DNA of 56,142 nt, the filler included, from Deltaproteobacteria bacterium (lineage in GTDB: Bacteria > Myxococcota > JACRCW01): the NCBI GenBank assembly GCA_016218805.1. It is 4 parts of 3 records of this genome, joined end to end, with 100 filler letters (N's around TTAATTAATTAA, not from the genome) between each part and the next. Parts side by side here need not be neighbours in the genome. Positions count along the whole stretch, not along the records: positions 46,033 to 56,142 come from JACRCW010000003.1; 3 more parts are not named here. One strand, written 5' to 3'. Under the pieces are notes generated by a model. That model was given only the letters and a program-made list of their open reading frames with translations. It was not told where the DNA came from and did no database searches. The stretch's first letter is position 1, and each line of letters starts with the position of its first letter. This document shows positions 1-56,142 of this stretch, one piece after another. Made by a program: the position numbers and the translations under genes.

Positions 1-114
1 AACATTGTCAAGACCGATCCCAGCCGCACCCTGGGCGTCCCCAACACCCGCAAGCGTGCGGGCGGTGACCGCAAGTACTTGATTCACCTCATGACTGGAG
101 CCCTCATCATGTAA
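1..114 (+). CDS. C-terminal fragment of unknown protein (truncated by window edge)
   Basis: Frame 1 is open from base 1 (NIVKTDPSRTLG...HLMTGALIM) to TAA at 112-114 with GC3-rich codons. Confidence 0.5.
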   Translation, partial: NIVKTDPSRTLGVPNTRKRAGGDRKYLIHLMTGALIM

Positions 115-217
115 GGCCTGTCAGAATGCGACCGCCCTGCCTTGAAGACCCGCGCGCGCAGCCGGGCATTGCATTCCAACGGGTTTGGTGGAGGCTCGGC
201 CCAGGAGGGATGGACCC

Positions 218-604
218 ATGACCGCGGTGGCGCTCGCACTGCTGATGTCCCTGGCCGGCCCCGCCGGCGCGACGCCGGAGCGTACGCCGCGCGTGGAGCG
301 CGCGCGGCGCGTGATGCTGGCCGTGGGCGGCGTTCTCGTCGCCACGGGGGCCCTCTCCCTTGCCGTCGCCGCGCCGGCCGCGGCCATCGCCGCCGGCGGA
401 CTGGGCGCGGGCGCGTACTACCAGGGCCGCACGTTGGAGCGCCCCATTGACACGTACCAACTGCAGGCCGCGCAGCAGCGCTCCCGGGTTGCGTACCTCG
501 TCGGCTACACGGGCGTGGCCGTGGGCGCGGTGAGTGGGCTGGCGGCGGTGACGGCGCTGGGCGTGGGCGGGGCGCTGCTGGTGGGCGGGTGGTTGGGACT
601 GTAG
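218..604 (+). CDS. Hypothetical membrane protein
   Basis: AGGAGG RBS before ATG 218; signal-like N-terminus and hydrophobic Gly/Ala segments. Confidence 0.6.
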   Translation: MTAVALALLMSLAGPAGATPERTPRVERARRVMLAVGGVLVATGALSLAVAAPAAAIAAGGLGAGAYYQGRTLERPIDTYQLQAAQQRSRVAYLVGYTGVAVGAVSGLAAVTALGVGGALLVGGWLGL

Positions 605-646
605 GACGCGTGGCGCTTCACCCGGCGCTGTTCTAGGACGACGCGC

Positions 647-1492
647 ATGCGCGGCCGGTGGCTTCCCGTGGTGCTGATTGTGGCCTCCGGCGCCGCGTGC
701 GCGGGGCGCGACCCGACGTACAGCTCGGACATCGGGGTGGAGGCAGTCCCCGTGGACGAGGGGAGCCTTGCGGGATGGTGGGTGGGGCAGTTTGAGGCGG
801 CCTCCGTGGTGAACGTCCCCATTGTCGGACCGCGCAACGGGGGCTCCAACAGCGGGCGCCTGGTGCGGCTGACCTGGAACGCCGGCGCGGGCCGCTATGA
901 CGCGGAGATGACGTGGTGCTGGGCGGACGTGTTTGAAGTGGAGGGCGTGCGCCACGCGTTTGACGACACAGCGCTGGCGCGGCTGCGGGTGGGCGCGACG
1001 ACGGTGACGGCGGAGCATGACCGCGGCGCGGTCCAGTTTGGCCGCGTGCTGGACCTGTGGGGCGTGCGCGACATGCCGGACCCGTACGACACCGAGTTGC
1101 CCACGCACCGCAACTTCAGCTCACCCCCGCAGAGTGACTGGGTGTTTGACGAAGACCAGGACGGGCACCCCGGCGTCACGGACCACATGAGCGGCACCAT
1201 TGACGGCGATGCGTACGTGGTGGTGCGCACCATCTTCTCGCCGCACGGCGTGGCCCGGACCCCTGACCAGCTGGTGGGCCTGGTGGCGCCGGAGCGCATT
1301 GAGCAGCGCGTGCTGGACTCCACCGCGGCCATCTGGGGGATCCAACAGGGCGCCGTGGAGACGCGGCAGACGCCGGACCCGGACCCGCGCGCCAGCTGGT
1401 TCCAGATGGTGCGCATCGCCGATGGCGCCACGTGCAGCGACGTGCGCGCGGCCCGCGCAGACGGGCGGCTGGCCGCGCGCCGGCCGTTCTGA
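647..1492 (+). CDS. Hypothetical lipoprotein/secreted protein
   Basis: Signal peptide ending in GAAC; DEDQDGHPG Ca-binding-like loop; abuts tgt. Confidence 0.7.
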   Translation: MRGRWLPVVLIVASGAACAGRDPTYSSDIGVEAVPVDEGSLAGWWVGQFEAASVVNVPIVGPRNGGSNSGRLVRLTWNAGAGRYDAEMTWCWADVFEVEGVRHAFDDTALARLRVGATTVTAEHDRGAVQFGRVLDLWGVRDMPDPYDTELPTHRNFSSPPQSDWVFDEDQDGHPGVTDHMSGTIDGDAYVVVRTIFSPHGVARTPDQLVGLVAPERIEQRVLDSTAAIWGIQQGAVETRQTPDPDPRASWFQMVRIADGATCSDVRAARADGRLAARRPF

Positions 1493-1494
1493 CC

Positions 1495-2625
1495 ATGAAC
1501 GTGCGTTTCACCCGCGTGGCACAGACCCCCGGCGGCGCGCGTGCCGGCATCCTCCACACGCGCCGGGGCGACGTGCCCACGCCGGTGTTCATGCCGGTGG
1601 CCACCCACGCCGCATTCCGCCACGTGTCCCTGGCGGACGCCGCGGCCGCGGGCGCGCCCGTCATCCTCTCCAACACCTACCACCTGCTGGATGCGCCGGG
1701 GCCGGAGGTGCTGTCCCGCGCCGGCGGCATCCACCGCTTCACCGGCTGGCCCGGCGTGGTGCTGACGGACAGCGGCGGCTTCCAGCTGTTCTCGCTGCGG
1801 GACACCGCGCACACCACGGAACGCGCCGCGCACTTCCGCCTCCCAACGGGGCGGCGCGTGACCCTGTCACCGGAAGCCAGCATGGCCATGCAGCACGCCA
1901 TTGGCAGTGACATCATGATGGTGATGGACGTGTGCGTGGAGTCCACGCTGCCGCTGGATCCCACCCGCGAGGCGATGCTGCGTACCCACCGCTGGGCCCG
2001 CCGCAGCGTTGAGGCGCACCACCGCGCCGGTACGGGGCAGGCGCTGTTTGGCATTGTGCAGGGCGGCGTGCATGAGTCACTCCGGCGTGAGAGCGCGGCG
2101 GAACTGGCGGAGCTTCCGTTTGACGGCATGGCCATTGGCGGGCTGGCGGTGGGTGAGGGCAGGGCGGAGCGCGAAGCGATGACCGCGCTGGTGGCGCCGA
2201 TGCTGCCCGCGGACAAGCCGCGCTACCTGATGGGCGTGGGCACGCCGCTGGACATTGTGGAGGCGGTCCACCGCGGCATGGACATGTTTGACTGCATCCT
2301 GCCCACCAAGATGGCGCAGCAGTCCTACGCGTACACGTTCCGGGGCACGCTGGAACTGCGCCGCCCGTCCATGCGTTTCCATGATGGCCCGCTGGAGCCC
2401 GGCTGCGATTGTGCCGCCTGCACCACGCACGGGCTGGCGTACGTGCACCACCTGCTGCGCGGCGGCCACGCGCAGGGCGTGCGGCTGGTTGCCATCCACA
2501 ACATCCGTCACCTGGTGCGCCTGGTGACCCGCCTGCGTGACGCCATCCTCCGCGCGGACTGGGACGCGACAATTGCCCCGCTGCGCGCGGAGCTGCCGCG
2601 CCGCCTCAAGGAGCCGCTGACGTGA
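1495..2625 (+). CDS. tgt: Queuine tRNA-ribosyltransferase (tRNA-guanine transglycosylase)
   Basis: Motifs TPVFMPV, NTYHL, TDSGGFQ, GIVQGG, AIGGLAVGE, RYLMGVG, DMFDC and zinc site CDCAAC...HN. Confidence 0.93.
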   Translation: MNVRFTRVAQTPGGARAGILHTRRGDVPTPVFMPVATHAAFRHVSLADAAAAGAPVILSNTYHLLDAPGPEVLSRAGGIHRFTGWPGVVLTDSGGFQLFSLRDTAHTTERAAHFRLPTGRRVTLSPEASMAMQHAIGSDIMMVMDVCVESTLPLDPTREAMLRTHRWARRSVEAHHRAGTGQALFGIVQGGVHESLRRESAAELAELPFDGMAIGGLAVGEGRAEREAMTALVAPMLPADKPRYLMGVGTPLDIVEAVHRGMDMFDCILPTKMAQQSYAYTFRGTLELRRPSMRFHDGPLEPGCDCAACTTHGLAYVHHLLRGGHAQGVRLVAIHNIRHLVRLVTRLRDAILRADWDATIAPLRAELPRRLKEPLT

Positions 2626-3503
2626 CCGGCCCGGTTGACGAACGCGCATTTGAACTGGTTACGCTGGCCAGTGGCGCGCGCGCGGTGAAACACCGCGGCC
2701 ACGGTGAGGTCATGCACCCCGGTGTGGGCCCGTGGCGCGAGGCCAACCACCTGTACGTGGACCAGTCCGGCCTGGCCGTGCGGCTGACGGAGCCCGGGCC
2801 GCCCCTGGTCCTGCTGGACGCCGGCCTGGGTGCCGCCACCAACGCGGTGGCCGCGCTGACCTGCGCGCGCGCGCTGGGGCCAGCTCAGCAGCGCGAGCTC
2901 CACGTGTGGAGCCTGGAGACCACGCTGGCTCCCGTGCGGTTGGCGCTGGAGGACGCGGCGGGGTTCCCGTTCCTGCAGCCGTTTGCCGCGGCGGTGCAGC
3001 AGTTGCTGCGTGACGACGTGGTCCACCTGCCCCGCGCCACCTGGCGCCTTGTGGTGGGTGACATGGCGGAAGCCTGGCGCCGCGCGGACCTGCCCGCGGC
3101 GCACGTGGTGTTCTTTGACCCGTTCTCACCTGCCGCCAATCCGCAGCTGTGGACGCCGGCCGCACTCCGGCTGTTGCGCGCGCGTTGTGACGACGGCGCA
3201 GAAGGGTGCGCGCTCTACACGTACAGCGCTTCCACCCCCACGCGGGTGTCGTTCCTCCTCGGCGGATTCTTCGTCGGCGCGGGCGTCTCTGTCGGCACGC
3301 GCCGTGAGACCACCGTGGCCGCCACGCGGCCCGGCCTGTTGCGCGCGCCGCTGGGCGAGCGCTGGATGGCGCGCTGGGAACGCTCGTCCGCGCGCGCGCC
3401 GCACGGCCAGCCGCTCACCGACGAGGTGGAGCGTGCGCTGCGGGACCATCCGCAGTTCCACGCCGGGACGGGTCAGCCCACCTTCAACAGGCTTGCCACG
3501 TAG
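2622..3503 (+). CDS. MnmC/MnmD-like SAM-dependent methyltransferase
   Basis: LDAGLGAATN motif I; FFDPFSPAANPQLWT resembles MnmC FLDGFAP..NP.MW; TYSAS; GTGA overlap with tgt. Confidence 0.8.
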   Translation: MTGPVDERAFELVTLASGARAVKHRGHGEVMHPGVGPWREANHLYVDQSGLAVRLTEPGPPLVLLDAGLGAATNAVAALTCARALGPAQQRELHVWSLETTLAPVRLALEDAAGFPFLQPFAAAVQQLLRDDVVHLPRATWRLVVGDMAEAWRRADLPAAHVVFFDPFSPAANPQLWTPAALRLLRARCDDGAEGCALYTYSASTPTRVSFLLGGFFVGAGVSVGTRRETTVAATRPGLLRAPLGERWMARWERSSARAPHGQPLTDEVERALRDHPQFHAGTGQPTFNRLAT

Positions 3504-4528
3504 CTGCCCACGCGCGCGGCGCTGTTGCCGTCGTGCTGGAAGCGCACGCCAAACACCGGCTGCCCGTCCGCGCGGAACCAGCGGACCTCCGCCGGGACGG
3601 CCAGCGCGTCCCCAAACGGTGCGGGCAGCGTGAAGTGCACCACCGCGCGCACGCCCTCCATCAGCGGCGGCATCTTCCCCAGCATGGCGCCGCCCTCGCT
3701 GATGTTGAGCATCCGGCCCTGGTGCACGCGCCCCGTGCTCTCCTCCACGCGCACGGCCAGCGCGCAATGCACGCGCGGCGCCTGGCGGTCCGTGGTGGGG
3801 TCATGGATGCCGCGCGCAAACTCCGTGACGCGGTCCAGCGCCACCTCGTCAGGGGCCACCGTCACCGCCACGTCCCCGCGGACCGCGCCCTTGCCGGAGC
3901 TGCGGCGCGCGGTGACCTTGCCGTGGACGTAGAACTGCCGGATGGGGCGGCCCAGGAACCGCACCGCCACCTCCACGGAACTGCCCAGCGGGATGGGGTC
4001 CGTGCAGTCCACCAGGATCCCGCGGACCTGCTTGTCCGTGAACAGGTGCTCCAGGAACGCCTGGGGCGAGTCCAGCACCATGAGCAGCCGGGGTGGACCG
4101 GCAGGCGCAGGCGGCGGCGGCGGCGGCGGCGTGACGGGCCGCGCCGGGGTGGGCACGGGGTTGAAGGACTGCGGCAGCGGCGCCGGCGGAGGCATGGGCA
4201 GCGGCGCGGGCGGCGGCGTGTGCCGCGTCCAGGACGCGTTGCCCGCAAACAATGCCCGCAGCTCGCGGTCCAGTACGCCCGAGCGGAGGTCAGACAGCAT
4301 GCGGCCCTGGTGGAGCGTCATCAGCTCCAGCACAAACTCGCCTGACGCCCGGGGCAGGTACGGCACGCGCCGGGTCACCAGCAGCTGGCCCTCCGCGTAC
4401 AGGTTGGTGAGGATGAACCCGTGTTCCGCTCCGCGGTCCAGCGTATGCACGTCCAGCTCGCGCCCCTCCCACCTCACCACCTCGACGAGGGGGACCACCG
4501 GCGGCCGCTTGGGTGCTTCCGTGGACAT
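3473..4528 (-). CDS. PilZ domain-containing protein
   Basis: RQAPR (RxxxR) and NISEGG (D/NxSxxG) c-di-GMP motifs; Pro-rich linker; probable second degenerate PilZ-like domain. Confidence 0.8.
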   Translation of the reverse strand: MSTEAPKRPPVVPLVEVVRWEGRELDVHTLDRGAEHGFILTNLYAEGQLLVTRRVPYLPRASGEFVLELMTLHQGRMLSDLRSGVLDRELRALFAGNASWTRHTPPPAPLPMPPPAPLPQSFNPVPTPARPVTPPPPPPPAPAGPPRLLMVLDSPQAFLEHLFTDKQVRGILVDCTDPIPLGSSVEVAVRFLGRPIRQFYVHGKVTARRSSGKGAVRGDVAVTVAPDEVALDRVTEFARGIHDPTTDRQAPRVHCALAVRVEESTGRVHQGRMLNISEGGAMLGKMPPLMEGVRAVVHFTLPAPFGDALAVPAEVRWFRADGQPVFGVRFQHDGNSAARVGSYVASLLKVG

Positions 4529-4615
4529 GCACGGATCATAGCCTCGCCGGGGTGGCCGTGGCAGCTTCCCGACGGGCGCACGGCGCAGACTGCCCAACGC
4601 CCGGAGACGAACGCG

Positions 4616-5488
4616 ATGCGCCTTCCCGCCATGGATGTGCTCGGCCGCGCGGCACAGCACTTCGGTGAGCGCCAACTCCACGTCGACGCCATGCCGGCGG
4701 ACGTCCTGCGCCTGCGGTTGTCCTCAGGCATGACCCGGATCAACCGCATGGAGGCGTGCGCATACCTTGCGGGGTCGCTGCTGGTGGACTCGGGGTTCTC
4801 CCACGTCGGGCCCCAGGTGAACGCATTCCTCGCACGGCGCGCCGTGGACGCGGTCTTCCTCACGCACCACCATGAGGATCACGCCGGCAACTGCGGCGCC
4901 GTGGCCCGCGCGCACGGCTGCCCCGTGTACCTGCGCAACCCGTCCGCGCGCCACGGCGAGGGCGTGGCCGCGCTGCGCCCGTACCGGCAACTGTGGTGGG
5001 GCGAGCCGGGCGCCTACGATCCCCTCGACGCACCCGCGAGGGTCACCACGGGCGCGCGGACCTTCACGCCCGTTCCCATCCCTGGCCACTCCGCCACGCA
5101 CACGGCGCTGCTGGAGGAGCGGACGGGCATTGTGTTCACGGGGGACCTGTTCGTCAGCCGCGGTGCCAGCGCGGTGATGAGGCACGAGGACCCGTTCCAG
5201 TCCATCACGTCGTTGCGGCGCGTGGCGGACCTGGAGCCGGCGTTGATGCTCACGGGGCACGCGCTGGCCGTGGAGCAGCCCGCGCGCGTGCTGCGGCAGA
5301 AGGCGGACGCCATGGAGAACGCGGCCGCGCAGGTGCTGGAGCTCCACCGCGCCGGCCACCCGCCCAGGGACATCCTGCACCGTGTCTTCCCATACGGCCG
5401 CGGCCAGGACCGCCGGTTTGCATTCTTTACCGGTGGGGAGTTCTCGCGGCTCAACTTTGTGCATGCGTGCATCCGGCACGCGCCGTGA
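4616..5488 (+). CDS. MBL-fold metallo-hydrolase
   Basis: THHHEDHAG, PGHS, FTGD and TGH metal-binding motifs. Confidence 0.88.
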   Translation: MRLPAMDVLGRAAQHFGERQLHVDAMPADVLRLRLSSGMTRINRMEACAYLAGSLLVDSGFSHVGPQVNAFLARRAVDAVFLTHHHEDHAGNCGAVARAHGCPVYLRNPSARHGEGVAALRPYRQLWWGEPGAYDPLDAPARVTTGARTFTPVPIPGHSATHTALLEERTGIVFTGDLFVSRGASAVMRHEDPFQSITSLRRVADLEPALMLTGHALAVEQPARVLRQKADAMENAAAQVLELHRAGHPPRDILHRVFPYGRGQDRRFAFFTGGEFSRLNFVHACIRHAP

Positions 5489-5567
5489 GGCGCGCGTGCA
5501 CGGCGGCAGGCGGCGCGTGGCGTCGGGGACGTAGCGTGGTACAGCCGCTGATCTGCGGAGGTGCAGC

Positions 5568-6419
5568 GTGACCCTGGTTCCCTTGACGGTGGGCGTGGTG
5601 GTGACGCTGTTGATGTTCGTGGGCCACGCGGTGCTGCAGCGCATCCTGTGGCGCGGCACCTCCATGCGCCGTGACCTGGCGGAAGGGAACACGGGCCGCG
5701 CCCTGCTGCAGGTGGGACAGCTGCTGGGGATTGTGCTGGTGGCCACCGCGGTCACGCGCGGCTGCAGCCAGGGGGAGAACCTCGTTGAAGACCTGCAATG
5801 GGCGGGCCTGTACGGGTCGGTTGCGCTGGTGCTCCTGGAGCTGGCTTCCGCCGTGGGGATGCGCCTGCTGGTCCAGTCCCGGCTGCGCGCGGAGATTGTG
5901 CGCGGCAACGCGGCCGCGGGACTGGCGGCGGCCGGGCACGCGGTGAGCACCGCGCTGCTCATCTCCACCAACCTGCACGGCACGGATGCGGCCATGCTGC
6001 CCGTCAGCGTGGTGTTCTTCCTGGCGGGGCAGGCGGCCCTGTACGCGTTCACGCTGGGGTTCCGCGCGCTCACGTCTTACGACGACGCCGAGGAGATCCT
6101 CGGCGAGAACATGGCGGCGGCGTGGTCCTACGCGGGCGCGATGATCGGCGTGGCGCTGGTGGGAACCCACGCGGCAACGGGTGAGTTCGAAGGGTGGGGC
6201 GCGTCGTTTCTCGCGTTTGGCCGCAGCCAGCTGTGGGTGCTGCTGTTCTGGCCGGTGCGCCAGGTGCTGGTGCAGGGGCTCCTGCTGGGAGCGCGTCCCA
6301 CGCTGCGCGGCGGCAGGCTGGACGAGGAAATCGCCCGGGACCGCAACGTGGGCATGGGCGCGCTGGAAGCGCTGGCGTACATTGCCACGGCGCTGTTCAT
6401 CCAGACGGTGGGCACATGA
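5568..6419 (+). CDS. Tandem DUF350-domain membrane protein
   Basis: Repeated 'EI.rgN.a.g/a' motifs (EIVRGNAAAG, EEILGENMAAA, EEIARDRNVGMG) between TM helices. Confidence 0.8.
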   Translation: MTLVPLTVGVVVTLLMFVGHAVLQRILWRGTSMRRDLAEGNTGRALLQVGQLLGIVLVATAVTRGCSQGENLVEDLQWAGLYGSVALVLLELASAVGMRLLVQSRLRAEIVRGNAAAGLAAAGHAVSTALLISTNLHGTDAAMLPVSVVFFLAGQAALYAFTLGFRALTSYDDAEEILGENMAAAWSYAGAMIGVALVGTHAATGEFEGWGASFLAFGRSQLWVLLFWPVRQVLVQGLLLGARPTLRGGRLDEEIARDRNVGMGALEALAYIATALFIQTVGT

Positions 6420-7672
6420 TGGACGCGGGCTACGCCCACCTGGCGGACGCGCTGCTGCGCAGCGGCGTCATCGGGGACCCGTGGGTGGAGGGCGCGCCGC
6501 GCTTCGCCACGCAGCCCGTGGTCATCACCCCGCAGGACGAGCGCCGTTTTCATGACGTGGCGCGCGCGCTGTGCACCGCGTTTGACGCCGTGGGCCGCCT
6601 GTGCGCCGCCGACCCCGCCCTGGTTGACGAGCGGCTGGCCCTCACGCGCACGCAGGCGCTGGTGTGGCGGGCCAGTCACCCGCACTGGCACGGGCTGGCG
6701 CGCGCGGACCTGTTCACCACGTCTGACGGCCTGCGCGCCTGCGAGCTCAACTGTGACACGCCCACCGGCGAAGCCGAGGCCGTCCTCCTCAACCGCCTGT
6801 TGCTGCCCGCGCATCCGGGCACGCGCGACCCCAACGCCGGCCTGGAGGAGGCGTTCACCGCCATGGTGGAAGGCTACGCGCGCGCGGTGCTCGCCCCCGG
6901 CGCGCTGCCAGGCACGGCGGCCATCCTGTACCCCACGGAGATCACCGAGGACCTCTCGCTGGTGCGCCTGTACCGCGGGTGGCTGCAGGCGCGCGGCTGG
7001 CGCGTGCTGCTCGGGAGCCCGTTCAACCTGCAGCCCGGCGCGCACGGCAGCGTGGAGGTGTTTGGCCAGCGCGTGGACCTGGTGTTGCGCCACTACAAGA
7101 CGGACGGGTGGACGGAGCGCACCCCAGCCTGGGACAACGAGCCGCCCTTTGCGGACCCTGAGCCGCTCGTCGGTGCGCTGGGCCTGTTGCTGCAGGCAAC
7201 GCTTGACGGGAAGTGCGCGGTGGTGAACCCGTTTGGGTCCGTGCTGGCGCAGAACAAACGGACCATGGCGCTGCTGTGGGAGGAGCTGGCGCGGTTGCCT
7301 GCCGCGGCCCAGGACGTGGTGCGCGCGCACCTGCCGCTGACCGTGCGCCTGGAGACGCTGGCAGTGGCGCAGCTGCTGGAGGAACGCATGCGCTGGGTCC
7401 TCAAGAGCGACTACGGCGCGGAAGGTGCGGAGGTGGTCAGCGGCGCGCATGTGACCGAACCGGAGTGGCGCGCCGCGGTGGCCCACGCCATCCCGCGGCG
7501 GTGGGTGGCACAGGAGCGGTTCACGCCGCTGGTCGACGCGCGCGGGGAATCCATCAACATGGGAGTGTTTGTGGCCGCGGGCGAACCTTGCGGTCTTTAC
7601 GCACGGCTGCAGGCCGGGCCCACGGATGGCACCGCGCGGTCCGCCGCCGTGCTGGTGCAGGAGGACGCGTGA
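6416..7672 (+). CDS. Glutathionylspermidine synthase family ATP-grasp ligase
   Basis: RADLF, CELNCDTPTG, QNKRTMALLWE, WVLKSDYGAEG motifs; ATGA overlap. Confidence 0.85.
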   Translation: MMDAGYAHLADALLRSGVIGDPWVEGAPRFATQPVVITPQDERRFHDVARALCTAFDAVGRLCAADPALVDERLALTRTQALVWRASHPHWHGLARADLFTTSDGLRACELNCDTPTGEAEAVLLNRLLLPAHPGTRDPNAGLEEAFTAMVEGYARAVLAPGALPGTAAILYPTEITEDLSLVRLYRGWLQARGWRVLLGSPFNLQPGAHGSVEVFGQRVDLVLRHYKTDGWTERTPAWDNEPPFADPEPLVGALGLLLQATLDGKCAVVNPFGSVLAQNKRTMALLWEELARLPAAAQDVVRAHLPLTVRLETLAVAQLLEERMRWVLKSDYGAEGAEVVSGAHVTEPEWRAAVAHAIPRRWVAQERFTPLVDARGESINMGVFVAAGEPCGLYARLQAGPTDGTARSAAVLVQEDA

Positions 7673-8997
7673 CCACGTCGCCACCGGGCGGGAGCAAGCC
7701 GCCGTTTGAACGCAAGATCCTCGCTGACCAGCCGGGCATCCTGGGCGCGCAGTGGTGGCAGGAGGGACTCAAGGACGTGGACAGCGAGGAACGCCGCCGC
7801 GCGCTGGGGCAGCTGCTCGTGGCCGGTGGCATTGTGACCGCCGCGGTGGCGGTGCCGGTGGCCGTGGTGTCCGCCATGAATGACGGGGACGAAACCCGCC
7901 GTCCGGCGATGGCCATCCAGCAACAGAAGGGCTGGGACTTTGGTGCGGACGGCGCGGCGCTCTCCCTGCCGGAGGCCAGCGGCCCGCTGCCTCCCGCCGC
8001 GGCGCTTGCGTCACTGGTCGCGGACCTGGCACCCGCGCTCCCCGCACACCGCCCGTATTACTCCGGTGCGCTGTTCTCCGTGCTCAGCCCGGTCTCGCAA
8101 GACCGTGACGTGGTGGCGGGCCAGCAGCGCCTGGCCACCGTGATGCACCCCATTGAAACCGCCAGCATGCGTGAAGCGCAGCAGCGCGGCACCGCACTAG
8201 CCGGGCTGCTGACCAACATCAGCCCGGGGCTTGCGCTCATTGTGGACCTGCCCGGGCTGGATGCGGTGGCGTTTGCGGCCGGGACATGCGCGCTGCTGGA
8301 ACCGGTGTTTGCGTTTGACAACTGGCCGCACCCACGCGGCGTGGTCCCGTCCCACCTGGCGCTGGCCGCGGTGCTGCACCACCGTGAGCGTCTGATGGCC
8401 GCCGCCCCGGCGCGGCGGGGCAGTCCGCCGCCCGTCTTTGTGCTGGACCGCAACCGCCTGGCCGCGTTTACCGACCCGCGCGCCCAGTTTGACAACCGCT
8501 ACCTGGCGCGCGTGCCGGGCACCGCCGGCCTCAAGGCGCTGGGAATTGACACGGTGTTGTACGTCGCCCCCGGGGGCTCGGAGGCCACGGAGCTGGATGA
8601 CCTCAATGAGGCGTTTGTGGCCTGGCAGGCGGCGGGCATCACGGTGCAGATGGCGCTGGCCGCCGAGTTCACGCCGGACTCGTCGGGGACCTACTACTGG
8701 GGCGGCAGTTCTTCGACGCACGGCGCGTTCCACGCGCGCTACCCGTTCACGCACGGCTTCGTCGGCGCGGCCACCAACCCGCCGGGCATTGGCGGCGTGG
8801 CGCAGTGGCGTCCGGCGCCGCGCACCACGCAGTTCCACCGCTCCGTGGCGGACCCGGTCATCGCCGGCGGCGCCGCGGCGGACTTCGGCACCATGCCCGT
8901 TGTCGTCGCCAGTTCAGGCCTGGTGATGGCGGCGGCGTACGGTCACCGCTACCGCTCGCGAAGCAGCTGGTTCCGCTTCCACTTCCACGGGGGCTGA
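7669..8997 (+). CDS. Hypothetical membrane-anchored protein with C-terminal Arg/Ser/aromatic-GG tail
   Basis: GTGA overlap; RRRA followed by a TM helix; FDNWPHPRG motif; ends RSRSSWFRFHFHGG. Confidence 0.75.
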   Translation: MTTSPPGGSKPPFERKILADQPGILGAQWWQEGLKDVDSEERRRALGQLLVAGGIVTAAVAVPVAVVSAMNDGDETRRPAMAIQQQKGWDFGADGAALSLPEASGPLPPAAALASLVADLAPALPAHRPYYSGALFSVLSPVSQDRDVVAGQQRLATVMHPIETASMREAQQRGTALAGLLTNISPGLALIVDLPGLDAVAFAAGTCALLEPVFAFDNWPHPRGVVPSHLALAAVLHHRERLMAAAPARRGSPPPVFVLDRNRLAAFTDPRAQFDNRYLARVPGTAGLKALGIDTVLYVAPGGSEATELDDLNEAFVAWQAAGITVQMALAAEFTPDSSGTYYWGGSSSTHGAFHARYPFTHGFVGAATNPPGIGGVAQWRPAPRTTQFHRSVADPVIAGGAAADFGTMPVVVASSGLVMAAAYGHRYRSRSSWFRFHFHGG

Positions 8998-8999
8998 GG

Positions 9000-9569
9000 A
9001 TGCGCGCAAGCAGCTACTTCTCCATGCAGGTTGCCTGCCCCACGTTTGACGGGGACCCGCTGCTGGGGTCCCTGCGCACGCTGGTGGAGCGCGCCACGCG
9101 CGCGGCCCGCATGCCGGAGAAGCGGCAGGTGTACGCGGGCATTGCGGACGTGCTGCTCCAGAACCTGGAGCGCGTGGAGTACGGCATCTGGGACTACTGG
9201 AATGAACCGGGCAAGGTGGCCGCCGGCTACCAGGACTGGGTGGACGGGTTGGAGGGCAAGGAGGCACCGCGTGAGGCCGCGCCGCCCGGCGCCCCCGCGT
9301 ACACGCTGTTCACCACCGCGCTGCTGATGAAGAAGGGCTCCAACACCGACACGCGCATGCAGGCGGTGTGCAACGTCAGCGACGGCAAGCTGTGGCGCCG
9401 CAAGACGTTCCGGCGCATCCTCAGCGACGGCGTGCGCAACCTGAACTTTGCGTTTGTCCGCGACGAGGTGATCTACCTGTACCCCAACGATCCCGCGTTT
9501 GCGGTCACCGAGGGGCACCTGCTCAACTCAGGCCACTTCCCCTACCTGCGCAAGGTGGAGGACGACTGA
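9000..9569 (+). CDS. DUF1517-like protein
   Basis: By-eye alignment to DUF1517 core (MQVA, DVLLQNLE, YTLFT, EVIYLYP...HLL...FPYLRKV). Confidence 0.6.
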   Translation: MRASSYFSMQVACPTFDGDPLLGSLRTLVERATRAARMPEKRQVYAGIADVLLQNLERVEYGIWDYWNEPGKVAAGYQDWVDGLEGKEAPREAAPPGAPAYTLFTTALLMKKGSNTDTRMQAVCNVSDGKLWRRKTFRRILSDGVRNLNFAFVRDEVIYLYPNDPAFAVTEGHLLNSGHFPYLRKVEDD

Positions 9570-9586
9570 GACGCCGGACGGACCGC

Positions 9587-10351
9587 ATGCCGCTCATTGC
9601 CCTGTTCCTCGCCGTTGGACTTTTCCCCGCCGCGGGTGGGGCGGAGGCCTGCCCGCAAATGGTGTCCGCGCCGGACGCGTCCCGCCGCGCCGTGGCGCTG
9701 GGGTTCCTGGCCAGCCGCGCGTGGCTGGAACTGAAGTTGCCGGCCGCGCGGGACCGGGACGCGCTCAAGGAGTTGCGCCGGCGGCGGCGGTCACTGGACC
9801 GCCGCACTGAGGCACTGCAGCTGGGCACCGTGTTCTCCGTCTCTGAGATGGCGTTGATGCGGCGGGATCTGGGCGGCTGGGAGCACGAGCAGGTGACGAC
9901 GGGCAGCTGGGCGATGGAGGGCGCCGGCACGCTGGTGTGGGTGCTGGGCACGGGCAGCCCGCCGTCATGGGCGGGGCCGCAGTCCATTGAGAGCGCGTTG
10001 CGGGACATCATGCCGGAGGGCGCCGCGGAGACGCTGGTGAAAAAGCCGCGCCTGCGCGCGCGCGCGGAAGTGGGCCGCTTCCTGGAGGAGGCCCGCCTGT
10101 TCCAGTGGCGCATTGACCGCGAGGAGCAGCGCCGCAAGAGCGGCGCCCAGCCGGGTGACAAGCTCCCGGATGACGTCACCAGCCGCGTGCGCGCCGCACG
10201 GGCGGGCGGCATCACCACGCGGGAGGCCGGCGGTGACCTGCTGTCCGGGACCACGCCGGTGGGGCGCCTGGACGCGCGCGCGCTGCGCATCCTGGGCGAG
10301 ACCGCGCGCGCCCGCGTGGAAGCGCTGCAGTGGGCGTGCGGCACGCACTGA
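9587..10351 (+). CDS. Hypothetical secreted protein
   Basis: Signal peptide, GC3-rich codons, Cys near both termini. Confidence 0.6.
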   Translation: MPLIALFLAVGLFPAAGGAEACPQMVSAPDASRRAVALGFLASRAWLELKLPAARDRDALKELRRRRRSLDRRTEALQLGTVFSVSEMALMRRDLGGWEHEQVTTGSWAMEGAGTLVWVLGTGSPPSWAGPQSIESALRDIMPEGAAETLVKKPRLRARAEVGRFLEEARLFQWRIDREEQRRKSGAQPGDKLPDDVTSRVRAARAGGITTREAGGDLLSGTTPVGRLDARALRILGETARARVEALQWACGTH

Positions 10352-10421
10352 GCCGCTGGGGATTGTCATCCCCGTTGCCGTCCGGTAGGACCGTTACGTC
10401 GTCAAATCGGAGGAAGCCGCC

Positions 10422-11432
10422 ATGGACCTGACGGGACCCATTCGCCGCGGTACTGCGCCCACCCCCGGGACCGGCGCCACCACCGGAACGCAGACCGCAA
10501 CCCTGACGACGCCAGCGGCTCCCGCCGCCGCCGCGGGCACGCCCGCGCTGCCGGTGGACGGCTTTGACCGAGCCGGGCGCGCCACCGGGCCGGCGCTGCC
10601 GCCGGTGCTGCTGGAGGTGGGCAACCACAAGGTGGGGCACGGTACGGACCCGGGGGACTACTACTGCGAGCACATGTTCTTCACGACGCAGAAGGAGGCG
10701 CAGCGCCCCGGCAGCAGCGTGCAGACCAACCGCGCGGGCGAGAACCTGGTGGGTTTCCTGCACATCCCCGGGGACGCCCAGACGTACACCTCCGGCGGGA
10801 CCTATTCGCAGGCGGAGCGCCACGGCGCCACGCGTGACGTGGTGGGCGCCGCCCTGCGCGGCTACGTGGACGAGGCCAGCGCCAAGCTGAAGCCGCGCGA
10901 GCCCGTGCGCGTCATGCTCAACGGGTACGGCACGTTCATGAGCACGGTAAACAATCCCACCGGTGACTTCGTGAAGAACCGCGAGAACATCGACGCGGCG
11001 ATGAAGTCCGCGTACGGCGCCAACCTGGTCACCCCGGAGGGCCACGACGCAGGCCGCTCCGGCGACGGGCAGGTGTGGCAGTACGTCATCCGGGAACCGA
11101 ACACCCGTGCGCTGCGCACGGTGCTGGTGCGCGCGCAGGAATGGCCGGTGACCGACGACACCATTGGCGGAGGCGCCGCCGGGTCGGTGCAGGCCGCCAT
11201 GAAGGAGTTCAAACCCAGCGCGGTGCTGTCCATGGGGGTGGGCACGCCGGACTACACGGCGGAGTTCCACGCGGACAACGGCGGCATGCGGACCATGGAG
11301 GGACGCAACTCGCATGACGACGGGGCTGCCGCGTCGGAGCAACTGCCGGACAACCGCTCGCTGGCGCGCGCCATCCACGCGGGCGGGATGGCGGCCCGGG
11401 CCAGCCGCGCGGCTGGCGCGCCGGTGGGTTGA
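10422..11432 (+). CDS. Pyroglutamyl-peptidase I (C15)-like protein, circularly permuted
   Basis: GGAGG RBS; DPGDYYCEH (Cys), GFLHIP (His), MLNGYGTF...NNPT and PSAVLSMG...AEFHADN (Glu) motifs in permuted order. Confidence 0.7.
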   Translation: MDLTGPIRRGTAPTPGTGATTGTQTATLTTPAAPAAAAGTPALPVDGFDRAGRATGPALPPVLLEVGNHKVGHGTDPGDYYCEHMFFTTQKEAQRPGSSVQTNRAGENLVGFLHIPGDAQTYTSGGTYSQAERHGATRDVVGAALRGYVDEASAKLKPREPVRVMLNGYGTFMSTVNNPTGDFVKNRENIDAAMKSAYGANLVTPEGHDAGRSGDGQVWQYVIREPNTRALRTVLVRAQEWPVTDDTIGGGAAGSVQAAMKEFKPSAVLSMGVGTPDYTAEFHADNGGMRTMEGRNSHDDGAAASEQLPDNRSLARAIHAGGMAARASRAAGAPVG

Positions 11433-12080
11433 GCGCGGGAGGGGGCCGCGTCCACGCGTACTCAAACACTTCCACCGTGTCCGAAACCGGGCCTCGCCTT
11501 GGTCGCGTTCGGAAATCAGATGCTGACTGCACTACCCAGAGAGGGCCGCGAGGAGAGCGGTGCATGCGTATTTCCAATCCGGATCCTCCCACCTGTTTGT
11601 GAGCAGGAGAGCGAGCCAACCAAGTCTGGGCGTTCCCGCACCGCGTCGACAACTCCATTGCCAAAGTTGAAGAGCACATGCTTCATGCTGTCCGAGTTCT
11701 TTGCGTCCCTGAGCCCGGAAGTGAGAAGTGATTGCAGATCATCGATGCGGGTAGCATCTCCTTGCAGGAGGGGCATCAGCCCTCGCACGCCGATGCTGAG
11801 GAAGGACAGAAGCAGCGCAGAGCGCACGATGTTGTCTCTCACACTGCAGTCCAGGGCAGAGGGTGTTTCTTCCCGGTCTTGACCAACGCGCGGACACGTG
11901 AGGGCGCGGGGAAGGCCGGGAATTGGCTGCAAGGGAACGCTGTGAATGGACAACTCGTTTGATGGACTTGGGCGTCTTTCGGAACAAGATACGCGATGGA
12001 AATGTAGGTCTTGCCATCAAGGAGCGTGGCGTTTGACTTCGGCGCAGGTTGTCGACGTCGCTCGCGCGTCGGGGCCATCC

Positions 12081-12180
12081 NNNNNNNNNNNNNNNNNNNN
12101 NNNNNNNNNNNNNNNNNNNNNNNNTTAATTAATTAANNNNNNNNNNNNNNNNNNNNNNNNNNNNNNNNNNNNNNNNNNNN
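12081..12180. other. Assembly linker (N-run with TTAATTAATTAA)
   Basis: 44 N + six-frame stop + 44 N. Confidence 0.98.
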
Positions 12181-13570
12181 CGTGGGATTCACGCCGCGGG
12201 AGACGACCAAGGTGTACAACGTGAACCGGCAGTTGACGCGGATCATCCGGCCGGACGGGAAACAGGTGGTTTACGGGTATGACCCGGCCAACCGGGTGAG
12301 CACGGTGGACTTCAGCCGCGGACAGATTGCGTACGCGTATGACGGTGCCGGACGCCGTGCGAGTGCAACGGCGCCAGACGGCCAGCGGCTGGACCACGCC
12401 TATGATGGAGGTCTGTTGACGTCGACGACGTGGAGCGGTCCCGTCAGCGGCGGCGTGGCATTCACGTACGACAATGATCTCCGCGTCACCTCGCGCGCGG
12501 TGAACGGCGGGACGCCCATCGGGTATTCGTATGATCCGGATGGGTTGCTGACGCAGGCGGGGGACCTGTTGATAGCGCGGGATCCTGTGAGCGGACGGGT
12601 GACGGGGACAAAGCTGGTGTTTGTGGAGGACGCGCTCCAGTACAACGGATTCGGGGAGGTGACGGCGTATGATGCACGCTACATCGGCACGACGCTGTTT
12701 GCGGAGAGCCTTGAGCGTGATGAATTGGGCAGAATCATCACGAAGACCGAGGCGGTCGGCGGCGCGACGCATGTTTACCAGTACGCGTACCATCCGCGCG
12801 GCTGGCTGACGGATGTCTGGACCGATGGTGTCCTGACCAGCCATCTGGACTTCGATGCGAACGGGAACCGGGTAGCCCAGGTGAATGCGGACGGCACGGT
12901 GGTGACGGCGGACTACGACGACCAGGACCGGATGCTGCGGTTTGGGGACTTCGTGTTCACCTACGGTCCGGACGGTGAGACGGAGACGCGGACCAACACA
13001 GTCACGTCGGAGATTACCCACTATTCGCACGACGAGTTTGGGAACCTCATCCAGGTGCTGCTGCCGGACGGGCGGGAGGTGTCCTATTCTCACGATGCGC
13101 TTGGTCGGCGCATTGCAAAGCGCGTCAACGGGACCACCGTGGAGTCATTGCTGTACGTAGGGCCGAAACCCGTTGCCCGGCTGCGTGGCGATGGAAGCGT
13201 GGATGCGCTGTTTGTGTACTCCGGGAGCCGAACGACGCCGGCGTACATGGTGACGGCCAATGGAACCTACCGGTTCATCAAGGATCATCTCGGGAACATC
13301 CGCATGGCGGTGGATGCGAGTTCCGGAGCCCAGGTGGGACCGCAGCGCTACGACGAGAACGGCAACCTGGCATCGGGCGGGGTGGCGGGCGCAGAGCCGT
13401 TTGGATTCGTGGGCGGGTTGGCGGACCGCGACACCGGGTTGGTGCGCTTTGGGCGGCGGGACTACGACCCGACGACGGGACGGTGGTTGCGCAAGGACAA
13501 CCTGCGCTTCCGCGGCGGGAGCAACTTCTACGTCTATGCCGAGAATGACCCGGTCAACATGGTGGATACG
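12181..13570 (+). repeat. Rhs core copy 1 (highly similar to ~15973-17365)
   Basis: Long near-identical stretches, e.g. ATCATCCGGCCGGACGGGAAACAGGTGGTTTACGGGTATGACCCGGCCAACCGGGTGAGC in both copies. Confidence 0.9.
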
Positions 13571-14068
13571 ACGGGGAAGGCGGCCGCCCCGGTGCTCGAA
13601 GTTATGGCTGAGGCGGTTATCGAAGTCACGGCGGACATGATCATCGAAACGACGACGATTGCGGGCGCCGAGGCTGGCGTTGCCGTGGGCGCTACCGCGG
13701 CCACTGGGATCACGCTTGGCGGCGCGATCGCGATCATTGGCGCGGCTGCAGTTGTTGGGTTTGTAGTGAACTACCTCGTCGACAACGCAATTGATTGGTA
13801 TTTCGACAACGAGCCGGTCGCCAGCGTGGGAATATCGAAGACTTGGCGCTTTCATCCGCGCCCACGCCCGGGCCCTTCTCCACAGCAACTCAACCCGCCG
13901 CAGGAATGCAGCGACGCTGGGCCCGGTGATTCTGGGCCTGATGCGGGCTCGGAGTGCCTGCAACTGGCCTCCGCGCTTGAGGGTGAATACGCGCTCGCCC
14001 TTCAAACCGGCGACTTTTCCGGGGTCAGACTCGTCAACAACAAGATGAAGTTGCTGGGGTGCAAATGA
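12182..14068 (+). CDS. Rhs/YD-repeat protein with C-terminal toxin domain (5' truncated)
   Basis: YD repeats; Rhs core RDYDPTTGRW...YAENDPVNMVDTTG; divergent lower-GC C-terminus. Confidence 0.92.
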   Translation: MGFTPRETTKVYNVNRQLTRIIRPDGKQVVYGYDPANRVSTVDFSRGQIAYAYDGAGRRASATAPDGQRLDHAYDGGLLTSTTWSGPVSGGVAFTYDNDLRVTSRAVNGGTPIGYSYDPDGLLTQAGDLLIARDPVSGRVTGTKLVFVEDALQYNGFGEVTAYDARYIGTTLFAESLERDELGRIITKTEAVGGATHVYQYAYHPRGWLTDVWTDGVLTSHLDFDANGNRVAQVNADGTVVTADYDDQDRMLRFGDFVFTYGPDGETETRTNTVTSEITHYSHDEFGNLIQVLLPDGREVSYSHDALGRRIAKRVNGTTVESLLYVGPKPVARLRGDGSVDALFVYSGSRTTPAYMVTANGTYRFIKDHLGNIRMAVDASSGAQVGPQRYDENGNLASGGVAGAEPFGFVGGLADRDTGLVRFGRRDYDPTTGRWLRKDNLRFRGGSNFYVYAENDPVNMVDTTGKAAAPVLEVMAEAVIEVTADMIIETTTIAGAEAGVAVGATAATGITLGGAIAIIGAAAVVGFVVNYLVDNAIDWYFDNEPVASVGISKTWRFHPRPRPGPSPQQLNPPQECSDAGPGDSGPDAGSECLQLASALEGEYALALQTGDFSGVRLVNNKMKLLGCK

Positions 14069-14727
14069 AGCGCCTCTCTGAGCAATGGCACGCAAGCCAG
14101 GAAGCGATTCGCGACGCGCTGCTTCGGCGCGATCTTGACGAGGTGGAGCGTTTGATTGGTGAGGCGCTTTCAACCTGCCGAGGCACCCAACGGGCGATCC
14201 TGCAAACGCAGCGAGCCGACCTCGCACGGGAACGAGGAGATTTCCACGGCGCGGCCCGCGCACAACTCGAGGCAGCCAGAACAGTCAGATGGCATCCTTA
14301 TTGGACGGTGCGAGCGGCGCGGGCAATGCTGGATGATGGGGAAGATCGCGCGCAGGCGTTGGTGTTGCTCAAACGCGCAGAGCCACGCGTTCGAGCACAT
14401 GACATGGCATGGCACTGTTATCACGAGATGCTGGCTCGATTGGCTCTCGACGATGGGCACCACAAGGTCGCCGCCGTTCACCTACTGGTATCTCTCGACA
14501 TTCGGGAGTGGGGCTGGATAACGCTTGCTCACGGATGTCTCATTGAGCGAATCATCGAGCATGGCGGAGCGTCGGCGCAGTGCCGTCAGTACTTGGAGAA
14601 GGCGGCCGCCCTGCTTGCGCATCCGCCAAGGACGCGGGACCCGGTCAAGGCAGACGCCTACCGAGCGGCGGCCCAAAGGGTGGCCACCAGCATCGCGAGG
14701 CTTGTGCTGAAACTCGACGCCCGATAG
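14065..14727 (+). CDS. Putative immunity protein (helical/TPR-like)
   Basis: ATGA overlap with the Rhs stop; lower GC; helical repeat character. Confidence 0.65.
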   Translation: MKRLSEQWHASQEAIRDALLRRDLDEVERLIGEALSTCRGTQRAILQTQRADLARERGDFHGAARAQLEAARTVRWHPYWTVRAARAMLDDGEDRAQALVLLKRAEPRVRAHDMAWHCYHEMLARLALDDGHHKVAAVHLLVSLDIREWGWITLAHGCLIERIIEHGGASAQCRQYLEKAAALLAHPPRTRDPVKADAYRAAAQRVATSIARLVLKLDAR

Positions 14728-14737
14728 CGCGGCACCT

Positions 14738-17700
14738 GTGGGACCCATCCCTTTGGGGGGCGGCTTGTCGTACGTGTTCGATTCCACGGGACGGCACCTG
14801 CGGACGCTGGACGGGTCCACCAACGCGGTGCTGCGGAGGTTCAGCTACAACGTGACGGGGCGGCTTGCTGGGGTGACCGACGCGGACGGTGCGGTGACGG
14901 TGATTGAGCGGGATGGCGGTGGGAACGCAACTGGGATTGTGTCGGCCAAGGGCCAGCGGACGATGCTGCAGGTGGATGGCAACGGGGACCTTGTGGCGGT
15001 GACGGACCCCGCGGGGAACGCGGTGCAGATGTCGTACTATCCGGGAGGGCTGTTGGAGCAGTTCACCAATGCGCGGGGATTCTCGTCCTATTATGGTTAC
15101 GACGAGTTGGGGCGGTTGACGTCGGATTCAGACACGGTGGGCGGGTACGTGGCGCTGGCGCGGACGGAAGGAGTGGGGCAGGCGGTGGTGACCAAGAGGT
15201 TGGCGGAAGGGGGCGCCGCCACTTACGGATTTGGACGCGGGGTGTCTGGCGGGAGCAGCCGGACGGTGACGAACACGTTTGCGGACGGGACGCAGGTCAC
15301 CTCCACGCGGGATGACAGTGGCGTGGTGCGTGTGACGAGGCCGGATGGCACGCAGTTGGAGACGGCGTCCGGCCCGGACGCGCGGTTTGGGATGTTGGCG
15401 CCCATCACGGTGAGCCGGACGCGACGCACGCCGGCGGGGAAGGTGCAGACGCAAACAGTGACGCGGACAGCGACGCTGGCGAACCCGGATGATCCGTTGA
15501 GCCTGGTGGCGGAGCACGAAGAGCGGACGGTGAACGGCCGGGTGTATAGGCGGGATTACGATGCGGTGACGCGGACGACGGTGACGCGGTCGCCGGAGGG
15601 ACGGACGCAGCGGTGGGTGACGGATGAGAAGGGCAGAGTGACGGAGCACGAGGCGGGCGGATTGGTGGGAACGCAGATGACGTACGACGCGGAAGGGCGG
15701 TTGACACGGGTGGACCGCGACACGCGCGCCACGACGCTGGAGTACGACAGCCTGGGGCGGCTGGCCGCGTTGATCGATCCCGCGGGGCGGGCGGTGGGAC
15801 TGACGTACGACGAGGCGAACCGCGTGACAGGGCAGACGCTGCCGGATGGGAGCACGGTGCGGCTGCGGTACGACGCGAACAGCAACGTGGTGGGCGTGAC
15901 GCCGCCGGGACGTCCGGAGCATGCGTTCCAGATGAACGCCGTGGACCTTGAAGAGCAGTACGTGCCGCCGGACGTCGGGTTCACGCCGCGGGAGACGACT
16001 CGGGTGTACAACCTGAACAGGCAGTTGATGCGGATCATCCGGCCGGACGGGAAACAGGTGGTTTACGGGTATGACCCGGCCAACCGGGTGAGCACGGTGG
16101 ACTTCAGCCGCGGACAGATTGCGTACGGGTATGGCAGCGCTGGCCGCCGGGCGAGCGCAACGGCGCCGGACGGCCAGCGGCTGGACCACGCATATGATGG
16201 AGGTCTGTTGACGTCGACGACGTGGACCGGTCCTGTCAACGGTTCCGTTGGGTTCACGTATGACAATGACCTGCGCGTGGTGTCCCGCACCGTGAACGGC
16301 GGAATGCCGATCGGGTATTCGTATGATTTGGATGGACTGCTGACGCAGGCAGGGGATCTGTCGATTGCGCGGGATCCGGTGAGCGGACGGGTGACGGGCA
16401 CGAAGCTGGTGTTTGTCGAGGACGCGCTCCAGTACAACGGTTTCGGGGAAATGACGGCGTACGACGCGCGTTACCTTGGGACGACGATGTTCGCGGAGAG
16501 CCTTGAGCGGGACAACCTGGGGCGGATCACGACGAAGACGGAGACGGTGCAGGGGGAGACGCACGTGTACCAGTACGGGTATCACGCGCGCGGGTGGTTG
16601 ACGGACGTGTGGACGGACGGCGTCCTGACGAGCCACCTGGACTTTGATGGGAACGGGAACCGGGTGGCCCAGACGACAGCGGACGGGGCGGTGGTGACGG
16701 CGGATTACGACGACCAGGACCGGATGCTGCGGCACGGGGACTTCGTGTTCACGTATGGAGCGAACGGGGAGACAGAGAGCCGGACCAACGCGGTGACGTC
16801 GGAGACCACGCGATACACGCACGATGAGTTCGGCAACCTGACGGAGGTGGTGCTGCCGGACGGAACAGAGGTTTCCTATGTTCACGACGCCTTGGGTCGC
16901 CGCATTGCCAAACGCATCAACGGGGCGACGGTGGAGTCGTTGGTGTACGTCGGGCCGAAGCCTGTGGCGCGTCTGAGTGGAACCGGGAGCGTGGAGGGGT
17001 TGTTTGTGTACGCCGGGAGCCGGACGACGCCAGCGTACATGGTGACGGCGAGTGGAACCTACCGGTTCATCAAGGACCACCTTGGTAACATTCGCGTTGC
17101 GGTGGATGCCAGTTCTGGAGCGCCGGCCGGCCCGCAGCGGTATGACGAAGATGGCAACCTGGTGTCAGGTGCGGTGAGTGGTGCGGAGCCTTTTGGCTTT
17201 GTTGGCGGGGTTGCTGACCGGGATACCGGTTTGGTGCGGTTTGGACGGCGGGACTACGACCCGACGACGGGAAGATGGTTGCGGAAGGACCGATGGAGAT
17301 TCGCTGGCGGCACCAACCTTTATGCCTACGCGGCCAACGACCCGGTCAACATGGTTGACCCCACCGGCGGAACTGCCGAGGCCGCGCTGGCGATGTGTAT
17401 TGAGGCCGCAGCCCCCGAAGGCGCTGAGGTTCTTCTCATGTGGTCGGAGGTGACCGCGGAAATGCTCGTTGAGCAGATGACCATTGCGCAGTGGCTTGGC
17501 CAGGCCGCCGCGGCCACCATTGCGGAAACAGCGGCGATCGCTGCCGGGATATTCGCGCTGCTCTGCATCGTCGACCCGGCGAGTTGCGCGGGCGCCATGG
17601 ACACCACCGCAGGGTCGGCGGGGTCAGGCGGCGGCCTTAGCCCGCATTTTGGAGACGCTGCGAACGACGACGTTGAGGCTCCGCTTTGTGAAGGTCCCCC

Positions 17701-17854
17701 GACTAGGCCGAAGCAGAAATGCACGCTCATGGAGGACGCGTACGACCTGCGCCATCGAGCAAAGGTATGTGTCTACCACTGTCCGTCTATGGCACAGCCC
17801 GTCAAGTTATTCATGTTCGACGGAGGGGAATGCTCGCCCACTCTCGAGATCTGA
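14738..17854 (+). CDS. Second Rhs protein (probable orphan/N-truncated module) with Cys-rich C-terminus
   Basis: YD repeats; YAANDPVNMVDPTG cleavage motif; begins 10 nt after the upstream gene with no clear RBS. Confidence 0.88.
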   Translation: MGPIPLGGGLSYVFDSTGRHLRTLDGSTNAVLRRFSYNVTGRLAGVTDADGAVTVIERDGGGNATGIVSAKGQRTMLQVDGNGDLVAVTDPAGNAVQMSYYPGGLLEQFTNARGFSSYYGYDELGRLTSDSDTVGGYVALARTEGVGQAVVTKRLAEGGAATYGFGRGVSGGSSRTVTNTFADGTQVTSTRDDSGVVRVTRPDGTQLETASGPDARFGMLAPITVSRTRRTPAGKVQTQTVTRTATLANPDDPLSLVAEHEERTVNGRVYRRDYDAVTRTTVTRSPEGRTQRWVTDEKGRVTEHEAGGLVGTQMTYDAEGRLTRVDRDTRATTLEYDSLGRLAALIDPAGRAVGLTYDEANRVTGQTLPDGSTVRLRYDANSNVVGVTPPGRPEHAFQMNAVDLEEQYVPPDVGFTPRETTRVYNLNRQLMRIIRPDGKQVVYGYDPANRVSTVDFSRGQIAYGYGSAGRRASATAPDGQRLDHAYDGGLLTSTTWTGPVNGSVGFTYDNDLRVVSRTVNGGMPIGYSYDLDGLLTQAGDLSIARDPVSGRVTGTKLVFVEDALQYNGFGEMTAYDARYLGTTMFAESLERDNLGRITTKTETVQGETHVYQYGYHARGWLTDVWTDGVLTSHLDFDGNGNRVAQTTADGAVVTADYDDQDRMLRHGDFVFTYGANGETESRTNAVTSETTRYTHDEFGNLTEVVLPDGTEVSYVHDALGRRIAKRINGATVESLVYVGPKPVARLSGTGSVEGLFVYAGSRTTPAYMVTASGTYRFIKDHLGNIRVAVDASSGAPAGPQRYDEDGNLVSGAVSGAEPFGFVGGVADRDTGLVRFGRRDYDPTTGRWLRKDRWRFAGGTNLYAYAANDPVNMVDPTGGTAEAALAMCIEAAAPEGAEVLLMWSEVTAEMLVEQMTIAQWLGQAAAATIAETAAIAAGIFALLCIVDPASCAGAMDTTAGSAGSGGGLSPHFGDAANDDVEAPLCEGPPTRPKQKCTLMEDAYDLRHRAKVCVYHCPSMAQPVKLFMFDGGECSPTLEI
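15973..17365 (+). repeat. Rhs core copy 2
   Basis: Paralogous to 12181-13570. Confidence 0.9.
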
Positions 17855-17928
17855 TTCCAGCGTCTCCGTGTTCTCCGTCTGTTCCGAGCGCCAGGCCTCG
17901 AGGAACTGATAGCCAAGGTAGGTGCGCT

Positions 17929-18570
17929 ATGCGTCTGTTGACGTGTTCCTTTTGTGTAACAGTCGGCTGCACCCAATACCCGCGCGTGTCAGGGCCACGC
18001 GGGGCAACCATTTGTGCGAGGGCAGTCGCGAACTATTCGCAGCTGTTTTCCGACCAACCCATGCCAGCCGTTCCAATTCGTGTGGGGCTAGTCGGCCGGC
18101 GACCCAACGACCGGCGAGCGACAGAACGCTGGCAGCGGACGCATGTGCTCCGGGAATCGGAGAACACGTGGCTTGCCGGGTACCGTTCACAGCTCACTGG
18201 CGAACGAGCACGCAAGCTTAGTCGCGGGCCACGCCCTCCGTTCCTGCTGGTCTCCGTGGTGCGGGCCGGCGCAGCGCCGGCTCTGACCGATTGGGCTGGG
18301 GTATGGCCGCCGCATGGTGATCTTCCGGAACGCATGGCCCGTGCAAAATGTCTGTTCTGTGACAAGCCAGGGAAGTCCGTTCCGGTCGTCACCAGCGCTC
18401 GCGGTCCGGTCATCTGCTGGGAGTGCATCGTCATGGCTCGCGAACTCATTGAGCACAGAGCGACCCTTCCCGTCGTTGCAAAGCCCATCCTGATCGGCGT
18501 CGTCGACAAACACGGTACGCTCCACCGCGTAGCGCCACCTCCACCAGACGCGCCCGACACGGATGAATGA
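17929..18570 (+). CDS. ClpX C4-type zinc-finger protein (two fingers), candidate immunity protein
   Basis: CSFC...SGPRGATICARA and CLFC...SARGPVICWECI match the zf-C4_ClpX pattern; AAGGTAGG RBS-like sequence. Confidence 0.65.
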   Translation: MRLLTCSFCVTVGCTQYPRVSGPRGATICARAVANYSQLFSDQPMPAVPIRVGLVGRRPNDRRATERWQRTHVLRESENTWLAGYRSQLTGERARKLSRGPRPPFLLVSVVRAGAAPALTDWAGVWPPHGDLPERMARAKCLFCDKPGKSVPVVTSARGPVICWECIVMARELIEHRATLPVVAKPILIGVVDKHGTLHRVAPPPPDAPDTDE

Positions 18571-18699
18571 CCGCCTCCGCGCGAGACGGGAAGCCCGGAC
18601 TGCCGCGTCCCGCCCCACCACACGCTCCGGGCGGCCCCAGTCCACACGGACGCCACACCGTCTCCCCGGGACGCGCCCGGTTTCCCTCTGCAATCCGCG

Positions 18700-18715
18700 T
18701 GGCCCGGCAGTTGCT
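18700..18715 (+). promoter_or_regulatory. Sigma54-like -24/-12 promoter
   Basis: TGGCCCGGCAGTTGCT has GG-N10-GC spacing and is close to TGGCACG-N4-TTGCW; 26 nt upstream of ATG 18742. Confidence 0.6.
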
Positions 18716-18741
18716 GACCATACCCGCCACGGAGGTTGGCC

Positions 18742-21111
18742 ATGGGCCCAACGGGTTTCCTCGGCGTGCTCTTGCTGGTGGTGGCGCAACGGGAGTTGGA
18801 GCCCCGCACGCCCGGCGTGGGTGAGCGCTGGCATGACCGTGCGCGGCGCGAGAGCCGCGAAAGCCTGTCATCCCTCCCGGCGGACTACCGCAGCGCGCTG
18901 GGGGATGGGATGGACGGTGTGACCACCCGGTGGACGGACGGGCTGCGCGCGGGTGAGACGCGGCTGGTCCCTGGGATGCCCGCGGTGCGGGAGCAGTCCG
19001 GTTCAGCGTGGGCGCGCGGGGTGGCGGATGCGCGCCGCGCGGTGGTGGATGCGCCGGCGCACGCGCGGGCGGCGGCGGGGGCGCTGGCGGCCGGGCACCG
19101 GGAGGCCAGCGGGCACCTGGGCGCTGAGGGGACCGCCGCGCTGGACGCGGCCGCGGCGGGACAGGCCATGGTGCAGCGCGCAACGGACGACACGGGCGAT
19201 GGGTTCCGCGGGATGGACGCCGAGACGCAGCGTGACCGCGCCGAGGCCACCGCGTCCTGGGCGGACAACACGGACCAGGCATGGACCGGGGCGCGGGAGG
19301 ACGCGGCGACGGAGCGGGCGGACGCCGCCATGGCGCTGGCGGGGCACCGCGTGGAGGCAGGTGAGCGGTGGGAGGCGCGCAAGGCGGCGCTGCTGGCGTC
19401 ACAGGGGGGGGCGCGGACCCGGGCGCACCAGGCGCCCGCGCAGACGTGGGACACCTCCGTGGCGCACCTGCGTGCGCGGGATGCCGTGGCGTCGGAGCGG
19501 ATTGGCGCGGCGGTGCTGGGGCTGACGCAGGCGCCGGGACAGCGCTGGGCTGAAGCCCGCGCCACCACGGCGGCGGGACGCGCCCGCAACGACCTTGCGT
19601 ACGACGGGACCCGCGACCGCCTGCACGAGAACTCGCGCCGCCGCTGGCAGGAGTTTGATGATGCGTCCGACGTCACGGCACAGCGGACGGTGGAGCGCGC
19701 GCCGGGCGCGGTGGGCGCGGTGGCGCATTCAGCCGGTGTGGACGCGCGCGGCCTGTGGCACCTGGGCTACGTCGAATACCTGCAGGGCGGCATGGCCTCT
19801 GCCGCGGACAACGGGTTCGCCGGTGACGCCGAGGGGTTCGCCCTGGCGGGCTGGTACTCCAGCACGTCCGTGGTCCAGGCGGCGGGGATCATCCTGTTGC
19901 TTGAACCGCTGGCCGCGGTGGCGCACGCCGCCGCGGGCGCAACCCTCTTCACCGGCCTGGCCGGCGGCGGCGCGGGCGCGCTGGCGGCCATCCAGGGCGT
20001 GCGGGTGGGCTGGCTGGTGCTGTCCACGCTGGTTGGCGGCGCGCTGCTGGGAATGCTGCGGGTGGGCCACGCGGTGGACAGCGGTCTTTCCATCGTGGCG
20101 GGGTTCACCACGGCGCTTTTCACCGGGGCCGCGTGGTTGGCCGCCACCGGCGCCGCGGTGACGTGGAGCGCGCTGGTTGCGGCGGTCACCGCCGCCGCGG
20201 GTCTGGCGTCCACCGCGCTCGTTGCCGGGGGCGTGTGGGCGTACGTGGCGTGGACGCACAGCGCGGCGTGGGCGCTGGGCGGCGCGGCGCACGCGGGCTG
20301 GGTGATGGGGCGCGGGCTGTGGTTGCTGGCGAGTTCGGCTGTGCGGGTGAGCTGGCCCTGGGTGCGCGGTGCGGGCGCGGCGGTGGCGGAGACGGCGTGG
20401 TTGCTGGGGGTGGTGGGCATCCTGGAGGTGTTGCGCGGCGTGCACCGGGTGCACGGCGTGGCGGCGCTGGTGGGCCAGGCCGCCCTGGTGATGGCGGTGG
20501 CCGCCGGCGCCGCGGGCTGGCACGCGCTCGTGGCCGGACCGGTTGGCGCATGGGCGCTGGTGACGTTGGGTTGGGGCCGCGCCGCGCACGCGCTGGGGGA
20601 GGCGCCCGGTGCGGCGCTGTTCCACGGCGCGCGTGGCGCCGGCGGGCTGGCGCTGGGAACGGGTTTCCACGCCGCGCTGGCCACCGGGGGAGCGGCGTGG
20701 GTGGTGGCCAGCACCACAACGGCCGCAGGCGCGCGGGCCGTCGGCGAAGGCACCCGGCACACCGTCGCGGGAACGGCAGGCGCGGTGGAACGGCTGGTGG
20801 CGGACCTCCGCTTTGACCTGCATGAGGACTGGGCCAACTTCCGCCGCCCGCACCTGGACGCGCTGCTGCAGGCCCAGCCTGACGCCGTGCGCGCCGAAGT
20901 GGGCACCACCGTCCGCTACGTGCGCGTGCGGATGTCCGGCAGCGACCGCGGCAAGGTGCTGTTCTTCACCGTCGACAAGGACGGCTCCACCCGGAAGTTC
21001 TACCGGCTGGTCGATTCGGAATGCCGGGTCCGCTACGCCGCCGCCGGTGGCGGCACCACGCTTCAGACCGGCCAGTCCGACGCGGACTGCCTGGACGGGA
21101 GAATGCCGTGA
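18742..21111 (+). CDS. Large hypothetical Ala/Gly-rich membrane protein (paralog A)
   Basis: GGAGG RBS, signal peptide, amphipathic helical region, long hydrophobic region, small C-terminal domain. Confidence 0.75.
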   Translation: MGPTGFLGVLLLVVAQRELEPRTPGVGERWHDRARRESRESLSSLPADYRSALGDGMDGVTTRWTDGLRAGETRLVPGMPAVREQSGSAWARGVADARRAVVDAPAHARAAAGALAAGHREASGHLGAEGTAALDAAAAGQAMVQRATDDTGDGFRGMDAETQRDRAEATASWADNTDQAWTGAREDAATERADAAMALAGHRVEAGERWEARKAALLASQGGARTRAHQAPAQTWDTSVAHLRARDAVASERIGAAVLGLTQAPGQRWAEARATTAAGRARNDLAYDGTRDRLHENSRRRWQEFDDASDVTAQRTVERAPGAVGAVAHSAGVDARGLWHLGYVEYLQGGMASAADNGFAGDAEGFALAGWYSSTSVVQAAGIILLLEPLAAVAHAAAGATLFTGLAGGGAGALAAIQGVRVGWLVLSTLVGGALLGMLRVGHAVDSGLSIVAGFTTALFTGAAWLAATGAAVTWSALVAAVTAAAGLASTALVAGGVWAYVAWTHSAAWALGGAAHAGWVMGRGLWLLASSAVRVSWPWVRGAGAAVAETAWLLGVVGILEVLRGVHRVHGVAALVGQAALVMAVAAGAAGWHALVAGPVGAWALVTLGWGRAAHALGEAPGAALFHGARGAGGLALGTGFHAALATGGAAWVVASTTTAAGARAVGEGTRHTVAGTAGAVERLVADLRFDLHEDWANFRRPHLDALLQAQPDAVRAEVGTTVRYVRVRMSGSDRGKVLFFTVDKDGSTRKFYRLVDSECRVRYAAAGGGTTLQTGQSDADCLDGRMP

Positions 21112-23321
21112 CCGCGTTTGCCCCCCTGCTGTACAGCCTGCTGGCGGCCGCCGCCGCTGAGGACGTCCCGCTGGAACAGGACACGCCGGGCGCCTGGGAG
21201 CCCACGGCGTGGCGGTTGCTGCGTGAGAACCGTGAGTCCACCCAGGCCCACGCGCGCGCCACGCGGGACCGGCCCGAGGACACCGTGCGCAAGACGCACG
21301 TGGACATCCTGGAGGGCGGCGGCAACGCCGGGCTGCGGGCGGCGTGGCGGTTGGCGGGCGAGAACGCCGGCACGGCAGCCGCCGAGGGCCGGGCGTCCGT
21401 CACCGACCTGCCCGCCATCTCCGGGCGCATTGGGGAGGACCGCGCGGCCACCTCCGTGCGCGTGGCGCGTGAGTTCCCGGCGGCGTGGCGGCAGGCGCGC
21501 GCACGCTGGGCGGCCGCGCACGCGGTCAACCAGCTGGACCTTTCCGTCCTGCGGGCTGACCTGGCGGACCTGAGCCTGCGCGCGGACGGGGCGGTGGTCG
21601 CCGTGCTGCTGTGGGCGGCTGGCGTTGTGGAGGACCTGAGCCGTGACGTCGCCGGCGCCGAGTCCGGCATCCACGGGTGGACCGTCCACCAGACGCGTGA
21701 CGCGTGGGACGGGATGTCCCGGCGCGCGCCCCGGCTGTTTGCCGCGGGCGTGCACGGCAGCGCGGACATCCTGCGCGCGCTGGGTCCGGCCGCGCGTGAC
21801 CAGGTGCTCTCCGGCGGCGCGGACGCGCGGCGCGCCTGGGCACTCACCACTGAAGGCACCGGCGCCACGGCCACCGCCGTGCTGCCGGAGACGCGGCGCG
21901 CGTGGCGCAACACCAGCCGCCGGTCGCGCGCGCTGGCGGGCTGGCTGCTGGCGCACCCGGTGGAACCCGCGGCGCGCATTCCCGGCATGGTCACCGCGTT
22001 CCACGCCTGGAGTGTGCGTGAAGGCTGGGAGCGTGGGCTGAAGGCCGGCTTCCACAGCGCCAGCGAAGCCTGGGAGGCCGGCGACACCGGCATGGCAGTG
22101 GCCTGGAGCGCAGGGGCGCTGGGCCGCGGCGCGGGGCACGTGGCGCTGGAGGTGGCCATGCTGCCACCGCTGGTGCTGGGGACCGCCGCCGCCACGCTGT
22201 TCCTCGCCACCGGGGGGTGGACCACCGTGGCCATGATGGGCCTGGGCGGCGTGGTGCTTGCCGGGGCCGCGCTGGGCGCGGGCACACTGGCAACGGCCAC
22301 GCTGGCGTCCGCCGGGACCGCGCTCACAGGGCTCGCCGCGGGGCTCGGCGTGGCGCGCGGCGGGCTGCTGCTCGCCGGAGGCACGGCCGCCGCCGCGTCC
22401 ACGCTCGCGTTTGTCAGCCTGGGCTCCGCCGGTGCGGGCGCGGTGCACTCCGCCCGGCTGGTGCTGGTGCCCGCCGCGGGGTTCACGTCCGCCGCCGCCG
22501 TGCGCGGCTTCCAGGCCGCCGCCAGCGCGGCCACGTGGTCCGGTGCTGCGGTGGCGGTGACCGCCATCCGCGGCGGCCAGGGCGCGTACTACGTCCTCCG
22601 CCCGTTCCCCGCCGTCGTGGCGGCGGGGGCCCGCGCCGGTGCCGCGGGACTCGCCGGTGCCACAGACGTCGCCGTGGGCGCGCCGCTGGGGATTGCCGTG
22701 GACGCCGCCGGGCACGCGCTGCGCACCACCGGCGCGCTGGTGGAGCACCCCGCCCGGTCCGCCGCCCACGCGGCCCTGGCGGCGGCCCACGCCACCCGCG
22801 GCACCGCGCGGGCAGGATTCCTCGGTGGCCGGGGGCTGGCCATCGCCGCGGTGGAAGGGTCGGTGGAGGCGTTGGCCACGGGGGCATTTGCAGTGGCGGC
22901 GGCGGGGGCGGGGGCCGGCGTGGGTGGGACGTGGCTGGTGCGCGCGCTCAACATCCCGCTGCACCGGGCCTGGGCCGAATCCCGCCGTGACGAGACGCAG
23001 ACCGTCCTGGCGGCGCTGCAAGAGCAGGGTGTGGCGGAGGATGGGAAGCTTGCGGTGATGCGCGTGCACTGGTGGGGAGCTGATTCCGGGCGCGTGCGGT
23101 TCTTTGTGACGCGCGGCGGCACCGGAGCCGAGCGCTGGTACTTTGAGCGCGGCGTGGACCCGCACAGCTGCGAGGTCACCTACCGCGGCACCCAACGCGA
23201 CCCCGCGCGCCGGCTGTTGGGCACGCCCGCCGACTGGACCGCGCCCCTGCATACCGGCCTGTACGAGCGCACCTGCGTGGAGCGCCGCGCCGGGGCCACC
23301 CAGGTCGCGCTGTCGCGTTGA
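21108..23321 (+). CDS. Large hypothetical Ala/Gly-rich membrane protein (paralog B)
   Basis: GTGA overlap; shares N-terminal LE..TPG..E....R..RE.RES and C-terminal RV...G.D.G.V.FF motifs with paralog A. Confidence 0.75.
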   Translation: MTAFAPLLYSLLAAAAAEDVPLEQDTPGAWEPTAWRLLRENRESTQAHARATRDRPEDTVRKTHVDILEGGGNAGLRAAWRLAGENAGTAAAEGRASVTDLPAISGRIGEDRAATSVRVAREFPAAWRQARARWAAAHAVNQLDLSVLRADLADLSLRADGAVVAVLLWAAGVVEDLSRDVAGAESGIHGWTVHQTRDAWDGMSRRAPRLFAAGVHGSADILRALGPAARDQVLSGGADARRAWALTTEGTGATATAVLPETRRAWRNTSRRSRALAGWLLAHPVEPAARIPGMVTAFHAWSVREGWERGLKAGFHSASEAWEAGDTGMAVAWSAGALGRGAGHVALEVAMLPPLVLGTAAATLFLATGGWTTVAMMGLGGVVLAGAALGAGTLATATLASAGTALTGLAAGLGVARGGLLLAGGTAAAASTLAFVSLGSAGAGAVHSARLVLVPAAGFTSAAAVRGFQAAASAATWSGAAVAVTAIRGGQGAYYVLRPFPAVVAAGARAGAAGLAGATDVAVGAPLGIAVDAAGHALRTTGALVEHPARSAAHAALAAAHATRGTARAGFLGGRGLAIAAVEGSVEALATGAFAVAAAGAGAGVGGTWLVRALNIPLHRAWAESRRDETQTVLAALQEQGVAEDGKLAVMRVHWWGADSGRVRFFVTRGGTGAERWYFERGVDPHSCEVTYRGTQRDPARRLLGTPADWTAPLHTGLYERTCVERRAGATQVALSR

Positions 23322-23442
23322 CGCGGGGAACACCAGCCCACCCCGGCGGATGGGGCCGGTTGTGGCTGCGGTGCGTTGCGGGGCGCGGGGAATCATCACC
23401 CGCAGGGGCTTTGGGGGCCGAGACGCACCCGGCCACAGCGGC

Positions 23443-24693
23443 TCAGGCTTCGGCCGCCGAGGCCTTGCGGGGCGCGGACTTCTTGGCGGGCTTGACCGGG
23501 GTGCCGCCGTTGCCGTTGACGCGGGGGGCGCCGCGCTTGGCGTGGTCCTTGAGTTCCTCCACCTTGTCGGTGCGCTCCCAGGTGAAGCTCTTTTCGTGCC
23601 GGCCAAAGTGCCCGTAGGCCGCCGTGGCCTCGTAGATGGGCCGCAGCAGGTCCAGGTACTGGATGATGCCGCGCGGCGTGAGCGGGAAGACGTCCTGGAC
23701 AATCTGCGCCAGCTTCTCGTCACCCACCGTGCCTGTGCCAAAGGTGTCCACCATGACGCTGACCGGGTTGGCCACACCAATGGCGTAGGCAAACTGCACC
23801 TCCGCGCGGCGCGCCAGCCCGGAAGCCACCAGGTTCTTGGCCACGTGGCGCGCCATGTACGCGGCCGAGCGGTCCACCTTGGTGGGGTCCTTGCCGGAGA
23901 ACGCGCCACCGCCGTGCCGGCCCATGCCGCCGTAGGTGTCCACAATGATCTTGCGGCCGGTCAGACCGCTGTCGCCCTGGGGGCCGCCAATGACGAACCG
24001 CCCGGTGGGGTTGATGAACAGCTTGGTGTTCTTGTCCAGCAGGTGCTTGGGGACCACGTGGCGGATGACCGCCTCCTCAATCTCCTTGTGCAGCTGCTTG
24101 TTCTTCACGTCCGGCGCGTGCTGCGAAGACACCACAATTGTGTCCACGCGCTTGGGCTTGCCCTTCTCATACTGGATGGTGACCTGCGACTTCCCGTCGG
24201 GGCGCAGGTAGGGCAGCTCGCCGGACTTGCGGGTCTCTGACAGGCGGCGCGCCAGCTTGTGCGCCAGGCTGATGGGCATGGGCATCAGCTCCGGCGTCTC
24301 ATCCACGGCAAACCCAAACATCATGCCCTGGTCACCGGCACCCTGCTCGTGGCTCTTGGTCTCGTCCACGCCCATGGCAATGTCCGGGGACTGCTTCTCA
24401 ATGGCGGTGAGCACGCCGCAGGTCTCCCAGTCAAAACCCATGGACGACTGGTTGTACCCGATCTTCTTGATGGTCTTGCGGACGATGGCGCCCATGTCCA
24501 CGTAGCAGGACGTTGTGATCTCACCCGCGATCACGACGAAGCCGGTCTTGGTCAGCGTCTCGCATGCCACGCGCGCGTGCGGGTCCTCGCCAATGATGGC
24601 GTCCAGCACGCCGTCGGAGATCTGGTCGCAGATCTTGTCCGGATGACCCTCGGTGACGGATTCGGAAGTGAACAGGTAGTCGCGCTCGATCAC
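23443..24693 (-). CDS. metK: S-adenosylmethionine synthase
   Basis: [37 protein letters not shown]. Confidence 0.98.
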
Positions 24694-25121
24694 GGGTACT
24701 CCCCTTTGGGGATGGGCCCGCCGGGACGGGCTACAGCGGCTGGTGAAGACCGGCACGGCTCCCGGGGAGGCGCCGGAACAAGGGCCGGGCTGCGTAGCGA
24801 CGGCCTCCGCGTGTGTCAACCGCGACAGGCAGGGGCGTCTGGGCGCCTCGTTCGCGGGGACACGGACGCCCACGACGAGCGGCCGGCCGGAGGACGACGT
24901 CAACCCCAGCTCCCGCCGGAAACTCATGGGGTGCTGCTCCGGCCGACGACGCGCTCCTCCCCAGCCCCACCCGACCCATGCCGCGGGGCGACCGATTCCC
25001 CCGGTTGGCCTGCACCTGGAGCGGCCCCCATGCCGGACCTACAGTCCCAGCGGCGGAAGGGGCGCTCCAGCCAGGAAGTTGGGACGCCCGTGCTCCGTCC
25101 GGCGCCATGCGCCTTCCGTGG

Positions 25122-25144
25122 GCTCCGCGCGGAGCTTTTTTTTT
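25122..25144 (+). terminator. Intrinsic terminator-like hairpin
   Basis: GCTCC-GCGC-GGAGC followed by T9. Confidence 0.65.
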
Positions 25145-25211
25145 GCCGCGCCGACCCTCCGGCAGTAGCGTGGTCGTCGCAGCAAACACCCCAACAACCT
25201 GGAGTCATCCC

Positions 25212-25556
25212 ATGCGTGAACGCCTCGCGTGCCGTGTCGTCGTCTGCCTTGTGCTTGCCGCCAGCGCCGGCTTTGCCGCCGGGCGGGGCGGACGTGGCGC
25301 CCGCGGCGCACCGCTCCCCGCGGCGCAGGCGCGCTGGTCCCACGCGCCCTTTGAATCCGGCGAATGTGGCACCTGCCACCAGCGCAACGACGCCCACAAC
25401 CCCGGCGCGCTGCTCAAGAGCGCCGACGCGCTGTGCTTTGACTGTCACGACGACATTTCGGCGCGCGCCAGCGCGTTCACGCACCCCGCCGAGCGCGAGG
25501 CCTGCACCGGCTGCCACAGCCCCCACAACGCCACGCGCCAGGCCCTCCTCTACTGA
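25212..25556 (+). CDS. Small triheme cytochrome c (doubled-CXXCH/cytochrome c3-like)
   Basis: Signal peptide; CGTCH, CFDCH, CTGCH; H.P and HSPH axial-His motifs. Confidence 0.85.
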   Translation: MRERLACRVVVCLVLAASAGFAAGRGGRGARGAPLPAAQARWSHAPFESGECGTCHQRNDAHNPGALLKSADALCFDCHDDISARASAFTHPAEREACTGCHSPHNATRQALLY

Positions 25557-26725
25557 GCGGGCGGCGCCTGGGGCGCGTCGTCCAGGTCCACCACGCTCTC
25601 CGGGCGGCCACCCACCAGCCGCCCGGGCAGCCAGCGCGCGTACCAGGGTACGTCCTCCCAGGCGGCGTACAGGCCGGGTGGTGCGGACTCCATTTCGGGC
25701 GGCCGGACGCGCCCCATGGCGGCCAGCACCACGGACTGCGTGAAGGGCACCACCACCAGCAGGCACGCCAGCCCGGACCACCCGCCGCACATGGCACCAA
25801 TGGCCGCCAGGTTCAGCTCCCGGTAGGCCTGGAACGGGAGGAACAGCAGCAGCAGGTTCTCCATGTTCTTGCGCTGCGGGTTGTAATTCCACAGCGGCGC
25901 CCCCACCAGCCACGCGGTCAGCGCGCCCATCCCGCTCATGAACACCGTCCCCCCACCCATCACCACCAGCAGCACCGTCCCAACCACCGCGGCCCAGCGG
26001 TACCCGGCCTGCCGCCGGCCCATGAGGTCCCCCAGCCAGGCCTGCCACGCGCTGATCAACGTGGGCCCCGCGCAGCACCCCGCCGTGGCCAGGCAGCTGC
26101 AGCACAACGCGGCAATGGGACAGGGGAACATGGTCAGCGGTGCCAGCATGCTGGAGACCAGCGCGTACTGCATGACGGTGCCGGACCCGGTGCTCAGCCC
26201 GATGAGCAGCGGACGCGGCAGGGGCTTCACGCGCGGCTCCGGCGGGACGTAGGCGGGGTACATGCGCTTGAGCATGGCGGGCACCGCGTCCAGCATGGCC
26301 GCGCGGTTGGTACCCTTGAGTCGCTCGGATTCGCCTCCCAGGGCGCGCGCCTGGTTGGGCGCGATGCGCGTGAGCGTCATGATCAGGTCCAGTTCACCCA
26401 GCCGCCCCACGGTGCCGTAGAGCACTTCGTCCGCCTGCAGAGCGCCCGCCACCTCCGCCAGGCACGAGGTGGCCTCACACCCGGCCAGCTGCTGTTTCAT
26501 CTCCAATGACAGCATCTGCTCCAGGTCCGCCTGCGCCATCACGTCGTGGCCGGGGATGCGCCGCGCTTCGGCGGTCAACAGGTCATTGAGGACGGTCACC
26601 TCATGCTCCGGGATGCCGTCACGGACCTGCAGCGGGAGGACCAGCAGCTTGCGCGGCCGTTCCGCGGGCGGCGGGGACGGTGCGTCAGCGGCGGCCAGCA
26701 GCAGGGCAAGGGCGAAGGGGGCCAT
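25550..26725 (-). CDS. Hypothetical protein: N-terminal CsgG/DUF2380-like alpha/beta domain plus C-terminal TM region
   Basis: Signal peptide; LLVLPL...GCEATSCLAEVAGAL.AD.V.YG.VGRLG; several TM helices. Confidence 0.65.
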   Translation of the reverse strand: MAPFALALLLAAADAPSPPPAERPRKLLVLPLQVRDGIPEHEVTVLNDLLTAEARRIPGHDVMAQADLEQMLSLEMKQQLAGCEATSCLAEVAGALQADEVLYGTVGRLGELDLIMTLTRIAPNQARALGGESERLKGTNRAAMLDAVPAMLKRMYPAYVPPEPRVKPLPRPLLIGLSTGSGTVMQYALVSSMLAPLTMFPCPIAALCCSCLATAGCCAGPTLISAWQAWLGDLMGRRQAGYRWAAVVGTVLLVVMGGGTVFMSGMGALTAWLVGAPLWNYNPQRKNMENLLLLFLPFQAYRELNLAAIGAMCGGWSGLACLLVVVPFTQSVVLAAMGRVRPPEMESAPPGLYAAWEDVPWYARWLPGRLVGGRPESVVDLDDAPQAPPAQ

Positions 26726-26782
26726 GAGGACCGCCCGCCAGCATGCCGCAGGTTCCACCCCGGGCGCGAGCGGCGGCCGGGC

Positions 26783-28978
26783 TCACGGGCGGACGGTGAA
26801 CACGCGCCGGTCCCGGCCGGAGGGCCCCACGGCCTCCAGCACGTGCGCGCCCTCGGTCGCCCGCCACAACGAGCGCGCGTGGCCGCGACCGCGCGCCACT
26901 TCGCGGCCGTCCAGGACCAGGCGGACCTCCTCGTCAGCGGGCGCCGCCGCCAGCAGCACCGTCCCGGACTGCGGCGTCCCGTCCAGCGCCAGGTCCCCGC
27001 CGTCGGGGGGAAACAGGACCCGCACGCGGTCGCTGGTCAGCCGTACCGGGGTGGGTGCGGCCAGCGCCCAGGACGCCAGCTCAGCGGGAAGCGTGCGCGT
27101 GCCGCCGGGGCCGTGCCAGCTGCACACCGCGGCGGGCGCCGTGCCGGGGGCAAACCGCTCGCGCCGGGAGGATGGGCAGTGCGGTCCGGCGCGCGCGCCG
27201 CTGAGCGTGCACACCGCGGCGTGGTCCAGCGCCACGGCCGGCTCCAACGGCGGCGGGTCCGCGTCGGCATGCACTGCGCGCATCAGGCGGTGCCACAGCC
27301 GGCCGGCGCCCGTGATGCCGGAGACGCCGGACATGGGGCGGCCGTGGAAGTCACCCGCCCAGGCCGCCACCACGTAGCGGCTGGAGTAGCCCACCGCCCA
27401 GTTGTCCCGGAAGTCCTTGCTGGTGCCCGTCTTCACCGCCGCGTCAAACGGCAGCTGCAGGGCGGAGTGCCGCCCGAACGCGCGCGAACGGGCGCCGTCA
27501 TCCCTGAGGATGTCCGTCACCAGCGCCGCGGTGGCGGGGGAGACCACGCGCTCCGCCGCGCCCGGCGTGGATTCCTGCACCAGGCGCAACGCCCCGGCGC
27601 GGCCGCCCCGCGCCAGCACCGCAAAGGCCCGGGCCACGTCCCACGGCGTCACGTCCATCCCGCCCAGCACCATCCCCAGCCCCAGGCCCTCCGGGCGGTC
27701 CGCCTGCACCGGGTGCAGACCAAAGGCCGCCAGCGCTTCGCGCAGCGCCGGCACGCCCAGCCGCGCGGCCAGGTCCACGGCGGCCAGGTTGTAGGAGTTA
27801 CCCAGCGCGTCCCGCAGCGTGACCGGCCCGTGCGCCCGCCCGTCAAAGTTGCGCGGCAGGAACGCGCCACCGGGATCCGGGAACGCCCGGTCCACGTCGT
27901 GAAGGACGGTGGCCGGCGTGAACCCCGCGCGGTCCATGGCCCACGCGTAGAACACCGGTTTGAGCACGCTGCCGGGACTGCGCGGCGAGGCCAGCGCATC
28001 CACCTGACCGGAGGCGGTCTCGTCAAAGAAGTCCGCGCTGCCCACGTACGCGCGTACGTCACCGCCGGGGAGCTCCGCCACCAGCGCCGCCGCCTGGGTC
28101 ACGCCGCGCGCGGACAACTCCCGCACCGTGCGCGCTACCAGCTGCTGCGCCCGGTCCTGCAACGCCGCGTCCAGCGTGGAGCGCACGTCCCCCGCGGGGG
28201 CCGCAGCCAGGATGCGCACCACCGCGTGCGGCGCCAGGAACGGCGGGGCCGCCGGGAGAATCCGCACCGGCTCGGCGCGCGCCGCGTCCGCCTCCGCGGC
28301 GGTGACCTCACCGCGCTGCACCAGCAGGGACAGCACCCGGTCGCGGCGGCGCAGCGCCTCGTCAAGGTGGCGCCGCGGATCGTAGCGGCGCGGTGCGCGC
28401 GGGATCACCGCCAGCAGGGCGGCCTCACCCAGGCTCAGCTGCGAGACGTCCTTGCCCAGGTACGCCGCTGCCGCGGCGGACGCCCCCACCAGGTCACCGC
28501 CGTAGGACGCGCGCGCCAGGTACTCGTCCAGGATTTCCGCCTTGGACAGGTGCGCCTCCAGCACCAGCGCCGTGAACGCCTGGCGCAGCTTGCGGGCCAC
28601 CGTGCGCGGCCCCGGTTCCAGCAGCCGCGCCAGCTGCTGCGTCAGCGTGGAGCCGCCAAACGCCCACCGGCCGCGCTGCGCATCCAGCCACACCGCGCGG
28701 ACCAGCGCCAGCCCGTCCAGGCCGCCGTGCTGGAAGAAGCGGTGGTCTTCGCCCGCCAACGTGGCGGCAACCAGGTGACGGTTGGCGCCGGCCCGCCCGC
28801 GGCCGCGCTGACCACCCGGCCCCGGCGTCTCATGCAGCACCGCCCCGTCACGCGCCAGCACGCGCGTGGACACAGGAAGCGCGCCCAGCGCGGCGGGTGG
28901 CGGCCAGCACCACGCCGCCGCGTGCACGGCAACCACCACGACGCAGACGCCCGGGAACAGGATCCGCCGCACGCGCAT
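26783..28978 (-). CDS. pbpC: Penicillin-binding protein 1C
   Basis: GT51 motifs EDHRFFQHGG, GGSTLTQQLAR, RKLRQ; transpeptidase SVLK, SYN, KTGT; PBP1C-type C-terminal domain. Confidence 0.85.
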   Translation of the reverse strand: MRVRRILFPGVCVVVVAVHAAAWCWPPPAALGALPVSTRVLARDGAVLHETPGPGGQRGRGRAGANRHLVAATLAGEDHRFFQHGGLDGLALVRAVWLDAQRGRWAFGGSTLTQQLARLLEPGPRTVARKLRQAFTALVLEAHLSKAEILDEYLARASYGGDLVGASAAAAAYLGKDVSQLSLGEAALLAVIPRAPRRYDPRRHLDEALRRRDRVLSLLVQRGEVTAAEADAARAEPVRILPAAPPFLAPHAVVRILAAAPAGDVRSTLDAALQDRAQQLVARTVRELSARGVTQAAALVAELPGGDVRAYVGSADFFDETASGQVDALASPRSPGSVLKPVFYAWAMDRAGFTPATVLHDVDRAFPDPGGAFLPRNFDGRAHGPVTLRDALGNSYNLAAVDLAARLGVPALREALAAFGLHPVQADRPEGLGLGMVLGGMDVTPWDVARAFAVLARGGRAGALRLVQESTPGAAERVVSPATAALVTDILRDDGARSRAFGRHSALQLPFDAAVKTGTSKDFRDNWAVGYSSRYVVAAWAGDFHGRPMSGVSGITGAGRLWHRLMRAVHADADPPPLEPAVALDHAAVCTLSGARAGPHCPSSRRERFAPGTAPAAVCSWHGPGGTRTLPAELASWALAAPTPVRLTSDRVRVLFPPDGGDLALDGTPQSGTVLLAAAPADEEVRLVLDGREVARGRGHARSLWRATEGAHVLEAVGPSGRDRRVFTVRP

Positions 28979-29088
28979 CCCTTCCCCATAGGCCGCGGCA
29001 CCACCCGGCGGAAGCACGCACGTCGGCGCGCGGTGATTGCACGCCGCCGGCAGCGCGGATAGCAACGCCACCTCCCGGGGAGGTTGCC

Positions 29089-29430
29089 ATGATCAAGCTG
29101 GTCCTACGCCTTGTCCTCGTCGCCGGCGTGTTCATTGCGGTGAGCCGTTACGTCCCGGGTTTCCGGGTGGCCAACTGGACCACCGCCGTGATTGCGGCCC
29201 TGGTTTTCGGCCTGCTGAACGCGACGGTGAAACCGGTGCTCAAGCTGGTGGCGCTGCCCGTGACGCTGCTGACCCTTGGGCTGTTTGGCCTGGTCATCAA
29301 CGCCGGGCTCATGGCGCTGTGTGCCTTTCTCGTACCCGGCTTCGGTATTGACGGATTCCTGCCCGCGCTCATCGGGTGGTTCCTCGTCAGCGTGGGCAGC
29401 GCGGTCGTCGGCTGGGTCCTGCGCGGCTGA
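29089..29430 (+). CDS. 4-TM phage-holin-family/YvlD-like membrane protein
   Basis: LLNATVKPVLKLVALPVTLLTLGLFGLVINA signature; GGAGG RBS. Confidence 0.85.
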   Translation: MIKLVLRLVLVAGVFIAVSRYVPGFRVANWTTAVIAALVFGLLNATVKPVLKLVALPVTLLTLGLFGLVINAGLMALCAFLVPGFGIDGFLPALIGWFLVSVGSAVVGWVLRG

Positions 29431-29523
29431 CGTCCGCTGGGCCATGGACGTGAGCGTGTCGTCGGACAACACCGACGCGTTCACGCTTGCCAACGCACCC
29501 GGGGCCGGGCAAAGACCGCACCC

Positions 29524-30030
29524 ATGAAGTCCCGGCAGGAAGAACCCACAGAGCTGGAATGGTCACTCGTTGCCAACCTGGAGGCGGTGGCAACCCTGTT
29601 ACGCGGCAGCGCGGCCCGTGACCTGCGCGAGGAATCCCTCACGCCCGGCGGCGTCACCATCCTGGAGCTGGCCCACGGGCAGTCCGGTGCAACGTCGTCA
29701 GGGCTGGCGCAGCTGCTTGGCATCTCACGGCAGGCGACGAGCAAGGCCGTGCAGGGGCTGGTGGCGCAGGGGCTGCTGGAGGCGCGCGTGCACCCCGGTG
29801 ACGCCCGCGCCCTGCGACTGACCGTGACCGTGGCGGGCAAGAAAGCGCTGCAGCGCAGCCGCGCGCGCCGCACCTCCTCCGTGGCGCGCCTGCTGGAGCC
29901 GCTTGGGCCGCGGGACCGCGCGCTGCTGGCAGAGATGCTGGAGCGCGTGCGGTCCGCGGCGCGCGTGGGCCCGGCCCGCATGCCGGACGAGGCCCCGGCG
30001 CCTCCCGCCCTGGAGGACGCCCCGGCCTGA
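29524..30030 (+). CDS. MarR family transcriptional regulator
   Basis: Winged HTH LAQLLGISRQATSKAVQGLVAQGLL...DARA...T.AG. Confidence 0.85.
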   Translation: MKSRQEEPTELEWSLVANLEAVATLLRGSAARDLREESLTPGGVTILELAHGQSGATSSGLAQLLGISRQATSKAVQGLVAQGLLEARVHPGDARALRLTVTVAGKKALQRSRARRTSSVARLLEPLGPRDRALLAEMLERVRSAARVGPARMPDEAPAPPALEDAPA

Positions 30031-30147
30031 TCCCCCTGCGGGGTCACGCAGCGTCGGCGCGGGCGGGCTGGCCACGCCGGAGAGACCTGTGGAAGGATGC
30101 CCTTTCCGGGCGGGGCGCACCGCCGCACCCGGGGGAGTTCCGCACCG

Positions 30148-30894
30148 ATGAAGGTCCAGGTCTTCGGACAGACGGACACGGGCAAGCTGCGCAGCGGCAA
30201 CGAGGACTCCATCCTGGTAGCCCCGCAGTTTGGGCTGGGCGTGGTGTGCGACGGGATGGGCGGCCACGAGGCGGGCGAGGTGGCCAGCAAGACCGCGGTG
30301 GATTCCATCTTTGCTTGGTTCAATGAGGGTGGAGACGACGGCTCCCACTTTGGCCTGGACCCCGCACTGCCCGGCGCCGCGCGCCGCCTGGCCAGCGCCA
30401 TCCTGTACGCGGACCAGGCCATCCGCACCGCGGCGCAGGTGCCCGGCCGCCAGGGCATGGGCACCACCGTCGTCGCGGCCATGGTGGACGGCAACACGCT
30501 GTACGTGGGCCACGCCGGTGACAGCCGCGCGTACATGGGCCGCGGCCGCGCCATGATGCAGGTGACGCAGGACCACTCCGTTGTGGGGGACCTGCTGCGC
30601 GCCGGCATCATCACGGAGGCGCAGGCCGTGCACGTCAAGAAGAACGCCATCACGCGCGCGCTGGGGGTCACGGACAACCTGGTGGTGGACGTGGACGCGG
30701 TGGCGGTGCAACCGGGTGACACGTTCCTGCTGTGCTCTGACGGGCTGCACGGGCTTGTGCCAGACGAAGCCATTGGCGCGCACCTGTGCGGCGGGCAGGA
30801 ACTCCCGGACAGCTGCCGCAACCTCATTGACGCCGCCAACGCCGCCGGCGGGTCCGACAACATCAGCACCGTCCTGTTGCGCGTTGAAGCCTGA
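30148..30894 (+). CDS. PP2C-family Ser/Thr protein phosphatase
   Basis: NEDS, CDGMGGH, GMGTT, GDSRAY, TQDHS, CSDGL, GGSDNIS. Confidence 0.95.
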   Translation: MKVQVFGQTDTGKLRSGNEDSILVAPQFGLGVVCDGMGGHEAGEVASKTAVDSIFAWFNEGGDDGSHFGLDPALPGAARRLASAILYADQAIRTAAQVPGRQGMGTTVVAAMVDGNTLYVGHAGDSRAYMGRGRAMMQVTQDHSVVGDLLRAGIITEAQAVHVKKNAITRALGVTDNLVVDVDAVAVQPGDTFLLCSDGLHGLVPDEAIGAHLCGGQELPDSCRNLIDAANAAGGSDNISTVLLRVEA

Positions 30895-30902
30895 CGCCGG
30901 CC

Positions 30903-33761
30903 TCACCCGCCCAGGCCCAACGCCCCATACGCCTGCAGGTCCACCCCGCCCGCGTCCAGGCCGCGCGCCACACCCAGCCGCAGGGTGACCGGCACAACGT
31001 AGAACGCGTCCACGTCCAGCAGCAGTTCGGCACCTACGCCGCGGCGCAGCTGCGACAGGCGCGGCAGGTCATGGAAGACCAGCCCCTGGTCCAGGAACAC
31101 CAGGCCGCGCACGCGGTCCAGGAACAACGGGACCGTCCAGAAGCCCTGTTGCAATTCCAACAACGGGAAGCGCCACTCCGCCGTCACCAGCAGGTAGCCG
31201 TCACCCACCAGCACGTACTGCGGGTAACCCCGCAGCCACGCCCCGGCAAACGCAGGAAACGCGAACGACGGCGGGCCGCCCAGGAAGTACGCGCGGCGCG
31301 CCCACGGAGCCCCGCGGGCCACCCCGCCAAACACGGCCAGATGCCACACGTGGCGCGCGAGCAGCGGGACCTCCAGGTATTCGCGGTATTCGGCGTCCAG
31401 CTCCAGGGTCTCTTCACGGTTGATGAGGAGCGGATGGCCCACGCGCGCCCGCACGGCCACGCGCCGACCCCGCTCCGCCGACACGCTGTCCCGGAACGCG
31501 CGCGTACTGGCGTACGCGTATCCCAACGAAAGATATCCGCCGGGCCCCTGCTCCGGCAGCCGCGGGGCGGGCCCGTCCGGACGCAACACCGGCTCGGTGC
31601 GCCGGTGCCGCAGCGCCATCCCGTAGGCCACGGACACGTCGTGCGCCACGCGGTAACGGAACAGCGGCAGTGAGACGCCCGCCTCCGCGCGCACCACGTC
31701 CTCCACCAGCTGGCCGCGCACAAAGTTGCCCAGCGCGGAGGAAGGCGTGCGCGCCAGCGCCCCGGATGCGGACAGCAACACCGGCAGCGGCAACCGCGTC
31801 CACCGGTAGGCGAGCGACCACGCGTAGTCCCCCGACGGGATGGCCACGCGCGCGTCCGCTTCATACGCGTGGTAGCCGACGAGATCCTCACCGCTCACGG
31901 TGGCGCCCAGCGTCAGCCCGAACAGCGAGTCCACGCGGATGACGGGCCGCCAGTAGCGCGGCCACAGCGTCTCCCACGGCGTGTACGGCTCGGGGCCCCA
32001 CGTCGCCACCGCCGGCAGCGGCGCCGCCGCCGGACGGGTGGGCGGCGGGTCCGCAGGTGGCAACTGCGCCGGGAACAGCGGCGTCGCGGCAAGATCGTAA
32101 GCATCCGCGCCGAATCCGACGTAGATGAGCGCGTGTTCCTCCTCCAGCGGGAGCGGCATGAATGCGCCGGTGACCACGCGCGTGGCCCGCGTCTGTGCAC
32201 CCGTGCGCAGATCATGACGGTAGATGTCATACACACCCGTGCGGTCCGACGAGAAATACACCGCGTCACCGGCCGCGTTGAACGCGGGGTGCAGGTCCAT
32301 GGCGCGGTCATGCGTCAGCGCGCGCGGTTCAGCCGCACCCGGGTGCAACAGGTACACGTCACGGAAACCCCCCGGCCGCCACGCCGTGAACACCACCGCG
32401 TCCCCGCGCGCGTTGAAGCGCGGCGAGTGGATCTCCGCCACCTCCGGGAACCCGAACACCGGGCGCACCGCGCCCGTTGCGAGGTCCACCAGGACGAGCC
32501 GCGAACGGCCCGTGCGGTTTTCCACCGCGATGGCCGTGCGTCCGTCCGGGTGCACGTCCGGGTCCCGCACGCGCGCCCCCGCGGTGATGCGCGTGACGTC
32601 TCCCGTGGCCAGGTCCGCGCGGAACAGGTCCGCGTACGAATACGTCGTCGCGTACAGCTCCGGCTGCGCAAAGACCACCGCCCGCCCGTCCGGCGTGGGG
32701 GACAGCCCCTGCACGGACTGCACTTCGGTGAGGCGGACCACCTCCGGTGCCTGACCACGACGGGGCCGCGCCACATACAGTCCCGCGCTGTTGTCCGGCG
32801 GCGCGCCGTAGAACACCAGCGCCCCGTCCCGCAGGCGGCGCGGATAGAACACGCTCTGGCCCAGCCCGGTGAGACGGCGCTCCGGCGTGCGGCCCTCCCC
32901 TTCCACGCGCGCCTGCACCGCCAGCGCTTCGCGCGTCAGGTCCAGCCGCCAGGCGTCGTAGAGTTCGCGGTAGCCGCGGCCCTGTGTGTGTTCCTCAAGC
33001 GCCGTGGACAACGCGTACGGCAGCGCCTGTCCCCCGTAGCGGTGCGAGACCTTGCGCAGCACGTCCGCCCCGTAATGGTCCGCTATCCACGTCAGGAAAT
33101 GCCCGCCGTACAGGTATGCGCCGTTGCCTCCGGGGAACGCGCGCCCACCAGAACTCAGCACATCCAGGTCCCACAGGCGCCCATCCAGCGCCGCTGTCCG
33201 CAGGTACATGTCAAACAATGACGAGCGCGCCCGCCCGCCCGTGGTCATGCGCGTTTCCACAAACACCGCAAGTCCCTCAATGAACCACCGCGGCTGCAGC
33301 ATGTTGGGCGGCCACGTCTTGCCAAACACCCAGTTGAACAGCGACGGCACGCCGCGGATGAGGTCCGTGTGCACAATGTGCGTGTATTCGTGGACCACCA
33401 GCGCGCGCGCCCAGTCATCGTGGTCAGACAGGTCACTCATGGACCCCGGCGCGCGCGCAAACAGGCGCACCTGGTTGTATGGCACCGGCGTGGCGGACCC
33501 GTTGGAGGAGTCCGTGTCGTCCGTGAGGAGGAACTGCGTGCGCTCTCCCGGCGCGTAGCCCAGAAACCGCGTCACCGCTTCATGGGATTCCTGGATGGCG
33601 CGCGCCCAGCGTGGGGCGTCGCCCTCAAGGCCGTCGTGGTACGTGAGATCGCAACAGGCCGTGCGCAGCGTGTACCAGCGCCGCAGCGGCGGGGCGGCGG
33701 CCGCCTGCCCCGCCACGAGCGCCAACAGACCGGCCACCAACCACCACCGCCACCGCGTCAT
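30903..33761 (-). CDS. Outer-membrane protein: zincin domain + TolB/WD40-like propeller + Omp85-type barrel
   Basis: Signal peptide; HEYTH...WFIEGLA; PD/PxF propeller repeats; LRGYP and RRGVGAEL barrel motifs. Confidence 0.8.
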   Translation of the reverse strand: MTRWRWWLVAGLLALVAGQAAAAPPLRRWYTLRTACCDLTYHDGLEGDAPRWARAIQESHEAVTRFLGYAPGERTQFLLTDDTDSSNGSATPVPYNQVRLFARAPGSMSDLSDHDDWARALVVHEYTHIVHTDLIRGVPSLFNWVFGKTWPPNMLQPRWFIEGLAVFVETRMTTGGRARSSLFDMYLRTAALDGRLWDLDVLSSGGRAFPGGNGAYLYGGHFLTWIADHYGADVLRKVSHRYGGQALPYALSTALEEHTQGRGYRELYDAWRLDLTREALAVQARVEGEGRTPERRLTGLGQSVFYPRRLRDGALVFYGAPPDNSAGLYVARPRRGQAPEVVRLTEVQSVQGLSPTPDGRAVVFAQPELYATTYSYADLFRADLATGDVTRITAGARVRDPDVHPDGRTAIAVENRTGRSRLVLVDLATGAVRPVFGFPEVAEIHSPRFNARGDAVVFTAWRPGGFRDVYLLHPGAAEPRALTHDRAMDLHPAFNAAGDAVYFSSDRTGVYDIYRHDLRTGAQTRATRVVTGAFMPLPLEEEHALIYVGFGADAYDLAATPLFPAQLPPADPPPTRPAAAPLPAVATWGPEPYTPWETLWPRYWRPVIRVDSLFGLTLGATVSGEDLVGYHAYEADARVAIPSGDYAWSLAYRWTRLPLPVLLSASGALARTPSSALGNFVRGQLVEDVVRAEAGVSLPLFRYRVAHDVSVAYGMALRHRRTEPVLRPDGPAPRLPEQGPGGYLSLGYAYASTRAFRDSVSAERGRRVAVRARVGHPLLINREETLELDAEYREYLEVPLLARHVWHLAVFGGVARGAPWARRAYFLGGPPSFAFPAFAGAWLRGYPQYVLVGDGYLLVTAEWRFPLLELQQGFWTVPLFLDRVRGLVFLDQGLVFHDLPRLSQLRRGVGAELLLDVDAFYVVPVTLRLGVARGLDAGGVDLQAYGALGLGG

Positions 33762-33863
33762 CGGCCACCGCCGCCGCGGAGCGTAGGACCGCACGCCAGC
33801 CGGCCTCAATGCGACGCGGCGGCAGATTTGCGCCGACGACCGAGCAGCGCTGGAGCCTCGTTG

Positions 33864-33883
33864 ACGAACGAACGTTCGTTCGT
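33864..33883. promoter_or_regulatory. Perfect 20-bp palindromic operator overlapping a -35 box
   Basis: ACGAACGAAC|GTTCGTTCGT; TTGACG at 33861-33866; upstream of had. Confidence 0.75.
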
Positions 33884-33928
33884 GTACCTCCCGCCGCGGC
33901 TGTATCCTCCCCACGAAGGAGTCCCCCC

Positions 33929-34990
33929 ATGACCCTCACCGCTTCCGCGTTCTTCCTCGACAAGGCCAAGGAACCCCTGGTGCAGCGCGATCTGGCGCTC
34001 ACCGCCAACCCGGGCGAAGTCCTGCTGGAAGTGCTGGCGTGTGGCGTGTGCCATACGGACCTGGGGTACGCAGACGGCAGCGTGGCCCCCAAGCACGCCC
34101 TGCCGCTGGTGCTGGGTCACGAGATTGTGGGCAAGGTGGTGGAGGCCGGCGCCGGCGCTGAGAGCTGGATGGGCAAGAAGGTGATGGTCCCCGCCGTCAT
34201 GCCGTGCCTGGAGTGCGCGTTCTGCAAGAGCGGCCACCAGGGCATGTGCCCGCACCAGAAAATGCCCGGCAATGACGTGCACGGCGGTTTCTCCACGCAC
34301 GTGGTGGTGCCCGCGCGCACGCTGGTGGACCTCTCCGGCGCGCCCGCGGGCGTGGACCTGCGCGCGCTGTCCGTCGTGGCGGACGCGGTCAGCACCGCGT
34401 GGCAGGCCATGAAGAAGGCCCAGGTGACCACCGGCGACGCGGTGCTGGTCGTCGGTGCTGGCGGCGTGGGCGGCTTCCTCTCGCAGCTGGCCAAGGCGGA
34501 AGGCACGCGCGTGGCGGCCATGGACGTGGATGACCGGCGGCTGGCCGCCCTCAAGGAAGTCTGCGACGTCACCACCGTCAACGTGAAGGACCGCCCGCTC
34601 AAGGACGTGCGCAAGGAAATCCAGGGAATCGTCAAGGGCTGGGAGGTGCCGTCCTTCCGCTGGAAGATCTTTGAGTGCAGCGGCACCACGCCCGGCCAGC
34701 AGCTGGCCTATGCGCTGATGGGCCCCGCGGCCACCATGGTGGTGGTGGGGTTCACGCCGCAGCCCGCGGAGTTCAAGCTGGCCAACATCATGGCGTTTGA
34801 TGCCACGGTGCACGGCACCTGGGGCTGCCCGCCCGCGCGCTACGCCGAAGTGCTGCCACACATCTACGCGGGCCGCGTGAAGTTGGACCCGTTTGTCACG
34901 TACGTCCCCCTGCCTGACGCCAACAAGGTCCTGGACGACATGGCGCACCACCGCCTGGACAAGCGCGCCGTGCTCCTCCCCCATCCGTGA
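33929..34990 (+). CDS. had: 6-hydroxycyclohex-1-ene-1-carbonyl-CoA dehydrogenase
   Basis: Zn-ADH motifs CGVCHTD, GHE, C..C..C...C; QKMPGNDVHGGF; WKIFECSG; GTWGCPP; clustered with oah and dch. Confidence 0.9.
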   Translation: MTLTASAFFLDKAKEPLVQRDLALTANPGEVLLEVLACGVCHTDLGYADGSVAPKHALPLVLGHEIVGKVVEAGAGAESWMGKKVMVPAVMPCLECAFCKSGHQGMCPHQKMPGNDVHGGFSTHVVVPARTLVDLSGAPAGVDLRALSVVADAVSTAWQAMKKAQVTTGDAVLVVGAGGVGGFLSQLAKAEGTRVAAMDVDDRRLAALKEVCDVTTVNVKDRPLKDVRKEIQGIVKGWEVPSFRWKIFECSGTTPGQQLAYALMGPAATMVVVGFTPQPAEFKLANIMAFDATVHGTWGCPPARYAEVLPHIYAGRVKLDPFVTYVPLPDANKVLDDMAHHRLDKRAVLLPHP

Positions 34991-35020
34991 AATCCACCTC
35001 TTTCTCAACGGAGAAACGCC

Positions 35021-36148
35021 ATGGAACTCAACAACCATGAACTCGTCCCCGAGCACCGCTTCAAGCACATCCGCTATGAGGAGAAACCCGTCCTGATGCG
35101 TGACGGCAAGGAAGCGCCGGGCCTGCACCAGGTGTGGATCTCGCTGGACAACGAAAAGCAGCTCAACAGCTACACCACCGAGGCCGTCAAGGATGTCATC
35201 CTGGCGTTCCGCCGCGCGTCCATGGACCGGCGCGCCGTGGCCGTGGTCTTCACCGCGGTGGGGAACAAGGCGTTCTGCACCGGCGGCAATACCGCGGAAT
35301 ACGCCACCTATTACGCCAACCGCCCGCTGGAATACGGGCAATACATGCGCCTGTTCAATGACATGGTGACGGGCATCCTGCTGTGTGACAAGCCCGTCAT
35401 CTGCCGCGTCAACGGCATGCGCATCGCCGGTGGCCAGGAAATCGGCATGGCGTGTGACTTCACCGTGGCGGGGGACCACGCGCGGTTTGGCCAGGCCGGC
35501 CCCGTGCACGGCTCAGCACCGGACGGCGGCGCCACGGACTTCCTGCACCTGTATGTCGGCGTCGCCCGCGCGGCGGAATCGCTTTCATTGTGCGAGCCGT
35601 GGAGCGCCCACCGCGCCATGGCGTACGGTCTCATCAACGACCTGGTGCCCGTCTACAAGGACAAGGCCGGCAACTACGCGCCCAACCCGATGATTGTCAC
35701 CGACAAGCAGACCGACGCCACCGGCCGCTACGTCTACGGCGAGTTCAAGACGGGCAAGGACGCGGAGAAGGGCAAGGCCGAACTGGAACTGCTCACCGTG
35801 GACCTGGGCAACCTGGACACCGCGGTGAACAAGCTGGTCACCAAGCTGATGTACACGTTCCCGGACTGCACGCGCCGCACGTTGGAGAGCCTGCGCCGCA
35901 AGAAGCTGGAGCAGTGGTTTGCCAACATGGAGCAGAGCCGCAGCTGGCTCTCCCTCAACCAGAACACCGAGGGCGCGGCCGGCTTCCCGGCGTTCCACTT
36001 TGGTGACCGCAATGAGCGCGAGATTGACTTTGTGAAGCTGCGCACGCGCCTGGCCGAGGGCGCGCGGTTTGACGACAAGCTGGTGGAAGAGGTCCTGCCC
36101 CCGTCCGCGCGGGCCAGGTGGCTTGAGGCGCGGGGAGGGAAGAAGTGA
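35021..36148 (+). CDS. oah: 6-oxocyclohex-1-ene-1-carbonyl-CoA hydrolase
   Basis: Crotonase fold with NSYTT, AFCTGGNTAEYA, VNGMRIAGGQEIGMACD, GQAGPVHGSAP. Confidence 0.93.
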   Translation: MELNNHELVPEHRFKHIRYEEKPVLMRDGKEAPGLHQVWISLDNEKQLNSYTTEAVKDVILAFRRASMDRRAVAVVFTAVGNKAFCTGGNTAEYATYYANRPLEYGQYMRLFNDMVTGILLCDKPVICRVNGMRIAGGQEIGMACDFTVAGDHARFGQAGPVHGSAPDGGATDFLHLYVGVARAAESLSLCEPWSAHRAMAYGLINDLVPVYKDKAGNYAPNPMIVTDKQTDATGRYVYGEFKTGKDAEKGKAELELLTVDLGNLDTAVNKLVTKLMYTFPDCTRRTLESLRRKKLEQWFANMEQSRSWLSLNQNTEGAAGFPAFHFGDRNEREIDFVKLRTRLAEGARFDDKLVEEVLPPSARARWLEARGGKK

Positions 36149-36930
36149 TGGCCGCGGATTCCGGCGTCAAGACTGAGTTGCTGGCCGACGGCGGCGTGCT
36201 GCGCATCCTCATTGACGCGGGGAAGGGGAACATCCTGACCCGCGCCGTGATGGAGGGCATCCGCGCCGCCCTGGACCAGCACGCCAATGATCCCGCGCTG
36301 CGGATGGTGTTCCTGCGCGGGGCCAACGGGCACTTCTCCTTTGGTGCGTCAGTACCCGAGCACAAGAAGGACGAAGCGCCCGGGATGCTCCGCTCATTCC
36401 ACGCGCTGGCCCGCGCGGTGTACGCCTACCCGGTTCCGGTGGTGTCGCTCGTCGAGGGGAAGTGCCTTGGCGGCGCACTGGAGCTGGTGGCGTGCGGGCA
36501 CCTGGTCTTCTGCACGGCCAACGCAGCGTTTGCCTGCCCGGAGATCAAACTCGGCGTATTCCCCCCGGTCCTTGCCGCCCTGGGTGCGCAGCGTCTGGGC
36601 GCACCGCTGGCGGAACGCATGGTGATGACCGGCGCGGAGATTGACGCAAAGCAGGCGCTTGCGGCTGGCTTTGTGACGGACCTGGTGGACGGTGACCCGG
36701 AGGAGGCCCTGATGAAGTGGTACAAGGGCAACCTCCACGGGCTGTCCGCCTTCAGCCTCCGCCAGGCCACCCTGGCGGTGCGCACGGACAGCGGCGCGGT
36801 GGACGCGTTCACGGACGCGCTGGCCGCGGCGGAGAAGCGGTACCTGGGACCGCTGCTGCACAGTCAGGACGGAAACGAGGGCATTGAAGCGTTCCTGGCC
36901 AAGCGTGCACCGGCGTGGAGGCATGCGTGA
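36145..36930 (+). CDS. dch: Cyclohexa-1,5-diene-1-carbonyl-CoA hydratase
   Basis: HFSFGASVPEH, CLGGALE, PEIKLGVFPP; operon context. Confidence 0.85.
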   Translation: MMAADSGVKTELLADGGVLRILIDAGKGNILTRAVMEGIRAALDQHANDPALRMVFLRGANGHFSFGASVPEHKKDEAPGMLRSFHALARAVYAYPVPVVSLVEGKCLGGALELVACGHLVFCTANAAFACPEIKLGVFPPVLAALGAQRLGAPLAERMVMTGAEIDAKQALAAGFVTDLVDGDPEEALMKWYKGNLHGLSAFSLRQATLAVRTDSGAVDAFTDALAAAEKRYLGPLLHSQDGNEGIEAFLAKRAPAWRHA

Positions 36931-37094
36931 CGGGGGAGCGCAGGACACGGCGCGGCGGGCGCACGGCTCCGGAAGCCCGGGCCCAGACCCGCGTTGAAAT
37001 CCTGGAGGCCGCGGCGGAGGCCATTGCCCGCCGCGGCTTCTGGGGCATGTCCATGCGTGACCTGGCCAAGCACATGGGCCGCGGCCTCGCCAGC
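36927..37094 (+). CDS. TetR family regulator (3' truncated)
   Basis: EILEAAAEAIARRGF.GMSMRDLAK.MG...AS HTH; GTGA overlap with dch. Confidence 0.85.
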
Positions 37095-37194
37095 NNNNNN
37101 NNNNNNNNNNNNNNNNNNNNNNNNNNNNNNNNNNNNNNTTAATTAATTAANNNNNNNNNNNNNNNNNNNNNNNNNNNNNNNNNNNNNNNNNNNN
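37095..37194. other. Assembly linker
   Basis: N-run with TTAATTAATTAA. Confidence 0.98.
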
Positions 37195-37865
37195 GGGACA
37201 CGGGAGTCGGGATCCCCAAGGAGAACATGGACCGCGTGTTTGACCCCTTTTTCACCACCAAGGGCGTCGGCAAGGGTACCGGTCTCGGGCTCTCCATATG
37301 CAAGCACCTGGTGACGGAGTTGGGCGGTGACATCCGCGTGGAGAGCGCCGTCGGCTGGGGCACGCGCTTTCTCGTACGGCTGCCTATTGCCAACGCAGAA
37401 CTGAAGGAGGCACCAGCGCCGGACAACGCGGGCGTCCCGGCGGAACGCGGACCGCGGGGGAGGATCCTGCTGGTGGATGACGAGGCGCCAATCTGCAAGG
37501 CCATCAACCGGTTGCTGGGTGTTGACCATGACGTCACCATTGCGCCCTCCGGGGAAGCGGCCCAGGCCATCCTGGGTCAGGATCCCTCCTTTGACGTGAT
37601 CCTCTGCGACCTGATGATGCCGGGAATCACGGGCATGGAATTGCACGCATGGCTCGCGCAGCGCGACCCCGCGACCGCCAGCCGGGTGGTGTTCCTCACC
37701 GGCGGCGCCTTCACGCCACGCGCCGCCGCGTACCTGGCCAGCGCGGGCAACCCCACCATCAGCAAGCCGTTCGACCCCGCCGCGCTGCGCGAACTCGTGG
37801 CAGAACGGGTGCGGGGCGAGCATGACCGGGCAACTGTGCGGGAACCGGTTCCAGTGAAGCAGTAA
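37195..37865 (+). CDS. Hybrid sensor histidine kinase, HATPase + receiver (5' truncated)
   Basis: DTGVGI, FDPFFTTK...GTGLGL; VDDE...CDLMMP...KPF. Confidence 0.9.
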
Positions 37866-37974
37866 CATCGCCCGGTGCGGTGAAGAACTGGGGTTCTCAA
37901 CGTCAGCGGCGTGCGGCTGAATGCCCCAATCCCAGAGAAACGTGACCCAGTCACGCGCCAGGCGACCACGCTCG

Positions 37975-38376
37975 TCAAAGGCCAAGGAGCGGGGCCCCAG
38001 GGCGCTGGGTCATTCCCAGCAACCGCTCGACCCCGCCCACCAACTCCGACGTGTCGCACGCCTTCGGGAACACGTGGCATACCTCGCCCAGATGCAACGC
38101 CTGCTGCACGCGGTGGTCTCCCGGCACGGCGGTGAACAACGCCACGGCGCCGGTGAAACCGCGTCCGCGCAGCGTCCCGGCAAGCTGTGCGCCCGTCATC
38201 ACTGGCATGTGGAAGTCGGACAGCACCAGGTCCACGGTTTCCTGTTCCACCACCCGCAGTGCCTCCAGGCCACCCGCCGCCGCCAACACCCGCCAACGGC
38301 CCCGCAGCAAGCGCACCAGCGTACGCAGCAGGACTTCGTCGTCATCTACCACCAGCACGGTGCGCGTGCCCTGCAT
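37975..38376 (-). CDS. Single-domain response regulator
   Basis: VVDDDE, LSDFHMP, FTA and K motifs. Confidence 0.8.
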   Translation of the reverse strand: MQGTRTVLVVDDDEVLLRTLVRLLRGRWRVLAAAGGLEALRVVEQETVDLVLSDFHMPVMTGAQLAGTLRGRGFTGAVALFTAVPGDHRVQQALHLGEVCHVFPKACDTSELVGGVERLLGMTQRPGAPLLGL

Positions 38377-38383
38377 GCTTGCT

Positions 38384-38422
38384 CCAACCCTACGCTTAGG
38401 TAGGCGGCAGCCAACCCTACGC
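38384..38422. promoter_or_regulatory. Direct repeat CCAACCCTACGC x2 in a divergent intergenic region (putative XRE operator)
   Basis: Copies at 38384-38395 and 38411-38422; CCTAC-N6-GTAGG dyad. Confidence 0.45.
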
Positions 38423-38486
38423 AAGCGTCCTTATGCCGTCAACGCCCACGGCTCTATGTGATGCGCCGGAAAGGCGCGGTGGAGGC

Positions 38487-38846
38487 GTGGCATCGCTGGC
38501 ACGGGAGTTCGGCACCAGACTCAGGCAGGCCCGGGAGGCCTGTCAGTTCACCCAGGCGGAGCTGGCCGAGCGCGCTGCGCTCGCCACGGAGGCGTACGGC
38601 CGCCTGGAACGCGGCCTCGCCCTGCCGCGCGTGGAGACGCTCATCCGACTTGCCCGGGCCCTGGGCGTGTCCACCGATGCGCTGCTGGGCGTGGATGCGT
38701 TGCCCCTCACCGCCGCCCAGCCGGCGGTGCGCTACAAGACCCCGCCCGCCAGCGCGGAGCGGCTCGCCCGGCGCGTGCGGGCCGCGCAGCGGCGAACCGA
38801 GCGGTTGGTTGATGAGCTCGTTGCTGCGTTGAGCAGGCGCCGCTGA
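38487..38846 (+). CDS. XRE-family HTH regulator
   Basis: LRQARE...TQAELAER...YGRLERG...P...L.RLARALGVS.D.LLG; start uncertain. Confidence 0.88.
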   Translation: MASLAREFGTRLRQAREACQFTQAELAERAALATEAYGRLERGLALPRVETLIRLARALGVSTDALLGVDALPLTAAQPAVRYKTPPASAERLARRVRAAQRRTERLVDELVAALSRRR

Positions 38847-38919
38847 ACCGCCACGGAATGCGAGGCGGTTGCGCGGCGGGGGCTGGGCGCGGGCGTCCAG
38901 CGCGTGGGAATCACCGGGC

Positions 38920-39591
38920 ATGGATCACGGGGGCAGGCGGGCGCGGCTGCGGCGGCGGTTTGAGCGGGTGGGCCTCGCCGGGCTGGATGACCATGAAGTG
39001 CTGGAAATGCTGTTGGGGTTTGCCATTCCCCGCAAGGACACGCATGCGCTCGCCCGGGCGTTGTTGCGGCGGTTTGGTTCCCTGGCTGGCGTGTTGGGCG
39101 CGGAACGCCTTGAACTGCTCGCCACGGACGGGGTGGGCCCGCTCACCGGCACGCTCCTGAGCCTGATGGCGCCACTGGCGCGCCGCTACCAGCAGCAATG
39201 TGCGCAGCCCCGGGGTCCGCTGCTTGACGGGGCGGAGACCGCGGCGCGCTTTCTGTCCGGGCTGCTGGCCGGCGAATCCGACGAGATGTTCTACGTCCTG
39301 TGCCTTGATGCATGTCTGCGCTTGCGGGCGCTGGAGTGCGTTGCCAGGGGCTCACCGGAGCAGGTGCGCGTGGAACCCCGCGGCGTGGTGGCCGCGGTGA
39401 TGCGTCATCGGGTGTCATCGGTGATTCTCGCCCACAACCACCCGGGCGGCCGTGCCCGCCCCAGCGGTGCTGACCGCCAACTCACCGGCGCCCTCACCAC
39501 GTTGCTGGCGGCCATCCGTGTGCAGGTGCGGGACCACATCGTCGTGGCGCCGGGTGATTGGTTCAGCTTTGCGCAGGCAGGGTGGCTGTGA
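38920..39591 (+). CDS. radC: RadC family JAB-domain protein
   Basis: DHEVLEMLL..IPRKDT; AHNHPGG...PSGAD...DHIVV. Confidence 0.88.
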   Translation: MDHGGRRARLRRRFERVGLAGLDDHEVLEMLLGFAIPRKDTHALARALLRRFGSLAGVLGAERLELLATDGVGPLTGTLLSLMAPLARRYQQQCAQPRGPLLDGAETAARFLSGLLAGESDEMFYVLCLDACLRLRALECVARGSPEQVRVEPRGVVAAVMRHRVSSVILAHNHPGGRARPSGADRQLTGALTTLLAAIRVQVRDHIVVAPGDWFSFAQAGWL

Positions 39592-39633
39592 CCGGGGGAC
39601 GTCGCCACAACCGAATGGCCGCTTTTCTTGGCG

Positions 39634-40956
39634 TCACCCGCACGTGCCGGACGGCGTGCAGCGCTCGCCCGGCTGGCAGGTGGTGCCGCTGCAAACGCAC
39701 CTCCCGCTGGTGCACGTCCCACCGGAAAGGCACCGCCCGCTCGCGCACGCGCACACGCCGTTGCTGCAGGTGAACCCCGGGGCGCAGCCTCGCCCACACG
39801 CGCCGCAGTTGTAGCGGTCGATCGTCAGGTCAAAGCAGCCCGCGGGCCGGGCGCAGCAGGTCTCAACGACGTTGCAGGATGGGCGTCCGTTGCATGTGCA
39901 CTGGTCGGTGTGGTCACAGGTCTCTCCCGGCCGGCACTCGGTCCGGCACAAGCACAGACCGCTGATGCAGGCGCCTCCCCCGGGGCCACATTCGTTGTGG
40001 TTGGAGCACCCGCAATAGCGCTGCACGCCCGCCCCCTGGTCACAAGCCAGCCAACGTTCGCAGGCATTGCCGCATCCGCCGCAATGCGCGGAATCGGTCC
40101 CCACCGGGAGTTCGCAGCCGTTGTCCTCCGTAGGGGCAGACGGCGCGGTGCAGTTGGCAAAGCCCAGGTCACATGAGGACGTGCACGTTCCGGCGCTGCA
40201 GTCTCTCGCGGCCACGTTGAGTCCGGAGCACGCCCGCCCGCATGAGCCACAGTGGTCAATGGATGTGGTCGTGTCGGTTTCGCAGCCGTCATCAGGGAGC
40301 GGCACCGCGGGCGCCACGCAGTTGTAGAAGCCCGCAACGCACGTGGGGACGCACTCACCCGCGGCGCACGCAGCTGCGGCAACATTGTTGGCCGAGCACG
40401 CCCGGCCGCAATCACCGCAGCGGGCAGGGTCGGTGGCGATGTCCTCGCAGCCGTTGGTGAGATTGCCATCGCATTCAGCGGTTCCCGGCGCGCACCCGGA
40501 ACTGCCAGATTCCGCGCTGACCGACGACGACGACCACGACGACGCCGGCGACGCGGAGGAACCCGCGGCCGCAGTGGAAGACGACTTGGCCGCTGCCGTA
40601 CTGGACGCAGCAGCAGTGACCGCCGGACCGCTGCTGGCCGCGCTGGTGCGGCTGGTCCCACCCAGCGACGATGAACTCGCCGCCACGGATGACGTTCCCG
40701 TACCCGCGACGGAAAGGCTGCTCGCGCTGGCGGACGAGGACGCGCTGCCATGGGGGGCGGGTACGCAGCCGCCCTCCACGCATACCTGGGAGCGGCCACA
40801 ATCCGCGGTGGCGTTGCAGGCGTGCCTGCAGCGGCCCTGCACACACGTGCTGCCCACGCATTCGGACGCGGTTTGACATGGGTCCCCGTCAACATGCGGG
40901 TTGCGGCAGCCGGCGGTGGCCACCACCCACGCGGCAACCAGCACGCGCACCGTCAT
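39634..40956 (-). CDS. Cys-rich repeat lipoprotein
   Basis: Lipobox TAGC; Ser-rich linker; repeated GCE.D....HCG.CG.AC units. Confidence 0.8.
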   Translation of the reverse strand: MTVRVLVAAWVVATAGCRNPHVDGDPCQTASECVGSTCVQGRCRHACNATADCGRSQVCVEGGCVPAPHGSASSSASASSLSVAGTGTSSVAASSSSLGGTSRTSAASSGPAVTAAASSTAAAKSSSTAAAGSSASPASSWSSSSVSAESGSSGCAPGTAECDGNLTNGCEDIATDPARCGDCGRACSANNVAAAACAAGECVPTCVAGFYNCVAPAVPLPDDGCETDTTTSIDHCGSCGRACSGLNVAARDCSAGTCTSSCDLGFANCTAPSAPTEDNGCELPVGTDSAHCGGCGNACERWLACDQGAGVQRYCGCSNHNECGPGGGACISGLCLCRTECRPGETCDHTDQCTCNGRPSCNVVETCCARPAGCFDLTIDRYNCGACGRGCAPGFTCSNGVCACASGRCLSGGTCTSGRCVCSGTTCQPGERCTPSGTCG

Positions 40957-41098
40957 GTTGGGCGCATCCTGCCGCGCGCGCGCGCCGGTCAGCACGGGAC
41001 GTGTTGGAGAAGCATGGGCCATTTGAAACGAATGCTGCTCGCCGTGGCCGCCGCCAGCAAGCGCCTGCCGTGCAGGCCGTTCCTTCCGTCACGCCACC

Positions 41099-42070
41099 TC
41101 ACCCGCTGACAATGACCAGCGTCAGCTCGTTGCTCCAGTTGGGACTGGCAGCATCGGCGCATTTTCCGCTTTCACACACCCGGAACCGGAAGGTGCCCGT
41201 GGTCAACGTCACGTTGTGCGGCCAGAATATCCGGATATTGCCACCGCCCGTCACACTGTCGCTGAACTCCTCGGCCGTCCATGACGTGCCAAATTCCGCG
41301 GGAAGGTCTCCCTGCGTTTCCAGGACATCCACGGAGCCCACGTAGGTGTTCCCCGTCCAGACATAGAACTCACTGTCAAATGGCGTCGCAATCTGCGCGG
41401 AACTGGAATACAGGGAGTTGACGTTGTAGTCGCTGTTTGGGCTGAAATAGGAAATCCGTGCATCTCGCCAGGGTCGATACGCGGTGACGGTCACCACCGC
41501 GTCGTCGCTGGCCGTGACACCGGCCGGGTTCACACAACTCAGGCCAAACGTGCGGGTTCCCGCTGGCCGCGTGCTGTCGGTGCTGCCGCCGCCCGCCCCT
41601 ACGGCGGTATTGGCGCTGTAGTACGGGTACGCATGCGTGGCATCCGGATTGTGGACCGCCCTGGTCCCGGTCCAATCCCCAGTAGCAACGCAACTGGCAG
41701 CGTTCTCCGTAGCCCACTTCAGCTTGAGGTTTTGCGTGGTGTCCCGCGTGGCGTACACCGCCACAAGATCCACCCGCGGGGCTGCAACCGCTGCCGCGTC
41801 CCATCCCGCGGTACCCGCATCCAGGCCACTGCTGGCACCGCCACCCTGGTGGGATGACGCCGTCAGCACGCCGCTCGTTGATCCTGCGTCGCCCGCTGAG
41901 GACTGCTGGGACCGTGAACTGTCATTCCCGCTGGCAACCTGTCTGGACAACGACGACGACACGCCGCCGGATTGCGGCGCACCTTCCGACCCCACCAGCG
42001 TGGGATGGCCGCAGCCGCTGAGGCCCGCGATCATCACCCCACGCAGGCACCGCCCCCAATTGGTGACCAT
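41099..42070 (-). CDS. Hypothetical lipoprotein with Ig-like beta domains
   Basis: Lipobox LSGC; Ser-rich linker; LKW...NA.SC.A.G.W.G motif. Confidence 0.65.
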   Translation of the reverse strand: MVTNWGRCLRGVMIAGLSGCGHPTLVGSEGAPQSGGVSSSLSRQVASGNDSSRSQQSSAGDAGSTSGVLTASSHQGGGASSGLDAGTAGWDAAAVAAPRVDLVAVYATRDTTQNLKLKWATENAASCVATGDWTGTRAVHNPDATHAYPYYSANTAVGAGGGSTDSTRPAGTRTFGLSCVNPAGVTASDDAVVTVTAYRPWRDARISYFSPNSDYNVNSLYSSSAQIATPFDSEFYVWTGNTYVGSVDVLETQGDLPAEFGTSWTAEEFSDSVTGGGNIRIFWPHNVTLTTGTFRFRVCESGKCADAASPNWSNELTLVIVSG

Positions 42071-42166
42071 GACTCCTCCGGAAAGCCGCAATGAGCAAAT
42101 GCTGCCTGCCGGTCCCGCGTGGGGCAAGCGCCTCCGCGCTCGGGTGTTTCTCGCGCTTTCCTTCCG

Positions 42167-44170
42167 TCACGCTACCTGGTCGCCCCGCGCTTCCAGTGCC
42201 TGCGCCAGCATCCGCCGCAACCCGTCCGGATCAATGGGCTTCTCCGCTTTGCGGTTGGGCACCTGCTCCAGGAACGCCCGGGCGGCGGGCGTGGACGCAC
42301 CGCCGGTGAGGAACACCAGACGCGCGGCGTCGGCCGGCGCGTCGCGGGCCAACTCCGCATACAGGTCCATCCCCGTCATGCCGGGCATCATCAGGTCACA
42401 GAATATCACGTCAAATCGCTCGCCGGCCTTCAGGTGGGCCAGAGCTTCGCGGCCGTTGGTCACCGCAACCACGTCGTGGCCCTGGAAGACGCGCTGGAGC
42501 GCGCGGCCCACCATGACTTCGTCATCAATGACCAGGATGCGCGCCCGCGGCGCCTGGGGCGCCGCGGCTCCGTGGACCGGTGCCACACCCGCACCGGGGG
42601 CCTTGGCCAAAGGAAGGGCCACGCGGAACGTGGTTCCGGCCCCTACCGTGGTCTCAAAGCTGATCTCACCACCCATGGTTTCCACAATCCGCTTGCTGAT
42701 GGCCAGGCCCAATCCCGTGCCCTGCCCGGCGGGCTTGGTGGTGAAGAACGGCTGGAAGATGCGCGCCTGGGCCGCCTGCGAAATGCCGGTGCCATTGTCA
42801 CGGAATTCCACCACCACCCGGTCCGCCGTGGCCCGGGTCACCACGCGGATCTCATTGGCCGCAACGTCGCGGTCGGGCATGGCCTGCACGGCGTTGACCG
42901 CCAGGTTCAGGAACACCTGCGCCAGCCGCCCGTCCGTGCCCTCCACCTCCGGAACGGCGCCAAAATCCTTCACCAGGCGCGCCCGGTACTTGATTTGGTT
43001 CCACGCCATGTTCAGCGCGGACTCCAACACGCGCTGGACGTTGACCGGGCCCCGGCTGTCGTCGTCAGCCCGGGAGAACATCCGCAGGTCGCGAACGATC
43101 TCGAGCACCCGTTGAGCGCCCGTCATGGCGTCATTCAGCGCGGCGATCATTTCATGGTGATCGTGTGTCTGCGCCGGACATTCGGAATGCGCTTGGGCCG
43201 CAAAGTTGAGGTTGGCAATGATGAAGGCCAGGGGGTTGTTGATCTCATGCGCCACGCCGGCGGCCAAAGCACCCACGGAGGCCAGCCGGTCGGACAGCAG
43301 GAGTTGGGACTGCGTGTCCCTCAGTTCCTGTAGGCTCGCTTCCAGGTCCGCGGCAAATCGCTGCAATTCGGCGGTCCGCTGGCGGACCTGGGCTTCCAGC
43401 TCTTCGTTCGTGACCATGTCCTCCCGCAGGCGGTGCGCCATGTCGTTGAGGGCCGCGGCCACCGTGTGGAGCTCAGCGGAGGAATCCCCTTCAATGCGGT
43501 GGTCCAAATCCCCCGCGGCAAGGCGCCGGGCGCCGGCCTGGAGGCGACCCAGGGAGGCGGACACCTGCCGCAACAGGCCCACGCCAAGCATCAGCCCGGC
43601 AAGCAGCAGCATACCGCCAATGCCACCGGCCACGGCCAATGCCCGCACCGTGGCGCGGTCCGCCTCCTCCGTGCTGCGCTTGGCTCCGTCCAGCTCGGCG
43701 GTGACCCGGGCCTCAATCTTCTCCGCCACATCCTCATCGTAGAAGCGCAGCAGGTCGCCCAAGTCCTCCGGGTTGGGATGCGCCAGCAGCGAGTCCGCGC
43801 GTGCTACCAGCGTGACGAGGCTCCGGGAGAGCGCGGCCTCCTCCTGTTGTTCGTCCACGGAGAAGTGCTGCGCGGCATCCAGCGCAGCAGCGCGGGCGGC
43901 GTCCAGCTCACGCCGGTGGGTGGCCAGTTGCTCATCCGTGACGCCGCCAAATCCCGCAATCCTCCCGGCCACCCGCCGGACATAACCGCTGGCCAGCGTC
44001 TTGACGCGGTATTCCACCAGCGCGTGCTCGGTCCAAGCCTCCTCCACGCGGTGGGCGCTTGCAGCAAACCGCGCGGCGTAGAGCACCACGACCGCCTCGG
44101 CAACGCAGACCGCCAGCGGCAAGCCCAGCAGGAGCAGCAACCTGCTACGGAGCGTCAACGCCTGAAACAT
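42167..44170 (-). CDS. Hybrid histidine kinase (2 TM, HAMP, HisKA, HATPase, REC)
   Basis: AGVAHEINNPL H-box; QVFLNL..NA; DNGTG; FFTTK; GTGLGL; IDDE...CDLMMP. Confidence 0.92.
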   Translation of the reverse strand: MFQALTLRSRLLLLLGLPLAVCVAEAVVVLYAARFAASAHRVEEAWTEHALVEYRVKTLASGYVRRVAGRIAGFGGVTDEQLATHRRELDAARAAALDAAQHFSVDEQQEEAALSRSLVTLVARADSLLAHPNPEDLGDLLRFYDEDVAEKIEARVTAELDGAKRSTEEADRATVRALAVAGGIGGMLLLAGLMLGVGLLRQVSASLGRLQAGARRLAAGDLDHRIEGDSSAELHTVAAALNDMAHRLREDMVTNEELEAQVRQRTAELQRFAADLEASLQELRDTQSQLLLSDRLASVGALAAGVAHEINNPLAFIIANLNFAAQAHSECPAQTHDHHEMIAALNDAMTGAQRVLEIVRDLRMFSRADDDSRGPVNVQRVLESALNMAWNQIKYRARLVKDFGAVPEVEGTDGRLAQVFLNLAVNAVQAMPDRDVAANEIRVVTRATADRVVVEFRDNGTGISQAAQARIFQPFFTTKPAGQGTGLGLAISKRIVETMGGEISFETTVGAGTTFRVALPLAKAPGAGVAPVHGAAAPQAPRARILVIDDEVMVGRALQRVFQGHDVVAVTNGREALAHLKAGERFDVIFCDLMMPGMTGMDLYAELARDAPADAARLVFLTGGASTPAARAFLEQVPNRKAEKPIDPDGLRRMLAQALEARGDQVA

Positions 44171-44526
44171 GCGGGGGACGTAGCGCACGGCAGGGCGCGC
44201 GGCTGACGGCACCGGGCTGATCACCTGCCAGTGGGCGGTGTTTCCAAGCACGTCAGCATGGGTCCGCTTCAGCATGCGTCCGCCGGATTCCCCTGCATGA
44301 CTGCGCATCGGCACGCGTGCGCTGGCGCGTAAGGCCAAGGCGGGTGCGCTTTGCGCTGCGAACCATGTAGGGGATTGGGAGCCTTTCTGCACCGACGCGA
44401 GCTGGTTCCGCGCCCTTCCGGCAGCCGCCGCGGACCTGCCAGGGGGCGGTCACTGACCATCATGCAACCACTGGGTTAGGACTGGCGTGGTGATAGGGTG
44501 ACGAGATTCACCCGTTCGGAGGTGGC

Positions 44527-44957
44527 ATGGCGCTTCACTGGAGCAGCAGCCTGGAGACGGGGGTCGCAGAGATCGACCTGCAGCACAGGGAGTTCATCGC
44601 CAGGATCAACCGCGTCTTCGACGCGTGCGGGAAAGGCCAGAGCGCCCAGGAGTTGCTGTCGGTGCTCGCGTTTCTCGAGGAATACGTCGTGGTGCACTTC
44701 GGGATGGAGGAGCGCCACATGAAGGCGTCCGGATATCCGCACTATGAGCAGCACAAGGCGCAACATGACGGGTTCATTCGCGCCTTCGGGGAACTCAAGC
44801 GCGAGGTGGACGCCGGCGGTGCCGGCCTCAATGCGCGGCTTTCCGCCAACCGCCTGCTCACGGAATGGCTCTCACCCACATCGGCAAGTCTGACCGCACC
44901 CTGGGGCAATTCCTGTGTGCCGCCGCCGGCGGAGCCGCTGCCCCGAAGACCGCCTGA
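44527..44957 (+). pseudogene. Bacteriohemerythrin with a 1-nt frameshift near the C-terminus
   Basis: IDLQH, HFGMEE, H...H motifs; W-L-x-T-H-I-G-K-S-D continues in a shifted frame at ~44872 and ends at TGA 44955-44957. Confidence 0.75.
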
Positions 44958-44960
44958 GGC

Positions 44961-45362
44961 CTACCGCGCCGGCCGAAGATGGTCCGCCAGAAGGTGGTCC
45001 TCGCCGCCGATATGATGGGCAAGCCAATCCTTGAGGAAGTTCATCGTGGCGATGGACAGCGTTCCGCCCGCCGACCCAAGTTCGCGCTCCAATTCCAGGA
45101 CCTTCTTGGTGAGGTCGTCATGGATTGCCTTGTGACGGGCGTAGGCGGGATAGGCTGACTCACGCATGAACCGCTCCTCCGTCTGGAAATGGTGAACGGT
45201 GTAATTCCGGAGAAACACCAGCACGCGAGCCACCTCGGCCCGTCCATGCCCGGCGATCATCGCGTCATGCAGTCGGTTGACCGCGTCAAACAACTCCGAG
45301 TGTTGGCGGTCAATCTCCGGGTGCCCGACCTTGAAGCGCTCATCAAAGACGACGAACGCCAT
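44961..45362 (-). CDS. Bacteriohemerythrin
   Basis: IDRQH, HFQTEE, HKAIH, WLAHHIGGED; GGAGG RBS. Confidence 0.92.
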   Translation of the reverse strand: MAFVVFDERFKVGHPEIDRQHSELFDAVNRLHDAMIAGHGRAEVARVLVFLRNYTVHHFQTEERFMRESAYPAYARHKAIHDDLTKKVLELERELGSAGGTLSIATMNFLKDWLAHHIGGEDHLLADHLRPAR

Positions 45363-45460
45363 AGGGACCTCCGTCCCCGCCCCTGGCGAGTCTATCACTT
45401 GGCGCGTGGCCAGTGGCTTGGACACGGTGGGTGACGGGAGGCATGCCATACGGGGACCCA

Positions 45461-45782
45461 CACCGGCCCCACCCGGAGGCACCACCAGCGGGCCCCGGCA
45501 CATCACCGGCACGCCCCCCGGCCAACACCAGCAGGCCCTGGAAGCACACCAGCACTCCCCCGACGCGTCACCAGCGCGCCCGGAAACCCACACCAGCACC
45601 TGCCGGGCAGCCTCACGGGTGCGCTGGTGTCGGATCCCGGGCGCGCTGGGGTCGGGTCCGGGGCGCGCCGGGAGGTGGTCCCCCGCGCGCTGGCAACGCT
45701 CGGCGGGGGCGCCGGATACGTTCGCGAGCATGCTGGCGCCGCCGCCCGGGCGTGCTGGAGCGCGCGGGACCCCGCGCCGGGG
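45461..45782. repeat. Non-coding inverted array with 21-22 nt period
   Basis: CACC(A/G)GC at 45461, 45483, 45504, 45526, 45547, 45569, 45591; inverse GC(T/C)GG at 45623, 45645, 45667, 45689, 45711, 45732, 45754, 45776. Confidence 0.8.
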
Positions 45783-45792
45783 TATGATCTTT

Positions 45793-45932
45793 GGCCCTCC
45801 TGCACTCCGAATGGGTTGAAATTGACGCATGGGATCACGAGAGCATGGTTGGCAGCGGCGGGCAGAGTCCGCCGAACTTGGCATAGGCCAGCGCAATGAG
45901 GGCTTCGGCGGAGTGGAATCCGAAGGCAGTCC
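45793..45932 (-). mobile_element. ISL3-family IS right end with transposase C-terminus
   Basis: Minus strand encodes TAFGFHSAEALIALAYAKFGGLCPPLPTMLS* (stop at 45835-45837), resembling ISL3 transposase C-termini; terminal GGCCCTCC...TGGGT resembles an ISL3 IR. Confidence 0.8.
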
Positions 45933-46032
45933 NNNNNNNNNNNNNNNNNNNNNNNNNNNNNNNNNNNNNNNNNNNNTTAATTAATTAANNNNNNNNNNNN
46001 NNNNNNNNNNNNNNNNNNNNNNNNNNNNNNNN
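45933..46032. other. Assembly linker
   Basis: N-run with TTAATTAATTAA. Confidence 0.98.
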
Positions 46033-46157
46033 ACCGCCATGGTGCGTTCGAGCACACCCGCCCCATCTCCCGCATGAAGGGCAGGAACGAGCCGAAACCC
46101 GTTTCCTGCGACGTGGTGGAGGAAGCCCTTGCGTCTGAACGGCCCTGCATCTCAGCT

Positions 46158-46188
46158 GGGCGGGGGACAAGCCAAGCCCCCGCCCTAC
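46158..46188 (-). repeat. GTAG-type REP-like palindrome
   Basis: Minus strand GTAGGGCGGGGG-CTTGGCTTGT-CCCCCGCCC: 9-bp stem starting within a GTAG tetranucleotide. Confidence 0.55.
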
Positions 46189-46251
46189 GACGTGGTTCTT
46201 TGCCAGCCCCAAAGGCGCCCGCAGGGTCAAGGTTGTCCCGGCGAGCGGTAC

Positions 46252-48291
46252 TCAGGACGGCTTGCCGCGGGACTGCTCCTCCAGGCCCACGCGCCACGCG
46301 CGCTCCAGCTCCGGCGGGGCCACGCCGCGCAGCGCGGACAGGAAACCCGGGAAGCTTTCATCCATGCGGGGGGTGCGCGCGTCCCGCGCCAGCTCAATGG
46401 CCGCGGCGCGCGCGCGTGTGAGCGCCTCCGTCATGGAGGCGCCGCGGGCGTCGGACAGCGCCTCGCTCAGGCGCCGCGCATTGTCCTGCATGTCATTGAG
46501 CAGCGCCGCCACGGCGGACGCGCGCGGGGCCACCGCGGCGGACAGCCGCGCCAGGTCCTCCTGCACCAGCGTGGGGTTGCCCTGCGCGGACAGTGACTGC
46601 AGGCGCGCCGCCAGGTTGCGCAGCAGCCCGGACAGCGGCGCCAGCGAATCCAGCCGCTTGCGCAGCGTCTCCAGCGCGGCCGCCAGGTGCGGGGACTGCA
46701 GCGTGGGGGCGGCGGTCTCTTCCGCCTTGCCCAGCGCTTCATTGAGCGCCTGCGCCTGCGTGCGCAGCCGCAACGCGCGCTGCTCCACCGCGTCCAGCAT
46801 GTGGCACACCGCCAGCGCCGCCAGGCCCTCGCTGCCCGCGCCGCTGGCGGGGCGCGCCGTGTAGTCGCCCTGCTGCGCCCGCCGGCACGCGTCAATGATG
46901 GAATCCAGCACGCTGGAGCGGGCGCGGCGTTCGTCCTCTTCGGCGCGGGCCGCCTGCAGGTGCTCCGCCAGCGAAGCCAGCGCGCCGTGCAGGTCCGCCA
47001 GCGGCGTGCGCGGGTCCACCACGTCCGGCAGCAGGCCCGACCGCACGCGCTCCAGCTGCTCCCGGAAGTACCGCAGCGGCTCCACCACGCGCAGGCGCAC
47101 CTGGCGCCAGGCCAGCACCGCCAGCAGCAGGCCCGCCGCCAGCGCCAGGAACGGGCCCCAGGTGAGCGCCCGGCGGTCCGCCTCGGCGCGCTCCTGGGAG
47201 CGCTCCAGCGCGTCCGGCACCGTGCGCGCGGTCTCCATCAGCCGGTCCAGGCTGTGCCCCACGTCGTTGAATGAACCGGGGGCCACCGCCACGGGCAGCC
47301 GGCGCACCGCCACCACGTACAGTCCCTGCCCTGCCACCGGCGCACGCTGCGCCACGCGCCCCTCGGATTCGGCCGTCCCGGTGCCCGCGCTTGCCGCCAC
47401 CAGCGCCTCAAATCCCGCCGGCACCGCTCCCCCCACGCCGGACCCGGACTCATCCACCACCACCTCGCCCTCCGCGCTGTCCGCCGGCGTGGTCAGTCCC
47501 ACGCGCCGCAGGAACGGCTCCAGCGCTGCCGGCGGGATGGGCGGCTGCTTCTGTTTGGACGCCAGCGCCGGCTGGCGGGTGAGCGCGGCCTCCAGCTCCA
47601 CGGCGTGCGCCTGCTCCTGCTGCAGCCGCTTCACCTCGCCGTCCACCAGTGCGGCACCGCGGTACGCGGACCGCCGCGCCTCCACGCGGGACACCGCCAT
47701 GGCCGGCTCATACAGCTGCTGCATCTCATCCCGGGCACGGGAGACGGCCCGGCGCACCACTTCCACGTCCCGCGCCATGGGCCCCAGTTCCACGTCCGGC
47801 GCCGGCTCCTGTGACGCGCCCCACCACCCGGCCACCCACCCCACACCCACCACGCTGGGCGCCAGGCACGCCAACGCCAGGATCAACCCCACGCCCCCCG
47901 CAAAGGTCCCCGGCCGTACGCGCCGGACGGACCGCTCCGGGTTGACGGGCGGCATGGACCAGGACGCGGGCGCCACGGCCACGGGCGCCGGCGGGGGGGC
48001 GGCGGGCGGGTCGGCGGGCGCGGGCTCCGGCGCGGCGGTGTCCGGCGGCGGCGGGGAGGCAAGCTCCGCGGCGGGCGGCGGGTCCGGGGCCAGCGGCGGA
48101 GGCAGGGTGGCCCGCAGGGCGTCATGGGACAGGTCCCAGGTGGCGCTGGGCGCCACGGGCAGATCCGCGGGCGGCCCGGGGGGCGGCAGGGGGATCTCCG
48201 GCGCGGTGGACACCTCCGTGTCCTCGGGCGCAGGCGCCGCCTCGGGGTCGGGCGGGGACGCGGGGTCGCGGGGAGGGGGCTTGTCACTCAC
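46252..48291 (-). CDS. Hypothetical membrane protein (Pro-rich N-terminus, 2 TM, HAMP-like/coiled coil)
   Basis: GTGA overlap with upstream regulator; two TM helices; VVEPL...L after TM2; coiled coils. Confidence 0.7.
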   Translation of the reverse strand: MSDKPPPRDPASPPDPEAAPAPEDTEVSTAPEIPLPPPGPPADLPVAPSATWDLSHDALRATLPPPLAPDPPPAAELASPPPPDTAAPEPAPADPPAAPPPAPVAVAPASWSMPPVNPERSVRRVRPGTFAGGVGLILALACLAPSVVGVGWVAGWWGASQEPAPDVELGPMARDVEVVRRAVSRARDEMQQLYEPAMAVSRVEARRSAYRGAALVDGEVKRLQQEQAHAVELEAALTRQPALASKQKQPPIPPAALEPFLRRVGLTTPADSAEGEVVVDESGSGVGGAVPAGFEALVAASAGTGTAESEGRVAQRAPVAGQGLYVVAVRRLPVAVAPGSFNDVGHSLDRLMETARTVPDALERSQERAEADRRALTWGPFLALAAGLLLAVLAWRQVRLRVVEPLRYFREQLERVRSGLLPDVVDPRTPLADLHGALASLAEHLQAARAEEDERRARSSVLDSIIDACRRAQQGDYTARPASGAGSEGLAALAVCHMLDAVEQRALRLRTQAQALNEALGKAEETAAPTLQSPHLAAALETLRKRLDSLAPLSGLLRNLAARLQSLSAQGNPTLVQEDLARLSAAVAPRASAVAALLNDMQDNARRLSEALSDARGASMTEALTRARAAAIELARDARTPRMDESFPGFLSALRGVAPPELERAWRVGLEEQSRGKPS

Positions 48292-49721
48292 GGCAATGCA
48301 CGAATCTGCCTTGCCAGCAGCAAACGGTACAGAATTTTGCACACGTCAAACGGCCGCATGCCGCACCGCGCAATCAGCTGGCGGACGGTGAGGTCCGGTC
48401 CCACCTGGGTGAGCACGTAGCGCTCCTCGTCCGTGAGCCGTTCGGTGCTGCGGCGCTCCGTCTCAAACCGCGCGTCAAACGACGCAACGTGCTTCTCGAT
48501 CACCGCCCATTCGTCCACGCGGCGCAGGCCTTCCAGCAGCAGCTCATCCACCGGGATGGCCAGGCGCGCGTCCCCCACGTCCCCCGGCACCGGCACTTCC
48601 TTGCGCAGGCAGAACGTCCCGCGCTGGAAGCGCAGCAGCTCGTAGACCAGCTCGCTGCACTGGTCGCGCAGCGCGGCGTTGAGTTGTTCGCGCGTGACGT
48701 GCCCCAGCGCCACCAGCTGCTGGCCCAGCAGCTTCTTGTGCCCCTTGCGTGCGCGCAGCAGCCCGTCCAGCTCGGCGCGGTCAATGGCCCCGGTGGCAAC
48801 GAGGAAGCGCCCCAGCAGGAACTCTTCATGCAGGTTGGTGGCCTGTACAAAGTCAATCTTCCCCTGGCTGAAATACACGTCAAACCGCGTGTTGCCGCCC
48901 ACCACGCCGCCCAGCGCCACCCGCGCGTCCGGCCACACCTGGAACAGCCCGGTCTGTCCCTGCAGCGTCATGAGCTGGAACACCTCCGGGATGGGGACCA
49001 GGCTGAAGTCACCCCACAGCGCCGGCCGCCCGGGGTCCACCTGCAGCGCGCTGGAGACGGGGGGCAGCTGGCTGAGCGCCTCGTCCACCGCCTGGGTCAC
49101 CGCGTCGTGCACGCCCGGTCCCAGCTCGCGCAGCCGCTGCATCAGGTGGCGAATCAGCAGCCGGCGGGTGCCTTCCTCCGGCTCCGCCGGCAGCGTGCTG
49201 GGCTCGGCGCGGGCGGTGGTCTCACCGGCGGTGGTGAAGAACGCCGCCAGCGGCTGGACCAGCGTCTGCTCGTCGTGTTCCTCGGCCACGCGCCGCGCGC
49301 GCGGGAGGGACTGGTCCACGCTGGTGGCGGCGGGCGTGCGGTGTTTCTCCAGCGTGTAGCTGGCCAGCGCCAGGATGGCGTCCGGGGAAAACGGCTTGGT
49401 GATGTAATCCGCCACGCCCATCTGCTGGACCACACGTTCCGCCGCGCCGTCGCCCTTGGTGGTCATCAGCACCACCGGGATGTCACGCAGCGCCGGCTCC
49501 GCCTGCATGGCGCGGCACACCTGTTCGCCGCCCATGCCGGGCATCTGGAAGTCCAGCAGCAGCAGGTCCGGCGGGTCAGCGCGCATGACCTCCAGGCCCT
49601 GCGGGCCGTCCGGCGCGGTGCGCACGGCGTAGCCGGCCCCGGCCAGCACGCTCTCCACCGCCTTGAGGATGGCCGGCGCGTCATCCACCACCACCACGCG
49701 GGGCTTCTGCATCGGCATCAT
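48288..49721 (-). CDS. Response regulator with DUF4388 (PatA-N-like) domain
   Basis: REC (VVDD, LDFQMP, KPF); G.FS...IPEVFQL....QTG, LGRFLV, LGQQLV, LLLEGLRRVDEW. Confidence 0.88.
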   Translation of the reverse strand: MMPMQKPRVVVVDDAPAILKAVESVLAGAGYAVRTAPDGPQGLEVMRADPPDLLLLDFQMPGMGGEQVCRAMQAEPALRDIPVVLMTTKGDGAAERVVQQMGVADYITKPFSPDAILALASYTLEKHRTPAATSVDQSLPRARRVAEEHDEQTLVQPLAAFFTTAGETTARAEPSTLPAEPEEGTRRLLIRHLMQRLRELGPGVHDAVTQAVDEALSQLPPVSSALQVDPGRPALWGDFSLVPIPEVFQLMTLQGQTGLFQVWPDARVALGGVVGGNTRFDVYFSQGKIDFVQATNLHEEFLLGRFLVATGAIDRAELDGLLRARKGHKKLLGQQLVALGHVTREQLNAALRDQCSELVYELLRFQRGTFCLRKEVPVPGDVGDARLAIPVDELLLEGLRRVDEWAVIEKHVASFDARFETERRSTERLTDEERYVLTQVGPDLTVRQLIARCGMRPFDVCKILYRLLLARQIRALP

Positions 49722-49818
49722 CTCCCCCCGTCGGGGGGAGGTCGGGCGCTGCGCAGCATCGCCCGAATGGGGGGTGGAAGGGGTGGAACGGAGTACACGG
49801 GTGGCGGCCTTCTACCCC

Positions 49819-49865
49819 AAAAAGAATCCCCCCGGGACCGGCCCTTGTGGGCGGCACCGGGGGGA
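49819..49865 (-). terminator. Intrinsic terminator downstream of rpsU
   Basis: TCCCCCCGG...CCGGGGGGA stem with adjacent A-tract (U-tract on minus strand). Confidence 0.6.
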
Positions 49866-49890
49866 CGGTGGTTCACGCGGGGGAGGGGAA

Positions 49891-50097
49891 TCACTTCCCG
49901 CCAAACTGCATGCGCTTCTCCCGCTTCCGCGCACGCGCCTCCGCGGCACGCTCCTTCAGCTTCCGCTTGACGGACGGCTTCACGTAGTGCTCGCGCTTGC
50001 GGACTTCCTTGAGGATGCCCGCCTGCTCCACCTTGCGCTTGAAACGCTTGATGGCACGCTCCACGGCCTCGCCTTCACGAACGGTCACCTTGGTCAC
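49891..50097 (-). CDS. rpsU: 30S ribosomal protein S21
   Basis: V.VREGE..ERA.KRFKRK...GIL.E..KREHY.KPS; GAAGGTGG RBS. Confidence 0.97.
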
Positions 50098-50256
50098 GCC
50101 TGGTCACCACCTTCCGGGCACGTTCTCCGCTTGATCAGCACATGGGCCGGCGGCGTGCGGCACCCCGGGTCCCGTTGGGGAAACCGGGGGCCGTGCGCGT
50201 GTAGACGCCGGGAGTCCCTCTGGCAAGGGCCCGGGCCGGGCACTAGCCTTGGCGTC

Positions 50257-50817
50257 ATGGTCACCCAGCCCTCGCCCGTGCTGTTCACCTACGCGGAGTA
50301 TTCGCTGATCCCGCCGGACGGGAAGCGCTGGGAACTCATTGAGGGGGACTTTGAAGTGAACCCGGCACCCGTGACGATGCACCAGGTCCACGCGCTGCGA
50401 CTTGCGCGCACGCTGCTGACGCAACTGGAGGACATGCGACTCGGCGAGGTCTTTGTGGCGCCGTTTGACGTGATCCTGGGTCCGCACAACGTGGTGGAGC
50501 CTGACCTGGTGGTCATCTCCGCGGCGCACAAGGACCGCGTCAGTGACCGCGGCCTGGAGGGCATCCCGGACATCATTGTGGAGATCCTGTCGCAGAACCG
50601 CGCGTATGATGAGGTCCTCAAGCGTGCGCTGTATGAGAAACACGGGATTCCTGAGTACTGGATTGTCGACGGTGCCGCGGCCACGGTCACCCAGTTCGTG
50701 CTGCAGGAAGGGCGCTACACCGTCCACGCGGTGCGTGGGCGCGAGGACACGCTGACCTCCCCGCAGTTCAACGGCCGCGTCCAGGTGGCGCTGTCCTACG
50801 TGTTTGCACCGCGCTGA
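50257..50817 (+). CDS. Uma2 family PD-(D/E)XK endonuclease
   Basis: RWELIEG, EPDLVV, PDIIVEILS, K..LY...GIPEYWIVD. Confidence 0.9.
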   Translation: MVTQPSPVLFTYAEYSLIPPDGKRWELIEGDFEVNPAPVTMHQVHALRLARTLLTQLEDMRLGEVFVAPFDVILGPHNVVEPDLVVISAAHKDRVSDRGLEGIPDIIVEILSQNRAYDEVLKRALYEKHGIPEYWIVDGAAATVTQFVLQEGRYTVHAVRGREDTLTSPQFNGRVQVALSYVFAPR

Positions 50818-50909
50818 AGGACCACCCTCACCCGCGTGGCCACCCGGCCCTCATCCCGGCGGACGGAAAGCGCTGGGAGTTCACCGAGGGTGCAGGGGTG
50901 TTCCTCCCA

Positions 50910-50938
50910 GAAAGTGTCTCATTTAATGAGACACTTTC
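50910..50938. promoter_or_regulatory. 29-bp AT-rich palindrome with perfect 14-bp arms
   Basis: GAAAGTGTCTCATT-T-AATGAGACACTTTC. Confidence 0.7.
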
Positions 50939-51100
50939 CGCGGAAAGAGGGGTGCCCTTCCCAGCCGGCGCCGCCGCCCGCCACGCGCAACCGATTCCAC
51001 CACCCTCCCAAGCCCAGCCCGACCCGAGTCCTGCGCCTGCTCGTGATGCCGCGCCGTGCTGACGCGTGCCCGCCGTTGCCGCGCTCCGCGGCGCGCTGGC

Positions 51101-51931
51101 ATGCTGCCGCACCGCATGTACCTGGCCGTGCCGTTTGCGCTCCTGATTGTGCCGCTGGCCACGCCGGTGACGCTCAAGGCGGGGGACCGGGTGCTGGTGC
51201 TCCCGGTGCGCACGCAGGGCGACGTGCCCGCCCAGCTTGGGGACGCGGCCACGCAGGTGCTGGCGGCGCAGCTGGCCGCCCTGGGTGGGCGCGTGGTCAC
51301 CCTCCAGGAAATCTCGGAGACGCTCACCAACGAAAAGAACAAACAGGTGGCCGCCTGCACGGCGGAAAGTTGCGCGCTGGAGATCGCCGGGTCGCTGGAC
51401 GCGGACTACCTGGTCATTGGGATGGTGAGCCGCGTGGGGGATGCGTTTGTCCTGGCGCTCAGCCTGGTACGCGCGCGCAACGCCGTGGTGGCCGGGCGTG
51501 ACGTGGCCCGCGGCGACGCGCGCGACGCCAACGCCATCCTCGACGAGATTCCTCCCGCGGTGCAGCGCCTGTTTGGGCGGGCGCCCGCGCGCCCGCGCGC
51601 GGCACCGCCGCCCGCTACCCCGACCGTGGAAACCCCGCCCGCGCGAGCCACACCCCTCAAGCCGCTCCTGCTGGGCCTGGCCGCCCCGGGGCTGGTGGCG
51701 GGCGTGCTCGGGCTGCTGGCGGCGCCCGGCCTGCTGGGCGGCGCGCTGTGGGTGTACGGCGGCACGTTTGAGACGCAGCAGGTGCCTCATCTCTACGCGC
51801 TCCCCGGTCCGCCGTGGGCGCGCGTGACGGCGCTTCTGACCCTGTCCACCGCCGCGTTGATGGTCGCGCTGGCCGGCGCGGCCGCCACCACCGCCGGCGC
51901 CGCGCTGGGCATCGCCGGAGCCGTGCAATGA
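51101..51931 (+). CDS. Hypothetical protein with CsgG/DUF2380-like domain and C-terminal TMs
   Basis: ACTAESCALEIAGSLDADYLVIG.VSRVG, similar to 25550-26725. Confidence 0.65.
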   Translation: MLPHRMYLAVPFALLIVPLATPVTLKAGDRVLVLPVRTQGDVPAQLGDAATQVLAAQLAALGGRVVTLQEISETLTNEKNKQVAACTAESCALEIAGSLDADYLVIGMVSRVGDAFVLALSLVRARNAVVAGRDVARGDARDANAILDEIPPAVQRLFGRAPARPRAAPPPATPTVETPPARATPLKPLLLGLAAPGLVAGVLGLLAAPGLLGGALWVYGGTFETQQVPHLYALPGPPWARVTALLTLSTAALMVALAGAAATTAGAALGIAGAVQ

Positions 51932-52497
51932 GGATGGTGCTGCTGGTGGTTGCCGCGCTGTGCGCGTGCCCCACCGGCCGCTTCCTGTGCAATGCGGACG
52001 GGGATTGTCCATCCGGTCAGACCTGCACCGGCGGCACCTGCGCCACGCCCGAGAACCTGTGCGACGTGGCGCCCTGCGTGGACTGCCAGGCCGCGCGTTG
52101 GCCCATGCCGGGTGACCGGGTGCGCGCTTCGCAGTTCCAGCTGCGCGAGCACACCGTCTATGACCCCGCGCGCGGGCTGGAGTGGGAACGCGCCACCGAG
52201 GCGGCGCACTTCACGCACGCGCAGGCGGTGGAGCGGTGCCGGTGCCTGCCGCTCGCCGGGCGGCATGACTGGCGCCTGCCCACGCGCATTGAGCTGGTCA
52301 CGCTGGTGGACCACGGCAGCACCATGCCCGCCATTGACCAGGACGCGTTCCCGGGCGGCGGCGGGCGCCGCTGGACCGCGTCTCCCGACACGGATCCTGC
52401 CTTTGCGTGGGCGGTGGACTTTGACAGCGGGGCCGTCAGCGGCGCGCAGCGGGTCACCGGGCTGCCGGTCCGCTGCGTCCGTGGGAGCACGCCGTGA
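51928..52497 (+). CDS. DUF1566 (Lcl/CLec-like) lipoprotein
   Basis: VYD...GLEWE, DWRLPTRIELVTL, W.S, AWAVDF..G, VRCVR. Confidence 0.85.
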   Translation: MRMVLLVVAALCACPTGRFLCNADGDCPSGQTCTGGTCATPENLCDVAPCVDCQAARWPMPGDRVRASQFQLREHTVYDPARGLEWERATEAAHFTHAQAVERCRCLPLAGRHDWRLPTRIELVTLVDHGSTMPAIDQDAFPGGGGRRWTASPDTDPAFAWAVDFDSGAVSGAQRVTGLPVRCVRGSTP

Positions 52498-52931
52498 CCG
52501 CGCGCGCCGCACGCGCCCTGCTGTGCCTGTTGGCCCCTGCCGTCGTCACGGCGGCCGTGCCCCGCGAGTGGTACCAGTCCACGGCCACCACCGTGCTGGA
52601 CACGCGCACCGGGCTGACCTGGCAGCGCGTGCCTTCAACCACACCGGCCACAGCGTCCGCCGCCGCCGCCACCTGCCAGGCGCTGGCCCTGGGCGGCTTT
52701 TCCACCGGGTGGCGCCTGCCCACCATCAAGGAACTCCTCACGCTCGTGAACGAGGACCGCGGCGACCCGGCCATCGATATCGAGGCATTCCCCGACACCG
52801 TCTCCGTCGTGTACTGGTCCTCCACCCCCGCGGCGAACCAGCCCGGCATGTTCTGGGGCCTCGCGTTCATGTGGGGCACCACGGACATCCGCAGCGGAAC
52901 GGACACGGCGCTGGCGCGCTGCGTGCGGTGA
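52494..52931 (+). CDS. DUF1566 (Lcl/CLec-like) secreted protein
   Basis: VLDTRTGLTWQR, GWRLPTIKELLTL, YWSST, ARCVR. Confidence 0.88.
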   Translation: MTARAARALLCLLAPAVVTAAVPREWYQSTATTVLDTRTGLTWQRVPSTTPATASAAAATCQALALGGFSTGWRLPTIKELLTLVNEDRGDPAIDIEAFPDTVSVVYWSSTPAANQPGMFWGLAFMWGTTDIRSGTDTALARCVR

Positions 52932-52948
52932 GGCAACGGCAGCGTGCG

Positions 52949-53635
52949 TCAGCAGGTGCGCGCAAGCGCCTGCATGAACCGCGGTGTGTTCCTGAGGAGT
53001 TCCACCACGGCCGCGAATGAGGTGCCTGCCGCCGCGACCTCCTCGGCGGGGAAGTCCTTCGCCAACTCCTCGTTGTGGCGGTCCGCAAGGCAGCACGCGC
53101 CCTTGGTGTCCTCCACTTCATCAAGGAGGGCCCGGTCCGCCTTCCACTGGGAGAACAACTCCAGGTGCCGGCCGCACGGCCCGTCCCGGCACAACCGGCT
53201 CGCGGTGTCCGTCGCCTGGTAGAGCCAAGCCTCCATCTCAAAGTGCGGAATCACCGGCAGCAGTCCGTCAAGGACCGCGGGGTCTTTGCCACTGGCGTCG
53301 AGCACCCGCCGCACCCGGTCGCGGAACCGCTCCCGGAAGTGGCGCGCGTTCTCGCTTTCCTTCCGCTCTGACCATCGGCATTCGCCGTCCACGTGCATCA
53401 ACACGAAGTGACCCAGAGCGAGCCGCGTGGCGATTTCCCGCCGCAGTGTGATGGCCTCGGGCGCGTTGGACTTCCAGTGGCTGCCCCACCCGCCCGTTGG
53501 GCGTTCGGGCAGGTCAAGCTGGACCTTCTGGGTCTGGCAGCGCGGGTCCACGCAGCGGCACAGCTTCCGTGCCAGGTGCCGCATGACCGGATGCGCGGCG
53601 GCGGCGGAGTCCTCCGTCACCAGCAGGATCCTCAC
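52949..53635 (-). CDS. DUF4276/TOPRIM-like putative nuclease partner of ATPase
   Basis: N-terminal ILLVTED, HVDGE, PHFEMEAWLY; GTGA overlap with the ATPase. Confidence 0.65.
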   Translation of the reverse strand: MRILLVTEDSAAAAHPVMRHLARKLCRCVDPRCQTQKVQLDLPERPTGGWGSHWKSNAPEAITLRREIATRLALGHFVLMHVDGECRWSERKESENARHFRERFRDRVRRVLDASGKDPAVLDGLLPVIPHFEMEAWLYQATDTASRLCRDGPCGRHLELFSQWKADRALLDEVEDTKGACCLADRHNEELAKDFPAEEVAAAGTSFAAVVELLRNTPRFMQALARTC

Positions 53636-54786
53636 CACAGGTCGCGCGCTATCAGGATCTCGCTGAGCTGCTGGATTCCCACTTCGCGCGCCTCGAACAC
53701 GTCCCGGGCCGTGTCCGCGTCCACGTTTTGCCATCGCAGGGTCTCGCCGTCTCGCTTGCAGATGATGAAGGTCTTTTGCGCTTCCTGCGGGGAGCGCACC
53801 GGCACGTGGTCCAGCAGGAGCGAGTTCTGACTCGTCAGGAACGCCTGCCGGTCCCCGATCTCGTCGAGGCACGCGCGGATCCAGCTGTGGTGCATCCCGT
53901 TCACCAACTCGTCCGCGATAATCACGTCGGAACAGGCGGAGTAGTAGAAGAACGCCAGCAGGCGCTTCTGGCCGTAGCTGAGATGGCTCTCTGGGAACTG
54001 GCGAAACCCGTCGTCGAGGACGAACTTGAGTCCCTTGTAGCGTGGCCTGCCATGGTCCGCGTCCCACCAGACCATGCTCATGGACGCGTCCACCAAGCCC
54101 AGCAAAGGCATCAGTTTCCGCAGGAACGCGGGCACGTCAGTACGCGCGAGGCGGATGTCGTCGGCCGTCACCGCGGCGGCATGTCCCTTGAGGGCAGCGC
54201 GTGCGTCTTCCGGCAACAGAAGCCAGCTCCAAGGCCGCTCCTTCTCAACCTCCAGGCGCGGCGCAAGCTCGACGTCCCGCCCCGACATGCGGGTGAAGAA
54301 CTCCAATGACTCGTCGAAACGCAACTGCAGCGGCAAGGTGTCGGCGGGCTCCGGCCACAGCCCCGAATGGGTTAGGCACATTGCCAACCACCCCACCTTG
54401 AAGGGACGGTCGGCCGGCTGGGACTCAAGGTGCCACTCTTTCGGTTCGCCCTGGGGGCCCGTCCAGGTGAGAGCCACCTTCCACGACACCTCGGTCGTTA
54501 CGCCGCCCAGCAATCCCGCCACGTCTCTCCCTGCCACGCGGGCATTGCTGATGCTGACATCCGCGCGCGCGCTCCCATGGTGAACCCGGTAGGAGATGTC
54601 GAACTCCTCCTTCTGCAGTGGACCGAATTCCCCACACACCGCCATCGCCAGCAGGTCCAACAGCGTGGTCTTGCCCGTCGCGTTGAGCCCCAGCAGCACA
54701 TTGATGCCGTCGTTGAACTCCAGCCGCGTCCCCGGCGCCACGTTGCGGAACTTGCGAATCTCCATCGACTCCAGGCGCGCCTTCAT
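53632..54786 (-). CDS. ABC-type (AAA_21/OLD-like) ATPase
   Basis: Walker A GLNATGKT, signature LSYGQKR, Walker B IIADE, LTSQN; GAGGTG RBS. Confidence 0.88.
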   Translation of the reverse strand: MKARLESMEIRKFRNVAPGTRLEFNDGINVLLGLNATGKTTLLDLLAMAVCGEFGPLQKEEFDISYRVHHGSARADVSISNARVAGRDVAGLLGGVTTEVSWKVALTWTGPQGEPKEWHLESQPADRPFKVGWLAMCLTHSGLWPEPADTLPLQLRFDESLEFFTRMSGRDVELAPRLEVEKERPWSWLLLPEDARAALKGHAAAVTADDIRLARTDVPAFLRKLMPLLGLVDASMSMVWWDADHGRPRYKGLKFVLDDGFRQFPESHLSYGQKRLLAFFYYSACSDVIIADELVNGMHHSWIRACLDEIGDRQAFLTSQNSLLLDHVPVRSPQEAQKTFIICKRDGETLRWQNVDADTARDVFEAREVGIQQLSEILIARDLW

Positions 54787-54823
54787 CGGTCACCTCGCGG
54801 GTCCCAACTACCACGTGGCGGAC

Positions 54824-55034
54824 CCATGACACTGCCGGACATTCACTTTGACACCCCCGTTACACACCCTTGACGGTGCCATTGCATACCCTTGACGGTG
54901 CCCGCGCATACCCCAGACACCACCCCAGCAGACATGGACACCCCCCAAGCAGCACCTGACACCCCCCGTACACCGTGTCAGGGGGGTGTCAGGGGCGTTG
55001 TCCGGCACTGTCAGGGCTTGCTTGAGGGGTGTCC
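54824..55034. repeat. Non-coding inverted array with 11/22 nt period
   Basis: 11-nt units (TGACACCCCCG, TTACACACCCT, TGACGGTGCCA, TTGCATACCCT, TGACGGTGCCC...) plus inverted arms including a perfect 13-bp stem 54955-54967/54981-54993. Confidence 0.8.
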
Positions 55035-55042
55035 AGCGCGCG

Positions 55043-55924
55043 TCAGGCGTGCAGCGCGTCCGGGTCCACCACGTCACCGGTGGCGTGTTCCACCGCTTCT
55101 TCGTAGCTGCCGCCGCGCGTCTTGGTCTGGTTGGGGAAGGTCTTGTCCAGGCGCCAGCGGCGTTGGGCGTCCGGGTCATCCCCGGCCATGGCGCGGCCCC
55201 ACCCGCTGAGCCACTGCATGTACTCGTACAAGCACTTCACCAGCTTGCGGCGGTAGGCCTGCGCCTTGTTGCGTTCCAGGCCGGTCTTGAGGCGCAGGCC
55301 CGCCACCGTCCCCAGCGTGTCCACGGCGGTCTTCAGCGCCGCAATGTGCTGCCGGGCCACGGCAGGCTGGTCAAACTCGTCAACAATCTCCGTGGCCGCT
55401 TTCACCACCAACAGGCCCGCCCCGTAGAGCGCGCGCGGGCTGCCCAGCGCGCGGCGGATGTCAAAAACGCGCAGCGGGATCCCCACGGCGGACGCCCGCA
55501 GCGCCAGCTTGTTGCGCGCGGCCACCACGGCCCGCATGGCCACCAGCGCGTCCTCGGAGATGACCTCAGTGCGGGCACCAATGAGACGCGTGCCCACGCC
55601 GTGGTTCTGGAACTCATTGAGGAACTCCTGAAGCACCTCCAGGTGTTTGCGGGTGACCGGCATCTTCTCGCGAGCGAACGACGCGAGGTCTTCGTCGACG
55701 TTCTCCACCATCTCGCCCCCGTCCAGGTACAGCAGGCTGGGCGCGTACGGGAGGCGGATGCCGTAGTCGGGGGTGGCGTCCACTTCGCGGAGCATGATGG
55801 CGTGCGGCGTGCCACTGCGGACGTCCCACTTGCGCGCCTTCTGGGTGGTGCGGCTGTTGTTGGCGCGCGTGGCAACGGTGTTGCGGACGGAGGTCTTCTT
55901 CGCCTGTTTCTTCCTGGGTGCCAT
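55043..55924 (-). CDS. Hypothetical alpha-helical protein with basic N-terminus
   Basis: GGGAGG RBS; GC3-rich codons; MAPRKKQAKK start; amphipathic helices; no family recognised. Confidence 0.8.
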   Translation of the reverse strand: MAPRKKQAKKTSVRNTVATRANNSRTTQKARKWDVRSGTPHAIMLREVDATPDYGIRLPYAPSLLYLDGGEMVENVDEDLASFAREKMPVTRKHLEVLQEFLNEFQNHGVGTRLIGARTEVISEDALVAMRAVVAARNKLALRASAVGIPLRVFDIRRALGSPRALYGAGLLVVKAATEIVDEFDQPAVARQHIAALKTAVDTLGTVAGLRLKTGLERNKAQAYRRKLVKCLYEYMQWLSGWGRAMAGDDPDAQRRWRLDKTFPNQTKTRGGSYEEAVEHATGDVVDPDALHA

Positions 55925-56142
55925 GACTTCCCTCCCGTTGAGGTTGTGACGACGGCAATTACGGGACGCCCGGCGGGGTGCGCAAGTTCCTGAGCCCGCC
56001 GCGGGTGTGATCGCCCATGGTTGTGGTCCCTGCCGGTGGGGCAGCCACAGGATCCCAAAGAGCCGTTGTGGTGTGGCACAGCCGCCCCGGCTGTGCCGGT
56101 GCATAGCGACGTCACGGGTGTCCCGCTGGCGTCCCGGCCGGG

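Follow-up and report, generated by a model that had tools for sequence, protein, structure and literature searches.

A gene for an all-helical protein without a recognised family and a helically phased repeat array beside it form a recurring pair, to which ATPase and nuclease genes are interchangeable neighbours. The pair was studied in a window of 56,142 nucleotides, filler included, made of joined contigs of a Deltaproteobacteria bacterium (GCA_016218805.1); the locus is the end of contig C167, which is broken there by a MITE. We favour, at a probability of about one half, a two-part module of gene and binding array that spreads without a known transposase and has interchangeable cassettes beside it.

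Results

The orphan gene (55043..55924, minus strand) encodes an all-helical protein of 293 amino acids, as judged from its open reading frame, an AlphaFold model and an alignment of relatives. As the preliminary description had noted, the N-terminus is rich in lysine and arginine (11 K/R against 1 D/E in residues 1–35), and the AlphaFold model (pLDDT 86.6, pTM 0.73) is all-helical, with the basic tail leading into a tandem pair of units, each built from a helical hairpin and a helix of 55–60 residues. A C-terminal motif, G-x6-D-x5-R(Y/W)RLD, is conserved in the family, which is patchy (14 of 401 genomes) and has up to 7 paralogs per genome. A 353-aa version starting at 56104 was rejected, because this start lies inside the MITE and the relatives begin at the 55924 Met. 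The orphan matched no family in Pfam, NCBIfam or PADLOC and nothing in plasmid and phage collections by tblastn. The structural check that had been proposed gave a helical model and, for two models run with Foldseek against PDB and viral libraries, no match at E≤0.001. VIA-align returned generic helical bundles only (best Z 10.2 over 99 residues, rmsd 2.5), the best TM in an ESM Atlas structure search was 0.37, and no catalytic motif, nuclease fold or recombinase fold was seen in the fold searches. This absence of fold matches does not amount to a new fold.

The array (54824..55036, minus strand) was delimited by periodicity and folding analysis as a phased foldback repeat with a 22-nt period and an 11-nt sub-period. 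It lies between orphan and ATPase just as first described, beginning 6–8 nt past the orphan stop and ending 36–38 nt ahead of the ATPase ATG at 54786. None of 1000 dinucleotide-shuffled versions matched its lag-22 identity of 0.46, all lags from 5 upwards being considered; a coding heptad repeat was rejected because the period is 22. About three units run one way up to ~54975 and about seven then run inverted, with a dyad centre near 54974. The folding z is −3.6 as RNA and −2.5 as DNA. The dyad core (54935..55035, no strand assigned) forms 28 pairs in two stems and carries two compensatory changes relative to a copy on contig C60, a result that 112 of 500 shuffles reach in this comparison of two sequences. 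An Rfam search with the array gave 0 matches at E≤1, a scan of the locus with promoter consensus sequences was negative, and the window array had no match in 5 related genomes. In two of four sequencing runs, one of them possibly from the source sample itself, contigs bridge the ATPase-array-orphan junction. The contigs of four DNA runs, as assemblies that drop rare forms, showed no joint that would mark excision of the array.

A 10-bp hairpin upstream of the orphan (56075–56097) does exist. We rejected it as an orphan leader: by repeat comparison it belongs to the right 140 bp (56003..56142, minus strand) of an unrelated 226-bp MITE with terminal inverted repeats, a 9-bp target duplication, no coding capacity and many dispersed copies (11 right ends at ≥90% identity; 9-bp duplications on C10, on C31 and across five contig-break pairs). 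It resembles the promoter-targeting p-MULT elements (TnGBS, ISLre2, ISKra4; PMC3942029) in its target duplication, here of 9 bp, and in that 7 of 13 right ends lie 15–16 nt before a −35-like hexamer, the distance given there being 15–17 bp. The candidate neighbour of this contig end is C115, where 8 of the 9 bases of the duplication match. Unlike these elements, the MITE is known without a cognate transposase.

On the other side of the array, the minus strand carries a 384-aa ABC-type ATPase of the AAA_21 family (53632..54786; AbiEii/OLD/AriA-like), whose stop is overlapped by the GTG start of a translationally coupled, DUF4276-like putative TOPRIM nuclease of 228 aa (52949..53635). Of the ATPase/nuclease pair originally proposed, the ATPase is well supported (AAA_21 E 5.8e-13), and its partner matched DUF4276 only below threshold (E 0.0098). 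The conserved motifs of the partner, E-D-S, H-x-D-x-D (the second D being E here) and E-x-W, are presumably those of a TOPRIM domain. The best PADLOC match of the ATPase was AriA (E 1.4e-13, over model positions 143–304 only), with GajA, PtuA and others matching too. DUF4276 is listed among AAA15/21 partners in the account of PMC11464382, and the coupling of an AAA_21 ABC-type ATPase to a putative TOPRIM-type protein is as described there for PARIS/OLD-class systems. In contrast to PARIS as that account presents it, the partner is DUF4276-like and not DUF4435/AriB (no AriB match in PADLOC), the ATPase is shorter than the 55-kDa AriA, and the pair is known from genes alone.

The ATPase is a neighbour and no fixed part of the gene-array unit. 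A fixed three-part system had been suggested; an AAA_21 gene follows the orphan at just 2 of 30 family loci, both in this genome, and relatives of the ATPase/DUF4276-like pair occur without this orphan family at 20/20 loci and without an array at 18/19. Within this genome, 5 of 17 AAA_21-type ATPases, by our own sorting, sit behind arrays, against 121 of 5038 other genes. The order gene-array-AAA_21 is seen again at C10; C59 and L092 show it with different helical families. Defence or toxin-antitoxin genes lie downstream in many family loci.

Do orphan and array belong together across the family? Scoring an array as present when a 21/22- or 42-nt period lay within 600 nt of the gene, we found arrays at 17 of 30 family loci and at 101 of 1617 control genes, with 7 of the 30 loci coming from one genome and related loci not being independent; for downstream arrays alone the counts were 14/30 and 55/1617. 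The survey bore out the proposed association of orphan and array; the downstream gene was variable. In the clade closest to the window orphan (support 100/99), foldback arrays were present in 3/3 loci. The array is upstream of the gene at L022, L025 and L033, and 13 of the 30 loci, including the whole clade of L026 and L027, fell below the array threshold. Array similarity follows protein similarity weakly (rho 0.29, 13/5000 permutations, 20 arrays), a correlation for which co-inheritance by itself accounts. The two most similar arrays, those of L008 and L024, have a 6-mer cosine of 0.03 in the same sense and 0.43 when one is reversed, and are thus oppositely oriented to their genes. Such a flip between related genes favours DNA sites over an RNA attenuator, and tells against the attenuator once envisaged for the ATPase-TOPRIM pair. 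Five orthologous loci occupy one fixed place beside cas4-cas1 in 5 genomes, which looks like residence and not movement.

The 6.4-Mb genome contains ~74 phased arrays of two or four DNA turns, mostly without an orphan gene beside them. At least 18 other orphan helical genes adjoin arrays here (two dozen or so unannotated in all), and at least 6 further unrelated-looking helical families are paired with arrays. The orphan-family profile A2 did not reach these other array-linked families (best E 0.14), so that a single superfamily is not established. Of 134 intergenic regions with a periodicity, 36 had a period that is no codon multiple (22, 43). Arrays are over-represented between convergent genes (11/40 vs 166/1573) and under-represented between divergent ones (5/40 vs 594/1573). 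Two array loci of this genome have RAYT-like genes nearby, identified by eye.

Arrays also occur as solo copies. That of the window array, on C60, stands behind an unrelated gene (78% over 176 nt), and C110 bears an inverted solo copy of the array of the C10 paralog (86%); further copies exist for about ten gene-linked arrays, and on C76 an array remains with no more than the final 129 bp of its gene. Solo copies were also present in genomes G011, G331 and, in part, G119. When 7 genomes were searched with an array of their own, 3 of them (G345, G021, G150) yielded no solo copy. In G331, from a different genus, a solo array occupies a spacer that stands empty, at 25–35 nt, in 9 of 11 other members of that genus; a second filled/empty comparison (G262 vs G390) has an identity of just 70%. 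Neither terminal repeats nor a target duplication were seen at the G331 site or at pairwise alignment ends. Because array copies are only 70–90% identical, old target duplications could be eroded. The solo copies and the filled/empty site fit the earlier suggestion that gene plus array is an independent mobile unit.

Discussion

What might such a pair do? In the reading we favour, the functional unit would be the helical gene with its own adjacent array, the latter serving as double-stranded DNA sites two helical turns apart (21–22 bp, or 42–43 bp) and, in the window, as two opposed arms of such sites. The elongated two-repeat helical hairpin protein with its basic tail would most likely bind the sites side by side on one DNA face and build a nucleoprotein scaffold. 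We infer from sequence both this binding and a role of the orphan in mobility. The unit would move at low copy number among short intergenic spacers, most of them directly after stop codons, and would leave the deleted derivatives and solo arrays whose dispersal is seen in sequence; the catalyst may be a host enzyme, or the enzyme of another element recruited to the scaffold. Small defence or toxin-antitoxin cassettes, such as the ATPase/DUF4276-like pair, would gather interchangeably at the same spots. A bolder proposal, which we hold tentatively and which may well prove wrong, is a new class of mobile genetic element: a superfamily of all-helical proteins, each recognising and polymerising on its own phased array, would drive the copying of arrays, with or without the gene, into spacers behind stop codons, would do so while encoding no recombinase of the DDE, HUH, tyrosine or serine type, and would in this way seed defence hot spots.

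In the preliminary description, the orphan would bind the transcribed array, and the resulting ribonucleoprotein or attenuator would govern the ATPase-TOPRIM effector, the three parts making up one defence system. A-form RNA likewise completes two turns in 22 nt, the parts share a strand and are separated by short gaps, and the RNA folding z, the two compensatory changes and the repeated gene-array-AAA_21 order point the same way; we nevertheless consider this reading very improbable, given the variable downstream gene, the scarcity of AAA_21 at family loci, the pair's consistent occurrence without the orphan, the varying orientation and side of the array, the many arrays that run in one direction only and the lack of an Rfam match. 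The missing Rfam match and the varying orientation and neighbour likewise set the locus apart from repeat-RNA systems (type III toxin-antitoxin, CRISPR, retron). The orphan could instead be a local regulator or nucleoid-type protein that binds its array as an operator or sopC-type centromere is bound and so sets the expression of its own gene and of the gene behind the array, solo arrays being passive leftovers of horizontal transfer and deletion. In the F-plasmid sopC-SopB system and in iteron arrays, as here, phased DNA sites adjoin the gene of their presumed binder. Stable residence beside cas4-cas1, the frequency of defence or toxin-antitoxin genes next in line, the enrichment of AAA_21 ATPases behind arrays and, by eye, promoter-like sequence of the following gene that often lies within a few bases of the array end would all suit such a regulator. 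Yet a conserved spacer has newly gained a solo array (G331), most of the ~74 arrays have no neighbouring orphan gene, the consensus scan gave no promoter, and convergent enrichment with divergent depletion is the opposite of what operators would produce; we regard this account as somewhat unlikely. The locus differs from sopABC/ParABS in having no ParA/ParB or Rep match (the ATPase is AAA_21 and the orphan has no ParB match), and from sopC and iterons in being chromosomal, with many paralogs and solo copies. As to the fold of a known centromere-binding protein, the structure comparison gave the generic helical bundles noted above.

A further account, which strikes us as unlikely, makes the arrays minisatellite parasites in their own right, similar to BrickBuilt or REPINs and mobilised by another transposase or by recombination, with orphan genes merely sharing intergenic hot spots. 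It would suit the greater number of solo than gene-linked arrays, the RAYT-like genes near two array loci, and the precedent of BrickBuilt, a MITE of Porphyromonas gingivalis described in PMC4596501 as a 23-nt intergenic minisatellite, in tandem arrays of about two helical turns, with whole units gained and lost and filled and empty sites. It sits poorly with private arrays a few bases from the stop of each gene in several families of one phylum, with related proteins carrying related motifs, with the same pairing in at least 6 further families, and with the terminal repeats and target duplications that were not seen. In the portrayal of PMC4596501, BrickBuilt alone has a leader, a tail, terminal inverted repeats and short target duplications, and is one repeat sequence with no cognate gene, against many private motifs with a cognate gene here. 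REPIN-RAYT systems, as outlined by Bertels and Rainey (2011, PMC3116915), share a parent gene that has its own type of repeat on its flanks, the extragenic dispersal of hairpin-capable copies (found here too, and related to the parent locus) and the presence in one genome of several repeat families, each close to the gene that goes with it. They differ in their partner, which is all-helical here with no HUH/tyrosine transposase match in Pfam or NCBIfam, and, going by that outline, in having REP doublets in hundreds of copies where we find phased 21–22/42–43-bp arrays in 2–4 copies per family.

DUF6261 (PF19775) is likewise all-helical, of similar size and accompanied by a private helically phased array (41–42 bp, by eye at DUF6261-like loci), and it supplies the nearest named ESM Atlas clusters to the orphan (feature score 0.85–0.87, a lead only). 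The DUF6261 Pfam model matched neither the orphan and 8 close relatives at E≤1 nor 26 further relatives at E≤0.01, and hhalign of A2 against a DUF6261-like profile, A3, gave a probability of 0.2 (E 0.37), A3 being shallow at 10 sequences. The orphan family differs in its period, mostly 21–22, and in its array, mostly downstream.

We call the gene-array pair a new category because no family, fold or literature match came to light, not because a mechanism has been shown; our literature search, with most subscription papers outside its coverage, found no description of the pairing. The genome annotation shows neither the ~74 arrays nor their helical genes. Should each protein read the array private to it, every pair would be a natural orthogonal protein-DNA code, and if the proteins also drive dispersal, this would be a route of DNA mobility without known transposase chemistry. 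If true, it would also account for some hot spots of defence genes and for recurrent loci in which a 'hypothetical protein' stands beside an odd repeat.

The orphan gene and its array

The window strings several contigs together, and the orphan locus occupies the final 3.2 kb of contig C167 in a 6.4-Mb genome of 70% GC. On the minus strand, the ORF for the 293-aa orphan (55043–55924) is followed by a non-coding stretch that holds the array (55036 to about 54824; 22-nt period, 11-nt sub-period) and then by an AAA_21 ATPase gene (384 aa, 53632–54786), whose stop is overlapped by the GTG start of a minus-strand gene whose 228-aa product matches DUF4276 weakly. ORFs, array and an all-helical model thus confirm the preliminary description's observation that an unrecognised helical orphan, an array and an ATPase/nuclease pair adjoin one another. 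The lag-22 identity of the array is 0.46, a value reached by none of 1000 shuffles. Its initial units run in one direction and the remainder are inverted, so a strand is able to fold back (folding z −3.6 as RNA, −2.5 as DNA); an Rfam search of the array found no family match. Because contigs from two of four public DNA runs span the locus junctions, the locus is not a misassembly (all four runs come from a single study, and one junction-spanning run may be the source sample).

Pfam, NCBIfam and PADLOC assigned no family to the orphan. It has eight close relatives (38–57% identity), and a profile search yielded 46 representatives at E≤0.001; within the phylum, at least 14 of 401 genomes carry the family (five candidates per genome scored), the window genome with seven paralogs. 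AlphaFold, using 40 sequences, predicted an all-helical structure with confidence (pLDDT 86.6), in which two helices span 55 and 61 residues, and structure searches returned generic helical bundles only. The halves of the protein align weakly with each other (hhalign, E 0.008, 99 columns), which suggests an origin by tandem duplication. Most members, not all, have a strongly basic N-terminus. No catalytic centre was identified in the protein; its conserved polar residues are D68, E71, D79, R137, D250, R256, Y/W257 and D260. In the ESM Atlas the orphan lies nearest to unnamed clusters (0.94; 554 members, Myxococcota commonest), with DUF6261 as a lead below 0.9; profile comparison of the family with DUF6261-like proteins gave no match.

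Pairing of gene and array

After removal of two duplicates and one 5′ fragment, 33 family loci became 30, and an array was called at a period of 20–23 or 41–44 nt, a score of at least 0.55 and a distance of at most 600 nt from the gene. The controls were 1617 genes of similar length in the window genome, taken from crude gene calls. The downstream array sought in homologs was found at 14 of 30 loci (controls, 55/1617), rising to 17 of 30 on either side (101/1617); 13 loci lacked one at this threshold, including a long-branch pair (L026, L027) that sits amid housekeeping genes in two genomes related to each other and may represent a domesticated form of the family. In the clade closest to the window protein (L001, L002 and the window; support 100/99), all three members have a foldback array, each with a different core. 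Array similarity correlates weakly with protein similarity (rho 0.29, 13/5000 permutations), for which shared descent can suffice. The two most similar arrays, at L008 and L024, lie in opposite orientation relative to their genes, and three loci have the array upstream, which argues for sites at the DNA level.

At L001 (about 4470–6700), the closest homolog with DNA is split by an element that looks, by eye, IS3-like; the foldback array persists behind the 3′ piece of the gene. At L008, L009, L010, L012 and L013 (five genomes, two genera), the homolog stands head-to-head with a cas4-cas1 fusion, with cas3 next in two; the array tails there contain sequence resembling an IHF site.

The ATPase pair and the upstream hairpin

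The preliminary description joined orphan, array and ATPase/nuclease pair into one candidate system. AAA_21 follows the array at 2 of 30 family loci, both in the window genome; in other genomes Uma2, AbiEii, WYL, Cas3, DUF559, pRiA4b-ORF3 or housekeeping genes stand there instead. Relatives of the DUF4276-like protein occur in 22 of 301 genomes. Of 24 non-self loci listed, 20 were examined with longer flanks: the ATPase lies ahead in 19, and the orphan profile matched the flanks of none (0/20). One of the 19 paired loci has an upstream array, of 41-nt period and adjoining a different orphan gene. The ATPase pair is a neighbour of the orphan–array unit.

In the window genome, 35 AAA_21 matches were reduced to 24 by excluding 11 in which Walker A was not recognised; six of the 24 have an array no more than 500 nt upstream. 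With seven transporter-like genes removed by eye, 5 of 17 stand behind an array, compared with 121 of 5038 genes. This counts against pure accident; thus either defence-type ATPases and arrays occupy common hot spots, or the array serves any cassette landing behind it. The AAA_21/DUF4276-like pairs (L064–L107) form a distinct myxobacterial subfamily at varied sites between housekeeping genes, and in the window's DUF4276-like protein Glu replaces the conserved second Asp of H-x-D-x-D. Nearby, on the plus strand, are a Uma2 endonuclease gene (50257–50817) and two tandem Lcl C-terminal-domain genes (51934–52931), convergent on the nuclease-like gene.

The 10-bp hairpin noted upstream of the orphan was ruled out as a part of the unit: 56003–56142 is the right portion of an unrelated MITE, 226 bp long, that has terminal inverted repeats and duplicates 9 bp of its target; 11 copies of its right end agree at ≥90%. 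When related MITEs are included, 7 of 13 right ends sit 15–16 nt ahead of a −35-like hexamer, so this MITE probably shows where the promoter of the orphan lies, yet is outside the orphan–array unit. Insertion just ahead of a −35 box is a habit that it shares with p-MULT elements (PMC3942029). The MITE also occupies about 20 other contig ends or internal sites and accounts for many assembly breaks; its target duplications pair C131–C13, C102–C163, C110–C61, C157–C7, C12–C107 and possibly C115–C167. A second, related MITE is shorter.

Solo arrays and dispersal

The alternative of gene plus array as a mobile unit of its own fared better, given solo copies (arrays without the cognate gene) and a filled/empty site. 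A solo copy of the window array on C60, 78% identical, lies nine bases behind the stop codon of an unrelated gene (789 aa); it has the same left end and is about two units shorter. Between the two, 55 of 56 dyad cells stay paired, with two compensatory changes (reached by 112/500 shuffles); a comparison of just two sequences cannot establish significance. The array of the C10 paralog recurs as an inverted solo copy on C110, where the gene in front of it looks, by eye, like one for a thymidylate kinase. Additional copies exist for about ten gene-linked arrays, and C76, C19, C97 and C164 carry deleted derivatives. The window contains a second 22-nt foldback array at the end of C158 (45440–45800), upstream of a gene that by eye is hemerythrin-like; it too is a solo copy and shares 83% identity with the array next to a different helical orphan on C141.

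Genome-wide, 134 of 1779 intergenic regions (≥130 nt) are strongly periodic, 74 of them with period 21, 22, 42 or 43, although some 21/42 cases may be uncalled coding repeats; 21/22-nt arrays are commoner in convergent than in divergent spacers. Of 21 array-flanking proteins passing a helical-composition filter, 18 resemble orphans of similar build; the array-linked helical families of this genome did not detect one another by profile. Such orphans lie on C15, C72, C21, C42, C159, C35, C73, C133, C141, C164, C108, C140, C13, C83, C93, C169, C59 and C143 (some being loci L034–L046). They comprise several families of all-helical proteins of 140–290 aa, each adjoining a private 21/22/42/43-nt array; a Pfam scan of 12 found no match above cut-off, and those of 139–175 aa resemble one single repeat unit.

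Elsewhere, solo copies occur in genomes G011, G331 and partly G119, and none of the own array was found in G345, G021 or G150. The G331 copy is inverted within a spacer about 190 nt long. Among 11 other members of its genus, the equivalent spacer measures 25–35 nt in nine, holds a different insert in one and follows a different upstream gene in one. No target duplication is visible against the empty relatives. The cognate gene was found in three of 13 genomes of the genus, two of them with the site empty.

A proposed two-part module

We reject the three-part model in favour of an undescribed two-part module of gene and array, for which phasing, pairing, free orientation, variable neighbours, array dispersal and one lineage-specific insertion were observed. 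What does the orphan do? We favour, at a probability of about 0.6, that it would bind the double-stranded DNA of its own array, keeping to one face of the helix. Dispersal of the arrays might in turn depend on this binding, which we consider rather doubtful. Alternatively, the orphan could act as a regulator through its array, or arrays and orphan genes could have no link and merely share hot spots.

Closest in working to the module are the REPIN-RAYT arrangement (PMC3116915), from which it differs in having no transposase, and the BrickBuilt minisatellite (PMC4596501), from which it differs in having no terminal repeats, each a defining feature there. The literature searched held no description of a helical gene paired with an array. 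At six of seven DUF6261-like loci we saw, by eye, repeats of about 32, 42 or 63 nt; the seventh, with an internal stop, was left out of the count. The orphan and its array would extend this pattern to a family without detectable DUF6261 homology, and they add solo copies and a filled/empty site to it.

Follow-up and report, generated by a model that had tools for sequence, protein, structure and literature searches.

Introduction

In REP/REPIN-RAYT systems, a gene-linked copy of a repeat is accompanied by dispersed gene-less repeats near gene ends, and the repeat is built on one conserved hairpin. Bacterial tandem repeats of 20-23 nt, constant in size and variable in sequence, were reported by Subirana and Messeguer without an explanation in the available text of their paper (PMC8161180). 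BrickBuilt, a MITE-minisatellite of Porphyromonas gingivalis, is described in the accessible part of its report as an intergenic, dispersed and imperfect ~23-nt repeat with predicted long stem-loops, which forms one sequence family and has terminal inverted repeats as well as a leader and a tail that are not repetitive (PMC4596501). KfrA of plasmid RA3 is an alpha-helical protein that adjoins an array of repeated DNA sites; according to the available text it contains a helix-turn-helix, and the sites that it binds on the plasmid are five 9-bp repeats covering the promoter of its own gene (PMC7783346). Fold-back periodic clusters have also been described as Evo-PIN clusters #8,581 and #156,623, for which the available part of the preprint gives periods of 8 and 7, no co-localised protein, and hosts in Chloroflexota and Patescibacteriota (bioRxiv 10.64898/2026.10.21.760802).

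Here we describe a two-armed periodic array (54824-55035) that adjoins P0001, a gene for an uncharacterised all-helical protein (55043-55924, minus strand). Coordinates refer to the window, the whole stretch of DNA analysed (56,142 nt, filler included). As in REP/REPIN-RAYT, there are a gene-linked copy and dispersed gene-less copies, and the genome holds RAYT-like genes; unlike in those systems, four RAYT-like loci stand against 49 unrelated array families, and the units are phased tandem cores. P0001 itself is no HUH tyrosine transposase of the RAYT type and has no NCBIfam match, whereas an ORF on contig C54 passes the cut-off of NF047646. The repeats share with those of PMC8161180, as far as its available text describes them, a non-coding nature, a length near two DNA turns, several species-specific sequence families per genome and a short core: units here measure 20-23 nt (periods 22 and 21; genome mean 21.5), and 84 arrays fall into 49 families. 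The period is 21-22 nt, compared with 20-21 nt in the Bacillus repeats of that paper, whose available text names neither a partner gene nor an orphan pattern and uses "inverted" once, in its introduction. Likeness to BrickBuilt is confined to the dispersed intergenic repeat and its stem-loops, since the arrays form 49 families, lack a leader and tail and have a linked gene. Like KfrA, P0001 is a helical protein next to repeated DNA; unlike KfrA, it has no detected N-terminal helix-turn-helix, its array lies 3' of the gene instead of over its promoter, and no match to it was found in plasmids or phages. The fold-back form resembles the Evo-PIN clusters, which differ in period, protein partner and host as given above, and section 2.3 of that preprint names no 21-22 period class.

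No paper on a link between a gene and such arrays was found in a literature search with most subscription papers outside its reach. Novel in this analysis are the families of P0001 and P0053, the pattern of one gene per repeat family within a genome, and the lack of covariation between protein and array. Fixed-length, free-sequence repeats gain candidate partners among proteins, about one for each repeat family, and natural controls exist in the orphan copies, the flipped arrays and the near-identical proteins whose arrays differ; with these, the questions of what sets the period and by what means the repeat spreads can be tested directly on a single small gene and an array of 200 bp.

Structure of the array

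Most of the space that separates P0001 from an AAA ATPase gene is taken up by the array, which begins ~10 nt behind the P0001 stop codon and is intergenic by a hexamer gene model. Its long arm (54824-54973, plus strand) carries [T/G/A]GAC[A/G] cores at 54827, 54837, 54849, 54871, 54893, 54915, 54936 and 54957, in steps of 10-11 or 21-22 nt and separated by C-run spacers; TRF reports tandem periods of 22 and 21 in this arm, with 2.2-2.5 copies per tract. The array is thus degenerate and might escape the SATFIND rule of PMC8161180, which asks for at least four regular repeats. The short inverted arm (54975-55035, minus strand) has reverse cores at 54976, 54987, 54999, 55009 and 55030, and a further reverse core at 55041 includes the P0001 stop codon. 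At the centre lies a perfect 13-bp hairpin (54955-54993).

The sequence-only reading had described seven consecutive 11-mers from 54849, a 15-mer at 54866 that recurs at 54888, and three pairings of the right arm, namely 54955-67/54981-93 (13/13), 54936-61/55009-34 (22/26) and 54824-41/54999-55016 (16/18), the first two differing by a 22-nt slip; all of these details proved exact. The periodicity is borne out by a self-match rate of 0.55 at lag 22, compared with ~0.2-0.35 at most other lags and 0.37-0.44 at lags 11, 21, 44 and 66. An ungapped stem scan found 13 stems, against a mean of 3.1 (maximum 8) in 200 dinucleotide shuffles, and the stem centres follow one another in steps of 10-11, 21-22 or 32 nt, with a single step of 1. 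Slipped pairing is an automatic consequence of an inverted arm in a periodic array, which makes the multi-register pairing a by-product. The array folds about equally well on both strands. Its folding z is -3.3 for RNA of the minus strand and -2.9 for DNA of the plus strand. A second sample of the same study yielded a contig with the identical sequence over 54113-55295, so the array is no assembly artefact; this identity and the excess of stems over shuffles rule out chance or artefact as its origin.

The array is non-coding, and one minus-strand frame is open both here and in the other copy of the array on contig C60, which leaves a short peptide within strict possibility. Neither a sigma-70-like promoter nor, within the array, a terminator-like site was found, and Rfam 15 gives 0 matches in the window at gathering score. 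A C-rich Rho-loading tract was considered and rejected, as the arrays show no strand skew (C exceeds G in 19/34 arrays near stops). DNA homologs of the array were found in its own genome only, among 301 genomes searched, and a degenerate array motif had no match in viral contigs.

The P0001 protein

P0001 encodes 293 aa with a basic N-terminal tail and is the partner gene of the array. Its structural model is all-helical (pLDDT 74.5, with low confidence at the N-terminus). No significant match was found in Pfam, NCBIfam or PADLOC, no catalytic or DNA-binding domain and no helix-turn-helix family match was detected, and the protein is absent from the phages and plasmids searched. Foldseek against the PDB gave no match at E<=0.001, and the model matches generic four-helix bundles only, Avd-like ones among them: 2gsc (Z 8.4, rmsd 2.2, 81 aligned) and 4dwl (Z 7.5, rmsd 2.6, 83 aligned) are tied with unrelated bundles. 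The nearest named cluster in the Atlas is DUF6261 for both P0001 (0.85) and P0053 (0.81), which we take at lead level only; 0/39 members of A4 match DUF6261 (PF19775) above cut-off, and 1/19 other helical neighbours matches it below cut-off. A family profile built for P0001 finds 46 representatives and has matches in 17/401 genomes of the phylum, four of these matches being weak.

A gene-less copy of the array

The sole other copy in the genome, on C60, is 78% identical over 176 nt without indels. It follows an unrelated gene at a distance of 6 nt from the stop, and no P0001-type gene is present there. Homology between the two copies is limited to the array itself, from stop+3 to stop+178, with none of the distinct terminal inverted repeats, leader and tail of a MITE, and no target-site duplication is visible at the array flanks, nor was an empty site seen. 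The 39 substitutions are spread evenly over codon positions (15/14/10), and on this lack of bias a coding repeat was rejected. Better conservation of cores than of spacers was tried as a further pattern and dropped (8/55 versus 31/121 changed, p=0.12). Two changes are compensatory, one in the central hairpin and one in the outer stem, which in this comparison of two sequences only is not above the shuffle control (246/500 shuffles).

Arrays behind P0001-family genes

The sequence-only reading had predicted similar arrays 3' of homologs of 55043-55924, and the prediction held. An array of 21-22 nt lies within 350 nt of the stop at 14/27 P0001-family loci, spread over 10 genomes and with mostly unrelated cores, and at two further loci an array lies upstream of the gene. 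The background in the P0001 genome is 83/4081 genes, or 69/849 genes with a gap of at least 150 nt (2-8%). The 27 loci scored come from 13 genomes and one metagenome contig, after exclusion of four weak matches, one match without a locus and duplicates; one of them (L033) is a fragment, and related genomes are non-independent samples. No downstream array was found at 13/27 loci, including that of the closest relative, L017 (score 1.0). The array at L001 is a clear fold-back (z -5.9), and most other arrays of the family are direct. For 3/4 arrays tested in other genomes, a further copy was found elsewhere, at a locus that shows no trace of the gene.

Array sequence and protein sequence are uncoupled in this family. 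Proteins that are 87% identical carry different arrays at the same locus, and the C144 array is the reverse complement of the arrays behind the G345 and G214 homologs. Among four close proteins, for which the frameshift in G331 limited the comparison to the C-terminal two thirds, 0 columns track array type and 37 track genus, and protein-array covariation was accordingly rejected for the part compared.

At L028 and L031, the stop codon of the gene forms the start of a TGAGGA core, and at P0001 that of TGAC; TGA-containing cores at the stop are visible here, in G239 and in G331; growth of arrays from the stop codon as a rule was rejected for G000, where the exact stop 5-mer recurs in 1/39 cases versus 0.10 under the null. 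At L001:3107-4236, the P0001 homolog is split by an insertion sequence with two transposase-like ORFs, and the fold-back array is still found behind the C-terminal piece. At L027, L028 and L030 (G289, G239 and G214), the gene and its array adjoin ORFs, upstream and on the opposite strand, which by eye we take to be Cas4/Cas1-like; in G289 and G239, a presumably Cas3-like ORF, also judged by eye, follows downstream of gene and array.

Census of arrays in the genome

Scores for 21/22/43 periodicity exceed the best null score in 103/2395 intergenic regions, and 83 arrays are strong (score of at least 30). In 81 arrays the cores are spaced by 21 nt (105 times), 22 nt (133), 20 nt (6) or 23 nt (1), with a mean of 21.5. 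A strict classifier assigned these 81 arrays to direct only (66), two-armed (6), palindromic cores (5) and interleaved (4); the two-armed count is a lower bound, because the array at 45461 was not called two-armed. Arrays sit within 60 nt of a stop in 34/83 cases and within 60 nt of a start in 7/83, and divergent gaps are depleted in arrays (9/68 versus 397/1067).

The 83 arrays and the C60 copy form 49 sequence families, of which 20 are multi-copy. In 16/20 multi-copy families, exactly one copy lies beside a hand-picked helical gene (permutation p=0.00065), that is, a helical hypothetical of 150-310 aa within 350 nt of the array, chosen by eye; under a blind composition rule the same pattern appears in 12/20 families and is not significant (p=0.11). 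A first enrichment rule gave no enrichment (2/28, p=0.18) and missed most candidates, and a retuned rule gave 18/165 versus 37/1812, later rules having been tuned on the candidates. No hand-picked helical neighbour accompanies 61/84 arrays. Among 31 orphan arrays, 3 are near a remnant or an incomplete copy of the partner gene, and for 9 a contig end is no more than 350 nt away. Array-linked helical genes also occur in broken or partial form at G000:C164:51883-52352, C76:12194-12316, C97:20646-20933 and C44:72745-73074, which suggests frequent duplication and decay.

The CCAGC-core family and P0053

A second array in the window (45461-45782) has CCAGC cores. The window is stitched from contigs by N linkers (12081-12180, 37095-37194 and 45933-46032, all non-biological joins), and as the array at 54824 lies on contig C167 and that at 45461 on C158, their closeness is meaningless. 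The 45461 family has three copies, the others on C141 and C75, and the C141 copy lies upstream of a helical gene, P0053. Both intact P0053 orthologs found in 301 genomes have two-armed 21-22-nt arrays upstream, with the same core at L082 and another core at L083. The 45461 copy ends 141 nt from the contig end, on the side where the gene is expected, and is therefore a candidate orphan only. Another multi-copy repeat, at 45793-45932 and 1-140, breaks the assembly at many contig ends.

P0053 has no significant match in Pfam, NCBIfam or PADLOC. Its model matches 4dwl with Z 7.7 (rmsd 3.5, 90 aligned), a value that, like those of P0001, lies within generic helical-bundle noise. The helix order is similar in the two proteins; a profile comparison gave an hhalign probability of 9.9%, too weak to indicate homology of P0001 and P0053 or a single family of helical partners.

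From the shared architecture and unrelated cores of the two arrays in the window, the sequence-only reading had surmised a family defined by geometry. The period is indeed conserved across unrelated cores, at the 27 loci and among the P0053 orthologs; the inverted arm and the multi-register pairing, in contrast, are missing from most arrays (66/81 are direct only). What is conserved is geometry and not sequence, and the inverted arm is optional.

Proposed origin of the arrays

The arrays are linked to a gene, hold a fixed period while their sequence turns over fast, occur as gene-less copies at unrelated loci and prefer gene ends. We tentatively propose, with slightly less than even confidence, that the array is the DNA half of a mobile two-part module, helical gene plus phased array, which sheds orphan arrays. 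The module would comprise a helical-bundle gene of 150-310 aa and short cores ~21.5 nt apart, with the array on the 3' side in the P0001 family and on the 5' side in the P0053 family. The protein or a trans-acting partner would engage the double-stranded array by its pitch, without reading bases, all cores lying on one face of the DNA every two turns; such engagement would hold the period while slippage rewrites the unit. Template switching at near-palindromic cores (TGACA/TGTCA) may create an arm or reverse it, and the fold-back of this array as well as the matching changes in its two arms could have arisen in this way. New intergenic sites would receive copies of the array, in most cases without the gene. 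A period kept amid changes of sequence and orientation fits this pitch-dependent engagement of the duplex better, in what is a plausible though not yet a probable judgement, than an operator, neutral satellites or an RNA hairpin.

An operator or centromere-like platform would have each helical protein read its own core and polymerise along phased direct and inverted sites, like KfrA, with the orphans as distant sites. One gene per array family, the two-turn pitch of the arrays, the basic N-terminal tails of the helical proteins and the short, often near-palindromic cores would suit such a platform. We consider it unlikely, because array sequence does not follow the protein in the four close homologs, which argues against sequence-specific reading; moreover, the arrays of P0001 genes lie behind the stop and not over the promoter, and no match to a helix-turn-helix or other DNA-binding family was found.

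Neutral satellites would be 21-22-nt products of replication or repair slippage that gather in insertion hot spots of small mobile elements (RAYT repeats, Uma2, AAA genes and helical genes), with the protein non-causal. The many arrays lacking a helical neighbour, the depletion of divergent promoter gaps, as expected of tolerated insertions, and the other small repeats beside several helical genes agree with this, as do the constant-size repeats known from many bacterial groups in the available text of PMC8161180. On the other hand, each family has its array on a fixed side of the gene (3' for P0001, 5' for P0053), which stays the same from genome to genome despite sequence change, and dispersed copies of 70-95% identity are not explained by slippage alone, which makes a purely neutral origin improbable as well.

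Least probable is an RNA element. In this view the transcript would extend at its 3' end through the array, which would fold (11 bp per A-form turn); an Avd-like helical protein would bind it, and it would either determine mRNA stability or be copied by way of RNA. The excess of arrays near stops over starts, the two compensatory changes, the strong L001 fold-back and the presence of Avd and related four-helix bundles among the structural matches of both proteins (Z 6-8.4) speak for it, against which the inverted arm is absent in most arrays, both strands fold about equally, covariation is not above control, the Z values lie within bundle noise, P0053-type arrays lie upstream of the gene and Rfam finds nothing in the window.

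Beyond the two-part module with its pitch-dependent engagement, the array-linked helical proteins might, as an unlikely extension, form an undescribed superfamily of selfish-element proteins, possibly Avd-like, that measure two helical turns of nucleic acid. Next to the gene that encodes it, each would write or rewrite a phased array, whatever the sequence, and would seed copies without the gene across the chromosome. If so, the constant-size 20-23-nt repeats of bacteria, so far unexplained, would derive from this superfamily.

Neighbouring genes and repeats

Downstream of the array lies an AAA_21 (AbiEii-like) ATPase gene (53632-54786, minus strand), a neighbour and no more than a candidate part of the module, followed by a gene with weak similarity to DUF4276, below cut-off (52949-53620, minus strand). 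A Uma2 gene (50257-50817) is on the same contig as the array and the ATPase, and genes that by eye look like ATPase, Uma2 and HNH genes are neighbours of the P0001-family loci L005, L006 and L008.

On the other side, 78 nt upstream of P0001, is a cut-off copy (56003-56142, minus strand) of a multi-copy repeat of ~225 bp with 9-bp terminal inverted ends. A full copy (G000:C10:5841-6066) has an internal palindrome, and many contig ends carry the repeat. On C54 a diverged copy serves as leader to a RAYT transposase gene, that of the ORF over the NF047646 cut-off. This RAYT-leader repeat stands upstream of both P0001 and its C10 paralog; nothing was found that ties RAYT to the arrays. The repeat adjoins five helical genes (C167, C10, C31, C99 and C54), and its end, GGGTGTGA, resembles GGGTGTCA of the array. 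In G032, both DUF6261 genes (L069:756-1162 and L071:876-1124) have tandem repeats 3', of 88 and 86 nt, which equal four times a period of 21.5-22 nt.
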